Origin: a virus
Lineage: Duplodnaviria > Caudoviricetes
Reading direction: 5' to 3' (one strand)
IMG/VR virus record: IMGVR_UViG_3300022213_000006
Coordinates: 1 to 54,245 of that record
DNA length: 54,245 nt
The translations under genes and the position numbers were made by a program. This document shows, piece after piece, positions 1-54,245 of this stretch. The notes below the pieces were generated by a model, which saw nothing but the letters and a program-made list of their open reading frames with translations, ran no database searches and was not told the origin of the DNA. Every line of letters starts with the position of its first letter. The first letter of the stretch is position 1.

Positions 1-258
1 CGCTGCGACGGCATCCTCGACATGCTGCGCTACGACGCGGCGACCGTGATCGAGCGGTACCGCGGATTCTGGGTCTTCTCCCGCCCCGAGAACCCTCCGA
101 CTACCGGCCGATGGGCGAGCTTCCGCATGACGCCGCTCCACTTCGACGGGCTCGACTACACGCGGGGCGTGTACGAGATGCGGACCCGGATCGATTCACA
201 CCTGGGTGGCCCGCTCCCGCGGCCCGGCACCGTCTTTGATCGGAGGATCTCGTCGTGA
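1..258 (+). CDS. Hypothetical phage protein, 5'-truncated
   Basis: Frame is open from base 1 (RCDGILDMLRYD...); stop overlaps the next start (GTGA). Confidence 0.6.
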   Translation, partial: RCDGILDMLRYDAATVIERYRGFWVFSRPENPPTTGRWASFRMTPLHFDGLDYTRGVYEMRTRIDSHLGGPLPRPGTVFDRRISS

Positions 259-467
259 GACGTTTCACTCTCAGCTACCGCACCTCGAACGGGGATGTAC
301 TTCGACTCTTCAACCTTTCTTCTTCTGCGGCGGATGAAATTATCTCCGCGCAGACAGCCCTCGGTTCGTCTGACTTCGTCCGGTACGCGCAAACTCGAGA
401 GTACGCCGACGTGGAGTGCGTGTTCCTTCGGCGCCACCCGTTACCGGAAATGGGTCATCTTTCCTAA
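255..467 (+). CDS. Hypothetical protein
   Basis: GGAGG upstream; GTGA coupling with previous ORF. Confidence 0.55.
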   Translation: MRRFTLSYRTSNGDVLRLFNLSSSAADEIISAQTALGSSDFVRYAQTREYADVECVFLRRHPLPEMGHLS

Positions 468-483
468 CAACTTGGAGGCTGTG

Positions 484-795
484 ATGGGCCCGACTTGGAA
501 TCCGCGCTACGTCGCATACGCACGAGAGCAGGGTCGCACGCCTCGAGCCCAGGCGTGCCACGACCTTAATAACTTCGAGTTCACGCAGTGGGTCCGTCGA
601 AAACGAGAGGCGGTGCTCGTAGACGGGCAGCCCTGCCGAGACTTTCGAGATCTGATCGGAGGCTCTACGCGCTTCGGCGGTCTCGAATACCACGCGATGA
701 TTGACGCGATCCTTGGTGTGGTCGAGGAAGATCGCAATGTCCCCTACGACTTCGAGGGGTACGATGCCGAATGGCGGGCCCTTCGCGAAAGATGA
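484..795 (+). CDS. Hypothetical phage protein (NPRYVAYA motif)
   Basis: GGAGG at 474-478 before GTG/ATG; start moved from 295 in the ORF track. Confidence 0.7.
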   Translation: MGPTWNPRYVAYAREQGRTPRAQACHDLNNFEFTQWVRRKREAVLVDGQPCRDFRDLIGGSTRFGGLEYHAMIDAILGVVEEDRNVPYDFEGYDAEWRALRER

Positions 796-796
796 A

Positions 797-867
797 TGAA
801 ATGCGAGCACTTTCTCCTTGCGGGTTGTTTTCGATTCGTGGTACGGTTCCGTCATCAACTGAGGAGA
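797..867 (+). promoter_or_regulatory. Early promoter copy 1 plus RBS leader
   Basis: TTGCGG(818-823)-18 nt-TACGGT(842-847); 17-mer TGAAATGCGAGCACTTT shared with 5714-5730; CATCAACTGAGGAGA shared with 6234-6248. Confidence 0.75.
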
Positions 868-873
868 TCTGAA

Positions 874-1194
874 ATGTCGGACCTGTTCACCACGGAAGCC
901 TGCACGGACTGCGGAGCCATCGCCGATTCGGACGGCTTCATGAGTCACACGCACGCGTGCGCTTCGGCTCGCGCGTTCTGGGGTGAGGAAACCCGCACGG
1001 CGCCGCTCAGCGTCTCGTTCGGCCCGGTGGATCCCATGAACCCGCAATGCGGCTACGAGCTGCGCATTACGCGCCAGGATGGGAGCACGCTGCTCTTCAC
1101 GGGTTGCGACCCGGTGACCGGCGCGAACCTGCTGTCCGTCGAGGATTGCCTGCGCGTGGTGTCGTACTACGTGGTGAACGGCGCGCCCTTCTAG
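874..1194 (+). CDS. Hypothetical protein with N-terminal CxxC..H..C cluster
   Basis: GAGGAG RBS before ATG 874; directly downstream of promoter copy 1. Confidence 0.7.
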   Translation: MSDLFTTEACTDCGAIADSDGFMSHTHACASARAFWGEETRTAPLSVSFGPVDPMNPQCGYELRITRQDGSTLLFTGCDPVTGANLLSVEDCLRVVSYYVVNGAPF

Positions 1195-1221
1195 TCGGCC
1201 AAAGAAACGAGGAGCAACTCC

Positions 1222-2196
1222 ATGCAACCGGCACTCGATCTCTTTTCCGGCCTCGGCGGCTGGACGACCGGCGCCAAGCAGAGCACCTCGGTGCGCGTGC
1301 GCGTCGCGCTGAACCACGACGCGGATGCAATCCGCTGGCACGCGGCGGCGCACCCTGAAGTGCGCCATCTGCGCCAGGATGCGGCGGACGCCGACTTCGG
1401 GGCCCTGGTCTCGGAAGTGGGCGGTGGCGTGCTTCTCGCGTCGCCTACGTGCCAGCAGGACTCGCAGTGCGCGCGGCCGGCGCGCGCGGGAACCGGCGGG
1501 AACGGCACCGTAAACGTCGCCGAGTTGATGATGCGCAACCGCGCTCGCCGCTCGACTGCGCACGCCGTGCTCGTCGCCGCGGAGCTGCTCGAACCTCGGG
1601 TGCTGATCGTCGAGAACGTCTCGCAGTTCGCCGAGTGGAACATGTTCGGCGCGTGGCTCGGGTGGCTGCAGGCGCTGGGCTACACGACGCGCGTGCATCG
1701 CCTGAACGCGGCGGACTACGGTGCGGCGACGGATCGCGAGCGCCTGATCGTGACCGCCGCGCGCGGGCGCGCGATCGAGCTGGCGCCCACGTTCGGCGCC
1801 GGCAGGGCGAACGGTCGCCGCCTGCGCGACTGCCTCGATCCCGACGACGCCCCGGAGAACCGCTGGCACGCGATCGACAGCAAGCCGCCTCGCACGCGCG
1901 ACTTGATTCGCTCGAAGCAAACGGCACTCCGTCGCGGCGTGCTCAACAACGTGAGCGCTGGCGTCCGGCTGCGCGCGCTCGATGATTTGGCCCCGACGCT
2001 CACGACGAAGAGCGGGTCGCAGTTGATGCTCGTCGACGAGGATCGCGTGCGCATCCTCAATCCGCGCGAGCTGGCGCGCATCCAGGGCTGGACTGGAACT
2101 GAGCCGCTCCCGAGCGATCGATCGACGGCAAGCCGCCTTCTCGGCAACGCTGTGCCCGTGGAGCTTGCTGCCGGGGTGATCGCTCAGACGGTCTGA
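1222..2196 (+). CDS. DNA (cytosine-5)-methyltransferase
   Basis: Motif I DLFSGLGG, IV SPTCQ, VI ENV, VIII RER, IX RELARIQG, X GNAVP; GAGGAG RBS. Confidence 0.95.
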   Translation: MQPALDLFSGLGGWTTGAKQSTSVRVRVALNHDADAIRWHAAAHPEVRHLRQDAADADFGALVSEVGGGVLLASPTCQQDSQCARPARAGTGGNGTVNVAELMMRNRARRSTAHAVLVAAELLEPRVLIVENVSQFAEWNMFGAWLGWLQALGYTTRVHRLNAADYGAATDRERLIVTAARGRAIELAPTFGAGRANGRRLRDCLDPDDAPENRWHAIDSKPPRTRDLIRSKQTALRRGVLNNVSAGVRLRALDDLAPTLTTKSGSQLMLVDEDRVRILNPRELARIQGWTGTEPLPSDRSTASRLLGNAVPVELAAGVIAQTV

Positions 2197-2236
2197 GCGT
2201 CCTCGACCTCGGATTCTCGAGACGGAGATTCGAACA

Positions 2237-2437
2237 ATGTGGGTGTACCTGAAGAGCGAACGCTCGCTGTGGACGGTGGGCTACTACGACCCGCGCGGCC
2301 GCTGGGTGGCAGACAGCGACCACTCCTCACGGGAAGCGGCGACTGAGCGCGTGCATTTCCTGAACGGGGGCCGGGAGTCGAAGCCGGATACCTCACCGTT
2401 TCTCGATGTCGATCCGCGTCCGGCGATCAAGCTCTGA
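2237..2437 (+). CDS. Small hypothetical phage protein (LWTVGYYDPxGxW motif)
   Basis: GGAG RBS; coupled to next ORF. Confidence 0.7.
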   Translation: MWVYLKSERSLWTVGYYDPRGRWVADSDHSSREAATERVHFLNGGRESKPDTSPFLDVDPRPAIKL

Positions 2438-2724
2438 TGTTCGACGGGCAAAACCTCTGGGTGCTGAGTCGAGACGTATGGCACCTGTCTCGGCCTCCTG
2501 CGCACGAGGCGATCTATGAGTTGCAGTGCTGTGAGGCTTCGATCGAGAATCCGAGCACGCTGTGGAGTTCCACGCAGCTCGCTGAGAAGCCGGCACCGAG
2601 CTTCAAGCAAAAACTCTGCTGGCAGGCACGACAGATCTCGGATCTGCGCGTGTCAATCAATCAACTTTCTGAACAACTCGAGAAGTTGTTAAGGAACAGG
2701 TCGAGATCATTCCGACCTGTATGA
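2437..2724 (+). CDS. Hypothetical protein with C-terminal coiled coil
   Basis: TGATG coupling; fills the gap in the operon. Confidence 0.55.
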   Translation: MFDGQNLWVLSRDVWHLSRPPAHEAIYELQCCEASIENPSTLWSSTQLAEKPAPSFKQKLCWQARQISDLRVSINQLSEQLEKLLRNRSRSFRPV

Positions 2725-2734
2725 GGAGACGAGA

Positions 2735-3100
2735 ATGATGAGGCAAATTGTTAGGGATCTGTGGGTGGAAGCTCTCGAAAGCGGGCGCTACACGCAGTGT
2801 CGGAATTTTCTTTCCCGTGGTGGGGCTAAGCGCTGCGCGCTTGGAGTTCTCTGCGAAGTGCTTGCGGACATGCAGGCTGCGCCTGCGAGTGTGCGACTGA
2901 GCGCTCGGCGTGCCCTGGACGACAGCGTCAGCGCGGTCCCTCCGGATGTAGCCCGTTTCGCCGGTTTTCCGGGCGAAGTTACTGGGCCGTTCATTCGCGT
3001 CTCTGCAGAGGGTGAGGAAGGTCTGTTCGCAGTCGGAGAGTTGAATGACGAAGGCTTCAACTTTCGTGCTCTTGCGCGGTTGCTCCGAGAGCAGGCTTGA
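2735..3100 (+). CDS. Conserved-type hypothetical phage protein (WxxALESGxYxQ...CALGVLC)
   Basis: GAGGAG RBS; motif pattern typical of small phage proteins. Confidence 0.75.
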   Translation: MMRQIVRDLWVEALESGRYTQCRNFLSRGGAKRCALGVLCEVLADMQAAPASVRLSARRALDDSVSAVPPDVARFAGFPGEVTGPFIRVSAEGEEGLFAVGELNDEGFNFRALARLLREQA

Positions 3101-3137
3101 AAAAATCCTGCTAGGCCTTGCTGCATCATGATGACAC

Positions 3138-3295
3138 GGGCGCATAGCTCAACTGGTAGAGCGGCCGGATTTCAACCCGGGCGGTTGCGGCGCTTCAGCG
3201 ATACCGACCATTCCGAGGCCTTCAGGCACTGGAAGTCCGAGTAGCTCCACGACGGGCGGGGAGGGAGACCTCCTCGCTCGTCCTCGGGGAGGCCC
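3138..3295 (+). ncRNA. Candidate structured RNA with tRNA-like 5' half (no canonical T arm or acceptor 3' strand)
   Basis: GGGCGCA-TA-GCTC-AACTGGTA-GAGC D arm; CCGG-ATTTCAAC-CCGG arm; three further hairpins including a 14-bp stem with GAGA tetraloop (3251-3282); intergenic. Confidence 0.65.
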
Positions 3296-3517
3296 ATGGC
3301 AGCGAAGAAACATGTTGGCAAGGTCAAGATGACGACCGAGAAAATTTTCTTGGGCACGAAGCTATTTGCAGAAGTCACTCTGCCTGTCTCGGAGTTGGGG
3401 CGGTTCCGCGATCGCATGTATTGGGTGCTTGTCTCAAGCCGGGCGTCCTCGGATCTTCCGCCGTACATCACCGTAAAATTCAAACACAAACCCGAAAGGG
3501 GAGTCCTTGACGCCTGA
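3296..3517 (+). CDS. Hypothetical protein
   Basis: GGGGAGG RBS. Confidence 0.6.
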   Translation: MAAKKHVGKVKMTTEKIFLGTKLFAEVTLPVSELGRFRDRMYWVLVSSRASSDLPPYITVKFKHKPERGVLDA

Positions 3518-3770
3518 GCAAGAAGGCTCGATCGAGCTGGTCGCCATGCGGGCATATCGTGCTTGGATGGAGTCCTGCAGCAACGGACGCGTGGCAATCA
3601 CTGACTCGAGACTCCGCGCCGCTTGGCGCCTACTCTCTTCAGACAAACGCGTCGCGTGGCGCAAGGTGGCACTCGTACTTTTGACTGATTGTCCTGAGCT
3701 TTCTCCGTCGAGAGTGCGAGGGGCAGTACGAGACACGGAAATCATCACTCACAAGTTGTTAGGGGGATAG
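3507..3770 (+). CDS. Hypothetical protein
   Basis: AGGGGAG RBS before TTG. Confidence 0.55.
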   Translation: MTPEQEGSIELVAMRAYRAWMESCSNGRVAITDSRLRAAWRLLSSDKRVAWRKVALVLLTDCPELSPSRVRGAVRDTEIITHKLLGG

Positions 3771-3772
3771 TC

Positions 3773-4027
3773 GTGATACTGGCCGTTGTTTATGGGGCCG
3801 TTGTCGGGCTCTGCTACGTCGTTTACAGCCTGAGTTCGACTGACAGGCAAGCGAACTTGATCGCGTCTGTACTGTGGCCGCTCTCGGCACTGGTCGGCGC
3901 CGCGGTCTCTGCACTTTTTGCAGTCTCAGCGCTTGCCCTGTGGGTAGCTGTCCCTGTGTTCGTCGCGAGTTCCGTCGTGAGGACACTCGTGCGTAGTTTC
4001 AGCAGCACGATTCAAGGACGATGGTAA
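3773..4027 (+). CDS. Small membrane protein
   Basis: Two or three hydrophobic segments; RBS AGGGGG. Confidence 0.6.
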   Translation: MILAVVYGAVVGLCYVVYSLSSTDRQANLIASVLWPLSALVGAAVSALFAVSALALWVAVPVFVASSVVRTLVRSFSSTIQGRW

Positions 4028-4761
4028 TGCAAGATGTATGCGTGCTAGAGATCGAGAAGCAAGAACTACCAGGCAACACTTTGACTAGGTCGCAGCGCAT
4101 CGCCGCTCACCAGGGCATTGTGTTTCAGATTGTCAACCGTTTGTGGGCCCGTTTGCGCGGTATCTACTGGATCGACTACGACGACCTGGCTCAGTGGGCC
4201 CAAGCTGGGTTGATTCATGCGGTGGACAACTACCGTCCCGGAGTGGAAGGTCGCGAGTGGGCTTCTTTCTACACGTACGCATACCACTGTGTACACGGGT
4301 ACGCGTTGCAGGTGTTCGCGGATGACAGTCAGGTCACGAAGTGGAGTGCCACGTATCGGAGGCAGATGCGTGGAAACCCAACCTCGTACCAAGCTTTGCC
4401 TTCTCCTTCGCCCACGTTCATCCCCTTCGATTTCCTAGAACACACAGGAACTTCGACGGATTCCGAGGCGGGAACCTTGCTGGAATTCGAGATCAATAGT
4501 CAGCTCAACGAGACTCGCACAGGAGACCCCGACGACTCAGAACACGTCGTACTCTGTGCAGAAGCTTGGAAGAGTCTCAGCCAACTTTCTCCGCGTGAGC
4601 GTAAGATCCTGATCGATCGCGCCAACGAAATCACACTCGAACAGATCGGGGTAGAGCTTGGTGTATCTCGAGAGCGTGTGAGGCAAATCGAGCGAACGGC
4701 GCTGAATAAGTTGCGAGCATTCCTAACAATCTCAGGTAAGCGTCGACGTGACCAATCATAG
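4021..4761 (+). CDS. Phage RNA polymerase sigma factor (sigma70 family, regions 2 and 4)
   Basis: Region 2 DYDDLAQ..GLIHAVDNY..FYTYA; region 4 LSPRERKIL..TLEQIGVELGVSRERVRQIERTALNKLR. Confidence 0.93.
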   Translation: MVMQDVCVLEIEKQELPGNTLTRSQRIAAHQGIVFQIVNRLWARLRGIYWIDYDDLAQWAQAGLIHAVDNYRPGVEGREWASFYTYAYHCVHGYALQVFADDSQVTKWSATYRRQMRGNPTSYQALPSPSPTFIPFDFLEHTGTSTDSEAGTLLEFEINSQLNETRTGDPDDSEHVVLCAEAWKSLSQLSPRERKILIDRANEITLEQIGVELGVSRERVRQIERTALNKLRAFLTISGKRRRDQS

Positions 4762-5275
4762 GTACAGTGACGCGCAGAGATGGTTTCGTGAAGCCCTTGT
4801 CCGCCGTCTGGAGACCTGTGCTGCACAGATGAACACTCTGCTCTCTGAGATTCCACGCGGTAGCCTGCGCTATTGGACGCTGACTGTGGCTACTCGGGAG
4901 GACTACTCAGAGATTTTCCACCAGGCGAGCGAGTTAGCTCGCGTTGCCATCGCGCTCGGGCGACTGCGGGTGGCGGGTCGCAAATCGATATTGGAGGTAC
5001 AGCGGGTGCTTGAAGAGATCCGCGAGCAAGATCCGCAGATTGCCCAAGGGCTCGAGTCCGATGTTGTTATGGCGCTGCAGATTGCCGGCTACGACGTGCA
5101 GGTCCACGCGGAGCCTGTTGTGGAGTTGGCGCCGCCGATTGATGCCGCACCAATCGAAGCTCCCGTGGAGCCGAACCTTTCAGAGTTGCCAAGCACATCG
5201 CGGGGTGCCGCTCGGTCGACCTCCGGGTTTGTCTCCGCCAATACAGCGAAGCAGCGCATGCCCTGGGAGTACTAG
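4748..5275 (+). CDS. Hypothetical protein
   Basis: 175-aa ORF overlapping the sigma factor stop. Confidence 0.6.
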   Translation: MTNHRYSDAQRWFREALVRRLETCAAQMNTLLSEIPRGSLRYWTLTVATREDYSEIFHQASELARVAIALGRLRVAGRKSILEVQRVLEEIREQDPQIAQGLESDVVMALQIAGYDVQVHAEPVVELAPPIDAAPIEAPVEPNLSELPSTSRGAARSTSGFVSANTAKQRMPWEY

Positions 5276-5622
5276 TACTGCCCCCGTTCTTCGGCCTCTC
5301 TCTGAGTTATTAGGTTGAGGCTCCTCAATCGGAACGACGCCATTCGTTCCTCCGTGACGCTGTAGCAGTACGAGCTTCCGAGCTGTCGTACCTTGCCTTT
5401 GAGGCCCGGGTATCGGTTCCAGATGCGCGAGCTGAGCGCTTCGAAAAGTTGCGATAGCACGGAGCCCGCGGCGATGGTCTCAAAGGCCTCCACGCAGGTG
5501 GCTCGTCGCCCATCCTCGTAGGCCTCGATCACTGCTTCCACCGCGGCACGCACTTCCGCCTCGCCCACATCTTTGACGGGCTCGAATTCCACGCTGATGA
5601 CGACGGGGATTTGGACGCGCAC
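5272..5622 (-). CDS. Hypothetical protein (lone minus-strand gene in the early arm)
   Basis: GGAG before GTG at 5622; has its own promoter at 5649-5678. Confidence 0.65.
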   Translation of the reverse strand: MRVQIPVVISVEFEPVKDVGEAEVRAAVEAVIEAYEDGRRATCVEAFETIAAGSVLSQLFEALSSRIWNRYPGLKGKVRQLGSSYCYSVTEERMASFRLRSLNLITQREAEERGQY

Positions 5623-5648
5623 AGGCTTCTCCGCTTGGTTGATCCACC

Positions 5649-5678
5649 AGCGTACCACGTGGTTGTTTCGATGCGCAA
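5649..5678 (-). promoter_or_regulatory. Early promoter copy 2 (divergent)
   Basis: TTGCGC-18 nt-TACGCT with CGTGG immediately before -10, same as copies 1 and 3. Confidence 0.7.
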
Positions 5679-5713
5679 GGGAAATTTTGGTCCAGCCCGC
5701 AAAATTTATTTTT

Positions 5714-5764
5714 TGAAATGCGAGCACTTTTCTGTTGCGGATCGTTTTGGACCCGTGGTAGTGT
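5714..5764 (+). promoter_or_regulatory. Early promoter copy 3
   Basis: TGAAATGCGAGCACTTT, TTGCGG(5735-5740)-18 nt-TAGTGT(5759-5764); AT-rich tract upstream. Confidence 0.75.
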
Positions 5765-5789
5765 TCATTCCATCGAAAGGGAGACGGCG

Positions 5790-6167
5790 ATGGCGAACAA
5801 GGTCCACGACTACAGCTCGAAGAACCGCAAGGCGGCACGCGCGACGGAGCGCCAGAAGTCGGCGGCGATCATCGCGGAGTCCGCAGACAGCGCTCCGCGC
5901 CTGGCGACCCACGCGAACTTGCAGCAGCTGATCTCGGAGCTGAGCGTCGTGGCTCTGGGGGAGTTCGAGTTCGGCGACCGCGACCTGGGCGTCTTGTACC
6001 AGAGCGTGGCCATGTCGCTGTCCGCTTGGGAGCTGCCGAGCGCGGCGGATTACGAGGCGCTTGCGGAGGCCTGGGAGCTGCGCGGCGACAATGAGCCGCG
6101 CCACGACCTTCTGCTCCACCTCGCGAAGACTCTCACCGCTCTCGGCGGCGAGGATTTCCGGGGCTGA
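5790..6167 (+). CDS. Hypothetical early protein
   Basis: AAGGGAG RBS before ATG 5790; strong GC3 bias. Confidence 0.75.
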   Translation: MANKVHDYSSKNRKAARATERQKSAAIIAESADSAPRLATHANLQQLISELSVVALGEFEFGDRDLGVLYQSVAMSLSAWELPSAADYEALAEAWELRGDNEPRHDLLLHLAKTLTALGGEDFRG

Positions 6168-6198
6168 AAAAAAAACGCACGAGACCCCCAAAAAAGAT

Positions 6199-6248
6199 TT
6201 GCATGGAGCGTGGGTTTCGAGATACATTCCACGCATCAACTGAGGAGA
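6199..6248 (+). promoter_or_regulatory. Early promoter copy 4 plus RBS leader
   Basis: TTGCAT-18 nt-TACATT(6223-6228); A tracts upstream; leader CATCAACTGAGGAGA identical to 853-867. Confidence 0.7.
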
Positions 6249-6254
6249 ACGCAG

Positions 6255-6725
6255 ATGACGAACTGGATCAGCGAGAAGGCGCTCGAGCGCGCGACCGTGG
6301 TGCAAGACCTGGAGGTCTCAGAGCTGTTCGCCCTTCGCGTCAGCAACCCCGCCATGCCCGCGGTGCTCGCGGCATGCGGGCACATCCGCACGGGTCGCGG
6401 CGTCACGGAGCTGTCGGGCCCCTGCGTGGCCTGCAAGGACGAGGGCTGGCTCTCCCCCGCCGAGCGCGCGGTGAAGGAAGAAAACGACCGTCTTGCGAAG
6501 ATCCGCTGGGACGAGCTGGCGCACAAGCACCTGATCCACTCGCTGCGCGAACTGGCGCAGCGCATCGAGGACGGTTGCGAGTCGTGCAAGTGGGCCGCGA
6601 AGCAGATGATCGCCGGCAAGGGGCTGCCGTTTGCGCCTCGGCACGAGGGCTCGGAGCACTGCCGCTCGGGTTCGATTGCGAGCGGGGGCAAGCACGCGCA
6701 CTGCACCTGCGACACCTGCTTCTAA
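6255..6725 (+). CDS. Cys/His-rich hypothetical protein
   Basis: GAGGAG RBS; CGH..CxxC, CxxC, PRH...HCTCDTCF. Confidence 0.75.
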   Translation: MTNWISEKALERATVVQDLEVSELFALRVSNPAMPAVLAACGHIRTGRGVTELSGPCVACKDEGWLSPAERAVKEENDRLAKIRWDELAHKHLIHSLRELAQRIEDGCESCKWAAKQMIAGKGLPFAPRHEGSEHCRSGSIASGGKHAHCTCDTCF

Positions 6726-6748
6726 CCCCAACTAGGAGGGCCTAACAA

Positions 6749-6994
6749 GTGGACGAACGAATCCTGAAGGAACTGAGGGGCATTCGCAAGGCGCTGCAGG
6801 CGTTCGTCGCGATCCAGCGTGCCGATGTGCGGCGCATCTCGAAGTTCGAGCGCGAGGCCGCGCGCGAGGCGAAAGCAGCGAAGGAGGAGGCACGGAACCT
6901 GACCCGCATTCGTGAGCAGCGTTCGACCAGCGACTGGATCCGACCTTGCCACGTGGAGGAAGTTGATGCGGACGAGCAAGGCCCGTTCGCGTGA
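6749..6994 (+). CDS. Hypothetical coiled-coil protein
   Basis: AGGAGG RBS. Confidence 0.65.
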   Translation: MDERILKELRGIRKALQAFVAIQRADVRRISKFEREAAREAKAAKEEARNLTRIREQRSTSDWIRPCHVEEVDADEQGPFA

Positions 6995-7299
6995 TGTCTG
7001 TGTTGCTGTTCGTCGTGGTGGCAATTCTTGCCTATCAAGCGGCGAAGCGGGGCCTGGTTTTGTTGTCCCTCGTTCTTTTCGTCCCTCTCGTCGGACTCGG
7101 ATTCGAGGACAACCCGTGGGCGTGGTTCCTCACGTATGGAATCCTGGCATGGTGCCTCTCCCGGTGGATTCCTGAGCCCGACGAGAGGGCGCCGGACCTG
7201 ACAGTCGCAGATGCGGAGCCGGACGAAACCCCTCCGCAAAAACCTAAGAAACCAAGGACTCGACCAAAGAGTCGAGCACACCTGAAAGTGGTCAAATGA
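6991..7299 (+). CDS. Membrane protein
   Basis: Hydrophobic N-terminal half, basic tail; coupled at both ends. Confidence 0.65.
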   Translation: MMSVLLFVVVAILAYQAAKRGLVLLSLVLFVPLVGLGFEDNPWAWFLTYGILAWCLSRWIPEPDERAPDLTVADAEPDETPPQKPKKPRTRPKSRAHLKVVK

Positions 7300-8015
7300 C
7301 GGATCAAGCGGCGAAAGATTTCGAAGCGGTGACGGTCGACAACGTGCTCGCTGGGTACGTGCGGCGCTCAGAGTCTGTCGAGGCGTGGGGCGCCTACAGC
7401 AAAAATCAGAAGCTACTCGCATGGTATCGCTTCCCCGAGTACGCCCGAATGGAAGTGAAGACCCGCCACCGTGCGCTGCTCAAAGCGCGTGCGACTCGCA
7501 GCCGCAACAAACAACCTCGAGACGCGCAGCGCGCGAAGCTCTACAAGGCGGAGTGGGCTGCGCTGGGGAGTATGCAGCTGCGCAGTGGACGCACGATCGC
7601 CGAAGTGAACACCTGGCTTACCTCGTTGTTAGAGATCTACCGCGAGCGCTACGAAAAAGTGCCCACCTTCGTGCAGGTGGAATCCAGCTCCGGGAACCAC
7701 GCGATTTGGTCTCGCAACGTGATCCGTTTGACGCTCCGAGGCCGAGAACAGGATTGGGTGTGCTTGCATGAGCTGGCGCATCTCCTCGTAAAGGAAAACC
7801 CGGGGCATGGGCGGAAATTCGCGAGTGTCTACTTGACCCTGGTCACGGAAGTCTGCGGTCGCATTTGGGGAGACAGATTGCGAGAGGCGTTCCGGGAGCA
7901 CGGTGTGAAGTATCAGGCCAAGCGAGAGCTTTCTCCCGCTCGTTTGGCGGCGCTCCGCGAGCGCGGCAAGCAGCTTGCAGCCTCGCGCTGGGGATCCCCA
8001 TCTGCACCGATCTAG
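7296..8015 (+). CDS. HEXXH metallohydrolase (SprT/Rv0185-like zincin)
   Basis: RDAQRAKLYKAE, LHELAH and GHGRKF motifs. Confidence 0.8.
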   Translation: MTDQAAKDFEAVTVDNVLAGYVRRSESVEAWGAYSKNQKLLAWYRFPEYARMEVKTRHRALLKARATRSRNKQPRDAQRAKLYKAEWAALGSMQLRSGRTIAEVNTWLTSLLEIYRERYEKVPTFVQVESSSGNHAIWSRNVIRLTLRGREQDWVCLHELAHLLVKENPGHGRKFASVYLTLVTEVCGRIWGDRLREAFREHGVKYQAKRELSPARLAALRERGKQLAASRWGSPSAPI

Positions 8016-8341
8016 GCGTCTACTTGTCGTTTTTCCTGGCGCTCGGCGGAGCTGGACTTATGCTCCTCTCCCTGCTGCGCGATAGCCAACGCACGTTGGT
8101 TTTGGGGGCCATCGCGATATGTCTATCCCTGGTGACTTTGACCGCGACGCAGATGTTGTTCGCCACGCCACGATTCGGGGCGTGCAGTCTGACGTTGGAG
8201 ATGGACAAGAGTGCGTCATCCTTACGCTTGCCCTGACGATGCCAGTTGGTGATGGGGAGGCGTTCGTCGCCGCGATCGGTGATTTAATCTCCGACCTCGG
8301 CTACCAGATCAACGCGAAGCTCGTGGACTGAAAGGTCTCGC

Positions 8342-8647
8342 ATGGTCTGCGTCCTAATAATCTGCGGGTGGTGCGGCGGAGACATTCGACCGCCCGACGA
8401 CAGTTACCGCGTGATTCGCTCGCGGCCCGCTTGCTCGACGTGTGTCGAGCGCGGAGTTACTGCAGTTGCTTCAAGAGGAGGATCTGATGTCGGAGTTGCA
8501 CACGACGGACGCAGAAATCGCGTTCGTGCGAGGTCTGGGAACAAACACGCGCGCGGCCATGCGCGCAACGCAAGCGGGCCGCAAAGCGATGCTGGAACAG
8601 ACCGCGAAGCTGCTTCAGGGGTACCTGCGAAGTCTTCCGTTCCGTAG
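8342..8647 (+). CDS. Possible small zinc-ribbon protein
   Basis: CGWC...CSTC; 3' part overlaps next ORF. Confidence 0.4.
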   Translation: MVCVLIICGWCGGDIRPPDDSYRVIRSRPACSTCVERGVTAVASRGGSDVGVAHDGRRNRVRARSGNKHARGHARNASGPQSDAGTDREAASGVPAKSSVP

Positions 8648-8738
8648 CCGGCGCGAGTACATCGACTTTCGGCAAGTGGAGACCGCCGCGACTGAGCGGC
8701 TTCGAGACGTGCAGCGGGCGCTACTGGCTCTGAACTAG
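8487..8738 (+). CDS. Hypothetical protein
   Basis: GAGGAGG RBS before ATG 8487. Confidence 0.7.
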   Translation: MSELHTTDAEIAFVRGLGTNTRAAMRATQAGRKAMLEQTAKLLQGYLRSLPFRSRREYIDFRQVETAATERLRDVQRALLALN

Positions 8739-8749
8739 CCGAGCCCTTC

Positions 8750-10651
8750 GTGGAACGCACGCTTAAACCTCGCCACATCCGCCTGCTCGCCGAAAAAGCG
8801 GTGAGCCTCGATGTGGCCAAGGCTCGCGGGTATTGGTCGCTCGACAGCGCCGATGATTTTCCCAAGCTGGGCTGGGCAAGTCGTGGTCGCAACGCGGCGC
8901 CAAAGTGGCTTCGCCCACCGGGCCTAACAATTCCCCTGTTCTCCCCGGTCGATCTCGAGATTGGCGAGATCGAGAGTTGTTATTCCCAGTTCCGGCCGGA
9001 TCGCCCGGTTGAAGACGACAAGGGCAAGACGCGCAAGTACGTAAACCCCTCCGGCACGCGCGCCATCATCGACGTACATCCGGCGTTCTTCGGGACCGAT
9101 GCGTGGACTGATCGCGACACGCCGCTGTTCATCGTGGAGGGTGTCCCGAAAGAAGACGCGCTTTGGTCCATTGGGATTCCCGCCGTCTCGATTCAAGGGG
9201 TCTGGAATTTCACAAGCGAGAACCCTGACACGCACTACCGGGAGATCCTGCAGGATTTCCGGTATCTCCCCGTTGCGGGTCGTGAAGTTGTTATTGGGTT
9301 CGACGCGGATGCTTGGACGAATCGCGCGGTGCGCGCGGCTGCGCGCGAGCTGGGACGCATTCTTGGGCGCGGTAACGGCGGCGCTTCTGCGGTTCGAGCT
9401 TTACGCCTTCCACACCCTGAGAAGAAGTGGGGTGTGGATGACTTCTTGGCGGACGGCGGCACGCGGGAGTCGCTGCTTGAGCTGATTGTCGATCTCGACA
9501 AGCTCGCCCACGGTGGCCTCAGCGTCCAAGCGCTGAGCGAGATCGCGCCGATGCCGCCCGAGTGTTTGTGGGAGCCGTACCTGATCCGCAACACGTTGGG
9601 CTTTCTGGATGGTGCGCCTGGCGTGGGCAAGACGTGGATCGCGCTGAGCCTCGCAGCTGCCGTAACAACTGGTGGCTCGATGCCGAGTGCCTTCCGAACG
9701 GACAAGGGCAAGATGAGTCGTTGGCCGATCCCGAAAGGCAACGTCGTCTACATCACGCACGAGAACGATCCGAGCACAGCGCTGCGCCCTCGCTTTGATC
9801 GACTCGGCGGCGACGCGTCCAAGTTCTTCGTGCTCGCAACTGGGGATCCTGAAAGCGACGCGTTCACGTTGCAAGACATCGAGCCCCTCGAGAAAATGAT
9901 CGAAGAAATTAAACCCGTGCTCGTCGTGCTCGACCCCATCATGAATTTCCTCGGCGCGAAGACGGATGCACACCGAGACAATGAAGTGCGTCCGCTGCTG
10001 TCGAAGCTCATGCGTCTCGCGTCCAACCACCAGACCACGATGCTTGGCATTCGACACTTGCGAAAGGATTCGACGGGGAGCGCGGTGTACGCGGCTGGTG
10101 GTTCCGTTGCGTTCTCCGGCACGGCTCGCAGTGTTATTATGGCCGGCCGTTATTTCGGAGAGAACGAGTCGGAGAAGCTCGTGCTCGCCCACTCAAAAAC
10201 CAACGAGACTCCCGCTGGCGCGTCGCTCGAATTCGCGGTGACGAACGAGGGCAAGGACGATAAGGGGTTCTACAACGTCGCCTTCGAGTGGCGCGGCGTT
10301 CTGACTGTGCGCGCAGACGAGTTGGTCTCTCAGAAGGCGCCCACGAAAGCGCCGGCCACAAAGCCTCGGGACAAGCTCGCGAATCTGCTCGTCACCCTGC
10401 TCGCACAGAATCCCAACGGCGTCCCGACCACGGTGGTGGCCACCGCGATGAAGAGCATGGAGCTGGCTCCCACGACGCTTAAGCGCGTGGCCGAAGAGAT
10501 CCGCATCCAGCGTGTGCGCGTGGAGCCGCCGAAAGGCAGTCGATCGCGCAAATCCCCGTATTACGTGTGGAAGTACCTGGAAGGCGAGGAACCGGCGAAG
10601 GGTCGAGATTCTGTAGATATTTCACAGAATACCCCTAGCGCGAAGTTTTGA
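8750..10651 (+). CDS. Primase-helicase (Toprim/DUF3854-like plus RepA/AAA_25-like ATPase)
   Basis: Toprim IVEG..K, IGFDAD, GVDDFL; Walker A GAPGVGKT; Walker B VVLDP. Confidence 0.9.
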   Translation: MERTLKPRHIRLLAEKAVSLDVAKARGYWSLDSADDFPKLGWASRGRNAAPKWLRPPGLTIPLFSPVDLEIGEIESCYSQFRPDRPVEDDKGKTRKYVNPSGTRAIIDVHPAFFGTDAWTDRDTPLFIVEGVPKEDALWSIGIPAVSIQGVWNFTSENPDTHYREILQDFRYLPVAGREVVIGFDADAWTNRAVRAAARELGRILGRGNGGASAVRALRLPHPEKKWGVDDFLADGGTRESLLELIVDLDKLAHGGLSVQALSEIAPMPPECLWEPYLIRNTLGFLDGAPGVGKTWIALSLAAAVTTGGSMPSAFRTDKGKMSRWPIPKGNVVYITHENDPSTALRPRFDRLGGDASKFFVLATGDPESDAFTLQDIEPLEKMIEEIKPVLVVLDPIMNFLGAKTDAHRDNEVRPLLSKLMRLASNHQTTMLGIRHLRKDSTGSAVYAAGGSVAFSGTARSVIMAGRYFGENESEKLVLAHSKTNETPAGASLEFAVTNEGKDDKGFYNVAFEWRGVLTVRADELVSQKAPTKAPATKPRDKLANLLVTLLAQNPNGVPTTVVATAMKSMELAPTTLKRVAEEIRIQRVRVEPPKGSRSRKSPYYVWKYLEGEEPAKGRDSVDISQNTPSAKF

Positions 10652-10708
10652 TCCGCGGTAAGATTCCCTCGCATTGATTGGGACACATTCAACACGAGGA
10701 GTTTTAAA

Positions 10709-11167
10709 ATGACGCCGTCCCGGTTCCCGAAGGAAATCACCATCTCCGTCCCGCAGATCCCGAAGATGCCGAAGGCTCCGGCGTCGAAGGTCGACCGCCT
10801 GTACGAGCTGCGCGAGGCACGCCTCGCTTTCGGCCGCGCCATCGGGGAGGCGGAGAAGCTCCTGAGCCGCATCAAGGAAGTCGAGGAGGAGATCGCCCTG
10901 GAGCTGTCCGCAGAGCTGCGCAAGCTCGGCGGCGCGACGAAGCTCTCCGGCGAAGTGGCGACGTTCGCCCCCAGCACGACCCCGGTGTACGCAGTGGCTG
11001 ACTGGGATGCGTTCTATGCCCACATCAAGAAGAACGACGCTTGGGATCTCCTGGAGCGCCGCCCGGCTCGCGCCGCTTTGAATGCCCGGTTCGATGAGCA
11101 CAAGGCGGTCCCGGGCATCCAGCAGGACCGCAAGTTCTCCTACTCGCTGACCAAGGCGAGCCGCTAA
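10709..11167 (+). CDS. Conserved phage replication-module protein
   Basis: GAGGAG RBS; coiled coil followed by VADWDAFY...DLLERR...VPG. Confidence 0.85.
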   Translation: MTPSRFPKEITISVPQIPKMPKAPASKVDRLYELREARLAFGRAIGEAEKLLSRIKEVEEEIALELSAELRKLGGATKLSGEVATFAPSTTPVYAVADWDAFYAHIKKNDAWDLLERRPARAALNARFDEHKAVPGIQQDRKFSYSLTKASR

Positions 11168-11195
11168 GCCAACAAAAACCCTAATAAGAAAGGAG

Positions 11196-11337
11196 GTGGT
11201 AGCAACGAGCATCGAGCCAGCTTCGGGTCTGAGAGCGGACAGGACCGCTCGATCCTCAGCTCGGCGTCCTCCGAGTCGAATCTTGCGGCTGGTCACGCAA
11301 GCGAAGCTCGATCTGGTTCGATGGCCGTTGCTATCAC
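11196..11337 (+). ncRNA. Candidate multibranch structured RNA or cis-regulatory leader
   Basis: Closing helices 11196-11207/11326-11337 (12 bp) and 11210-11220/11313-11323 (11 bp) with G-U pairs, enclosing three hairpins. Confidence 0.8.
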
Positions 11338-11347
11338 TGGAAAGAGA

Positions 11348-11548
11348 ATGAAGACGAAAGTTTCCATCGAGAACGCGAAGGACTACAAGCTGACGAAGCA
11401 GCTCTTCGACGCTGCTTACGCGCGTGAAGTCATGTCCGCTTGCAAGGGCAACGTCACCGAAGCTGCCCGCTTCGCCGGCAAAGAGCGCAAGGACTTCTAC
11501 GATCTGCTCAAGCGTGCAGAGGTTTCTCCGCAGGAATTTCGAGAATGA
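11348..11548 (+). CDS. Stand-alone Fis/NtrC-type helix-turn-helix protein
   Basis: F..AY..EVM...KGNVTEAARFAGKERKDFYDLLKR resembles the C-terminal HTH of sigma54 enhancer-binding proteins. Confidence 0.85.
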   Translation: MKTKVSIENAKDYKLTKQLFDAAYAREVMSACKGNVTEAARFAGKERKDFYDLLKRAEVSPQEFRE

Positions 11549-11880
11549 CGCGCAGTCGTGAAATCGAAGCGGCACTCTGGAGCCGGATCTCCGATCCGGG
11601 GTTGCCCGAGCAGTCAAGGAGCCTCACCTACCTGACGCTGGTGCTCCTGGACTTGGCGGAGAGCGTGGCTTCGATTCAAGCGGCACCCGCTGCGTCGCCT
11701 GTGAGCGCGGAACCGTCCGTTGAAACTCGAGAATCCCTCGCCTACCTCAGTCAGTCTCTGGCCGAGTACCAGGACATTCTCACGCGCGAGCCGACAGCGC
11801 GCATGCCGTGGGGAGCGTTGCGAGAAAAAGGGGAGCAGCTCCGAGCCGCCATCGAGGACGTTCAGCGTCGAGGCCTGTAG
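11545..11880 (+). CDS. Hypothetical protein
   Basis: ATGA coupling with HTH gene; MTRSREIE start. Confidence 0.65.
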   Translation: MTRSREIEAALWSRISDPGLPEQSRSLTYLTLVLLDLAESVASIQAAPAASPVSAEPSVETRESLAYLSQSLAEYQDILTREPTARMPWGALREKGEQLRAAIEDVQRRGL

Positions 11881-11890
11881 GAGGACGACA

Positions 11891-12361
11891 ATGCTTGATT
11901 CTTTGTTGCGTTGGATCGACAACCGAGGCGGTGCGGTTTGGATTCGAGATAACAATTACCTGAAGCGCCACTTCATCGTCTCCTCCAAACACTTCGGAGT
12001 TCTGCTGCACGAGTGGCATGGCTCCGATCCCGATCGGCCGCATTGCCATCCCTGGTGGAGTGTCAGCATTCCACTGCGCGGATATTTGTTGGAACATTTC
12101 CACGACGACACTGTTCGGCACTTGGAGTTTGGACGAATCGCCATTCGCACGTCCCGAGAGCTGCACCGAATTGTGGTGCCGAAGCAGCGCACGCGCCCGG
12201 TGACGCTCTTCATACACGGTCCTGTGCGCCGAAAGTGGGGTTTCATTGCGCCCGCATCGGAGTGGCGTGATCGGTTCTGGGTTTCCGCGACATCCCTGGG
12301 AATTGAGAATTCGCGGAGGCAGCTTCGGGGATGGTTTTTCCCCCGGATTTCAAGCGAATGA
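11891..12361 (+). CDS. Cupin-fold protein (HxHPW family)
   Basis: AGGAGG RBS; LH...D.DRPHCHPW...GYLLE...HRI...TLFIHGP.RRKWGF. Confidence 0.75.
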   Translation: MLDSLLRWIDNRGGAVWIRDNNYLKRHFIVSSKHFGVLLHEWHGSDPDRPHCHPWWSVSIPLRGYLLEHFHDDTVRHLEFGRIAIRTSRELHRIVVPKQRTRPVTLFIHGPVRRKWGFIAPASEWRDRFWVSATSLGIENSRRQLRGWFFPRISSE

Positions 12362-12582
12362 AAGAAGACGTCGTCTTCGGAATGACAAGACTGCCACATG
12401 TACCGCCAGAGAAACGAACGGAGTACGCACGACACATCCGCGAGTTGTCTTCGGTCATTCCGCTCGAAGATGCCTTGTCGATTTTCGTCTCCGAGGCCGC
12501 TGGGCGTGGCTGGCCTTCTGGGGCCCACGTCGAGATTAGAATTCGCACAGCGATCATTGCGCTGAGACAGGATCCAGCGTAG
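12358..12582 (+). CDS. Hypothetical protein
   Basis: ATGA coupling. Confidence 0.5.
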   Translation: MKEDVVFGMTRLPHVPPEKRTEYARHIRELSSVIPLEDALSIFVSEAAGRGWPSGAHVEIRIRTAIIALRQDPA

Positions 12583-12682
12583 GTTCGAAACACTAAATCC
12601 CAAAATTCTCACTCGCGTGATTTCGAGCTTGCTAAGGCAGCAAGTCTCCACCGACGTGGGGAATGTGCAGGAGCACAGCAAC

Positions 12683-13654
12683 ATGGCAAAGATGACGAAG
12701 ACCCGTCAGGAGACGGGTGCTTTGGTGGCACGGGGAAATACCCCGTCCGCTCTGATGGTCCCCGGCTCGGGGCATGTGCCCGAGGGCTGGGAAGCGCGCA
12801 TTCAGCAGTACGCGAAGCGCGACGCGGCTACGGCGAAGGGCGCCGCTGGTTGGCCCTACATCAGCACGAAGGGCGGCGTCTTCAAAGTCGAAGAGACGCG
12901 TCTCGAAGAGCTTCCGCCGATGATCGTCCTCGGCACTGTTTTCGAGAACAGCTTCTTCGCAGGGCTGTACGACGCGGACCACGCGTCGGCACCGACCTGT
13001 TTCGCGATCGGAACCGAGGAGGAGAATCTCGCTCCGCCGGAGTCCCTCGGCGATCAGCGTCAGTGCATTCAGACGGAGCCGACGAGCCCGAAGTGCTCGG
13101 GCTGCTGGGCCAACGTGTTCGGAACCGGAGAACGTGGCAAGGGCAAGGCGTGCAAGAACACGCGACGCCTCGCGCTGCTGCCCGCAGACGAGTTGTCTGT
13201 GGGGAGTCTCTCGCAGGCGCAGTGCTTCATGCTGCGTCTCTCTGTGACGAGCGTGAAGCAGTACGCCTCGTACGCCAACAAGGTGGCGCGATCGCTGGAG
13301 ATCCCGCTCTTCATGCTGCGGACGCGGATCCGGATCGAGCCCGACCCGAAGACTCAGTTCAAGATCCTCTTCGAGCCGTACGACATCGTGGAGCAGGACG
13401 GTCGCGTCCTTCCCCTGCTGATCGGAGATTCCGATCTGCTGACCGCGATCGAAGGCCGCGTGAAGGAAGCTGAGAACTTCCTGATGCAGGTTCCGAGCGC
13501 CCGCGACGATGAGAGCGAGGGTGCTCCGAAGCGTCGCGCGGTGGCTCCCGCGCCGCAGCGCAAGCCGCAGATTGGCCGCGCCGGCACGTCTCGCAAGGCG
13601 TCGGATGCGCCCGCCACGGGCGGCGTGAAGCGCGCAGCCACGGCGAAGTACTAG
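12683..13654 (+). CDS. Putative single-stranded DNA-binding protein (Zn-binding phage type)
   Basis: AGGAG RBS; PTCFA..CxxC..N.FG..GKGKACKN.RRL; directly upstream of polymerase. Confidence 0.7.
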   Translation: MAKMTKTRQETGALVARGNTPSALMVPGSGHVPEGWEARIQQYAKRDAATAKGAAGWPYISTKGGVFKVEETRLEELPPMIVLGTVFENSFFAGLYDADHASAPTCFAIGTEEENLAPPESLGDQRQCIQTEPTSPKCSGCWANVFGTGERGKGKACKNTRRLALLPADELSVGSLSQAQCFMLRLSVTSVKQYASYANKVARSLEIPLFMLRTRIRIEPDPKTQFKILFEPYDIVEQDGRVLPLLIGDSDLLTAIEGRVKEAENFLMQVPSARDDESEGAPKRRAVAPAPQRKPQIGRAGTSRKASDAPATGGVKRAATAKY

Positions 13655-13658
13655 CTCC

Positions 13659-13749
13659 GAGGTTGTCGAGTCGTCGTAGCCTTCTTCGCATTCCTCCACC
13701 TGGCACCCCCATCCCAGGAGCGGAGAGGCGACGGCGGCTCGACTTCCTC
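13659..13749 (+). promoter_or_regulatory. Long irregular hairpin in the polymerase leader
   Basis: GTCGAGTCGTCGT(13665-13677) pairs with ACGGCGGCTCGAC(13731-13743); further inner helices; no U tract. Confidence 0.7.
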
Positions 13750-13754
13750 TCTCG

Positions 13755-15788
13755 TTGTTGGGGTGTTCTCTGACTGCTCCGATCGCAATCGACTTCGAGA
13801 CTAAGCCGATCAAGCCTAGGCCCGAGTATCCCCCGGAGCCCGTGGGCGTCGCGATTATGGAGCCGGGCTCGAGGCCAACGTACCTTGCCTGGGGTCATCG
13901 CGGCGGGAATAACACCTGCACGAAACGTGAAGCCGCCGTGCGGCTGCGAGCGCTGTGGAAGAGCGGGAGACCGCTTCTGTTCCACAATGCGAAGTTCGAC
14001 ATCGATGTGGCTGAGACGTTCTTCGATCTGAAGCGGCCGGCCTACGACAACTTCTTCGACACCATGCTCGAAGCTTTTCTGTATGACCCAAATTCGCGTG
14101 AGCTGGGATTGAAAGAGCAAGCGACTGTTCACCTCGCCATGCCACCGGAAGAGCAGGACGAGGTCGTCAAGTGGCTGATGAAGAACATCCCAGCGCTCAA
14201 GCGGAAGAAGAAGGAAGCGAAGGCGAATCTTTGGCTCGCCCCGGCCAACATCGTTCGCCCGTATGCGATCGGGGATGTGGTTCGAACTCGCAAGCTTCAC
14301 GACTTCTTCTTTCCGTGGCTGCGAGATTCCCAGGTGCTCGAAGCGTATGATCGCGAGCGACGATTCATGTACGTCATCCTCGACATGGAACGTCTGGGTG
14401 TTCCCATTGACGCAGATCGTTTGCGGACGAGTATCGAGGGGGCTGACGGGCTCAATTGGACGAATTCTCTGAGAACGGTCGAAGACTGGATCGTGAAAGA
14501 GTTGCGTCGACGCTCGCGTCGAACCGGCGAGATCAATCTCGACTCGAACGAAGAGTTGGCCGACGCGCTTGAAGCGGCTCGACTTGTTAGGCCCGGAAAC
14601 TGGGTGATGACGGAACCCACTGCCGACTTCGCGCAGGGTCAGCGATCCGTTTCGATCGAAAATCTTGGGAAGGCTATCGAGGATCCCCTCGTCTATGGGG
14701 CGCTTCGATATCGCGCGTCGCTTGCGCACTCGGTGCGGACCAACGCGCGACCGTGGCTTGCAATGGCGGGTGCGGGTTCCAGCATCTACCCGCAGTGGAA
14801 TCAAGTGCGCCAGGCCTCGACGGGAACGACGCGCAGGCAGATCGGCGCCCGCACGGGACGCGTCAGCTCCACGCCGAACGCGCAGAATCTTGCGAACGAG
14901 CCGATGCGGATCTTCTTCGATGCGTCGAAGATGCAGCAGGCGCTTGAGTTAGCGGAAGCAAACAAAGAAGAGTGGAGAGCGCTGCTGATGCCCCCGGACT
15001 TGGAGGGGAAGATCTCGCCGCTTCCGTGGATGCGTGACTTTGTGATCCCTGATGTCCCAGAGCGGGCGCATCTGAGCGTGCTCGGGGATCGAGACTACGC
15101 CCAGCAAGAGTTGCGAATTCTCGCGCACTTTATGGAAGGTGCGGCTCTCGAGATTTACAAAGAGAACCCAGAGACTGACTTTCATCAGATGGCGACAGAC
15201 GAGTTGCACGAGCGCTACTCGCACCTCGCGCACTACAAGCGCAGCAAGGTCAAAGCGGTGGTGCTCGCGATCATTTATGCGCGCGGCATTCCTGCGTTGG
15301 CTGCCCAGCTTGGGATCACCATCGAAGAGGCCCGGCAGCTGAAGAATGCGATCTTGTCGCTCTTCCCCGGAGTGAAAACTCTGATGGACAACCTGCGTCG
15401 CCGAGCGGCACTGGAGCAACCCATTCGTACCTGGGGAGGCCGGGTCTACTACGTTGAACCACCGGTCGAAATCATCGACAAGATCTCCAAGCTTCCGCGC
15501 TTGCAGACCTTCGAGTACAAGATGATCAACACGCTGATCCAAGGCAGCGCGGCCGACAACACGAAGGAAGCGATGATCCGCTACCACGAAGACCCGAGGC
15601 GTCAGGGTCGCATGCTGCTTCAGGTTCATGACGAGCTGGTGATGACGGGCAGACGCGAAGGTTTCGACGCTGAGATGTCGCTTCTGCGGGAACACATGGA
15701 GAGTGTCGAGTTCGACGTGCCGATGAGAACGGAAGGGGAGTGGGGTCCGACGTGGGCTCAGCTGTCGCCGTATAACGATCAACGCTGA
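13755..15788 (+). CDS. polA: DNA polymerase family A with 3'-5' exonuclease; start uncertain (TTG 13755/13758 or CTG 13770)
   Basis: Exo IDFET, HNAKFD, YAIGD; motif A DYAQQELRILAH, B KAVVLAIIY, C VHDEL. Confidence 0.97.
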   Translation: MLGCSLTAPIAIDFETKPIKPRPEYPPEPVGVAIMEPGSRPTYLAWGHRGGNNTCTKREAAVRLRALWKSGRPLLFHNAKFDIDVAETFFDLKRPAYDNFFDTMLEAFLYDPNSRELGLKEQATVHLAMPPEEQDEVVKWLMKNIPALKRKKKEAKANLWLAPANIVRPYAIGDVVRTRKLHDFFFPWLRDSQVLEAYDRERRFMYVILDMERLGVPIDADRLRTSIEGADGLNWTNSLRTVEDWIVKELRRRSRRTGEINLDSNEELADALEAARLVRPGNWVMTEPTADFAQGQRSVSIENLGKAIEDPLVYGALRYRASLAHSVRTNARPWLAMAGAGSSIYPQWNQVRQASTGTTRRQIGARTGRVSSTPNAQNLANEPMRIFFDASKMQQALELAEANKEEWRALLMPPDLEGKISPLPWMRDFVIPDVPERAHLSVLGDRDYAQQELRILAHFMEGAALEIYKENPETDFHQMATDELHERYSHLAHYKRSKVKAVVLAIIYARGIPALAAQLGITIEEARQLKNAILSLFPGVKTLMDNLRRRAALEQPIRTWGGRVYYVEPPVEIIDKISKLPRLQTFEYKMINTLIQGSAADNTKEAMIRYHEDPRRQGRMLLQVHDELVMTGRREGFDAEMSLLREHMESVEFDVPMRTEGEWGPTWAQLSPYNDQR

Positions 15789-15801
15789 GAGGCAAAGCAA
15801 T

Positions 15802-16530
15802 ATGGTGAAGAGAACAGTGGTGAAGGCCGGCGAGGAAACGCGCCCGCGTCTCAAATCGTGGAGCTACTCCACGTACACGCAGTACGAGGGTTGTCCGGCC
15901 CGTGTCTACTACGGGAAGATCCTGAAGCTTCCGGATCCCTTGGGCCCCGCGGTTGAACGCGGAAATCAAATCCACGTGCTCGCCGACCGTTATCTGAAAG
16001 GAATCCTTCAAGAGTTTCCCGCGAAGGGGGTAGGGAAGGAATGGCATGCGTACAGGGAGCACCTCGACGCGCTCAAAGACCTGAGCCGCATGAAGTCGGA
16101 ATCTGACATGACGTTCACGCGTGAGTGGCGAAAGACGCACTGGCGTGATTGGGACGGCGCCTGGGTTCGGATGAAGCTCGACGTTGAGGCCTTTCACTCC
16201 AAGACGCATCTGCTCGTGGTGGATTTCAAATCCGGGCAAGATCGTGATTACTCGAAGCAGCTAGAGCTGTACGGTCTCGGAGGTTTCAAGCAATACCCCT
16301 CGGTCAAGGAGGTCACTGCGGAGATCTGGCTCGTGGATCAGCCGAATTCTCCGAACGCCATTCGAGGTATCAACTTCACACGAGCGACGGACGAAAAGCG
16401 CTTGCAGACAACGTGGGAGGGGCGCGTGGAGAAGATGATGGCGGACGAGACGTACAAGGCTCGGCCGAGTCGCGCGTGCTCCTGGTGCCCATTCTCGAAG
16501 GCAAAGGGTGGCCCCTGCACCGAAGCATGA
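15802..16530 (+). CDS. PD-(D/E)XK exonuclease (Cas4/AddB-like, four Cys)
   Basis: SYS....CP, VVDFKSG, QLELY, CSWCPF......C. Confidence 0.9.
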   Translation: MVKRTVVKAGEETRPRLKSWSYSTYTQYEGCPARVYYGKILKLPDPLGPAVERGNQIHVLADRYLKGILQEFPAKGVGKEWHAYREHLDALKDLSRMKSESDMTFTREWRKTHWRDWDGAWVRMKLDVEAFHSKTHLLVVDFKSGQDRDYSKQLELYGLGGFKQYPSVKEVTAEIWLVDQPNSPNAIRGINFTRATDEKRLQTTWEGRVEKMMADETYKARPSRACSWCPFSKAKGGPCTEA

Positions 16531-16548
16531 AAGGCAGAGCGTGACAAA

Positions 16549-17004
16549 ATGGCTGGCCGAAAAGAGCCCGTTCTCGAGCGGGTCATCGAAGCAGCGGGAG
16601 ATGCTGAAGCCCGCCGCTGTGGATTGGTCTCGCTCAAGCTCAACTTCCGAGGACGAAGGAGCTGGCCAGACCGCGCTTACCTTGCCCAAGGCGGACGAAT
16701 CCTTTTCGTGGAGTTCAAAAGACAAGGGCAGTCGCCGAGGCCGGACCAAGAGCGGACGATCGGACTCCTCCGCCGCCTCGGTTTCCAAGTCGAGGTCATC
16801 GACCAGAGCGACCGTGCTCGGCAAATCCTCCGAGAGTTCGCAGTGGGATGCGCCGAGGCGATGGACTCCGAAGCCGTACCACGAGCGCGCGGTTCAAGCG
16901 ATGGTGAGCAACCCAGCATACGGGCTGCTTCTCGATCCCGGGCTCGGAAAGACGGCCGTCACCCTCGCCGCGTTCAAGCTGTTGAAGAAAGCGGGAATTG
17001 TTAG
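16549..17004 (+). CDS. VRR-NUC domain nuclease
   Basis: WPDR...GGRILFVEFKR..Q. Confidence 0.9.
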   Translation: MAGRKEPVLERVIEAAGDAEARRCGLVSLKLNFRGRRSWPDRAYLAQGGRILFVEFKRQGQSPRPDQERTIGLLRRLGFQVEVIDQSDRARQILREFAVGCAEAMDSEAVPRARGSSDGEQPSIRAASRSRARKDGRHPRRVQAVEESGNC

Positions 17005-18277
17005 GCGGGCTTTGGTCATTGCCCCGCGTCTCGTCTGCGCCGACACCTGGCCAGGGGAGATCGAGAAGTGGTCCGACTTCAACGGCTTGCGGACCGTGTT
17101 TCTGCACGGCCCGAAGAAAGAGCAGCTTCTTGCTTCTGACGCGGACATCTTTCTGCTGAACCCAGAGGCAGTGGATTGGCTCGCTCAGAAAGACCATCTG
17201 GGGCGCCCGAAGCGGGAGTGGCCGGGTGGTTGGCCGGAGATGCTTGTTATAGACGAGAGCACCCGCTTCAAGCACGGGAACACGCAACGTTTCAAGACGC
17301 TGCGGAAGATCCTCGGACGCTTTGAACGAAGGTACATCCTCACAGGATCCCCTGCCCCGAATGGCTACGGCGATCTGTGGGGACAGATCTACCTACTCGA
17401 CTTCGGTGCGCGCCTCGGTGAGTACATCACTCGCTACCGAAACAAGTACTTCACGCAGAGCGCAGACGGGTACGGGTGGGTGCTTGCCAGCGATGAACAC
17501 GCGCACGCCATCGAAGATCAGATCAGCGACATCGTTCTTCGCCTAGCGGCCGAAGATTACCTCGACATGCCGCCATTGATCGAGAAGACGATCCCCGTTT
17601 CGTTGCCGCGCGAAGCGATGTTGGCCTACGAGCAAATGGAAGACAGCTTCGTACTGCAGATGCAGGAGGGTGAGATCTCCGCGGCGAATGCTGGTGTGCG
17701 TTCAGGGAAGCTTCGCCAGATCGCCAACGGTCGCGTGTACGTCTCAGACATCCCGGGTGTGCCCGCAGACCCGAAGAATCGAAAGTATGGCGTCGTTCAC
17801 AACGCCAAGATCGAGGCTCTCCTTGATCTGATCGAGGAGCTGCAAGGGCAGCCGCTGATGATCGCCTACGAGTTCGAGCACGATCTCCACGCGCTGCGGA
17901 GCGCGCTGGGCGATCACCTACCGATCCTGGGTCAGGGCGTGACAGACAAGCAGGCAAGGCAGATCGCGAGTGACTGGAATGCCGGAAAAATCCCCTTACT
18001 GCTCGCGCATCCGGCCTCAGCGGGGTGGGGTCTGAACCTCCAGAACGGGGGGCATCACCTCGCGTGGTTCTCCATTACCTGGAACCTTGAACACTACATG
18101 CAGCTGGTCGCCAGGCAGTGGCGGCAAGGCCAGAAGTTCCCGGTTTTCGTTTACCTCCTTGCAGCGCGTGGAACGGTGGACTATGACGTTATCGCCGCTC
18201 TAGAAACGAAAGATGCTACGCAGCGAGCACTTCTGGAGGCGCTGAAGAAACGCCGAAAAGAAAGGAAAAGGGGATGA
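16814..18277 (+). CDS. SNF2-family helicase
   Basis: DPGLGKT, VIDES, LTGSP, HPASAGWGLNLQ, RQGQ; probable GTG start inside the VRR-NUC gene. Confidence 0.93.
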   Translation: MLGKSSESSQWDAPRRWTPKPYHERAVQAMVSNPAYGLLLDPGLGKTAVTLAAFKLLKKAGIVRRALVIAPRLVCADTWPGEIEKWSDFNGLRTVFLHGPKKEQLLASDADIFLLNPEAVDWLAQKDHLGRPKREWPGGWPEMLVIDESTRFKHGNTQRFKTLRKILGRFERRYILTGSPAPNGYGDLWGQIYLLDFGARLGEYITRYRNKYFTQSADGYGWVLASDEHAHAIEDQISDIVLRLAAEDYLDMPPLIEKTIPVSLPREAMLAYEQMEDSFVLQMQEGEISAANAGVRSGKLRQIANGRVYVSDIPGVPADPKNRKYGVVHNAKIEALLDLIEELQGQPLMIAYEFEHDLHALRSALGDHLPILGQGVTDKQARQIASDWNAGKIPLLLAHPASAGWGLNLQNGGHHLAWFSITWNLEHYMQLVARQWRQGQKFPVFVYLLAARGTVDYDVIAALETKDATQRALLEALKKRRKERKRG

Positions 18278-18786
18278 CGGCCCTGACCCCGTACGATTGG
18301 AGTCGCATGTACCAAGAGCCCAACGTAGAAAAGTGGCATCGCAGGTTTCTCTCTCTGTGCCTCGAAGTCGCCAAGTGGTCGAAAGACCCGAGCACGAAGA
18401 CCGGCTGTCTCATCGTGGACGATCGTCGCCGTATCCTTTCCACGGGGTACAACGGGTTCGCTCGCGGCGTCGAAGACACACCGGAAAGGTACGAGAACCG
18501 TGAGTTGAAGTACGCCTTTGTGGTTCACGCGGACCTCAATGCGATCTATTCTGCCGCCGCGAACGGAGTGAGCGTCGACGGCTGCACGATGTACCTGACC
18601 GGACCTCCATGCGCGGAATGCTGTAAGGGGATCATCCAGGCGGGAATCAAGCAGGTGATTTGGCCGGAAGACAACCCGTTCGAAAAAGACGAGGCCACGC
18701 GGGCACGCTGGGCTGTCTCACTCGACAACTCGAACACGTTGTTGCGTGAGGGTGGAGTTCGGAGCTGGAGGATGCCCAGCGAATGA
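18274..18786 (+). CDS. dCMP deaminase family protein (HAD in place of HAE)
   Basis: SKDPSTKTG, GYNG, VVHADLNAI, PCAEC. Confidence 0.9.
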   Translation: MTALTPYDWSRMYQEPNVEKWHRRFLSLCLEVAKWSKDPSTKTGCLIVDDRRRILSTGYNGFARGVEDTPERYENRELKYAFVVHADLNAIYSAAANGVSVDGCTMYLTGPPCAECCKGIIQAGIKQVIWPEDNPFEKDEATRARWAVSLDNSNTLLREGGVRSWRMPSE

Positions 18787-19079
18787 CCCCCAAGCTCTAC
18801 AACATGCAGATCGCGAAGCTACGGAAGCAGTGCCGCCTACTGGCGCAGCAGCTGCTTCGAGAACGCGCGCGACTCGAGGAGTTGCTGGAAGCCCGCCCGG
18901 ACATGGGTGGCTATTCCTGGACGCCAGAAACTCGCGAAGACGTAGAGAGTCTGTCCGTGCTCCGCGACCGACTCGCGAAGATCCCCAATGAACGCGAGAT
19001 CGACGAGCAATGGCTTGCTGAGATCGAGAAGCTCGCGAACGATGTCCCAAAAAGCGTGAACAAAGGAGTACGCGCATGA
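18783..19079 (+). CDS. Hypothetical coiled-coil protein
   Basis: ATGA coupling at both ends. Confidence 0.65.
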   Translation: MTPKLYNMQIAKLRKQCRLLAQQLLRERARLEELLEARPDMGGYSWTPETREDVESLSVLRDRLAKIPNEREIDEQWLAEIEKLANDVPKSVNKGVRA

Positions 19080-19282
19080 CGGCAGGAGAGCGGTACGAGT
19101 ACGTGGAAGTCGAGGATGTGATTCGCTCGACGGACAAGGCTCTGTTGGTGAAGATCGATGGCGACGAGTACTGGTTGCCAAAGTCACAGGTGCTCAACGC
19201 GGACGAAGTAGACCCCGGAGTTTTCGGAACCCAGGAACTCGAGATCTCGCGCTGGTGGCTGAAAGAGCAGGGTCTCCTGTGA
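19076..19282 (+). CDS. Small conserved-type phage protein (TDKALL...WLPKSQ)
   Basis: AAGGAG RBS; motif. Confidence 0.75.
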   Translation: MTAGERYEYVEVEDVIRSTDKALLVKIDGDEYWLPKSQVLNADEVDPGVFGTQELEISRWWLKEQGLL

Positions 19283-20088
19283 GCGGCCCTCTACCGATTC
19301 GCGTCTACCTGATTGCGCGCACAGCGCTGACTCACGACTTCAATCACTGGCTGGCGAGCGAGCACGGGGTAGACCAAGAGAGTCTCGGTATGGATCGACA
19401 GTTCCCCGGGGCCAACCTCGTCGGAGCTGCCGCGAAGAATTGCTACCGCTCGTTCGAGCCCGGGTTGAATCCGAATGTCACCAAGGTTCGGCGCGACTGG
19501 GTTGACTATTTCGACCACGTCCTTTCCTCGGGCCATGGATCCGTGCTTGAGCACTCGACGTACAGCTTCGCGCTCGAAGGCGTGACTCGAGTCTTCACGG
19601 CGGAGATGAATCGGCACCGCGCCGGCTGGGCGATCAGTGAACGCTCGCTTCGATACTACCGATTGGACGATCTGAACTACTGGATGCCCGAGAGTCTTTA
19701 CCCCTTGGAGGACGACTCGCAGGATCTTCGTGAGCGCAAAGCTCGGACCGCGGAGATTCTGCGCGAGACGTTCGAACGAGCGGAGGAGACCTACCGCGAG
19801 CTGAACACGCTGTGGGAGATCGAGAAGCTTCCCTTCCACGAGAAGAAGAAGCTGACCTCGCTCTTCCGTCGCATCGTTCCCATGGGCGTCTCCACGGCTG
19901 GAGTTTGGACCGGAAACGCCCGGGCGCTCAGACACGTGATCGCCACGCGCGCCGTACCCGAGGCGGAGGAAGAGATCGCCGTGGTGTTCTCTCAGATTGG
20001 GAAGATCATGGTGGAGCAGGAGCCCCTTCTCTTCGGGGATTTCAGCGAAGAGAATGGTTACTACACCCCCAAGTACAGAAAGGTCTGA
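19279..20088 (+). CDS. thyX: Flavin-dependent thymidylate synthase
   Basis: GHGSVLEH, RHR-x7-S (RHRAGWAISERSLRY), NARALRH, AEEEI. Confidence 0.95.
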   Translation: MSGPLPIRVYLIARTALTHDFNHWLASEHGVDQESLGMDRQFPGANLVGAAAKNCYRSFEPGLNPNVTKVRRDWVDYFDHVLSSGHGSVLEHSTYSFALEGVTRVFTAEMNRHRAGWAISERSLRYYRLDDLNYWMPESLYPLEDDSQDLRERKARTAEILRETFERAEETYRELNTLWEIEKLPFHEKKKLTSLFRRIVPMGVSTAGVWTGNARALRHVIATRAVPEAEEEIAVVFSQIGKIMVEQEPLLFGDFSEENGYYTPKYRKV

Positions 20089-20092
20089 CCTA

Positions 20093-20632
20093 TTGGACGC
20101 AATGATCGACATTGAGACCCTGGCAACGAGTGAGAGAGCCGTCGTTCTATCCATCGGCGCTTGTCAATTCTCGCTGGCGGAAGCTCGGATCGTGGAGAGC
20201 AACTGCTTCTACGTCACTTTGGGTGCGGAGTCGCAGAAGAACCGTGAGATCGACCCCAGCACGGTGATTTGGTGGATGCGCCAAGACTCTCGTGCGCGGG
20301 AGGAGTGGATCGACTCGAAGAAACCGCTGGCCAATGGCCTCGCGGAGCTTTCCGGGTGGCTGCAACTCAACAAGGTCTCCGCGGTCTGGGCGAATAGCCC
20401 GACCTTTGATCTTACGATCCTTCGGCATGCGTACGTATCGATGGGATTCCCGGTGCCCTGGCACTTCCGCGACGAGCGCGACGTTCGAACACTCGTGCAA
20501 ATGGGCAAGCTTGCCGGAGTCAAGAAAGTCTCGGACGCGGAGCGTCGAGGCGTCGCGCACAATGCCTTAGACGATGCGAAGCATCAGGCGTCCTACTGCA
20601 TCGAGCTGTGGCGCGCTCTTAGGAGGAGCTGA
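20093..20632 (+). CDS. DEDDh 3'-5' exonuclease (Rv2179c-like)
   Basis: MIDIETL, WANSPTFD, RDVRT, HNALDDAKHQ. Confidence 0.9.
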   Translation: MDAMIDIETLATSERAVVLSIGACQFSLAEARIVESNCFYVTLGAESQKNREIDPSTVIWWMRQDSRAREEWIDSKKPLANGLAELSGWLQLNKVSAVWANSPTFDLTILRHAYVSMGFPVPWHFRDERDVRTLVQMGKLAGVKKVSDAERRGVAHNALDDAKHQASYCIELWRALRRS

Positions 20633-20635
20633 TCC

Positions 20636-21064
20636 GTGAGCACCAAAGAAACGAACCCGAAAGACTCGGTCGGGGTAAAGAAGGCCCCCATGTCCACGGT
20701 CTCGAGTCTCGTCCTTGCCGAGCTTGGCGTGGCGATGCTGGAGGGGGCGCGAAAATATGGGCGCCACAATTATCGCGTCTCGGGCGTCCGAGCTTCGGTG
20801 TACAAGGACGCCCTCGACCGTCACATGACAGCGTGGTGGGAGGGAGAAGACCTAGATCCCGACTCGGGGCTCAGCCATGTCACCAAAGCCATCGCATCTC
20901 TGTTCGTGCTTCGAGACGCGATGATCTGCGAGATGATGGAAGACGATCGACCTCCACGCGGAGCACCTGCCGGCTGGTTATCCGAACTGAACAAGAAAGC
21001 CGCTGAGATCATTGATCGCTACCCGGACGCCAAAGAGGCGTTCACGGAGAAAGGCAGGGTATGA
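20636..21064 (+). CDS. dATP/dGTP diphosphohydrolase domain protein (DUF5664-like)
   Basis: TNPKD..G.KK.P, GARKYGRHNY, RH..AWWEGEDLDPDSGLSH. Confidence 0.85.
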   Translation: MSTKETNPKDSVGVKKAPMSTVSSLVLAELGVAMLEGARKYGRHNYRVSGVRASVYKDALDRHMTAWWEGEDLDPDSGLSHVTKAIASLFVLRDAMICEMMEDDRPPRGAPAGWLSELNKKAAEIIDRYPDAKEAFTEKGRV

Positions 21065-21360
21065 GAGCACGAACGGAACGTCGTTTGCGGGAGAGACTCG
21101 CAGCGGCTCAAACCAAGAGAAACGGAGACAACATGCCCCCTTCGCAACCCATGAGCGAGTACATCTCGGGAGAGATTATCTTCACGCAGGGAGACTCTCT
21201 CATTGTCGGTCGCTGTACGATGCAGCAACTGGCCGTCGACGGCGACATTATGGTTGTCTTGATCGAGAAACTTGCTCCCGAAGTGACCCACGTATTCCTC
21301 ATGAGCAGGGTGGAACGACTTAAGCTCGTTGCCTCTGCTATCGAAAGGGTTGGTCTATGA
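21061..21360 (+). CDS. Hypothetical protein
   Basis: ATGA coupling at both ends. Confidence 0.6.
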   Translation: MRARTERRLRERLAAAQTKRNGDNMPPSQPMSEYISGEIIFTQGDSLIVGRCTMQQLAVDGDIMVVLIEKLAPEVTHVFLMSRVERLKLVASAIERVGL

Positions 21361-21698
21361 TCGACCCTGACTACTACGGTGACGTGGTTCGTCGCGTGAA
21401 GAATGCAGGCATCTCGATTCCCAAGACTCCTGGTCTTGCATCAGAGCATCTTCGTGCGTCGATCTCGGAGACGCTGATCGAAGACGCCACGTTTCTGCGA
21501 GGCAACATCGACGTTGTCGAGTACGCCATACTGATCATGTCGTCAGTGAATGCGCTGCTCTTTCTCGCTGCTTGCTCTGGGCTTCCCTTCGACCGAGTGT
21601 GGGAGGTCGGGGAGAATCACCTGAGGAAGGTTACCGTGGACGCCCAAGATACGGCGTTGTTTCGCGCGCAGCTGGAGCAGGTGCTTGGACTTTCTTGA
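21357..21698 (+). CDS. Hypothetical protein, possibly a degenerate MazG/PRA-PH-like fold
   Basis: DVVEYA...GLPFDRVWEV spacing recalls phage MazG-like proteins but the acidic metal ligands are missing. Confidence 0.4.
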   Translation: MIDPDYYGDVVRRVKNAGISIPKTPGLASEHLRASISETLIEDATFLRGNIDVVEYAILIMSSVNALLFLAACSGLPFDRVWEVGENHLRKVTVDAQDTALFRAQLEQVLGLS

Positions 21699-22161
21699 GC
21701 TACCAGAGTCCCAGATCGCTGCACGTTTCCCGGTAACCGCAGCGCACACAAATGAGCTTGCAGTTCTGACCAATCATCTGCGCACCGCAACACAGGCAGA
21801 TGTACTGCATCGAGTACTTGCTCGCGCGCAGGTCGACAGCATCAATGGTTGCTGGACGTGGCTCGGAGCTCGAGCCGGTGGAAATCGCGGTTGGGACAAA
21901 GGCGGGGGGTATGGTCGCATTCGCAACAACGACGGGCATCACGTATACGTACATCGATTGATCTTGGAGCTTGTGCGACGGAGTCCCCCAGACTGGATCC
22001 TTCCCCACGAGCTTGTCGTGCATCACATGTGCCTCAATCGGCTGTGTTTCAATCCGCTCCACGTAGCGTGGACCAGCGTTTCAGAAAATGCGCGTGAAGC
22101 AACGGGGGTGCGGTTGTCATCGCCGCTGCGCCTTGCGGACGAGCACGAACCAGTGTGGTGA
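21685..22161 (+). CDS. HNH endonuclease
   Basis: GCWTW.G, GYGRI, VHRL, VHHMC.NR.CFNP.H......EN. Confidence 0.9.
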   Translation: MDFLELPESQIAARFPVTAAHTNELAVLTNHLRTATQADVLHRVLARAQVDSINGCWTWLGARAGGNRGWDKGGGYGRIRNNDGHHVYVHRLILELVRRSPPDWILPHELVVHHMCLNRLCFNPLHVAWTSVSENAREATGVRLSSPLRLADEHEPVW

Positions 22162-22162
22162 C

Positions 22163-22202
22163 GCCGGGGCCCGCGGGGAGGAGTACCCGCGAACCCCGGC
22201 GC
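22163..22202. terminator. GC-rich hairpin at the convergence of the two arms
   Basis: CGCCGGGG..CGCGGG-loop-CCCGCG..CCCCGGCG; no U tract. Confidence 0.5.
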
Positions 22203-22240
22203 CGATCGCTGCGCAACCCAGCCCCAAGGCGCGCGCGACC

Positions 22241-22474
22241 CTACCCCTGAGCCGCCGCGGCTTTCCGCCGGGTGACCTCATCGGCCGATCGCTTGGCGAG
22301 CATCCGATTCATGTCGAGGAGGGCCAGGAACTCATCGGGCGTGGGGTCGCGCCCCTCTTTGAGCAGGGACTCCACGATGTCGCGGGTTCGCTGGAAGTGC
22401 GCGACCTCTTCGCCTACGAGGCCAACGAGCGAAGCGAGTCCGTCGATCAGCTGGACGATGGCCAGGATGCCCAT
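22241..22474 (-). CDS. Hypothetical protein (lysis region)
   Basis: GGAGG RBS; last gene of late arm. Confidence 0.7.
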   Translation of the reverse strand: MGILAIVQLIDGLASLVGLVGEEVAHFQRTRDIVESLLKEGRDPTPDEFLALLDMNRMLAKRSADEVTRRKAAAAQG

Positions 22475-22477
22475 GGC

Positions 22478-22858
22478 TCAGCCCTCCGCCTTGGCCCGCG
22501 CAGCACGGGCCTCCAGCTCGCGCGCGAGGCGTCGAAGGGACGCTGACGCGGCGGCGTAGTCGAATGTCGCTCCTGTGGCGGTTCTGGAAGCTTCAACCAC
22601 CTCCACGGCGGCCACTGTCTCCTGCACCACCTTGTCGATGGCGAAGGCGACTCGATCCGGGGTGCTCGGATTGGTGACGACAGCCACCTGAGCGATTAGC
22701 GCCGCCTGAATGTCCAGCAGAGCCCCGTAGTAGAGCTGCTGCTGGGTCGCCTCGCCCGAGCGCGCCAGTTGCGACGTGGCGCAGCCCGTGGTCGTCGCCA
22801 GGGCGGGGACCAAGGCCAGGGAGATCAAGAACGCGAGCGCGTGGGGCTTGAGGCGCAT
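22478..22858 (-). CDS. Putative lipoprotein (lysis region)
   Basis: Basic N terminus, hydrophobic core, TTGC lipobox-like motif. Confidence 0.7.
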   Translation of the reverse strand: MRLKPHALAFLISLALVPALATTTGCATSQLARSGEATQQQLYYGALLDIQAALIAQVAVVTNPSTPDRVAFAIDKVVQETVAAVEVVEASRTATGATFDYAAASASLRRLARELEARAARAKAEG

Positions 22859-23088
22859 CAGGCAAGCGCCCGGCGCAGCCCCAGGACCGCGAGGATCTGA
22901 CCAACCAGGGATACGAGGTTCACGCTCTGCTGCGCGAGGTCGCTGCCCTGCGCGGCTGCTTGCTGACCCATAGCGGTGAGCCCAGCCGGAAGAAGCCCGT
23001 TGGCCTCAGCCACCTGCCCGAAGGCCAGGAGTGCGAGGCCCCACGCGGTCATCGACTTGTAGACGGGCTTGTCTTTGAGAAGCGTCAT
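22858..23088 (-). CDS. Putative holin
   Basis: KPVYKSMTAWG N terminus, two hydrophobic segments, GLRRA tail; AGGAG RBS. Confidence 0.7.
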   Translation of the reverse strand: MTLLKDKPVYKSMTAWGLALLAFGQVAEANGLLPAGLTAMGQQAAAQGSDLAQQSVNLVSLVGQILAVLGLRRALA

Positions 23089-23165
23089 GAGTGAACTCCT
23101 GCCTCTCGAGAGTGAGAGGATGCTTTGGGTGGCGTCTGAAAATAGCGCGCTTCCAGAAAGCAGTC

Positions 23166-23555
23166 CTACCGGCTAGCTCGGCGTTCTAAGAGCACTAGCT
23201 GCTCCAGCACGGCGATCATCTTGTCGAGCTTCTCGTTCTGTTTCCGCTCCGCCTCAGCATGCTCGCGCATCGAACGCATGTGCTCGCGCGGCAAGGGCGT
23301 CCCCGTCACAGCGTCGATCGGGGCCATGCCGGCATGAATCTCTGAGGTCTGCTGAGCCAGTGCCATGAACGCTTGCCGAGATTCCTGATCCATGTCCTGG
23401 GGTCGAGTGGGGAGTGGTGCGGGCTGTACGACGCCCAACCGAATGCCCATCTCGATCAGCGCGTACAGCGTCCCGATCGTCACGGCGGTGCCCAGCCCTG
23501 CCTTTTTCAGCTTCGCAGGGGCGTCTTCCCCGAAAACCGACAAATCAGCACCCAT
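23166..23555 (-). CDS. Membrane-anchored hypothetical protein
   Basis: One hydrophobic helix then coiled coil. Confidence 0.65.
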   Translation of the reverse strand: MGADLSVFGEDAPAKLKKAGLGTAVTIGTLYALIEMGIRLGVVQPAPLPTRPQDMDQESRQAFMALAQQTSEIHAGMAPIDAVTGTPLPREHMRSMREHAEAERKQNEKLDKMIAVLEQLVLLERRASR

Positions 23556-23629
23556 GATCCAGCGCCTCCCAGGCAATTAAAAAGACCCTTAACAAGTACC
23601 GTGTTCTGCGTTTCGTGACATCATTTACC

Positions 23630-24922
23630 CTAGTCGATCTTCTGGATCAGGAACCGAGCTTCTTCGATGTCAACGTTGCCACCGCTCGACTGCGTGACGC
23701 GGACTTTCAACACGTCCGTGGCAACGAGGGAGACACTGGCTACGAGGTTTCCCGCGAAGCTCTCGCCGTTGGCCACGGTGCGCTGGATGAACTCCGGGAT
23801 CGCCGTGCCGTTCTTCGTGACTTCGATCAAGAGCGGCATGCTCGCGCCGGGCGAAGCCATGTCGATGAAGGCCGCGACGAGATACTCCCCGTCCCCGTCT
23901 GTGGGACAGGTGAAGGACTCTCGGACGCTGAGCGTTCCACTCGCGTGGTCGTGCCACGTTCCCACGTCGAAGAGATCTGCTGCATCAAAATCCACGAAGG
24001 TGGCAGTCGCCGTCGCTAGAGACTGCGTCGCAGTTCGTGCGCCTTTGACTCGGGCTTGCTTCGGGAGATCGACAAACCCAGACCCGTCGACGAAGACAGC
24101 AGCGGATCCAGCGTTTGAGATGCCGAAGGTGTTGTTGCCATTTCGGTAAATGCCCGTGTCGGTGTCCAGGCGGAACACGAAGTCAGGCAGCGACGCCGAC
24201 CCGTCGTTCACTGCCATCGGGCCGATGGCATTGCCGACGCCGTCTGAGACAAAGCCTGAAACCAGGCGCTCAATCGCCACGAGACGATCGGTGAAGTTCT
24301 TGTGCGTACGCGCGGTCCACGTCGGGGACTGCACGGGCCGGACGAGCATCCGCTCGTACTCATCCCCGTCAAAGAACACCGCTTGGTACGGGGTCGTCGT
24401 GGGGTCGTAGTTGACGACAGCGGTGTACGCGGAGCCGTTCCACGTTGCCGTACCGACATCGTGTAGTCGCTGGCCGGCCAGGGTCTCGACGTAGATCGTC
24501 CCGTTGATGTCGATGGCCACGTACCGAGTGCCCGCACCGCCAGAACCAGCCATCGTGGCGCCGCCGGATCCGTTCTTGATCGGGGCGCCCGAACTCAAGA
24601 ACGTGCCGCCCGTGATCACTAGGTTCGAGGTCGGGGAACCAATGGAAATACGGAAACTGTCTGCACCGACGCGACCGGTGGTAGCGACGCCTCCTGCCCG
24701 CGTCGGATCGTTGAACACCGCTTGCTCGATTCCGACTGCAGAAGCTGCCCCCTGAACCGCTGCGACCTCGTCGATGATCGCGTTGATCGTATTTCGCAGC
24801 GTCGTGAAGTTGGTGTCGAAGTCCGTCGCATACTGCGTGTACGGTGGAGTTCGAAGACCGCTCTGACCACCTGCGAAGTTGACAAGGTAGGTGGTGAGGG
24901 AGATCTGGATCTTGGTTGCCAT
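23630..24922 (-). CDS. Tail fibre / receptor-binding protein
   Basis: DGSASLP.F.F..DTDTGIY fibre motif; C1q/TNF-like beta C terminus; end of tail module. Confidence 0.75.
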   Translation of the reverse strand: MATKIQISLTTYLVNFAGGQSGLRTPPYTQYATDFDTNFTTLRNTINAIIDEVAAVQGAASAVGIEQAVFNDPTRAGGVATTGRVGADSFRISIGSPTSNLVITGGTFLSSGAPIKNGSGGATMAGSGGAGTRYVAIDINGTIYVETLAGQRLHDVGTATWNGSAYTAVVNYDPTTTPYQAVFFDGDEYERMLVRPVQSPTWTARTHKNFTDRLVAIERLVSGFVSDGVGNAIGPMAVNDGSASLPDFVFRLDTDTGIYRNGNNTFGISNAGSAAVFVDGSGFVDLPKQARVKGARTATQSLATATATFVDFDAADLFDVGTWHDHASGTLSVRESFTCPTDGDGEYLVAAFIDMASPGASMPLLIEVTKNGTAIPEFIQRTVANGESFAGNLVASVSLVATDVLKVRVTQSSGGNVDIEEARFLIQKID

Positions 24923-24937
24923 CGATGTGTCCTCTGC

Positions 24938-25420
24938 TTACGGAACCGGAACCCCGTAGGCGTTCAGGATTCTCGAGTAGTTGAACGGTGTCGTTCCGTT
25001 ATTGAAGATGACGCCGAGCGTCGCACCCGCAGCGAGAGTGGCGTAATAACTGAAAGGGACAAGCTCCGTGGTGAACCCGCTTAGAATCGGAGTCCCACCC
25101 CCGGTGTTTCCGAACGTGTACAGGATCTTGGAGTTGATCCCTGCCACGCGCTCGCCGGGCCCGATCACTTCGACGCGTCCGCGCGCTGTGCGTCGCAGCG
25201 TCACCGGAAGACCAATCTGGGCGTAGAAGTGGTCTCGTCCGCTCGACTTCACGGGGACGTCTCTCAGGATCTTCCCCACCCCGATATCGACATCCACCAC
25301 CCACACGCCCGAGACGTTCCCATCCATGTTGAACAGCACCGGGTTGGACAGGCACACTCCAGGCAGAGTGTCCTTGGTCGTTCTGATTTCACGCGAGATC
25401 AAACGCTTGAGAGTGCTCAT
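24938..25420 (-). CDS. Tail tip protein
   Basis: Position; ATGA coupling. Confidence 0.65.
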   Translation of the reverse strand: MSTLKRLISREIRTTKDTLPGVCLSNPVLFNMDGNVSGVWVVDVDIGVGKILRDVPVKSSGRDHFYAQIGLPVTLRRTARGRVEVIGPGERVAGINSKILYTFGNTGGGTPILSGFTTELVPFSYYATLAAGATLGVIFNNGTTPFNYSRILNAYGVPVP

Positions 25421-27114
25421 TCGTAGATCCCCGGTGTGATCTCGTGGCAATCCAACGTGGTGAGTGCCGAGGCATCATTGTCTGGGGTGTACGAGTGCGT
25501 GACTCGAGTAATCAGGAAGCGACGACCATCCGGCATTTCGAATGTGTCGTCGGGCTCAAGCGCTAGATCCTGAACCATCTCGATCGTGCGCGGATGCGCG
25601 CGAGCTTGCTCCAAGAAGAGCAACTCTCGAGCCACAGTTTCTGCAATAGCCTGCGTGTTGATGAGATGGTTCTCAACCGTTTGCTGAGACTCGTCGAACT
25701 GCCCGACCCCAGAAATTCCAGCTGTGGCGCGGATCTCCTTGAACACGTACTCGATGGGATCGCCGAAGTACTCGTAGTGGCCGCGACCGATGCGAGACAT
25801 AAGCCACAGCGCTGAGATCAGCGACGTGGCCTCGATGATGCGGCCGACCGGGATCGTGCTGCCACCCAGGGGCGGTACAAGATCGGGGTACGCAGCGAAG
25901 GTGATGTACACGATGAGCAGAAACGTGATCAGCCACGGGGCGAAGCCCGTATCAATTCGAACCCGGACTCCGATTGTTCCCCCGCCAGGCCCCGGAGTCG
26001 CGATGAGGGTGAATGACTCGCCGCCGCCAAGAATGGTCAACCCGCCGTTGACCGACTTGTGGACGAGCACCGACGCATTGTCGAGTACGAGCGTCTTATC
26101 CTCGGCCCAGAAGACGTTGAAGTCTTCCTTGTCCGTGAAAAATCCTGTGGTGAGCTGGGTTTCCGCAATCGACTGATTGGGTTGCGTGACCTTGGACATC
26201 AGAGCTTCGAGGCCAATCACGATGACCATGTTGGCGGGGGTGACGTTGCTCCACGGATGGTCAATGGAACGAATGAGCTGGTAGTCCGCATAGAAACGCG
26301 TAGGCGGAACCGAAGTCGTGGACTGCTGTTGCGTCAGAACTCCGCGACCGTCGAACCTAGGCTTGAATAAGCTCGGGAGCATGAGTTTCGCCAACATCGT
26401 GATCGGAGTCTCTTCCACGAGCTGGACCGAGTCGTGCCCGAAAAGCGTAGAGCCCCAACTCGAAAAGCTGTACTCGTCGGTCGACAGCCCCATGTTCTGC
26501 TGCGCGATTTGCTCGGCTGCGAAGACGTGCGTATCGATGCGCGTGAACACGTCACTCGTCTGGTTGAAGCGCATGAAGTGCGCCTCTCGAGAGACGGCAC
26601 GCACCTGCGCAAAGCTCTCAGCCTTCACGCGGGAGCGGGTGTAGCCCGTCTGACCCACGATCTCGCCGGTGAAGACGAGAGGCCACAAGGTGTCGCTCAC
26701 TCTTCGATCGCCCCAGGTCACGGTGATCACGTTGCCAGCGCGCAGGTATCGAGCGAGGTACGAACTCCAATTCGGTGAGCTGGGCGTCAGGTTGCTCAGA
26801 ATGCTCGGGTCGAACAGCCCGACCTCGTCCACAATCGACACCGTCAACGAGGAAGCCGCGATCCCGGAGTTGAGGTAGTCGCCGGCTTCCTCCGTGAGTT
26901 GGACGTTCGTCACGTACTCCGTGATGTCGAGCGGGCCGGTGATAGGAATCAGCGGCGCCGACCCATACCGGTTGAACAGCACCACGTCTCGCATCGTGTT
27001 GACGCCGTTACTCGATCGGATGTCGTACACAAGAACGCGAACGCTGGGCTGCCGCTCCGTGGACTGGGGCTCCGTGTAGATCCAATGGAGGTCAGCGGGA
27101 AGCGGCCGAGGCAT
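25417..27114 (-). CDS. Tail tip / baseplate hub-like protein
   Basis: 565 aa; VFTGEI and LEPDD...ITRVTH patterns; position. Confidence 0.7.
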   Translation of the reverse strand: MPRPLPADLHWIYTEPQSTERQPSVRVLVYDIRSSNGVNTMRDVVLFNRYGSAPLIPITGPLDITEYVTNVQLTEEAGDYLNSGIAASSLTVSIVDEVGLFDPSILSNLTPSSPNWSSYLARYLRAGNVITVTWGDRRVSDTLWPLVFTGEIVGQTGYTRSRVKAESFAQVRAVSREAHFMRFNQTSDVFTRIDTHVFAAEQIAQQNMGLSTDEYSFSSWGSTLFGHDSVQLVEETPITMLAKLMLPSLFKPRFDGRGVLTQQQSTTSVPPTRFYADYQLIRSIDHPWSNVTPANMVIVIGLEALMSKVTQPNQSIAETQLTTGFFTDKEDFNVFWAEDKTLVLDNASVLVHKSVNGGLTILGGGESFTLIATPGPGGGTIGVRVRIDTGFAPWLITFLLIVYITFAAYPDLVPPLGGSTIPVGRIIEATSLISALWLMSRIGRGHYEYFGDPIEYVFKEIRATAGISGVGQFDESQQTVENHLINTQAIAETVARELLFLEQARAHPRTIEMVQDLALEPDDTFEMPDGRRFLITRVTHSYTPDNDASALTTLDCHEITPGIYE

Positions 27115-27716
27115 TAGACAATGCTCACGACGCGGAAGGTCAGCGTCACAGGGCGATCGAGGAACGTCGTCGGGGATACATCGAGTCCGTAGCCCGGGTG
27201 CTCAATCACGGATCCGCCTTGACCCGAGTATTTGCGGACGTCGAATTTCGACGGAGCCCCAGAGCCGAGCTGAAGGTCGAGGATCTCGATGTTGTACACG
27301 TCCGTTGACTCGTCTCGAGGCTCCCACTGGATGTAGACGGGGTTCACCACGGAAAAGGCCGGCGGGTTGATGAAGTAGTTGTAGAGCAACCGAAAGAAGA
27401 AGGTGGGCATGCTCAGCTCACCTTCCCACGTCTCGGTCACGATCACGTCCTGCTGATTCTCTTCGAATCGCACAAGCTTGGAGTCATCGATCGTTCGCAC
27501 GAGCGTCGCGAGCGGGGAACGCAGCACCTGCGCATCGAAGTTTCCACGACGATCGGGATTCCGGAAGTAAACAAGCGGCGGCATGAGAGCGCTGTTGGGG
27601 TGTACGAGGCGTCGCAGCGCCCCCGGCGTACCAGTCACACCAGCCGGCAAGAGCTGCACCGTCGTCGACGCGGTGGTCACGGTCCCCTGAAGAATCGGGT
27701 AGGTTCGAAAGCTCAC
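27114..27716 (-). CDS. Distal tail-like protein
   Basis: Position and size. Confidence 0.6.
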   Translation of the reverse strand: MSFRTYPILQGTVTTASTTVQLLPAGVTGTPGALRRLVHPNSALMPPLVYFRNPDRRGNFDAQVLRSPLATLVRTIDDSKLVRFEENQQDVIVTETWEGELSMPTFFFRLLYNYFINPPAFSVVNPVYIQWEPRDESTDVYNIEILDLQLGSGAPSKFDVRKYSGQGGSVIEHPGYGLDVSPTTFLDRPVTLTFRVVSIV

Positions 27717-29629
27717 TAGGGTTCTCCTGCGATGCGGGCCTGAATCGTAACATTTGCCCCCGCATCAGCTTCGTCAGTCGAAGCGGTGTACGTCCCGTAG
27801 ATCTGTCCCGACGCATCTGCGACGAAGTTGTTATTGGCAGGCTGCGTGATCGAGCCCGGACTCGGAGCAACGAGCACGAAGGGCAGAAAACTGGCCCCCT
27901 GCGCGGGGAGGCCAGATACCGCGTCGGTAACGAGCCCAGTGATATTCGCTCCCCCGTTGATTCTGGGCACCCGGTCGAGTGAGACCGTGAGGTTCGGTGT
28001 GAAACCCAGCGGCTTACTGACGACCACAAACGAGGAGCGGTGCGGACCCGGTGTGATGCTCCCATTGGCTGCTTCGAGCGTGAACAACCAGGCTTCCGCG
28101 CGCATGGGCTGCGTGGCGGGCAGCGTGGTGCGCCGGAGCCAAATCGGCCGGTAGCCCGTGGGATTACTGGTCACCGTACCCACATCGAAAGACAACTCAG
28201 CGGTGGCGTAATCGGCGGGGCGAACCCACATCGCAGGCTGCGTGCTGAACGAATTCCCGGTGAAAGTCGTGAGGTCCGGAAGATCCGTGTCGACAGAGAT
28301 CGCGGTGACGAAGCTGGCGCCCGAGATCAAGTTCCTGTGTGAAGGGGCGTACTCCAGAATCGAAGATCCATTCAACGGAGTCAGAATGTATCGGACGTTC
28401 AGCAGGGATTCGCCTGTTGATTGTGTGAAGAAAATCATCCGGTGGTCGACCTGTCCGTTGATGCTGTCCGTGGTGCTCGGACCATCATCCCACAAGCTCG
28501 TCCAGGAGCAGAAACGGTAGTAATCACCTGACGACCCGAGATTCGAAAATTCGTGCGTGAAGACCAACTTCCCGTTCACTTTGTCGTGGCTGATGATTTC
28601 TCGAGCCTCGTTGGCGTTCGCGCCCGTAACGAAGACAACCCACTTCCCCACGTGGGAGTGATTATCGGCGTTGTCCCCGTCTCCCAGACCGGCGATGGCA
28701 GCACAGTTCGCGTCGTTCAACGCGGCGTCCCAGATTGCAAGGGAGTGAATCTGTCCTGTCCAACGATCGGCGGGGGTAGCCAGGGTGTATCCGGCTCCGC
28801 CGATACAAGCTCCGCGAGACACATTCGTCTGCGTAACGGAGTCATTCTCCGGGGTTGAGCTCGGGGTCTGTAGAATCCCGTTCTTGAAGACGCTGAGAGT
28901 GGTACCGTCCCAGCGAACAGCTACGTGGTACCACGTGTTGGTCGAAAAGAAGGAGTTGAACAGCAACTCCTTCTGGTCAGCAGTCGTCGTTGCATCCGAG
29001 ATTCTGACGAACAAGTTGGACGACTCGCGACGCACCAAAATCATGTTCGTGCTGTCGTTGTTGAACCCGTTCGTGTTCAGCTCGAAGATGACTCCGTTGC
29101 CGGCCGCAACAGTCGTCGTACGAGCCCAGACTCCGATCGTCCAAGCATTCACAATGCCGAATGCAGCGATGGTATTGCGGACAACGGCGTCGTTGGTTCC
29201 GTCAAAACTCAGAGACTTCCGTTGCCGGTTGAAGATCCCCGGCTGTTCCTTGCTTCGATCAAGCCCGGTCAACCCACCGCGAAGCGTTGGGAAATCCAGA
29301 GGATTGGCGAAGATCCAATCGCTTCCCGGAGAGTCAACGACATGCGCGAGCCTGTACCAATGAATCAGATTTGCAGCCGCGGTGTACGCCCCCGAATTTA
29401 CCAACGGGGTTGAGGATGCAGGACTCGGGACCGAATCTTCCTCGTACAGGGGGAGGGAAACGATTGCATTCTTGTCCGTCATTCCCCCAGAGAGCTGATA
29501 CTCGGCGTAGGGATTCCGACTGCACGCGTACCCGCCGAGAGATTGCGCAGGCTCAACGCCGTAACGCTGGTACGAATCCGCGTCGTTCGAAGACAGGAAG
29601 AACTTGATGTCTTTGGGGTTAACAGCCAT
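27716..29629 (-). CDS. Tail protein with LamG/concanavalin-like domain
   Basis: SLSFDGTND, WTIGVW, NTWYHVAVRWDG, WTGQIHSLAIWDAAL; Ig-like C terminus. Confidence 0.85.
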   Translation of the reverse strand: MAVNPKDIKFFLSSNDADSYQRYGVEPAQSLGGYACSRNPYAEYQLSGGMTDKNAIVSLPLYEEDSVPSPASSTPLVNSGAYTAAANLIHWYRLAHVVDSPGSDWIFANPLDFPTLRGGLTGLDRSKEQPGIFNRQRKSLSFDGTNDAVVRNTIAAFGIVNAWTIGVWARTTTVAAGNGVIFELNTNGFNNDSTNMILVRRESSNLFVRISDATTTADQKELLFNSFFSTNTWYHVAVRWDGTTLSVFKNGILQTPSSTPENDSVTQTNVSRGACIGGAGYTLATPADRWTGQIHSLAIWDAALNDANCAAIAGLGDGDNADNHSHVGKWVVFVTGANANEAREIISHDKVNGKLVFTHEFSNLGSSGDYYRFCSWTSLWDDGPSTTDSINGQVDHRMIFFTQSTGESLLNVRYILTPLNGSSILEYAPSHRNLISGASFVTAISVDTDLPDLTTFTGNSFSTQPAMWVRPADYATAELSFDVGTVTSNPTGYRPIWLRRTTLPATQPMRAEAWLFTLEAANGSITPGPHRSSFVVVSKPLGFTPNLTVSLDRVPRINGGANITGLVTDAVSGLPAQGASFLPFVLVAPSPGSITQPANNNFVADASGQIYGTYTASTDEADAGANVTIQARIAGEP

Positions 29630-29632
29630 GGC

Positions 29633-31228
29633 CTAGAGACTCGCGTCCAGGCGATCCCACTTATCCTTGACTGCGACCTCCTCGGCGTACCGAACGGATG
29701 TCGTAGCTCGCCCGTTGTCGTCGGACAACGAAGCGGTCACCAGCAGCTGCCCGTGCGGCGGAGTCTGCGGGTCCGACAGATGGCGATAGTCCGCGGTATA
29801 GACCGCTCCACCACCCAGCGGTTTGGGCGCCACAAAGGTGATTTGGCTGCTGCCTCGATTGAGCGTGTAATGCGTCGTCTCTGTGAGGGCAACTCCATCC
29901 TCGTACACCGTAATCGGGCTCGCTGCAGCAGCGGTAGGATCCACGGTGTTTTGCAGCGTGACCGTTTCCCCGGCCACCGGCGTCGTAGCGAGAATTTCTC
30001 CGATAGAAGATGCTCGACGGAGCTGCCAATCCACGCTCTCTCCCGAAATCAGTTCTCCGAATGACCCGGAGACATCCACGCCGAAGCTGACGGTCTTTCC
30101 CGTCGCGATCGTGGAAAACGGATACACCGTGCTCAGCGTGGTAGCGACGGGGGACCGAGACAAGTACAGATACTTGATGTCCCCGGGAGCAAGCGCGCCG
30201 ATGGCGGCTGTCCAATCGGTGGAGTAGTACGTTATCTCTCGCGTGATCGGGTTGTAGAACGGAGTAGTGTCGTGGTCAAAGTTGTTGTGGACACCACCAA
30301 CCGTTCCCGGGCTATTCTCCGTGAAGTCATAGCCAGAGAGAAGGCGTTCGCGGAGATGCTGACGCACCGGAGTCCCGGTTTGGTTCAGCGGATTCCAATC
30401 AACGGCTTTGACCCAGCGCCGGCTGATCGAACCGCTCGCGCCGTTCACAGCCTGAGCGAACAGATACATCAGGCCCTTCGGAAAATTGGGCGTGCTGTCG
30501 TCGTCAGGCACGAACTGCGGAAGTTTGAAATCGACAATCTCACCAAACAGAGTCGGCCCGTTGAATTTGTGCGCGCCAGTGGTCGTATACTCCGTAATCA
30601 GACCCTGAATGATGGTCGCCGCACCAGTCGTCATGTCGATCATCGCAGGCACGCCTGTGTACGTGACGTTGTCGGTGTGTCGCACAGCGCACCACGGCAT
30701 GAAGATCTGGTTGAGAGACTCGAAGAAAATCGGCCGCGATCGATTGTCCGTGTAGTACCCGACCGTCGTCGCAGTCAAACTTCCATTGCGTGTTTGGAAC
30801 GTACCGACATTCGGAAGAGGGTCGCTCGAGCCCACTGTGACTTGCAAATCAAGCGGGTTCACTTTGCGGAATGATCGACCCGCAATCTGCTGGTTGTTGT
30901 ACATCCAAAAATTCTGAACGCTGTTGATTCGATCCCACTCTCCCACCGCCATCGCATTCGTCGCGTGACCTTCCGCGGTCACAGGCGGGGTATCAACCAC
31001 GTTGTAGTACGACGTGGTGTTGTCGATGAAGAGTGGATCGAAACGCATGAACTTGATGAAGATGCCCTGCTGGGCATACCCGATGATCATCGACAAACGA
31101 TCGTAGAAAACGTTGTTTCCGCCGAAGTCTCCGGAGTCAGTGCCAAGCAGAAACGCCCCGTTGACTCCGTAGTTTCCACCGGAGAAATACGTGTACGGGT
31201 CGATTTCTCGAATCAATCGAAGAGCCAT
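29633..31228 (-). CDS. Tail protein with C-terminal Ig-like region
   Basis: Beta-rich; SDDNGRATTSVRY; downstream of tape measure. Confidence 0.7.
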   Translation of the reverse strand: MALRLIREIDPYTYFSGGNYGVNGAFLLGTDSGDFGGNNVFYDRLSMIIGYAQQGIFIKFMRFDPLFIDNTTSYYNVVDTPPVTAEGHATNAMAVGEWDRINSVQNFWMYNNQQIAGRSFRKVNPLDLQVTVGSSDPLPNVGTFQTRNGSLTATTVGYYTDNRSRPIFFESLNQIFMPWCAVRHTDNVTYTGVPAMIDMTTGAATIIQGLITEYTTTGAHKFNGPTLFGEIVDFKLPQFVPDDDSTPNFPKGLMYLFAQAVNGASGSISRRWVKAVDWNPLNQTGTPVRQHLRERLLSGYDFTENSPGTVGGVHNNFDHDTTPFYNPITREITYYSTDWTAAIGALAPGDIKYLYLSRSPVATTLSTVYPFSTIATGKTVSFGVDVSGSFGELISGESVDWQLRRASSIGEILATTPVAGETVTLQNTVDPTAAAASPITVYEDGVALTETTHYTLNRGSSQITFVAPKPLGGGAVYTADYRHLSDPQTPPHGQLLVTASLSDDNGRATTSVRYAEEVAVKDKWDRLDASL

Positions 31229-31230
31229 GG

Positions 31231-31551
31231 CTACCTCACAGTCGGAATCGTTCCGCCCCAGGTCTTCATCGCCTCTTGCGCCGCACGCATCGCAGCTCGA
31301 ATAGTCTCTTCGGAGACGGCAGACGCAGCGGCTCGAGCGCTCTCGGGAGAAGAGGCATGGGCCAACGCGGCAAGCATCCTCTCAATGAGACTGGCCAAGT
31401 TGCTGAGCATGTTGATCTGAACCCACGCCAGCGCTTTGCTGTCGTCGGCTAGAAAGGTGTCATCGATTTTGATCTGGTAGGCCTCGTTCGGGCTAGTGCT
31501 GATCAGAATCTCAGAAGCGTTGATGGCGATCACGTTCTTCATGTCACTCAT
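31231..31551 (-). CDS. Hypothetical protein
   Basis: GAGGAG RBS before ATG 31551. Confidence 0.65.
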   Translation of the reverse strand: MSDMKNVIAINASEILISTSPNEAYQIKIDDTFLADDSKALAWVQINMLSNLASLIERMLAALAHASSPESARAAASAVSEETIRAAMRAAQEAMKTWGGTIPTVR

Positions 31552-31562
31552 GCGGTTTCTCC

Positions 31563-34136
31563 TCAAGCAAGGCTTTCAGTTGTGTTTCCCAGCAGATTAT
31601 CGAGGTAGTTGTTGGACGAGGGGGCGACGGGGTTTCCTCGACGGACGGCCAGCAGGATATCTCGAAGGATGGAATTGGTGTCTTCGAGTGCATCTTCCAA
31701 GCTGGCCCCAACCTGAAAGATCGAGATTTCCGTGGGGCCGGCAACCACTCCCCTTGTCGCCTGAGTACTCTCGACGGCCGAACTCACCACGCGACGCGTG
31801 GTGTTGGTCTTCGTCTTCGCCAGCGCGCCCTCAAGGAAGAGCGATGCCACACCAATCGCAGCACCGAAGGCCTTCCCTAATCCGTTGGAAGACCCACCTA
31901 GAATCGTCCCGAGTTTGTCCCCCAGATCATCGATCAATTTACGGAAAGCCTCGAACGCGCGTTCCAACGAGCTGACCAACGCCTTCTCGAAGAGTCGCGC
32001 GCCCTGGTCGAAGACGATCTCCATGATGTCGAGGCCTTCCCCGCGCAGTGCGCGACGGATGGCCGACGTAAGCTGACTCCCGACTTCTTGGCCGAAATCT
32101 TTGGCAGCTTGGCCCAGTTCATCTTCCAAGTCTCGTCGAGTGTCCCCCGCCTGCCGGGCCACATCCCGCAATGCGCGAACGATATCTTCGAGCCCACCCG
32201 CAGTGAGAAGAGCGGCCTGGAGAGCCTTCTGCAGATCCGCGGCGAACTGTGGAGAGATCGCATTGATCGCCTGGATGTCTGCCAGGATCTGCCGCTGCAG
32301 TGCCGCTGCGCTTCGATTCAGATTCTCGATCTGCGAGTAGATCCGAATTCGGCTCTGGTAGATCAGGTTCAGAGCCTGCGCAGCTTTTCGCTCGTCGCCC
32401 GCCCGAATGGCGAGCTTCACCGCAAGTTCCTCTTGCTGACGAAGCTTCTCGAGCTTCGCGTCGAGCGGATCAATCTGTGCAGCCAAGGCTCGCCGGAGGG
32501 AGTTTTGCAGTGCGATTAGACGGTTGATCGCGGCCTGTTCGTCCGCGAGGCGCTTCTTGCGCGCAGCATCTGCCCCTGCTGCGACCTCTGGAATTTCCAC
32601 GCCTCCGAAACCCGTAAGAGCTGTCCGCGCTGCCGCAAGACGATTCTCTTCGGCCTTCTGCCGAGCCAGGAGATCCAAAGTCTTCTGAATTTCCTTGTTG
32701 TACTCTTCTTTCCACTGTTTGGTAATAGAGTCGATCCCATCGCCAATCGACTCAAAGAAATCACCAACAAGGTCGCTTTGAAATGCGTCCTTCACGTCGT
32801 TCTTGAGATCCGAGAGCGTCTTCTTACCCTGCGCAATCAAAGCAAGGTCGCCGATGGCGACGCCGAGCGCGAAGAAAGGTCTGAGGATGTTGTTGGTGAG
32901 AGTTTTCATGAGATCCCCAACAAACCCAAGAAGATCAACAAAGAAGTCTTTGAGGAGTCCGAAGATGTTTGGGAACTCAACCCCGAGAATTCGCCCAACG
33001 GTGTTTCCAAAATTTCGAATGGAAGTCGTGAAGCTCTCGACCAGATTCAGAGTTGCTCGGAAAGCGGCTCCCAGTTTGGCGAAGCCAGTCACCGACACCT
33101 TTCCAACTGGACCGACGAACACCTCCTCCACGGTCAGGCCAAATTGCAGCAACGCATCGATGACCAGGGTGAGAGCGACGAGGAGCGAGCCGACTACGGT
33201 GCTGACCAAGAGACTGCGGATAGCAGCGGTAAGAGCGATGGTATTCCCGGTCAAAAGAGTCGTGCCCACCTGCGCTGCTCGCAGGCCGACCGCGTAGGCT
33301 CCCCAAGCAACACCTGCACCTACGAGCAGCGTGGCAATTCTTGAGATGTTATCGGCGATGAAGCCAACGATTTTGCCAAACTCCAAACTGCCCTTCGTGG
33401 CGTTGTTGACGTCACCCAGGAACTTGATGAATGCGTTGGAAAGCTGAGTCCCCGCTTGCTCGATGGTGGGGGTCAGCTGCTGGAATTCAGTCGCGATGAG
33501 CTTCGTCTGTGTTTCGATCGCCTCGGCGACGATCTTGGGCGTGAGGGCGCCTTCGAATGCCAAACGACGAAGTTCGCCGATGCTCTTCCCCGTACCATCG
33601 GCGATAGCAATCAGCAGACGCGGAAGCTGCTCGGCCACGGCACGAAACTCTTCACCGCGAAGCTGACCCGAAGCGAAGCCCTGCGCGAGCTGGATGAGAC
33701 CATTCCGAGCTTCCTGGGCCGTAGCTCCAGAAACCGCCACAGCTTGGTTGATGGTCTTGATCAACGCGAAGATGCGGTCCTGTCCGAAGTCACCGAGATC
33801 GCGAGTGTTCAACGCGAGGCGGCGGTACAACTCGGCCGTCGCCTCCACGGGGGCACGGGTCTCAGTCGAGACCTGGAACACCTGCCTCATCGCACCCGCG
33901 TAATTCTCAGCCGTTCCAGCGCCGAGCCGAACCGCGTTCGAGAGGTTGATGAAGGCATCCGTAGAACGAACAATTTCGCGGAGCCCAAGACCAACTCCGA
34001 TCCCAGTAAGTGCGTTCCTCAGTGCGGTGACGTTTCGACTCGCGCCCGTAGCAGCGGTTCCCACCCCGCGAATGGCAGATGCGGTTGCAGCAGCACCCCG
34101 CTGCGTAACGACAATTGTTACTCGCTGAGTCGCCAT
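31563..34136 (-). CDS. Tape measure protein
   Basis: QLAQGFASGQLRGEEFRAVAEQ tape-measure domain; Ala/Gly-rich helical, 857 aa. Confidence 0.95.
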   Translation of the reverse strand: MATQRVTIVVTQRGAAATASAIRGVGTAATGASRNVTALRNALTGIGVGLGLREIVRSTDAFINLSNAVRLGAGTAENYAGAMRQVFQVSTETRAPVEATAELYRRLALNTRDLGDFGQDRIFALIKTINQAVAVSGATAQEARNGLIQLAQGFASGQLRGEEFRAVAEQLPRLLIAIADGTGKSIGELRRLAFEGALTPKIVAEAIETQTKLIATEFQQLTPTIEQAGTQLSNAFIKFLGDVNNATKGSLEFGKIVGFIADNISRIATLLVGAGVAWGAYAVGLRAAQVGTTLLTGNTIALTAAIRSLLVSTVVGSLLVALTLVIDALLQFGLTVEEVFVGPVGKVSVTGFAKLGAAFRATLNLVESFTTSIRNFGNTVGRILGVEFPNIFGLLKDFFVDLLGFVGDLMKTLTNNILRPFFALGVAIGDLALIAQGKKTLSDLKNDVKDAFQSDLVGDFFESIGDGIDSITKQWKEEYNKEIQKTLDLLARQKAEENRLAAARTALTGFGGVEIPEVAAGADAARKKRLADEQAAINRLIALQNSLRRALAAQIDPLDAKLEKLRQQEELAVKLAIRAGDERKAAQALNLIYQSRIRIYSQIENLNRSAAALQRQILADIQAINAISPQFAADLQKALQAALLTAGGLEDIVRALRDVARQAGDTRRDLEDELGQAAKDFGQEVGSQLTSAIRRALRGEGLDIMEIVFDQGARLFEKALVSSLERAFEAFRKLIDDLGDKLGTILGGSSNGLGKAFGAAIGVASLFLEGALAKTKTNTTRRVVSSAVESTQATRGVVAGPTEISIFQVGASLEDALEDTNSILRDILLAVRRGNPVAPSSNNYLDNLLGNTTESLA

Positions 34137-34139
34137 AGA

Positions 34140-34556
34140 TCAGAGCCCTCGCCCGACTTGAATGGCAAGCGCCCGAGAGATTGCGCGCTCGATATACCCT
34201 GCCGGCTGCTGCCTTGACTTCCCGCGGTTCAGATCCTCGATGTAATCGAGATTATTCTGCAGGTAGAAGGTGCCGCCGTTTCGGAAGCGACTGGTCACAA
34301 CGCGAGCTGCGGCGACCGCTTGAGAAACAGCGGACCCAGCACCGTAGGTGGGGATCGTGCGAGACGTGGGAGTGCCCAACGTGGCAATCCAGTTCGATCG
34401 AGCCTGGCCGGTGTCCACCGGAGTCGTCGAAATTACATCCTGAGAGATCTGCTCGCAGACGCGCTGCGTGAATCTCTCAATGCGTGCGTCGAGATCTCGC
34501 ACCGTACGGTTCAAATTCCGGGCAAATTGAGCGAAGCTACGACCCGTTACCGCCAT
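34140..34556 (-). CDS. HK97 gp10-like tail completion protein
   Basis: TPVDTGQARSNW...NNLDYIEDLN.G.S.QQPAG. Confidence 0.88.
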   Translation of the reverse strand: MAVTGRSFAQFARNLNRTVRDLDARIERFTQRVCEQISQDVISTTPVDTGQARSNWIATLGTPTSRTIPTYGAGSAVSQAVAAARVVTSRFRNGGTFYLQNNLDYIEDLNRGKSRQQPAGYIERAISRALAIQVGRGL

Positions 34557-34893
34557 GCGACATTTCCTCCCAGCGACTCGGCTGACCGGCGATCTCCACC
34601 AGCGTGTGAAAAATCTCCGGGTTTTGGAGAAGCCAATTCTCCCAATCAGTCTTCGAGTAGCCCTGGAAGCGAGCCGTGGGAGAGCCCGCGACGACACTTT
34701 CCGAGAAAGCTCTTGCCAGTATCGCAAGGGCTCGCTCTTCCGACATCCTTTCGGCTTCCAGCAGTAACCGGAAAGGTGCAAAGCTTCGTCGAAGAGCCTG
34801 CCCGAAGGCCTGATTCTCAGCGGTGGCCGGGTAGAGATCGAGGATGATCCCCTCGGGTTCGAACTGCACGCGTACGGTCTCCAGCTCAGCCAC
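34537..34893 (-). CDS. Tail assembly chaperone-like protein
   Basis: AAGGAG RBS before GTG; N.AF..AL.....P.R.......AFSESVVAG...PEIF pattern. Confidence 0.6.
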   Translation of the reverse strand: MAELETVRVQFEPEGIILDLYPATAENQAFGQALRRSFAPFRLLLEAERMSEERALAILARAFSESVVAGSPTARFQGYSKTDWENWLLQNPEIFHTLVEIAGQPSRWEEMSHGGNGS

Positions 34894-35350
34894 GTGGAGT
34901 CTCCTTCTCTCGAACAAAGCCTCCGGACATCAACTTCCCGAAACGGCGGCGAAGCTCTGCCGTGTTCTCTCGACCGACAGAGGTGTTCTTCGGCATCACC
35001 GCCCGCCCAAATTTCTTGAGCGCATCCTTCTGACCGAACGCCGTCGCGATCGCGGCCAGCACGCCGTAGGATTGCATGAGAATCTCGGCGCCGCGGGATT
35101 CCCCTTCCACTTTGAGGTAGAAGGTGAATTGCTGCTCCGTTAGCGTTTCACGGAGTACTTCCGGGTTCGTCCCCCAGCGCCGAGAAAGGAAAGCTAGCCC
35201 TCTAGCGATTTCCTCTTCGTGCTCGATCAGCTCACGGGTGTCTTCTCGGGATCCGCGGCCAGCGCCCGCGCCTCTTCGAGGCGAGCCTTTAGCTCCGGGG
35301 CGATTGACGACTCCTGGCCCAGTAGATTCGTCGCGCCCACCACTTTTCCC
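34886..35350 (-). CDS. Frameshift (-1) extension of tail assembly chaperone (gpGT-like)
   Basis: -1 frame is open from slippery G GGA AAA (35350-35344) to 34886; no good independent start. Confidence 0.6.
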   Translation of the reverse strand, partial: GKSGGRDESTGPGVVNRPGAKGSPRRGAGAGRGSREDTRELIEHEEEIARGLAFLSRRWGTNPEVLRETLTEQQFTFYLKVEGESRGAEILMQSYGVLAAIATAFGQKDALKKFGRAVMPKNTSVGRENTAELRRRFGKLMSGGFVREKETPRG

Positions 35351-35688
35351 AAAACGCCCCCGCCACCTTCGCGGAGCAGGCACGTGTCGATCACGCCCTG
35401 CGCAAGCGTGAACAGATCCTCATAGTGGATCTTGTCTTCCAGCTCTTCCACCGTCCAACCGATTGTGTCTGCGACAACCGCTGTGATTTCGGCTTCACAG
35501 AGTTCGAAAGCGCTGGCGATCGAGAAGTCTTTCCCACCCTTCCGAAGCTCATCCAGCACCTTCGTGATCCGACGCCGTTGAATCCTCCCGTTCTTGAGTG
35601 TCCAGGGCTTGATCATGACTCGAGTGTTATCGAGCAGAATGACTTCACGCTCGGGGAACACGACCCCTTCAGTCTCAGATTTGTCCAC
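35227..35688 (-). CDS. Tail assembly chaperone (gpG-like)
   Basis: GAGGAG RBS before GTG 35688; follows major tail gene. Confidence 0.75.
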   Translation of the reverse strand: MDKSETEGVVFPEREVILLDNTRVMIKPWTLKNGRIQRRRITKVLDELRKGGKDFSIASAFELCEAEITAVVADTIGWTVEELEDKIHYEDLFTLAQGVIDTCLLREGGGGVLGKVVGATNLLGQESSIAPELKARLEEARALAADPEKTPVS

Positions 35689-35701
35689 GTACGTACTCCT
35701 C

Positions 35702-35749
35702 AAAAAGTAGAAACCCGGCTGGGACACTAGCGGCCCCCAGCCGGGTTTC
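35702..35749 (-). terminator. Intrinsic terminator after major tail gene
   Basis: GAAACCCGGCTGGG/CCCAGCCGGGTTTC 14-bp stem followed by TACTTTTT on - strand. Confidence 0.8.
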
Positions 35750-35766
35750 ACGAACCGAAGGCAGGA

Positions 35767-36882
35767 TCAGGCGAGCTGCTCGGGCTCGCTCGAGAGGTTG
35801 AGCGTTCCGAAGCGGTCGGTGCCACCCGCATCGAGGACGTTCATGATCATCGTGCCGACCGCGAAGTCCTCGGCATCGAACGTCAGCGCGTCATCCGTGA
35901 TGCGAATCGACGCCGAGGGGATGTCCCAGACGAAGTTGACACCCACGTCCGTGAGGTGCTTGATCGTGGCCTTTCCCTCAAACTGAGTCTGGGTGAACGG
36001 CTTGAGCGTGTTGCTCGCCTTCCGGTTGTAGTTGTAATCAACCTCCACCGGCTGGCCGGCCTTCAGCTCGCTCGTGGCGGAGCCAAGGTCGGGGAAGCGC
36101 AGACGGCCGAGCAAGGGATCAATCACCACGTCCGGGTTCGCGGTGCCGAGCGACTCCACGAGGTTGAAGCTCGGCTCGTAGCTCGCCACGATCGCGGCGC
36201 CGTTGGCGGGAATCTTCGAAGAGCCGAACGTGATCTGGCCCGAGGTTGCCGTCGCGCCCACTGAGATTGCGATCTGTCCCGCAGTCGGGGTCGTACCGGC
36301 CACGAGGTTGACAGTCTCATCGACGCCCCCCACGAGGAATTCCGTCACGTCACCGATCACGAGAATCTTGTAGTCGAGGGCGTAATCGCCCGTCGTACCA
36401 CCGAGGGTTCCGTTGCCGGTACCGACCGCCTCATCAACAAGCGGCGCCGCATCCACGACAACCGTGGCCTCGTCGATGTCGGCCTTCGACAGCGGAGTGA
36501 ACGTGCGCGCCGCGTTCGAACCGGAAGGCACGTTGACCAGCTCGTTGACCACAGCCTGAGCCGCTGCCGCAGTCACAGGCGTGATCGAGGACGACGCCAG
36601 CAGAAGCTGCGCGAGGTCGGCTCGAAAATTGAACGTCTCGAGCTGCAGCGACACGGCGAGGCGAGAAACCAACTCGCGCTCGATCGTGATCAAACCCGCG
36701 TCGCCGCGGGGCAGCTCCAGAAGCTCGATCTCCTTCTGCAGCTCTTGGCCTGACAGAATCCCGAGCGGGATCGGCGTGCCGTAGCCGCCGGCCGTGAGCT
36801 TGGGGGTGAACTCAACCTGCGAAAATCCCAAGAGCAGATTGTCGCGAGTGTACGTGTCAGTCGATCGCGGCTGAACGGGCAT
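35767..36882 (-). CDS. Major tail tube protein
   Basis: NLLLG....F.P, WDIPSASI....L.F..EDF; strong codon bias; terminator follows. Confidence 0.85.
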   Translation of the reverse strand: MPVQPRSTDTYTRDNLLLGFSQVEFTPKLTAGGYGTPIPLGILSGQELQKEIELLELPRGDAGLITIERELVSRLAVSLQLETFNFRADLAQLLLASSSITPVTAAAAQAVVNELVNVPSGSNAARTFTPLSKADIDEATVVVDAAPLVDEAVGTGNGTLGGTTGDYALDYKILVIGDVTEFLVGGVDETVNLVAGTTPTAGQIAISVGATATSGQITFGSSKIPANGAAIVASYEPSFNLVESLGTANPDVVIDPLLGRLRFPDLGSATSELKAGQPVEVDYNYNRKASNTLKPFTQTQFEGKATIKHLTDVGVNFVWDIPSASIRITDDALTFDAEDFAVGTMIMNVLDAGGTDRFGTLNLSSEPEQLA

Positions 36883-36894
36883 GCGTCGTGCCTC

Positions 36895-37314
36895 CTACGG
36901 AGTGGTGTCGAATTGGAAGGAGCGCTTCATGAGCGCTTCGAAAGTCTGCTCCACAGTGAAACGACGCACTTGGTCGCGACCCAGTGGAGCTGGCGGAGCG
37001 GATGCCCGCAACCGCGCAATTCTTGTGGTGTCTCCGAAAACGCCTTGCCCCTTCTCCTGAAGATGCCGGGCGATGTTCCGCAACGTCTCAGATGCCACCT
37101 CGTAGGACAGATTGCGCACTCGCACTGTGAGCAACCAAACCTCCGAGATCTCTGACGGGATTCTTCCCCCTGAGACATTGAAGACCGTGATTACATTATC
37201 GGGTGTGTTCGGCTCTTCGCCAACTCGAATGTCGGCGGTCGGGGCAAGCGGGTCAAAAGTCCCGAACCCCTGATTCGCCAACTCCTGGGCAATTGCGCCT
37301 TCTAACCCCAGCAC
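36895..37314 (-). CDS. Tail terminator-like protein
   Basis: PNTPDNVITVF...VRVR...PLGRD..RR.T; position before tail tube. Confidence 0.75.
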   Translation of the reverse strand: MLGLEGAIAQELANQGFGTFDPLAPTADIRVGEEPNTPDNVITVFNVSGGRIPSEISEVWLLTVRVRNLSYEVASETLRNIARHLQEKGQGVFGDTTRIARLRASAPPAPLGRDQVRRFTVEQTFEALMKRSFQFDTTP

Positions 37315-37318
37315 CCCT

Positions 37319-37702
37319 TCATGTCCTCCGGGTCAGGAATTCGATGTGACTTCGCACGAAGCTAGCAGGATCCCAGATGTTCACGTTGACCACGAGTGAG
37401 ACGATGGTTCGGGTCGTAAGGCCCTTGGTTCGCGAACGCCAGGTTACGTAGTCCCCGGGCTGCACATCTTGAATGGAGTTCGGGACCGCCGGTGAGTGAA
37501 GGTCGATCCACAAGACATCGTCGCCCCCGCCGTCAGCCTTCGAGATCGTGCTAGCGGAGGAACCCGACGAGAAGGGAGCTCGAATCATCGGGATCGACTG
37601 GAAAAGAATCACCCGAAGGATCTCATCTCCTCCGGGTCCGGAATTCTGTGGCCGTTCGACCTTTTGGATGTCGGCGTTGTAGAAGCCCGAGTAGAGAGCC
37701 AT
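37319..37702 (-). CDS. Head closure / stopper-like protein
   Basis: Position after adaptor; DVQPGD.V. Confidence 0.6.
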   Translation of the reverse strand: MALYSGFYNADIQKVERPQNSGPGGDEILRVILFQSIPMIRAPFSSGSSASTISKADGGGDDVLWIDLHSPAVPNSIQDVQPGDYVTWRSRTKGLTTRTIVSLVVNVNIWDPASFVRSHIEFLTRRT

Positions 37703-37703
37703 C

Positions 37704-38537
37704 TCAGCCTCGCAACAACGAGTACGAGCCACCAGAGACAAGGCCGGTTGCGATGAAGGGAACCAACAAGGCGTACACCTTCGGGAACGCAACAGCATTC
37801 TCCGTGTCAGCGTAATCGACCTCCAGTTCAATTGCCCCTACTCGCTCGCGGCGCATCCGGGCCCCGCCCTCGACCTTGATCGGCACGATCTCCCCATTGA
37901 GAACGTAAACCAGCGCCAACTCTGCGATGGCCTGCTTCACCAACACCGGGATTTCATCGGACGCGTATTCCCGACCATCCGCGTCAATCATCCCTGCTCG
38001 TGGAAACACAAGAACCTGATCATCGTACGTGGGGCTGCCCTGGTAAAGGTACGCCGTGTTCACGTAATCCGTGGCAGCAACGATCGCGGCGACTTTCTGA
38101 TCCGCGCTCGCTGTCCAAGCACCATTGAAGCGCAACGCGTGGTAAGCGTCCACGTCTGCGACAGAGGCCAGGGCGTTAGCACCCGGGACATTCAACCCCG
38201 TCTCAACCACAATGGGGATGACAGGGGTGAGGCCAGAATTCTCGGACACCCGAATCGCGACCATGACTTCGATATCGCGTGACGGCGTCCAGTTCGTTTG
38301 AACGCGAACTTTCACGCGGTACATCGTGTTCGAAAGTCCGCTCGTCAGCCAGACCTTGACCACTCGAGTCGGGATATCGAAGGCAGTAGCGACAACTGTC
38401 AACGCAGGGATGGTCACCGGAGAGTCGATCGTTGCCGTCACCGCGGTGATCGTGTCGACGGCCGGAATGACCTCGGACATGTCCAGGTCGTAATCGAGAG
38501 TCGTGTCCGGATCTTTGTCAGGCCATTGGAGGTCCAT
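37704..38537 (-). CDS. Fusion of a fibre-connector-like domain (KDPD..LDY) and a DnaT-like head-tail adaptor
   Basis: N-term KDPDTTLDY..D; C-term IVVETG..V.GANA.ASV...DAYH..R...ATDY...Q.L.FPR...IP..VKQA..ELA...ERVGAIE..Y. Confidence 0.75.
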   Translation of the reverse strand: MDLQWPDKDPDTTLDYDLDMSEVIPAVDTITAVTATIDSPVTIPALTVVATAFDIPTRVVKVWLTSGLSNTMYRVKVRVQTNWTPSRDIEVMVAIRVSENSGLTPVIPIVVETGLNVPGANALASVADVDAYHALRFNGAWTASADQKVAAIVAATDYVNTAYLYQGSPTYDDQVLVFPRAGMIDADGREYASDEIPVLVKQAIAELALVYVLNGEIVPIKVEGGARMRRERVGAIELEVDYADTENAVAFPKVYALLVPFIATGLVSGGSYSLLRG

Positions 38538-38538
38538 A

Positions 38539-40071
38539 CTACAAATTCTCCGGTTTGACGATCAAGAGATTGGAGGGCTTGGGCGTGACCTTAACAATCC
38601 TCGAAGCCGAAGCCCCGCTCACCGAGACCACGCGATTTGGAGAGAAGAGCTTCACGGAGATCTTAGAAGGAGTGAACGGGTCGGGAAGCCCGCCCAAAGG
38701 CGGGGCGTACGCGGTGTCGATCTCCGTGGCCATCCCGGTCCCGAGGATGACCCCGACGTCGAAAGCGGCGTCGGTCTCCGCCGAGAGCCCCACTCCCACA
38801 ACCACCGCGACTTGGAAAGCAGTGTCTGCCTCCGCAGCGAGGCCCGAAGAGAGGGAGACCGGAACTCCGATTGCAAAATCAATCTCGGACGAGAAGTCAT
38901 GCCCGATCGTTACAGAGGTACCGAGGGAGAGATTCGTTTCATCCGCTCGGGAGATGCCCACTGCCACGGATCGAGCAATCGCCGTGTCCGTCTCGGTAGC
39001 AATGCCCACGTTGAAACCAGGCAAAACCACAGTGGGCGCAAATGCCGTATCCGTTTCATCAGACCGACCCGGACCGACCGCGATAGCACGCTGGAAAGCA
39101 GAATCCGATTCGCTGGAGATCCCAGGAGAAATGGAGGGTGATACTGCGAGCGACAAGTCAACTTCGGCAGACCTACCGATGCCGACCGCAACAGCGCGTG
39201 CAAAGGAAACGTCCGACTCTGCAGAGAGACCCGTCCCGACCGTGATAGAACGTGCAAGGGCACTGTCTGTTTCACTGGAAAAGCCATGCGCCGTGGTAAT
39301 GCCAGTTGCGAACGCAGCATCCGTCTCTGCCGCTCGCCCCGCACCTACGGACACCGCCAGGGGAAGTGCAGTATCTGTTTCCGTCGCGAGACCTACGTTC
39401 GCCGTCGCTGCTTGGCTAAGCGCGAAGGCGGAATCCGTCTCTTCTGCTCGACCTGTTCCAACCGTAAGGGACCGAGAGAAAGCTGCGTCTACTTCCGCAG
39501 AAAATCCAGCGCCAATAGAAACAGCGCGGGCAAAAGCTGAATCCGTTTCGCTCGAGAATCCACGACCAACAGAAACGCCTTGCCCCAGCGCGGTGTCTGT
39601 CTCAGCGGACCGGCCTACGCCAACCGAGATCGCTCGAGAAAAAGCAGTGTCTACTTCGGTGGAGACTCCCGCAGAAACAGACACGGATCGCGCAAGCGCA
39701 GTGTCCGATTCGGTGGCGAGCCCGTAATTCGCGACATCGGTTCGAGAAACAGCAAAGGCCGAATCCGTTTCGCTTGAGAGACCCGTGCCGACCGTGACCG
39801 ATCGAGCAAAAGCAGTGTCTACTTCAGCGGAGACTCCCACGGAAACAGACACGGATCGTGCAAGCGCAGTGTCCGTTTCACTCGAGAATCCACGACCAAC
39901 AGAAACGCTTCGACCCAGGGCGGTATCCGTTTCATTGGATCGCCCAGTGCCGACAGAAAGAGAGAGCGAAACCGCGACGTCAGTTTCTGTGGCCAGCCCG
40001 GTAGGGAACGAAGCACCGCCGCCCGACGCGATAGCAGCAGCTTGAGTAAGTGGCTGCCACGCCCACGACAT
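38539..40071 (-). CDS. Virion protein with about 24 tandem ~20-aa repeats
   Basis: Unit G.S.E(T/V/S)D.A..RSV.V; between capsid and neck genes. Confidence 0.85.
   Translation of the reverse strand: MSWAWQPLTQAAAIASGGGASFPTGLATETDVAVSLSLSVGTGRSNETDTALGRSVSVGRGFSSETDTALARSVSVSVGVSAEVDTAFARSVTVGTGLSSETDSAFAVSRTDVANYGLATESDTALARSVSVSAGVSTEVDTAFSRAISVGVGRSAETDTALGQGVSVGRGFSSETDSAFARAVSIGAGFSAEVDAAFSRSLTVGTGRAEETDSAFALSQAATANVGLATETDTALPLAVSVGAGRAAETDAAFATGITTAHGFSSETDSALARSITVGTGLSAESDVSFARAVAVGIGRSAEVDLSLAVSPSISPGISSESDSAFQRAIAVGPGRSDETDTAFAPTVVLPGFNVGIATETDTAIARSVAVGISRADETNLSLGTSVTIGHDFSSEIDFAIGVPVSLSSGLAAEADTAFQVAVVVGVGLSAETDAAFDVGVILGTGMATEIDTAYAPPLGGLPDPFTPSKISVKLFSPNRVVSVSGASASRIVKVTPKPSNLLIVKPENL
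38700..40000 (-). repeat. Degenerate ~60-bp coding tandem repeat
   Basis: For example CTCGAGAATCCACGACCAACAGAAACGC occurs at 39551 and 39881. Confidence 0.85.
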
Positions 40072-40077
40072 GGAATT

Positions 40078-40761
40078 CTACCCAGCCTTCCGCAGGGACC
40101 AATTCACCGTCACGGTTCCTGCGGCGGCATAGAAAGTCGCGTCCCACCCGTGCAGCAGTAGCAAAGCGGGTGCGATAAATAACGGCCGAGATTGGGCGCC
40201 AACGTAGATGCTTTCGTACACGACGCGCTGCGTGTCTCCACTTCGCGCCTTCTCATAGATGCGGATGCGCAGATCGTCTCCGGCGACCATGTCCGACAAG
40301 TCTGCAACCAGTTGGTAACAGCCGGCAGTAGTATCCGAATCCGGTCCGGCTGTATCAGTCGTAGCGGACCACTCTGTGGCCGCGACTGCCTCGGTTCCTG
40401 ACTGAAACTCGGTCCAGGTTCCAGCGGTACGGATACTCCACAAAACGGTGATGGTTCCAGAGGTTGCCTGTACCGTGACGTCCCAACCGTGCCCCAGGCA
40501 AATCGTGGGCATGACAAACAGCGCAGTCGCCTGTGCCCCCGCCAGCGTCCATTGCTCTGCGAGACGTTGAGTGTCCGCCGAACGTGCCTTTTCGTAGAGC
40601 CTGATTACGAGCACATCACCCGCGATCATGTCACTCACGTCAAGGATCACCTGGTAGACGCCATTCGTCGTGTCGGAATCCGGACCCGAAGTATCCGTAG
40701 TGAGAGACCACTCCGTGGCCCCCACTGCCTCTGTCCCGGAAAATGCCTGTGTAATGGCCAT
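40078..40761 (-). CDS. Virion protein with an internal duplication (2 x ~112 aa)
   Basis: SGTEAV.ATEWS.TTDT.GPDSDTT.G.YQ occurs twice. Confidence 0.85.
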   Translation of the reverse strand: MAITQAFSGTEAVGATEWSLTTDTSGPDSDTTNGVYQVILDVSDMIAGDVLVIRLYEKARSADTQRLAEQWTLAGAQATALFVMPTICLGHGWDVTVQATSGTITVLWSIRTAGTWTEFQSGTEAVAATEWSATTDTAGPDSDTTAGCYQLVADLSDMVAGDDLRIRIYEKARSGDTQRVVYESIYVGAQSRPLFIAPALLLLHGWDATFYAAAGTVTVNWSLRKAG

Positions 40762-40763
40762 GC

Positions 40764-42422
40764 TCAGCTACCCCCGAAGCCAACAACGGCAGCCTGATAG
40801 GGGCTATCGGGTGAGTTATTACATTGTCCCCGAACCCACAATTCAGCCCCAGCGGGCAAGGGAGATAGCAATTCCGGAGGCGTAAGCTGCCAATCCAACC
40901 GCCGGGGTTCCTCTTCAAGGGATGTGTGTTCTACGACATACTCCGAAATCAGCAATTTGTTTGTCACGTCCCCAACGGCCAGCTGACAAATTGTGATTTC
41001 GGCGCCTTTTGTGCTGTCCGCAGCCTGTTCTCCGAGCTGCACTGCCCACAGGTTTCGCGACGTAGTTCCAAGACTCGTCCACGATCCAAAACTGCCGTTG
41101 CCGGGAGTGAACGCTGTTCCTGCGGTCCCGCTTACCCCGAGTGTTTCAGAAAACGATGCCGCACGAGCGAGAGCGGGTACGTCTGGGCTTCCGTAAAACT
41201 CAGCGCGAACATTCACCGTTCCTGCTGTCGCATTGCTCCCAGCGATTCGAACCGCCACGGAGGAGCCGGAAGGAATACGGATCGGTGCCCACAGCGTTTT
41301 ATCGGAACCCGAAGCCGAGGAGCCCGCAACAAAGTCAGTCACCACCGCGGTGTAGGAAGTCCCTCCTGCAGGGTCAACACCGATATCCACAACGTGGTTT
41401 TTCACCTGACCCGAGGTGAAGCCTGAAGCTAGGGCCAAAGCCACCCCGAAGCACTCTTGCGAGATATCCCCGGAGGCTGCGATTTGCGTCCACGACCCTT
41501 CGGCGCCGGATGCTCCCGGGGTGACACTAACCGTTGTCTCCATCCCCTTAGCGCGAAAGCTGAATGACGCGCGCCCTGCCATCAGTTTCTGATCGCCACC
41601 CACACCAACGCCCACCGCATGCCAGCCACTCGTTGGGGCAGCGCTGCATTTCCCCCGCACGTAGATGGTCGAGCCAGCAGGTACGGGGTGGTACGCATTC
41701 TCAGCGAGCCACTGAAAGACGCCCTGCTCGAACAGGGCTTCGACCCCCGTTTCAACAACAACGCGACGACAGATCACATGCTTATTGGTGCCATCCCCGT
41801 AGGCCAACTCGATAGCCGTAACGAGTGCGGACCCCATAGTGGAACTCGAAAGGCCGACGCCGAGTTGCCACCAGAAAGTGTCTCGAGACGTTGTGCCGAG
41901 ACTCGTCCACGACCCAAAAGAGCCGTTACCAGGGGTGAACCCTACGCCCGCAGACCCTGTGATCGTCCCAATAGTTTCAGAGAAAGTTCCAACCGGAAGA
42001 TTCTCGGGACGAGAACTCTGTCCGTAGAACTTCGAAGAAACCGCCACTGTTCCAGCGATGGAGTTGGACCCTTGGATTCGGACCGCAACCGTCGACCCGG
42101 ACGGGATGAAAAGAGGAAAATAAGCCGCGATCGGGGCCTGCTGCCCAACGGTGCTTTGCCCCATCGCAAAGTTGGAGACGATCGCGCTGTAGGATGTGCC
42201 GCCGGCTGGATCCACACCGACATCCAGAAGCTGGTCTTTGATTTGACCGCTAGTGGAGCCGCCGCGAATTAGCAGTGCAATTCCGATTACATCAGCTGAC
42301 AAAGCTGAGGCAATCTGCGTCCACGACCCCTCCGCGTTACTAGCGCCAGGGGTGACGTTAGTAGAATTCCCCGCCCCGTTGACCCACAGCGTTTGCGCCG
42401 ATCCGCCAGATTTCGCGAGCAT
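40764..42422 (-). CDS. Virion protein with A-B-A-B beta-domain repeats
   Basis: VTPGAS.AEGSWTQIA twice; FTPGNGSFGSWTSLGTTSR twice. Confidence 0.85.
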   Translation of the reverse strand: MLAKSGGSAQTLWVNGAGNSTNVTPGASNAEGSWTQIASALSADVIGIALLIRGGSTSGQIKDQLLDVGVDPAGGTSYSAIVSNFAMGQSTVGQQAPIAAYFPLFIPSGSTVAVRIQGSNSIAGTVAVSSKFYGQSSRPENLPVGTFSETIGTITGSAGVGFTPGNGSFGSWTSLGTTSRDTFWWQLGVGLSSSTMGSALVTAIELAYGDGTNKHVICRRVVVETGVEALFEQGVFQWLAENAYHPVPAGSTIYVRGKCSAAPTSGWHAVGVGVGGDQKLMAGRASFSFRAKGMETTVSVTPGASGAEGSWTQIAASGDISQECFGVALALASGFTSGQVKNHVVDIGVDPAGGTSYTAVVTDFVAGSSASGSDKTLWAPIRIPSGSSVAVRIAGSNATAGTVNVRAEFYGSPDVPALARAASFSETLGVSGTAGTAFTPGNGSFGSWTSLGTTSRNLWAVQLGEQAADSTKGAEITICQLAVGDVTNKLLISEYVVEHTSLEEEPRRLDWQLTPPELLSPLPAGAELWVRGQCNNSPDSPYQAAVVGFGGS

Positions 42423-42433
42423 GGGCGCGCCTC

Positions 42434-42649
42434 TCAGGACAATCGAAGATGCGCGAGGTCCGCCGCACTAAGAGCTACGTCCGTGTCGATTCGGAAATTG
42501 CTGCCCTGGATCCTGAAATCAACGATGTTGAATCCAAGTCCGACTTGATGGTGCGCCACGGTGAGTAGAAGGTTGCAGAAATCCAGCACGGCCGGCACGC
42601 CGCCAGTGCGAACCTCTGAGAGCGTCACGATCGGCGTGTACGTAGGCAC
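42434..42649 (-). CDS. Small hypothetical virion protein
   Basis: Fills gap in late operon. Confidence 0.6.
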   Translation of the reverse strand: MPTYTPIVTLSEVRTGGVPAVLDFCNLLLTVAHHQVGLGFNIVDFRIQGSNFRIDTDVALSAADLAHLRLS

Positions 42650-42655
42650 GGCGTT

Positions 42656-43117
42656 CTACGACGCGCGGAAGAAGACACCCGAATTCAGCGTGAGGTCCAC
42701 GCCACTCGGCGTGTACGCGAGATCGAACATCGTCAGAGGGATGATGTTCGAGTCCGTGCCCGCACCCGTGTCGTTGTCGTAGCAAACCAGAATCTTCGAG
42801 ATGGCGTTGCCAGAGGCTGCAGTCCACGTCACGGACGGAAGAGAGACCTCGTAGCGGTCGTTGGTGTCGTCGGGCGCCGGCAACGCAGCAAGCTCGGTGT
42901 CCGTCAGCGTCTTGCGCCCCATGGTGGTCTGCTCGTTCGTCGTTCCCGCAATCACCGCCGCAAGCGAGTCAGCGTCGATCAGTGTTGCATCCGACTCCAA
43001 GCCTGCGGTCTCAATCGGGACAAGAATGAGAGCCGACGCCGCGGGATCGTTGTTCTCGACACGGTTGTAGTACTCAACCACGCGACCCTTCGCGATGTTG
43101 AAAACGATGTTCGCCAT
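42656..43117 (-). CDS. Virion structural protein (fibre base-like)
   Basis: AAGGAG RBS; strong codon bias; beta-rich. Confidence 0.75.
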   Translation of the reverse strand: MANIVFNIAKGRVVEYYNRVENNDPAASALILVPIETAGLESDATLIDADSLAAVIAGTTNEQTTMGRKTLTDTELAALPAPDDTNDRYEVSLPSVTWTAASGNAISKILVCYDNDTGAGTDSNIIPLTMFDLAYTPSGVDLTLNSGVFFRAS

Positions 43118-43151
43118 GATGCGTCATCTCCTTGGCCGGTGAGGCCAGTGG

Positions 43152-43379
43152 TCAGTCCCGTGCGCCACCGCGCCCGGAAGCTTCCTCAAGGTGGTTCGAG
43201 AGCTGTGCTTCAACCTCGGCAACAGCGCCACGCCGTTCTCCTCGGGGAAACCGCTTCACGAAGCGGTACCGATCCGGCTGGAGCTTCAGCATCTCTCGAG
43301 CGTCGGCGGAAAAAACGAACACGTCTTTCTTGTCCGCAGACTCCGCCGCAGTGTCTTCAAGCTGAATCAGGGTGGCCAT
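43152..43379 (-). CDS. Hypothetical protein
   Basis: GAGGAG RBS before ATG 43379. Confidence 0.7.
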   Translation of the reverse strand: MATLIQLEDTAAESADKKDVFVFSADAREMLKLQPDRYRFVKRFPRGERRGAVAEVEAQLSNHLEEASGRGGARD

Positions 43380-43406
43380 CAGAAACTCCTCGTTGAGTTG
43401 GGCTTC

Positions 43407-43446
43407 AAACAAAAGGGCCCTGGAGGCAGCGTTGCTTCCAGGGCCC
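43407..43446 (-). terminator. Intrinsic terminator after capsid and decoration genes
   Basis: GGGCCCTGGA..TCCAGGGCCC stem followed by TTTTGTTT on - strand. Confidence 0.85.
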
Positions 43447-43471
43447 CCTGTTCCACAGACGAAAGCCGCCT

Positions 43472-43975
43472 CTAGTCGGCGACTTCAGTCAGATACACGT
43501 ACGCGGTCACCGAGGGCGTGGTGCCGGCCAGAATCGCGTACAGACGTGCGTAGCGGTACAGCGTACCCGCGACCTCGTTGTCCGCGCTGACCGCGTAACG
43601 ACCGACCGTGTACATGTCATCCGAGTTGCCCGCGCCCGCACTGAGCGCGTCACCGACCGGGATGACCACCTTGTTCACGACCGCATCCGCAGCCTCGAAC
43701 AGAGTGCCATTGCCGTTCGTGTCATTCGAGAGCTGGAGGACGAACAGATACTGCTCGTCACCCGTGCCCGAGTCCGCTGCTCGCACATCGACCACGAAGT
43801 CGAAGCGCGTGTAGGCGACGTTGACCACGCCCTGCGCTGTAACGCCACCAAAATCGATGACCTTCGCGACCGTGGCGATCTCGCCTGCGAACGAAGCCGT
43901 CTTGACGGCTGCATCGTGAAGCAACGTACCGAGATCAAAGACTCGGTCGTGCTGAGAACTGGCAGTGATTCCCAT
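43472..43975 (-). CDS. Capsid decoration / cement protein
   Basis: Follows capsid gene; DE.Y.F.LQ.S...GRY....NE..G..YRY.RLY. Confidence 0.8.
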   Translation of the reverse strand: MGITASSQHDRVFDLGTLLHDAAVKTASFAGEIATVAKVIDFGGVTAQGVVNVAYTRFDFVVDVRAADSGTGDEQYLFVLQLSNDTNGNGTLFEAADAVVNKVVIPVGDALSAGAGNSDDMYTVGRYAVSADNEVAGTLYRYARLYAILAGTTPSVTAYVYLTEVAD

Positions 43976-44019
43976 GACTGGTTTCTCCTGTGAGAAGGTT
44001 GCTGGACTCTGCTCACCGA

Positions 44020-44946
44020 CTAGGCGGTGAAGGCAGCGTCCGCGATGTCACGCAGGCGGATGGCCGCTCGGGTGTGGTTGATGTGGAAGTTCGAGTACCA
44101 CTCCATACGGGTGGTCTCCCGCGGCGTGGAGTCATCCTCGCCGAGATCACGAACCTGCATGCCGCCGTTCTCGATGCCCTCAACGCCATCCTCGCCCAGA
44201 CCGATGACGTAGATCGAAGCGGCGGTGCTACCACCGCCACCCGTCGCCGCTTCCGTGAAGTCGAGGATGTTGTCGTTGTTCTGCGAATCCGTGATCCGCA
44301 CAACCTCGATGCCGTTGTACCGCATCACCTGTCGACCGAGATCGTCGGTCGTGTGCGTGACGAAGCCCGTCACGCCCGTGAGGCGCCCGGCCTGCGACAG
44401 ACGCAGGTGCATCTTGCGACCGACGAGGATCGCCTGCGGGCTGTGGCACCGCGCGATGGCCTCATCGAGCGTGAGAAGCGACAGCGCCGAGCCGCCCGCG
44501 CCGCCACCAGCCGAGACCACATTGAAGTTGTCGAGCCGAACCTGAAGCCCGTCCATCTCGCGCGGATCCGTGGTGTTGTCACCCTTGAAGAAGTCCTGGA
44601 TCCAGAGATTCGAGATCGCCTTGATCTTCATGCCGATCTGACGAGCTGCCTGATCGGCACCCTTCGTCTTCAGGATGAAGGGGTCGATGCCGATCTCGCC
44701 GCCGTAGATCTTGAGCGACTGGATCATCTCTTCGACCCGACCCTCGCTCGCAGTGAACCCTTCGTTCACACCGCGAGTGCCGGCCGCGGGCAGCACCGAC
44801 TCCAGCGTGATTCCGTCCGCTGACCCGAGAATGGGCCGAAACGGCAGAACCTCAAGCAGGCGCTGATTGCCGATGAAAGTCTCAATGACGCCGCGTCGGA
44901 AGATGTTGTCTTCCTGCTTCGCAGCTTCGAGCAGCGTAAGTGCCAT
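44020..44946 (-). CDS. Major capsid protein
   Basis: MALTLLEAAK...LPF...LP.AG.R.VNEG...DGL..R...T.MEWY...A.RL..I; AGGAGG RBS. Confidence 0.93.
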   Translation of the reverse strand: MALTLLEAAKQEDNIFRRGVIETFIGNQRLLEVLPFRPILGSADGITLESVLPAAGTRGVNEGFTASEGRVEEMIQSLKIYGGEIGIDPFILKTKGADQAARQIGMKIKAISNLWIQDFFKGDNTTDPREMDGLQVRLDNFNVVSAGGGAGGSALSLLTLDEAIARCHSPQAILVGRKMHLRLSQAGRLTGVTGFVTHTTDDLGRQVMRYNGIEVVRITDSQNNDNILDFTEAATGGGGSTAASIYVIGLGEDGVEGIENGGMQVRDLGEDDSTPRETTRMEWYSNFHINHTRAAIRLRDIADAAFTA

Positions 44947-44992
44947 GATGAAGTGACCTCCTGGCGACGACGAGATCTATAGCAGGTTGTTA

Positions 44993-45766
44993 CTAGCTTG
45001 CCTGCTGCAACCCCACAGACAACTTCTGTGAAGGCGTCATCGCCTCAATTTTCGTGAGATCCTTACGTCGCGACGACCTGTCGCCGTTCGGACCACCACC
45101 CGATCCACCACCCGTCGACGGTTCGAAAAGATGCCCAGCCTCAGTCACGAGGCCCTCATACCATTCCGCCATCGAGAGAGGTGTCTTTCCGTCCTTGCTG
45201 TACATGGGCCGGTCACCGTCAATCGCCACCACGTCGTTCTCATCGTTCAGCTTGAACACCTTGTGTGCGCGTGAGAGGAGATCGAACGATGCGGTCGGGC
45301 GAAGCTTCGGCCCACCCTTTGCCGCCAGCTCTTCCGCCGTGCGGCGGACGCTGTCGTCGATCTTCAACCCACTGATCGTGCTCTTGGCTCCGGTGAGATT
45401 CCGCTCGAGTTCCTCGCACCGCTTCGTGAGTGCCTCAACCTGCGCGGTGCTCGCCTTTTTGAAAGCGTCCACCCGCCGATCAATCACCACGTCCATCTTG
45501 CCTTCAGCGAGAAGCTTCGCTTCCTCGTCGTTGGCAATCTTGTCCAGAAGTCCTCGAAGAATCTTGGGTTCGGGAAGTCCCTCGTAATCCTTCTGGAGTT
45601 TCGCGAATCGCTCTTCAGCGGTGCGCTTCTCCGCGAGGATGTCGTCCTTGTTCTTTCGAAGACCAGCCGTCTGACCGTCAAGCCACTCCTGCAGCTTCTT
45701 CAGGTCTTCGGCGTTGGGGGTACCATCGAAGCTCGGCCTCGTGGGATAGCGGAACAGAGAACTCAT
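44993..45766 (-). CDS. Capsid scaffold protein
   Basis: GLRKNKDDILAEK coiled coil; HLFEPSTGGGSGG; precedes capsid gene. Confidence 0.85.
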   Translation of the reverse strand: MSSLFRYPTRPSFDGTPNAEDLKKLQEWLDGQTAGLRKNKDDILAEKRTAEERFAKLQKDYEGLPEPKILRGLLDKIANDEEAKLLAEGKMDVVIDRRVDAFKKASTAQVEALTKRCEELERNLTGAKSTISGLKIDDSVRRTAEELAAKGGPKLRPTASFDLLSRAHKVFKLNDENDVVAIDGDRPMYSKDGKTPLSMAEWYEGLVTEAGHLFEPSTGGGSGGGPNGDRSSRRKDLTKIEAMTPSQKLSVGLQQAS

Positions 45767-45854
45767 TCGTGTAACACCTCTGGTGTATTGTGGCGAAGAT
45801 GGCACTCGGGCTCCCGCCCGCGAGCTTCTGCTCGAAGCCTCTTTCGCAGAGAGA

Positions 45855-45884
45855 GTGATAGTGGACTGGCGAAGAGTATGTCAA
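45855..45884 (-). promoter_or_regulatory. Possible sigma70-like promoter for scaffold and capsid
   Basis: TTGACA-18 nt-TATCAC on - strand. Confidence 0.45.
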
Positions 45885-46432
45885 CTGACACGGTTGAGCA
45901 GCCAGCCATAGACAAAGCTCTCGTTCTGTACGCGAGCCTCCGCCAACGAGATGTACCGGGCTCCCTGCAAGCAATTGAGTGCCCGGAGTAGCACCAACTC
46001 CCCGTGGTCGGGCCTTCTGCTGAGGAAGGCCTGCAACGCGGAAAGAGTCTCAGGTCCGATCGGACCTCGCACATCTACGTCCAGGTAAAACTTCTCGTTT
46101 TGGTTGAAGACGTTCAGCGAACGCTTCAGAAATCCCACCGCAACCAAAGGGCCGCAATTCACACCCGTATCGAGGAGTTCGTCTGCGATCCGCGGGCTAA
46201 TCGCGTGGACCCGGTCGAAGCCCGGCTTGCGGTAGTACTGATCCGCATAGATCTCTCGAGCCTCGGCGCGCGACAAAGCCTGTACGTCCGCCACCGAGAC
46301 GGCAACCCCACGCCACGCGGACAGAGTTCTCTGCGTGATGCCGTACTTTGTTGGTCCGCCGCGATCGTCCGGTCGGTTGATGAAGCCCCCTTCCCGGACA
46401 AGCAAGCCGTCGAGAATCGTCTCGATGCTCAT
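45881..46432 (-). CDS. Endolysin, glycoside hydrolase family 108 with peptidoglycan-binding domain
   Basis: EGGFIN.PDDRGGPTKYGIT; DTGVNCG; F.YGWL.NRV. Confidence 0.95.
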   Translation of the reverse strand: MSIETILDGLLVREGGFINRPDDRGGPTKYGITQRTLSAWRGVAVSVADVQALSRAEAREIYADQYYRKPGFDRVHAISPRIADELLDTGVNCGPLVAVGFLKRSLNVFNQNEKFYLDVDVRGPIGPETLSALQAFLSRRPDHGELVLLRALNCLQGARYISLAEARVQNESFVYGWLLNRVS

Positions 46433-47862
46433 TCCGCGGGTTCCTTTTCAAGTTCACGCGCCGCTCGGATGTCCATCTCTTTCTGAACCTCTGCTTCCAT
46501 CTCTTCAACAGTCAGGTCCGCCGGCATGATCTCGCCCCGCTGCAAATTAGAGTGAAGCACGCGACGACTGAACGCCCCCGCTTGCCACGCACTGACGAGA
46601 GCTTCGAGGTCACCCGCAGAGAGGCGCGTGTCCACAAAGTCTCGATTCAGCTTCACATTCACTGAACCCGGATCGATGCCCTTGAAGCTCGCAGCCCACT
46701 GCAACGCTTTGCGGAAAGCCAGCTCGACGGTCTCTGTGCCGCCCATAAGGACACTGGTTTCCTCTCTTGCCTCCAACCGCGTTGTTTCTGCCGTGACGTT
46801 GTCGCGTTCGTTGTCGGAACGCACCAACCGCGCACCAAGAACAGCCATGCGATCTTCCTTGTCCTGCATGGCGTTACGAAGCGTCGCGACACCCTGGCCC
46901 GTGTATTCCAACATTCCCACCTTCACGTCTTTGGCCGAAGAGTGCCAAATTTGGGAAGGACCAACCGTAGTGGGACGCTCTTCTTTCTTCATGCCGAATG
47001 CGTACGGGGTCGGGGAACCGATCATGTGGAGAGCCATCTCGTAATCCGCGGAGTTGCGGTAATGCGCGAGATTGACGTTCACGAGGTCTAAGAATGGAGC
47101 CTTCTCCGTAGTAGGACGAAGATCGAAGGTGTTGACGAAAATGAAGGGGATGAACGGGAGAGGAGCCCCATTCATGGTCGGAGTTAACACCGGTCCTGCC
47201 TCGAAGGAATCGAAGCCGTCAAAAAACATGCTTCCGATCACACTTGTTTTTCGGATCGACGTCTGCGTAGTTACCTGCATCCACACGCGTTGGTGGTACA
47301 CCCCGTCCTCAAGATAAAGCTCGCGGATTCGAGCGACTTCCTCTCCATCTTGAATCGCCGGTTCTTCGATCGCACACACGCGGGTAAGCATGCGGACCCC
47401 AGACACCGGATCAATGCCCTCTTCCCAGTTGAAGATCTCCTCCGCGCGCCAGGTCGCAATGTATGGCAGCGCATTGGGAGAACCCGTCTGCGGCATGTCC
47501 ACCAGCAGACCCAGTCGCCCGATAGACAGCGTCTCCCGGAGCGATTCTCGAATGAGCTGTCGGCTGTCGTAGCCTTCCGGGCTCATCGCCTCAGAGAGGC
47601 CCGCTAACGCCGGGGGGAGCGTAATCACGGGCTCGACGCGAAACACCAAGCCGACCAGCCCGCGCAAAGTTCGGTCGGCGACGGCATAGAAACTCGCTCG
47701 AGTCTTGTAGCTGGCGTAGTCCCGCAGCTTCATGCCGCCCGGACGGGGAAGATAGAGGGAACCCTTTTCCTTGATCTGCTCTTCTCCCTCAATCGCATCG
47801 CGAACCTTGGTCCACGACTCAATGCGGCGATCCCAACCCGCTGCGGTATCTGTAATCGGCAT
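46429..47862 (-). CDS. Portal protein (DUF4055-like)
   Basis: YLP.P.......Y..Y..RA.FY; IPF.F; NLAHYRNSADY; follows terminase. Confidence 0.92.
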   Translation of the reverse strand: MPITDTAAGWDRRIESWTKVRDAIEGEEQIKEKGSLYLPRPGGMKLRDYASYKTRASFYAVADRTLRGLVGLVFRVEPVITLPPALAGLSEAMSPEGYDSRQLIRESLRETLSIGRLGLLVDMPQTGSPNALPYIATWRAEEIFNWEEGIDPVSGVRMLTRVCAIEEPAIQDGEEVARIRELYLEDGVYHQRVWMQVTTQTSIRKTSVIGSMFFDGFDSFEAGPVLTPTMNGAPLPFIPFIFVNTFDLRPTTEKAPFLDLVNVNLAHYRNSADYEMALHMIGSPTPYAFGMKKEERPTTVGPSQIWHSSAKDVKVGMLEYTGQGVATLRNAMQDKEDRMAVLGARLVRSDNERDNVTAETTRLEAREETSVLMGGTETVELAFRKALQWAASFKGIDPGSVNVKLNRDFVDTRLSAGDLEALVSAWQAGAFSRRVLHSNLQRGEIMPADLTVEEMEAEVQKEMDIRAARELEKEPAE

Positions 47863-49589
47863 CAGAGGAAACCCCCAAAATCATCGGTACTGAAGTCGGA
47901 CAGGGTGACAGCCGGAGCAAACGTAAGCGCAAGCGCGTCTGCGAAATCCGGACTTTCTACTCCGCGTCGACTCATGGACCGTTTTGACTCAAGTATGACT
48001 TTCCCACTCGCGTTCGAACCCCAAGTAGGCATGCTCAACTGCGTCTGCAAGGTGGGATCATCAGGCAGAGAGATTAGTTCGTCCAGAGAGTGCTTACGCC
48101 CCTTCGCGTCGCCCCGCAGATAAAGGATGTGCTCGTAGGTCTTCTGAAATCGATCTCGCATCAACCACCAAAGCTCTGCCCGCGTATTGGCGAACTTCTC
48201 ACTTGAGGTGCGATCATCATCCCACAGAGTCTCTGAGGGTGGGGATCCCACGTTAATAGGAAGAACCTCTACCGCGCGCTGCGTACGGATGCGTCGGGTT
48301 TTAGAGGCTTCGAACGGAAACTCAGGAGGCACAGCCGTCGTGATATCGCGCTGCGCCCGCTCCGTTTCAAAAGTAGAAGTCGAACCGATCCCCACTCCGA
48401 GTGGGTCGTAACACAACGTATAGACCCCGTCCTCGCGCGCGAGCTGCAGGGCCTGAATTGCATCGTGTGTTGGGTTCCCACCCTCCCACGAGCGGGGAGG
48501 ATCCACCCAAGGACCAAAACGAGACACGTAGACGGTTTTTCCGGCGCCTCCGCCTCCAATGTCCAGGCCAGCCACGCCCAGGGAACTCCTCGGCCAATCC
48601 CTGATCAGCGTGTTGATAACTCGAGCCGCCTCGACCCATTTTCCGGGGATTACGACGTTGTCGATCGACGCGGTGTAGTCGATGTCGACTTCCGCAGCGA
48701 GAATGTGCGGTTCCAGCTTGTTTTTCTGCTGCTCGTACCACTCTTGGTTTTTCCTCGGGTCTTCAGTCCAGTGGAACCTGAACTTCGGAAACTTTCCACT
48801 CGTCACCTTTCGGTAGAACGGATTCCCAGTGCCGTGCGCGGTACTCGACCAAATTCGCACATTGGAGACCTGACTAAGCGCAGCTTCCGCGCGCTCCGGC
48901 TGCTCAAAGAAAGCGGCCTCGTCAATGAAGTAGATGGAGGCGCGCCCACCGCGCCCGATGTTGTTGCCAGCCTCTCCAGTCAGCGTTGAGCCGTTCTCTG
49001 GGTTCACGAACTTCAAAGAAGGGGCATGCTCCTCTTTGTTGTAGCCACGAGGAAGAAACTCCACCGGCAGGTTATCGAGAATGATTCGCCCCTTTTCAAA
49101 CAACGAATCTGGATCCCCGAGCTTGTCGATCTTGATCTCCTTGTACGATCCGTACCCGATCTTCACCCCGGAGAAGAACAACCACTGGTGGATCCCGTAC
49201 ATCATCATGAGCCACGAGATGCCCATGTCTCGGCTCTTCTCGGTAACCCCATCTTCGCGCTTCCGACGCCGCTCCTCGACCCAGTGGATGAACTGTTTTT
49301 GCTTGGGGAAGAGCAGGAAAGGCATGAAAACAGTGCGGTTCACCTCTGCGTTACGAGGGTCATAGGTAACCCCCCAATCTTGGATGAACTCGACCACACG
49401 TGTCCGATAGAAGAGCTTCAGGGCAAGCAGACGCTTTGCCCCGTGTTCTTCGTCGCGCAACCATGAAAGCCGCTGAGCGCGCTCTTTGATGATCGGCACG
49501 TAATCCGGGTTGTTCCAATCGAAGTTTCGAATCGCTTCCGACTCGACTACTTCAGGAAACCCAGATTCTTGAGTGCTAACAGCAGCCAC
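47862..49589 (-). CDS. terL: Terminase large subunit
   Basis: EKSRDMGISW, FIDEAAF, SSTAHG, GLDIGGGG, SPDFADAL. Confidence 0.95.
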   Translation of the reverse strand: MAAVSTQESGFPEVVESEAIRNFDWNNPDYVPIIKERAQRLSWLRDEEHGAKRLLALKLFYRTRVVEFIQDWGVTYDPRNAEVNRTVFMPFLLFPKQKQFIHWVEERRRKREDGVTEKSRDMGISWLMMMYGIHQWLFFSGVKIGYGSYKEIKIDKLGDPDSLFEKGRIILDNLPVEFLPRGYNKEEHAPSLKFVNPENGSTLTGEAGNNIGRGGRASIYFIDEAAFFEQPERAEAALSQVSNVRIWSSTAHGTGNPFYRKVTSGKFPKFRFHWTEDPRKNQEWYEQQKNKLEPHILAAEVDIDYTASIDNVVIPGKWVEAARVINTLIRDWPRSSLGVAGLDIGGGGAGKTVYVSRFGPWVDPPRSWEGGNPTHDAIQALQLAREDGVYTLCYDPLGVGIGSTSTFETERAQRDITTAVPPEFPFEASKTRRIRTQRAVEVLPINVGSPPSETLWDDDRTSSEKFANTRAELWWLMRDRFQKTYEHILYLRGDAKGRKHSLDELISLPDDPTLQTQLSMPTWGSNASGKVILESKRSMSRRGVESPDFADALALTFAPAVTLSDFSTDDFGGFL

Positions 49590-49762
49590 GCGTTCCCCGT
49601 CTCCGTGAGATGGCTTCGATCTTCGGGGTCAGTGAGCTGCTTCGCAACGTCTTCGGGTATCCCCGGTATTAGAAACGGCCGGCGTCGTCTTTTAGCCTTG
49701 CCCTTAGTTTTCTCGCGCTCCGCTGCAGCACGCTGTCGTTGCTCCAGCGTGGGAAAATTCAC
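49547..49762 (-). CDS. Small basic hypothetical protein upstream of terminase
   Basis: GTGA coupling to protease gene. Confidence 0.5.
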   Translation of the reverse strand: MNFPTLEQRQRAAAEREKTKGKAKRRRRPFLIPGIPEDVAKQLTDPEDRSHLTETGNAWLLLALKNLGFLK

Positions 49763-50337
49763 CACTCGAGTACTTCGGGTTTTTGAAGGCGTGCCCCCGA
49801 AGCTGAGACATTCCACAGCGAGATGGGTGGCCCGCAAGTCGTGTCGTGCTTCGCTGCGATAACCAACGCCGAGCGAAACGCGGTTTCTTCATCGTGTCGT
49901 AGGCCGACCGCACCCCAATACGCCCCGTACGCGAGTACCGCACCAGACCCAATGAATGTGATTCCACGAATGGGCTCGGGCTCTAAGTAGCCACCAAGCT
50001 CGTACATCTCGCGACCGTTCGTGATCAGAGCCTCGATCGGTAAATTCGGCTGCCCGTTCTCGGGCTGAACTCCAGCACTCAAGAAACGATCTTGGATGTA
50101 TGCGGACAACTTGCGGACCATCTTCCCGCTGAAATTGTTGGCCGTGAGCCCCACCGCCTCGATGCCGTCGCGTAAGAAAATGGAGTTGAAGGTAAAGCCC
50201 GAAGAGACCGCCACCATGCGGCCTCGTGTAACCCACTTACTATGCGTGGAACGCAAACGAAGATTCCCAGCCGTAACCAGGGAATCCACCCCGAACAGAC
50301 ACCCAGAGTCAGAGAGCAAAGCTCCCGCAATCGTCAT
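49759..50337 (-). CDS. Ntn-hydrolase, HslV/proteasome-beta-like peptidase
   Basis: After Met removal Thr1, Asp17 and Lys33 are in register; IGSG and D..CG motifs. Confidence 0.8.
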   Translation of the reverse strand: MTIAGALLSDSGCLFGVDSLVTAGNLRLRSTHSKWVTRGRMVAVSSGFTFNSIFLRDGIEAVGLTANNFSGKMVRKLSAYIQDRFLSAGVQPENGQPNLPIEALITNGREMYELGGYLEPEPIRGITFIGSGAVLAYGAYWGAVGLRHDEETAFRSALVIAAKHDTTCGPPISLWNVSASGARLQKPEVLEW

Positions 50338-50370
50338 TCGCGTGCCTCAGCATGGAAAACCAACTGGCAG

Positions 50371-50862
50371 CTACGGCCGAAGAACAGGGGCCTGCGGGCC
50401 TCTCCACGAATTAGAAGGGCTCGGATCAACGACTGAGATCGTCAGACTGCCGCACGTACCGGTGTAGCCTGTGGGAGCGACAACAACGGTGGGGCAGCCC
50501 ACAGCTGCCAATTCCGGCTCGGGGGCGGTGCAGCTGATCGGACGCGCCGTGTCTTTCTTCGGCCCAGCATCGTACACCTGAGGACGAGCGCGATACCCCA
50601 CCGCTTGCGCTCGGCTTGGGACGTCCCAGCAGTTGTACGGGGTGAGCACTGCGCGCGTCCCGTCCGCACGAAGAAGCTCTACCCACTGCCCCGTCACAGA
50701 GTCGAACCTCTCGAGAGCGGTGCCAACGGCGTACACATTCCAGCCATTGGCGCCGGGAACCACGACCCCCGTAACGGGGTTCATGTTCAAGATCTTCTCG
50801 CCGGCCAGCGCGCTAACGGCTGACAGGACGGCAGCGCCGAGAAGTAATCCGAGACGAGCCAT
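50371..50862 (-). CDS. Secreted Cys-containing protein
   Basis: Signal peptide (..SALA/GE); ends WRGPQAPVLRP. Confidence 0.7.
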   Translation of the reverse strand: MARLGLLLGAAVLSAVSALAGEKILNMNPVTGVVVPGANGWNVYAVGTALERFDSVTGQWVELLRADGTRAVLTPYNCWDVPSRAQAVGYRARPQVYDAGPKKDTARPISCTAPEPELAAVGCPTVVVAPTGYTGTCGSLTISVVDPSPSNSWRGPQAPVLRP

Positions 50863-50879
50863 CGGACAGCTCAGTCCAC

Positions 50880-51266
50880 CTAAGGCTGCAGAGTCGGACG
50901 GGCCGGGCCTCGCCACCGCGGAAGGGACACCGTGGCAGTCGCCGTGTTACCGATCTCTGCAGAAAGCGGAGTCGTGCAGTTTCCGAAAGCCTCTGCGGTG
51001 CTCTGTGACCCCTTCACCTGGGATTTCGTGATCGGAACCGCTGCTCCGACAGTCGAATTCACAATGACCTGCCGGATCGTGGTGCCGATGGGGTTCTGTA
51101 GATCAACGACGCAGCGGATGGTCGTGCCCGCAGGGAACGCATCACCGTCGAGATCCGCCGTTGGCATGACGATCGACCCGCCATCCGTCCAATCCAAGGG
51201 GGTCGTCTGCGCGGAAGCCATCGCCGCGAATCCAAGAACGAGGGTGAATGCGAGTAGTAAACGCAT
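50880..51266 (-). CDS. Secreted Ig/Fn3-like protein
   Basis: Signal peptide (..ASA/Q); ends WRGPARPTLQP. Confidence 0.7.
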   Translation of the reverse strand: MRLLLAFTLVLGFAAMASAQTTPLDWTDGGSIVMPTADLDGDAFPAGTTIRCVVDLQNPIGTTIRQVIVNSTVGAAVPITKSQVKGSQSTAEAFGNCTTPLSAEIGNTATATVSLPRWRGPARPTLQP

Positions 51267-51343
51267 TTGGAGAGTCTCCGGTTTGGGGTGCGGTCTCCCG
51301 CAATGGAGACACCGAGTTAGCGGAGCCTTCTCCAGTGTGCCAC

Positions 51344-52858
51344 CTACTCGTCGCACCACTCGGACCCCAGCAAGTTGATGAGCTGGCGTTTACCATTCTC
51401 GTGAATTAGGCCGTGCGTATGTAACCACGCGGAAGCTGCAGCCTGTGCGTACACCAATCCCAAGAGGCTTGATGTACCCACTTGCCAAACCCCACGAAGA
51501 ATCCCCGGTGCATGAGAATGTCCGATGAATGAGCGAGTTCCAATTCGATCGAAGGCTCTTCGACTTCCCCGAGTACCGGAGGGACCGACGTGTCCGTGGA
51601 AACCTGTCTCCACCCCACGAATTCGATGGGACTCTCCCGTCTGCAGAAAATTGATCTTGCTGTAGCCCCACTGCTTCGCCATCGCAGCAAGTGGATCCAT
51701 CTGCACAACACCGGCAGGCGTGTAACGGGAGCCCTCCAGCATGGCTCTCTGAAGCTCAAGCAGGAAAAGCGCGTTGTCATAGTGCTTGACTTCAGTCCAG
51801 TGCTTGGTCAGTGCCCACCGAGCAAGGTGATCATTGTGGTTCGATGGAATGACCGTAGACTTAGCCCACGCAGGGGTGTTCTGCTTAACAAACTCCAGCG
51901 CGCGTCGAACCTCGTCTTTTACGCTGCCTCTCCCCGCCAGGTGCAGAATCAGCTCTTCCAGCGGATTGTTGTGGTGGCTCCCACTCTGCATGTCCAGCAG
52001 ATCGTGCCAGATAATTTCTCGAGGCCGCAGCCGATCAACGATTCCGCCGGGCCCGTACGTCCCACGCACAACCTCCGAGTCGATACGATCGATGTGGGAG
52101 TCCCCAGTAACAAGAGCAGGAATCGAGCGTTGCAGTGTCGGCTTCCCCGTAGAGGTATACCGGGTGTTAAGGTCGTAGATGACGTGATCCCCATCTGCGA
52201 TGAGTTGCCGCAAGTGGAATCGTCCACCCTTCTTTTCGACCACGATGCCGCCCACGGAATGGTTGAACGCGCCTTTCGCTCCCGCCGTCGATCGGGAGTA
52301 CCTCTTTGCAGTGATCGACCCGGTTGTATGAAGGATCTTCGGCAACTCGTTCTGCGGAGTCGGGATCGTTTCCATGGCAAGCTGGGCATGGCCGAAAATG
52401 GCGGACGCTCCACGAGTTAGCCCATCAAGCCCTGTAAGCGGATTGCGGGCCGTAGCAGCGATGGGGATGTCGCCCATCACGTACAGCTGCTCATGGAGGC
52501 GAATCTGATTCGCGCACAGGTACGGCTGCAATTCTCGCGGCCACACCTCTTCTTCCACGCGCCTTTTCGCCTCAAGGTCCGAGGTGGGATTCCGGTATCG
52601 GGCTTGGAGTACTACCAACTCGGCGCCACGGGAATCGCAGTAACGACGCAGCGTGTCGTAGGCCTTTTCGACCGGAGAGTTGTTCAGTGCGGTCGTTACG
52701 ACAACGCGACTCGCGCGCTCAATCCGGGCTCGAGCCTCCAGACTGAGGTGGTAGACAGGGGAGTCCGGGGTGTCCGAAGGGAGAAAATCATGCTGCGCAA
52801 CAACGACCGGGTCATCTAGGAGGGAAGTTGCTTTCCTAGCACCGCGCGTTCCTGCCAC
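51344..52858 (-). CDS. Metallophosphoesterase-fold protein resembling T5 A1-like nucleases
   Basis: GDSH, HDLLD, SNHNDH, HGH, GHSH; N-terminal KILHTTGSIT...AG.KG.F.H. Confidence 0.75.
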   Translation of the reverse strand: MAGTRGARKATSLLDDPVVVAQHDFLPSDTPDSPVYHLSLEARARIERASRVVVTTALNNSPVEKAYDTLRRYCDSRGAELVVLQARYRNPTSDLEAKRRVEEEVWPRELQPYLCANQIRLHEQLYVMGDIPIAATARNPLTGLDGLTRGASAIFGHAQLAMETIPTPQNELPKILHTTGSITAKRYSRSTAGAKGAFNHSVGGIVVEKKGGRFHLRQLIADGDHVIYDLNTRYTSTGKPTLQRSIPALVTGDSHIDRIDSEVVRGTYGPGGIVDRLRPREIIWHDLLDMQSGSHHNNPLEELILHLAGRGSVKDEVRRALEFVKQNTPAWAKSTVIPSNHNDHLARWALTKHWTEVKHYDNALFLLELQRAMLEGSRYTPAGVVQMDPLAAMAKQWGYSKINFLQTGESHRIRGVETGFHGHVGPSGTRGSRRAFDRIGTRSFIGHSHAPGILRGVWQVGTSSLLGLVYAQAAASAWLHTHGLIHENGKRQLINLLGSEWCDE

Positions 52859-53256
52859 CGCTTTCTCCCGCTAGCACCAGCCGCTTGTCTGAGTCGGTCC
52901 CACAAATCCGGGTGGTATCTCTGAAGAAAACTGAGCGTCTGCCGTTTCTTCAGAGGCGCTCTCGCAAACTCCGAGCACACTTTCCTCTGCGCCTCGTCCA
53001 GACGCAGTGACGCACCCTTCTGATCCTTAATGAGAACATCCTGGTCACTGGGCGTGTCCGCCACTGCCTTGGCGGCGGCGTACAATCGCCCAATCAAATC
53101 TTCCCAAGGAAAGCTGTGGCCATGAACGACTTTCAGCTCGCAGAGACCTAATAGCCAAGAGCGTAGAGGCTCGCGACCCAACTGAGAAGCTTCCTGAGCT
53201 AGCGGAACGATCTCCTGCGCAGCTTGTGAAACTGGATCCAGCATCCTCTTCTTCAC
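52816..53256 (-). CDS. Hypothetical protein
   Basis: AGGAGG RBS before GTG; first gene of late arm. Confidence 0.65.
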   Translation of the reverse strand: MKKRMLDPVSQAAQEIVPLAQEASQLGREPLRSWLLGLCELKVVHGHSFPWEDLIGRLYAAAKAVADTPSDQDVLIKDQKGASLRLDEAQRKVCSEFARAPLKKRQTLSFLQRYHPDLWDRLRQAAGASGRKRWQERAVLGKQLPS

Positions 53257-53285
53257 GAGACAGCCTCCTGCTAAAAATTCCCAAC

Positions 53286-53564
53286 ATGACGGACGAACTC
53301 AAAAACGCTCTACAACGTATCGGAACCCCTGCCTACGATCTCGCACTTGAGATCTATGAAAGCGAAGAGTCAGGCGAGGGGCTGGCGTACCGTCGTTTTG
53401 AGATTCAAGTCCAAACGACAAAGTCCGATGGCGAAACGCAGTTGCAGGTAATTCCCTGCGTCTGCATCGTCGCCACCGGACTCGGAGCCCAGGCCGCGGA
53501 AGCGGCCATAGACGAGTTCGCGCGGTTTATGCGCGAACGATCTAGGCAGACCCCCACTGCTTGA
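53286..53564 (+). CDS. Hypothetical protein
   Basis: Acidic 92-aa ORF; weak RBS. Confidence 0.5.
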   Translation: MTDELKNALQRIGTPAYDLALEIYESEESGEGLAYRRFEIQVQTTKSDGETQLQVIPCVCIVATGLGAQAAEAAIDEFARFMRERSRQTPTA

Positions 53565-53811
53565 GCAGTGTGCGCGCCTCACGCGTGAGCGTGACGCCCG
53601 AGCGCGACGCATCGTCGATCAGCGTCTTGTTGGCGTTGCGGGACAGACGCGCCACCGTCGTGTGGACGTTCCCCGCACTGATTCCCAGCGCGCGAGCCGC
53701 TCCGTTGTAGGAGCCGTTCTCTGCCACGGCCTTGAGCACAGCGATCTGACGCGTGGTGACCGAGGGCGGGCGCCCCACGGCTGACTTCTTCGACTTCACC
53801 TTCTTGGACAC
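53542..53811 (-). CDS. Stand-alone LysR/ModE-type winged HTH protein
   Basis: AAGGAG RBS before GTG 53811; TTRQIAVLKAVAENGSYNGAARALGIS...V...L.......L.......VTLT. Confidence 0.85.
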   Translation of the reverse strand: MSKKVKSKKSAVGRPPSVTTRQIAVLKAVAENGSYNGAARALGISAGNVHTTVARLSRNANKTLIDDASRSGVTLTREARTLLKQWGSA

Positions 53812-53889
53812 TCGATTTTCTCCTTGTATTGAGTAGAACCCCATAAGGGCGCTCTCGTTCCCCAATGTTCTACACCCCAGGAGCAAATT

Positions 53890-54245
53890 ATGCAAGACAG
53901 AAGTCCCGAAGTATTTCACCCGGTAACGCAGGACAAATTCGGAACACCAAACGGGAATTGCTACAGCGCCTGCGTCGGCTCCTTGGTGGGGTTGTCCATG
54001 GAAGAGCTGCGACCGTTCGAGGCGCTTTACCGAACCCTTGCCGTTTCCTACTTCGACCTGGAGAAATACCCAGAACTGCAAAAGAAACTCTGGGCATACG
54101 GCTGGGGCGTGCTTCTTCAGTGGATCGAAAAGAACGCCGGCTTTGAGCTGGTAGTTGGGCCCGCGCCCGCCGGGCAGCTCTACATCGCCACGGGTCTTAG
54201 CCCGCGCGGACCCTTCAACCACAGCGTGATCTACCGAGACCAAGA
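53890..54245 (+). CDS. 3'-truncated protein with papain/C39-like Cys-His pattern (absent from ORF track)
   Basis: AGGAG RBS; PVTQ....NGNCYSACVGSL...G.SPRG..HSVIY; open to window end. Confidence 0.7.
   Translation, partial: MQDRSPEVFHPVTQDKFGTPNGNCYSACVGSLVGLSMEELRPFEALYRTLAVSYFDLEKYPELQKKLWAYGWGVLLQWIEKNAGFELVVGPAPAGQLYIATGLSPRGPFNHSVIYRDQ

What the first reader, a model, noticed from the sequence alone, without database searches (positions are those of the whole stretch)
11196..11337. 142-nt multibranch RNA with complementary (kissing) loops
Seen: a 12-bp plus 11-bp closing helix (2x2 internal loop), a third helix TCGGGT/GCTCGA, then three hairpins: (CTGA)GAGCGG-ACAGGA-CCGCTC, CTCGG-CGTCCT-CCGAG and CTTGCG-GCTGGTCA-CGCAAG. 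The non-Watson-Crick pairs within the helices are G-U on the + strand, which favours RNA over a DNA cruciform. Loop 1 (AGGA[C]) is complementary to loop 2 ([G]TCCT). I do not recognise the family. Inference: an undescribed phage ncRNA or cis element; the closing stem could be an RNase III site that releases the core. Loop 1 also carries the CAGGA motif bound by CsrA/RsmA proteins.
Basis: partly seen in the sequence, partly recalled or inferred. Interest (0 to 1): 0.8.

Follow-up and report, generated by a model that had tools for sequence, protein, structure and literature searches.

The report
Folded RNA splitting phage ribosome-binding site
A strongly folding 142-base RNA structure lies between two replication genes of an uncultured 54-kb phage, exactly between a perfect ribosome-binding sequence and the next gene's start codon; it fits no known RNA family and no relative carries it, so its role, most likely bringing the two halves of the ribosome site together or marking an RNA cut site, is still untested.

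Summary
The structure is real. Window 11196-11337 (+) folds at -76.3 kcal/mol, z -6.2 against shuffles, and the minus strand is 14 kcal/mol weaker. The closing helices P1, P2 and P3 and hairpin 2 are robust. There is no Rfam, tRNA or tmRNA match.

It is a singleton. There is one copy in the phage and none in 90 related or candidate loci, three whole related phage records, or pattern scans of viral and bacterial collections. The nearest relatives have a roughly 95-aa ORF at this place, or nothing. Covariation therefore cannot be tested.

Context points to a cis-acting mRNA element. It lies inside a co-directional replication operon with no promoter or terminator nearby. An 11-nt Shine-Dalgarno match abuts the helix base and has no start codon of its own. 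The HTH gene's AUG lies 10 nt beyond the helix and has almost no SD.

Best reading (confidence about 0.4): a very large split ribosome-binding site of the phage T4 gene 25/38 type. Main rival: an RNase III processing or stability site. This scan noted the split-RBS reading on this same stretch, and split RBSs in other genomes on unrelated sequence.

The parts
10709..11167 (+). Upstream gene, 152 aa (phrog_13900 family), stop TAA at 11165-11167
   Evidence: The PHROG hit has E 2.2e-13. Homologues of 59% and 55% identity were found. GC3 is 0.88.
11168..11189 (+). A-rich leader that is largely unpaired, between the stop codon and the SD
   Evidence: Sequence. In the 351-nt context fold most positions have unpaired probability of at least 0.85; a weak 3-bp CCU/AGG pairing is the exception.
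11190..11200 (+). Extended Shine-Dalgarno match (AAGGAGGTGGT). Its last 5 nt are also the first 5 nt of P1.
   Evidence: That is second strongest in the genome and, by my reading of gene positions, the strongest outside a coding region. No ATG, GTG or TTG lies 3-12 nt downstream.
11196..11207 (+). P1 5' arm, pairs with 11326-11337 (12 bp, 1 G-U)
   Evidence: Pair probabilities are 0.96-1.0. The helix persists in the 351-nt context fold.
11210..11220 (+). P2 5' arm, pairs with 11313-11323 (11 bp, 1 G-U). It is separated from P1 by a 2x2 internal loop (11208-11209 opposite 11324-11325).
   Evidence: Pair probabilities are 0.90-1.0.
11223..11228 (+). P3 5' arm, pairs with 11306-11311 (6 bp, 2 G-U)
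   Evidence: Pair probabilities are 0.93-0.95, except 0.46 for the last pair.
11229..11259 (+). H1: 4-bp base (CTGA/TCAG), 6-bp stem GAGCGG/CCGCTC, loop ACAGGA, 5-nt bulge. Alternative to the rod pairing with the H3 region.
   Evidence: Probability is about 0.15 in the RNA ensemble. It is part of the MFE under DNA parameters.
11260..11275 (+). H2: 5-bp stem CTCGG/CCGAG, loop CGTCCT (contains an anti-SD-like CCTCC run extending into the 3' stem)
   Evidence: Pair probabilities are 0.98-1.0.
11282..11301 (+). H3: 6-bp stem CTTGCG/CGCAAG, loop GCTGGTCA. Alternative to the rod pairing with the H1 region.
   Evidence: Probability is about 0.14.
11306..11337 (+). 3' arms of P3, P2 and P1
11338..11347 (+). 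10-nt spacer (TGGAAAGAGA) between the helix end and the AUG, with only a very weak local SD
   Evidence: The best local anti-SD duplex is -3.3 kcal/mol, against a median of -8.4 for 79 ORF starts in a noisy set.
11348..11548 (+). Downstream gene, 66-aa Fis-type HTH-like protein
   Evidence: Homologues of 44% identity lie in L082, L083 and L084, and of 47-49% in L088 and L089. GC3 is 0.70. There is no Pfam hit.

Best explanation
The element is a cis-acting structure in the polycistronic + strand mRNA of the phage's replication operon. It is not a member of any described RNA family.

It is placed precisely inside the translation initiation region of the small HTH gene. A perfect, extended Shine-Dalgarno sequence (11190-11200) sits at the 5' foot of the closing helix. 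The AUG (11348) lies 10 nt beyond the 3' foot. When the 142 nt fold, the P1/P2 helix loops them out, and the SD-AUG distance drops from 151 nt to about 10 nt plus the width of a helix. This would be a split ('accommodated') ribosome-binding site of the kind shown for phage T4 genes 38 and 25, but with a multibranch insert several times larger.

Shown: the fold, its strand preference, the SD, the absence of a nearby start codon, the weak local SD, and the spacing.

Inferred: that ribosomes use the distant SD, and that the two near-isoenergetic core folds or RNase III cleavage of the helix modulate this.

The element is probably a lineage-specific insertion or replacement at a variable spot. Relatives carry a roughly 95-aa ORF there, translationally coupled to the HTH gene.
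For: - **Fold:** z is -6.2 on the + strand, which is 14 kcal/mol better than the minus strand. P1 and P2 persist in a 351-nt context fold, where the AUG region is mostly accessible.
- **SD:** AAGGAGGTGGT gives -18.3 kcal/mol against the 16S tail, second strongest of about 108 kb scanned on both strands. No ATG, GTG or TTG lies 3-12 nt downstream. The only in-frame start, GTG 11196, has zero spacing from the SD.
- **The overlapping ORF looks non-coding:** the 51-aa ORF over the element has GC1/2/3 of 0.63/0.60/0.54, whereas the 7 neighbouring + strand genes have GC3 of 0.64-0.88.
- **Local SD is weak:** the HTH AUG has only -3.3 kcal/mol of local SD pairing.
- **Spacing fits this phage:** the 10-nt spacer equals the longest SD-start spacings seen elsewhere in it. 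Examples are AGGAGG+10+ATG before the 308-aa gene and AAGGAG+10+ATG before the 153-aa gene; others use 5-9 nt.
- **The upstream ribosome should not melt P1:** the upstream stop codon is 28 nt before the helix.
- **Operon context:** there is no sigma-70-like promoter in 8000-14000. The only two + strand terminator-like sites, at 8264 and 8949, are over 2 kb upstream.
- **Precedent:** in T4 genes 38 and 25 a structure reduces spacing from 22 to 5 nt and from 27 to 11 nt (PMC3014915, passages read).
Against: - There is no conservation. The element is absent from every relative found, so no covariation exists, and the arrangement could be a recent and possibly neutral or harmful insertion.
- In L082 and L084 (read; L083 has tblastn coordinates identical to L082), and in L088 and L089, the HTH gene has an ordinary contiguous start region.
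- Strong anti-SD matches also occur by chance inside genes here: -18.6 at minus-strand 33129 and -17.4 at 10881. Only 22 of 67 SD-like hexamer hits precede a start codon.
- The effective spacing of 10 nt plus a helix width is at the long end of what works.
- Full 11-bp SD pairing would melt 5 bp of P1.
- A helix of 12 bp, a 2x2 loop and 11 bp is a plausible RNase III substrate. Cleavage there would separate the SD from the AUG.
- No known split RBS carries an insert this large.
- The 16S tail used is a recalled consensus, because the host is unknown.
- An in-frame ATG at 11321 inside P2 cannot be excluded as the true start. It has no SD, and GC3 of the extra 9 codons is 4 of 9 by my count.
Confidence: 0.4

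Rival explanations
1. The element is an RNase III processing and/or mRNA-stability signal. The P1, 2x2 loop and P2 helix is cut by host RNase III, as at the intercistronic signals of phage T7 early mRNA. This would separate the primase-helicase/152-aa message from the HTH and downstream message. Depending on whether one or both strands are cut, it would leave a protective 3' hairpin on the upstream RNA or release the core. The SD match at the foot would then be incidental.
For: - The helix has 12 + 11 bp around a central 2x2 loop, about two helical turns. [quoted passage not shown] T7's polycistronic early precursor has five such signals (PMC3867540, passages read).
- The position is intercistronic in a long co-directional operon without terminators.
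- The polymerase leader at 13659-13749 also carries a long + strand hairpin, though only at z -3.5. The operon may therefore use several such structures.
Against: - It explains neither the perfect 11-nt SD at the foot nor the missing SD of the HTH gene.
- A simple hairpin would be enough for processing. The roughly 90-nt branched core is unexplained.
- Sequence determinants and antideterminants of RNase III were not evaluated, and the host enzyme is unknown.
- No RNA data exist.
Confidence: 0.25
2. The element is a selfish or accidental palindromic insertion (MITE-, REPIN- or Correia-like) that landed in the spacer of a once-contiguous RBS. It is tolerated because it folds out of the way and has no function of its own.
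For: - The ends are long inverted repeats (12 + 11 nt). A TGG lies at both borders (11197-11199 and 11338-11340).
- Removing 11197-11337 would leave AAGGAGG, 10 nt, then ATG, a normal RBS for this phage.
- The element sits at a variable spot that holds a different insert (a roughly 95-aa ORF) in the nearest relatives.
- Correia elements of Neisseria have inverted-repeat ends and bind or are cut by RNase III (PMC2649163, abstract seen in the listing).
- REPINs are hairpin-forming mobile doublets (PMC3116915, abstract).
Against: - There is a single copy in the phage.
- The 24-base terminal-repeat pattern has 0 matches in viral contigs and 0 in genome contigs, which covers 185,579 species genomes.
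- The three inner hairpins do not resemble one another.
- A 3-nt direct repeat is expected by chance.
- The pattern scans needed exact 12-mers, so diverged copies, or a host absent from the collection, would be missed.
Confidence: 0.12
3. The element is a free-standing, trans-acting small RNA released from the operon transcript. Its loops would act on other targets or proteins. Loop 1 is SD-like, loop 2 is anti-SD-like, and CsrA/RsmA might bind the AGGA loop.
For: - The fold is compact and very stable, with a long closing helix that could be a release site.
- The loop 2 region is complementary to SD sequences such as the RBS of the 156-aa gene at 11879-11886 (read).
- Loop 1 carries an AGGA.
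Against: - It has no promoter or terminator of its own.
- There is no family resemblance to any of 4227 Rfam models.
- There are no homologues anywhere.
- Only one GGA-bearing loop is present, whereas Rsm-type sponges carry several (recalled).
- Loop-loop complementarity is at chance level.
- SD and anti-SD complementarity is generic.
Confidence: 0.1
4. The element acts at the DNA level. It could be a single-strand initiation or origin signal, or a cruciform, next to the primase-helicase gene, or a pair of inverted protein-binding sites.
For:
- The minus strand also folds, z -3.9.
- The element sits in the replication module, about 550 nt downstream of the primase-helicase gene.
Against: - The strand difference is much larger with RNA parameters (14 kcal/mol) than with DNA parameters (4.3 kcal/mol).
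- There are no iterons or other repeats around it.
- Relatives with the same replication genes lack it.
Confidence: 0.05

Closest known systems
Split ('accommodated') translation initiation regions of phage T4 genes 38 and 25 (Nivinskas et al. 1999 and Malys & Nivinskas 2009, as reviewed in PMC3014915; passages read)
   Same: The SD and AUG are too far apart in the linear sequence. A stable intervening structure brings them to a working distance: here 151 nt down to about 10 nt, in T4 gene 25 from 27 to 11 nt. The arrangement is restricted to one lineage. The T4 gene 25 split RBS is likewise absent from more distant T4-like phages.
   Different: The insert is 142 nt with a 29-bp three-part stem and a branched or rod-like core, against a hairpin within a 22-27-nt spacing in T4. 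There is no experimental support here and no conservation even among the nearest relatives. The SD overlaps the first 5 nt of the helix.
RNase III processing signals of the phage T7 early polycistronic mRNA, such as R1.1 (PMC3867540, passages read; PMC1540722, abstract seen in the listing only)
   Same: It is an intercistronic irregular helix in a phage operon. A lower stem, internal loop and upper stem together span about two helical turns.
   Different: T7 signals are simple hairpins of roughly 60 nt (recalled). This element carries about 90 nt of further structure on top. Cleavage is untested, and there is no sequence similarity (no Rfam or other match).
Bacterial palindromic intergenic repeats: Correia elements, REPINs and other MITEs (PMC2649163 and PMC3116915, abstracts only)
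   Same: It is about 100-150 nt with long terminal inverted repeats. It folds as a long hairpin in RNA, lies between genes, and is potentially an RNase III target.
   Different: Those are multicopy families within a genome. This is a single copy, and no second copy was found anywhere.
phi29 packaging RNA (recalled, not tested beyond Rfam)
   Same: It is a phage RNA of similar size, multibranched, with two mutually complementary loops.
   Different: There is no Rfam match. The element lies in the replication operon of a 54-kb phage. The 4-nt loop complementarity is within chance.

Membership tests
Any Rfam 15 family (4227 models, including ribozymes, riboswitches, Y RNA-like, C4 and pRNA) | Covariance-model score at or above the gathering threshold | tested here: not met
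   There are 0 matches at gathering score in the whole window. There are 0 matches overlapping the element at E <= 10 in 10900-11700. There are 0 matches at E <= 10 on 11180-11352 alone.
tRNA / tmRNA | Cloverleaf recognised by ARAGORN | tested here: not met
   There are 0 genes in the window.
Split RBS (T4 gene 25/38 type) | SD separated from the start codon by more than a workable linear distance, with no start codon next to the SD | tested here: met
   The SD ends at 11196-11200 and the AUG is at 11348. No ATG, GTG or TTG lies 3-12 nt after the SD.
Split RBS (T4 gene 25/38 type) | Intervening sequence forms a stable structure that restores a workable spacing | tested here: met
   P1 and P2 pair probabilities are at least 0.9, and the helices persist in context. 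Ten nt run from the helix end to the AUG, which equals the longest spacings of other genes in this phage. This is in silico only.
Split RBS (T4 gene 25/38 type) | No adequate SD next to the start codon | tested here: met
   The best local duplex is -3.3 kcal/mol, against -18.3 for the distant SD. The anti-SD motif was recalled and the host is unknown.
Split RBS (T4 gene 25/38 type) | Destabilising the structure lowers translation and compensatory changes restore it | not testable with these tools
   This needs reporter fusions or toeprinting.
Split RBS (T4 gene 25/38 type) | Arrangement kept among related phages | tested here: not met
   L082, L083, L084, L088 and L089 carry the HTH gene without the element.
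RNase III processing site | About 22 bp (two turns) of mostly regular dsRNA | tested here: met
   The layout is 12 bp, a 2x2 loop and 11 bp, then 6 more bp. The criterion comes from PMC3867540.
RNase III processing site | Cleavage by RNase III and absence of antideterminant base pairs | not tested
   Box positions were not analysed and the enzyme's host is unknown. An in vitro digestion is needed.
MITE / REPIN / Correia-like repeat | Multiple copies in a genome | tested here: not met
   There is one copy in the phage. The terminal-repeat pattern has 0 hits in viral contigs and 0 in genome contigs. The exact 12-mers required mean diverged copies could be missed.
MITE / REPIN / Correia-like repeat | Terminal inverted repeats and target-site duplication | tested here: inconclusive
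   Inverted ends are present. The flanking TGG/TGG is too short to mean anything.
Retron msr/msd RNA | Adjacent reverse transcriptase gene | tested here: not met
   PF00078 has 0 matches in the whole phage, while the control genomes matched.
CsrA/RsmA-binding sponge RNA | Several GGA motifs presented in hairpin loops (feature recalled) | tested here: not met
   Only loop 1 (ACAGGA) carries GGA. Loops 2 and 3 are CGTCCT and GCTGGTCA.
Small protein gene (51-aa ORF 11196-11351) | Coding-type codon-position composition and a usable start | tested here: not met
   GC1/2/3 is 0.63/0.60/0.54, against GC3 of 0.64-0.88 in real genes. The GTG start abuts the SD with zero spacing. There is no Pfam or PHROG hit.

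The most novel reading that the evidence does not exclude
This would be the largest split ribosome-binding site yet seen. A 142-nt RNA with a 29-bp three-part stem and a core that can flip between a rod and a four-way junction is looped out between a perfect SD and the AUG of a phage Fis-like regulator. Translation of that regulator would then depend on correct folding of the insert. Cutting the stem with RNase III, or refolding the core, could switch it off.
Probability: 0.3. Interest if true: 0.6.

Novelty: new variant of a known kind. Interest (0 to 1): 0.4.

Why it matters
If ribosomes really initiate across a 142-nt folded insert, the split-RBS mechanism known from two T4 genes tolerates far larger structures than has been shown. 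Gene finders and RBS models that demand a contiguous SD-start spacing would then miss or mis-start such genes.

It would also show how a phage can absorb an insertion in a translation start region without losing the gene, and possibly turn it into a control point for a DNA-binding regulator of its replication module.

If the element is instead only an RNase III or stability site, or an insertion scar, it is an ordinary feature of phage operons. With a single copy and no homologues, the case currently rests on one sequence.

Tried and rejected
**Known RNA families.** Rfam gave nothing at gathering score or at E <= 10, and ARAGORN found nothing.

**Homologues through the upstream gene.**
- The single-protein scan of viral contigs found none.
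- The protein database gave 8 proteins including the window's own.
- The alignment scan of viral contigs matched 164 stretches; 121 encode relatives and the best 80 were kept.
- The metagenome scan matched 212 stretches and found 3 relatives.
- The genome-contig scan matched 145 stretches and found 2 distant relatives on short MAG contigs.

**Homologues through the HTH gene.** The single-protein scan found none. The alignment scan matched 87 stretches and found 2 relatives.

**Element against the fetched loci.**
- blastn-short and nhmmer of the element against 83 loci gave only 12-17-nt matches at E >= 0.81, and 0 nhmmer hits.
- The single-sequence covariance model R1, run on the window plus 83 loci, found only the element itself: 176 bits on the + strand and 55 bits on its own minus strand. 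The other 8 listed matches score <= 16.2 bits at E >= 1.4.
- On 5 more loci the best match is 16.5 bits, E 0.064, over 64 nt. I judged this noise from its score and did not inspect it.
- On 2 cultured-phage loci the best is 12.4 bits.
- On 3 whole records there are 0 matches at E <= 1. L082 and L083 are not held and so were not searched.

**Pattern scans.**
- The terminal-arm pattern has 0 hits in viral contigs and 0 in genome contigs.
- The loop pattern has 1 hit in viral contigs (L085). It lies in an AT-rich stretch with no matching stems and was rejected as chance on reading.

**Other comparisons.**
- blastn 'distant' of 10700-11900 against the phage collection matched 1 record, within the 152-aa gene only.
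- The element is not detectably a remnant of the relatives' roughly 95-aa ORF (blastn and tblastx, E >= 0.2).
- A T7-type RNA polymerase search gave no match, but the control genomes did not match either, so it says nothing.

**Sequencing runs.**
- No RNA holder is listed.
- In the laid contigs of 4 DNA runs, no contig joins across the element.
- One run (X2) holds an identical 161-nt piece covering 11170-11330.
- One run (X3) holds a variant contig covering 11009-11232 with 7 changes, all in 11074-11138 of the coding region. Five are synonymous and 2 are not. None falls in 11139-11232.
- That variation is patchy (none in 11009-11073 either), so I do not count it as evidence of constraint.

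**Steps I could not run.**
- A host-family search for a host-derived copy was not possible.
- No pseudoknot-aware folding tool was available.
- Supplements of papers were not consulted.
Full report
**What the window is.** The window is a complete 54,245-bp uncultured virus record; CheckV estimates 100% completeness. Genes run on the + strand up to about 23 kb and on the minus strand after that. Its nearest cultured relatives are distant. Stenotrophomonas phage AXL3 and Pseudoxanthomonas phage PW916 share about 39% identity in DNA polymerase and about 32% in the 152-aa protein. The host is unknown.

**The observation.**
- As + strand RNA, the 142 nt fold at -76.3 kcal/mol. Dinucleotide shuffles average -52.0 (sd 3.9), giving z -6.2, and 0 of 200 shuffles do as well.
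- The minus strand reaches -62.3, z -3.8.
- With DNA parameters the strands differ by only 4.3 kcal/mol: -39.9 against -35.6.
- The three-part closing stem and hairpin H2 are robust. P1 is 12 bp, then a 2x2 loop, P2 is 11 bp and P3 is 6 bp. Pair probabilities are mostly 0.9-1.0.
- H1 and H3 have probability of only about 0.14. The RNA MFE pairs their regions with each other into a rod.
It is the MFE under DNA parameters. The core therefore has two near-equal folds.
- The 4-nt complementarity between loops 1 and 2 is expected in 3.7% of random loop pairs, and in 14.7% for any pair of the three loops. It is not evidence by itself.
- The stems hold four G-U pairs, and one A-opposite-C position lies in the internal loop. 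This favours the + strand only weakly. The energy gap is the better argument.
- In a scan of 4328 windows of 150 nt, the only clearly stronger structure in the phage lies on the minus strand at about 53380-53600.

**Not a known family and not a gene.**
- Rfam 15 gives nothing at gathering score for the window, nothing overlapping the element at E <= 10, and nothing at E <= 10 for the element alone.
- There are no tRNA or tmRNA genes.
- The phage has no reverse transcriptase, so a retron is excluded.
- A 51-aa ORF (GTG 11196 to TGA 11351) covers the element exactly. Its codon-position GC is flat at 0.63/0.60/0.54, whereas the neighbouring + strand genes have GC3 of 0.64-0.88.
- Its GTG abuts the SD with zero spacing, and it has no Pfam or PHROG hit. 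I treat it as a chance open frame.

**Context.** The element lies in the replication module, in this order:
- primase-helicase, 8750-10651;
- a 152-aa gene of family phrog_13900, 10709-11167;
- the element;
- a 66-aa Fis-type HTH-like gene, 11348-11548;
- further small genes;
- family-A DNA polymerase, 13755-15788.

There is no sigma-70-like promoter in 8000-14000. The only + strand terminator-like sites are at 8264 and 8949. The element is therefore most likely internal to a polycistronic + strand mRNA.

**It is a singleton.**
- There is one copy in the phage.
- The closest relatives I could reach are metagenome contigs L082, L083 and L084. They share 60% identity in primase-helicase, 59-65% in the 152-aa protein and 44% in the HTH protein.
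- Between the 152-aa and HTH genes these relatives have a roughly 95-aa ORF joined to both neighbours by overlapping stop and start codons, and no structure.
- That ORF shows no detectable similarity to the element.
- Two further phages with the HTH gene, L088 and L089, also have it packed directly behind upstream coding sequence.
- AXL3 has 67 nt between the 152-aa homologue and the next gene, and no HTH gene.
- Sequence searches, a single-sequence covariance model, whole-record searches and two kinds of pattern scan all found no second copy anywhere.
- Contigs of public runs show the same phage in a second sediment sample, identical over 11170-11330. They also show a variant in a marine sample that is unchanged over the leader and the first 37 nt of the element. 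This is too little for any covariation test.

What can be said is that the element is lineage-specific and sits at a variable spot.

**What it most likely does.** The decisive context is at the two feet of the closing helix.
- *5' foot.* After a 22-nt A-rich, mostly unpaired leader comes AAGGAGGTGGT (11190-11200). This is an 11-nt match to the conserved 16S 3' tail at -18.3 kcal/mol. It is the second strongest match in about 108 kb scanned on both strands and, by my reading of gene positions, the strongest one outside a coding region.
- No ATG, GTG or TTG follows it within 3-12 nt.
- *3' foot.* Ten nt after the last pair lies the AUG of the HTH gene. Its local SD pairing is only -3.3 kcal/mol.
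- Other genes of this phage use AGGAGG followed by 5-10 nt. With the 141 nt looped out, the SD-AUG geometry becomes normal for this phage, at its long end.
- This is the split or 'accommodated' RBS shown for T4 genes 38 and 25. There a structure shortens 22 nt to 5 and 27 nt to 11, and it is likewise confined to one sublineage (PMC3014915, passages read).
- The idea that this stretch is a split RBS came to me from another first-stage note on the same stretch (e1-6286099). I had already noted the orphan SD. I tested the SD strength, the spacing, the local SD and the absence of starts myself.
- I put this reading at about 0.4.

**Arguments against the split-RBS reading.**
- There is no conservation.
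- Equally strong anti-SD matches occur by chance inside genes.
- The spacing is borderline.
- The SD overlaps P1.
- The stem looks like an RNase III substrate, and cutting it would uncouple the SD from the AUG.

**Rivals.**
- *RNase III processing or stability signal (0.25).* This resembles the T7 early signals. The layout of 12 bp, a central 2x2 loop and 11 bp matches the two-turn idealised substrate, and internal loops give single-strand cuts that leave stabilising 3' hairpins (PMC3867540). It leaves the orphan SD and the branched core unexplained. The two readings can be combined: an intact fold allows HTH translation, and cleavage ends it.
- *Selfish palindromic insertion tolerated because it folds out of the RBS (0.12).* This is compatible with the split-RBS geometry. 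There is no second copy anywhere.
- *ssDNA or dsDNA signal of the replication module (0.05).*

**Verdict.** The element is a real, unusually stable, + strand-biased structure with no described family, present in a single phage lineage. It is most likely a cis-acting mRNA element of the HTH gene's start region. The split-RBS reading would be a large new variant of a known mechanism. All functional claims are inferences from one sequence. This scan has logged many split-RBS candidates in other genomes, none on look-alike sequence. I score interest at 0.4.

Noticed in passing
window 53380-53600, minus strand: This is the strongest predicted structure in the phage: 221 nt at -122.7 kcal/mol, z -8.5, multibranched. 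It lies in the gap between the minus-strand 233-aa and 146-aa genes. A + strand ORF (53226-53564, 112 aa, GC1/2/3 0.62/0.46/0.58) overlaps it. There is no Rfam match at gathering score.
   Followed up: partly
window 13659-13749, + strand: A long G-U-containing hairpin lies just upstream of the DNA polymerase start region. The 151-nt fold is -66.3 kcal/mol with z only -3.5. Its base pairs GAGG with CCUC. It is weaker than the element and not built like it.
   Followed up: partly
L082 3451-3738; L084 about 206-490: In the nearest relatives, the place of the element is taken by a roughly 95-aa ORF joined to both neighbours by overlapping stop and start codons (GTGA and the like). This spot between the 152-aa and HTH genes is a variable insertion site.
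   Followed up: partly
window 11348-11548: This 66-aa protein has a conserved AGKERKDFYDL motif shared with phage proteins of 44-49% identity in four other lineages. It has no Pfam hit. It looks like an isolated Fis-type helix-turn-helix (resemblance recalled).
   Followed up: partly
window 13126-13325, + strand: Windows inside the 345-aa gene fold about 3.4 sd below the GC-based expectation (-76 kcal/mol per 150 nt). I did not examine them further.
   Followed up: no
window 11009-11232 and 12205-12343 (run X3): A marine metagenome run holds a variant of this phage. It shows 7 changes in 224 nt and 21 changes in 139 nt on two short contigs. Related strains therefore exist outside the source sample.
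   Followed up: partly
window 12362-12616, + strand: A 255-nt gap lies before the 345-aa gene, whose listed GTG start at 12617 has no SD-like sequence upstream. The gene's true start and the content of this gap are unresolved.
   Followed up: no
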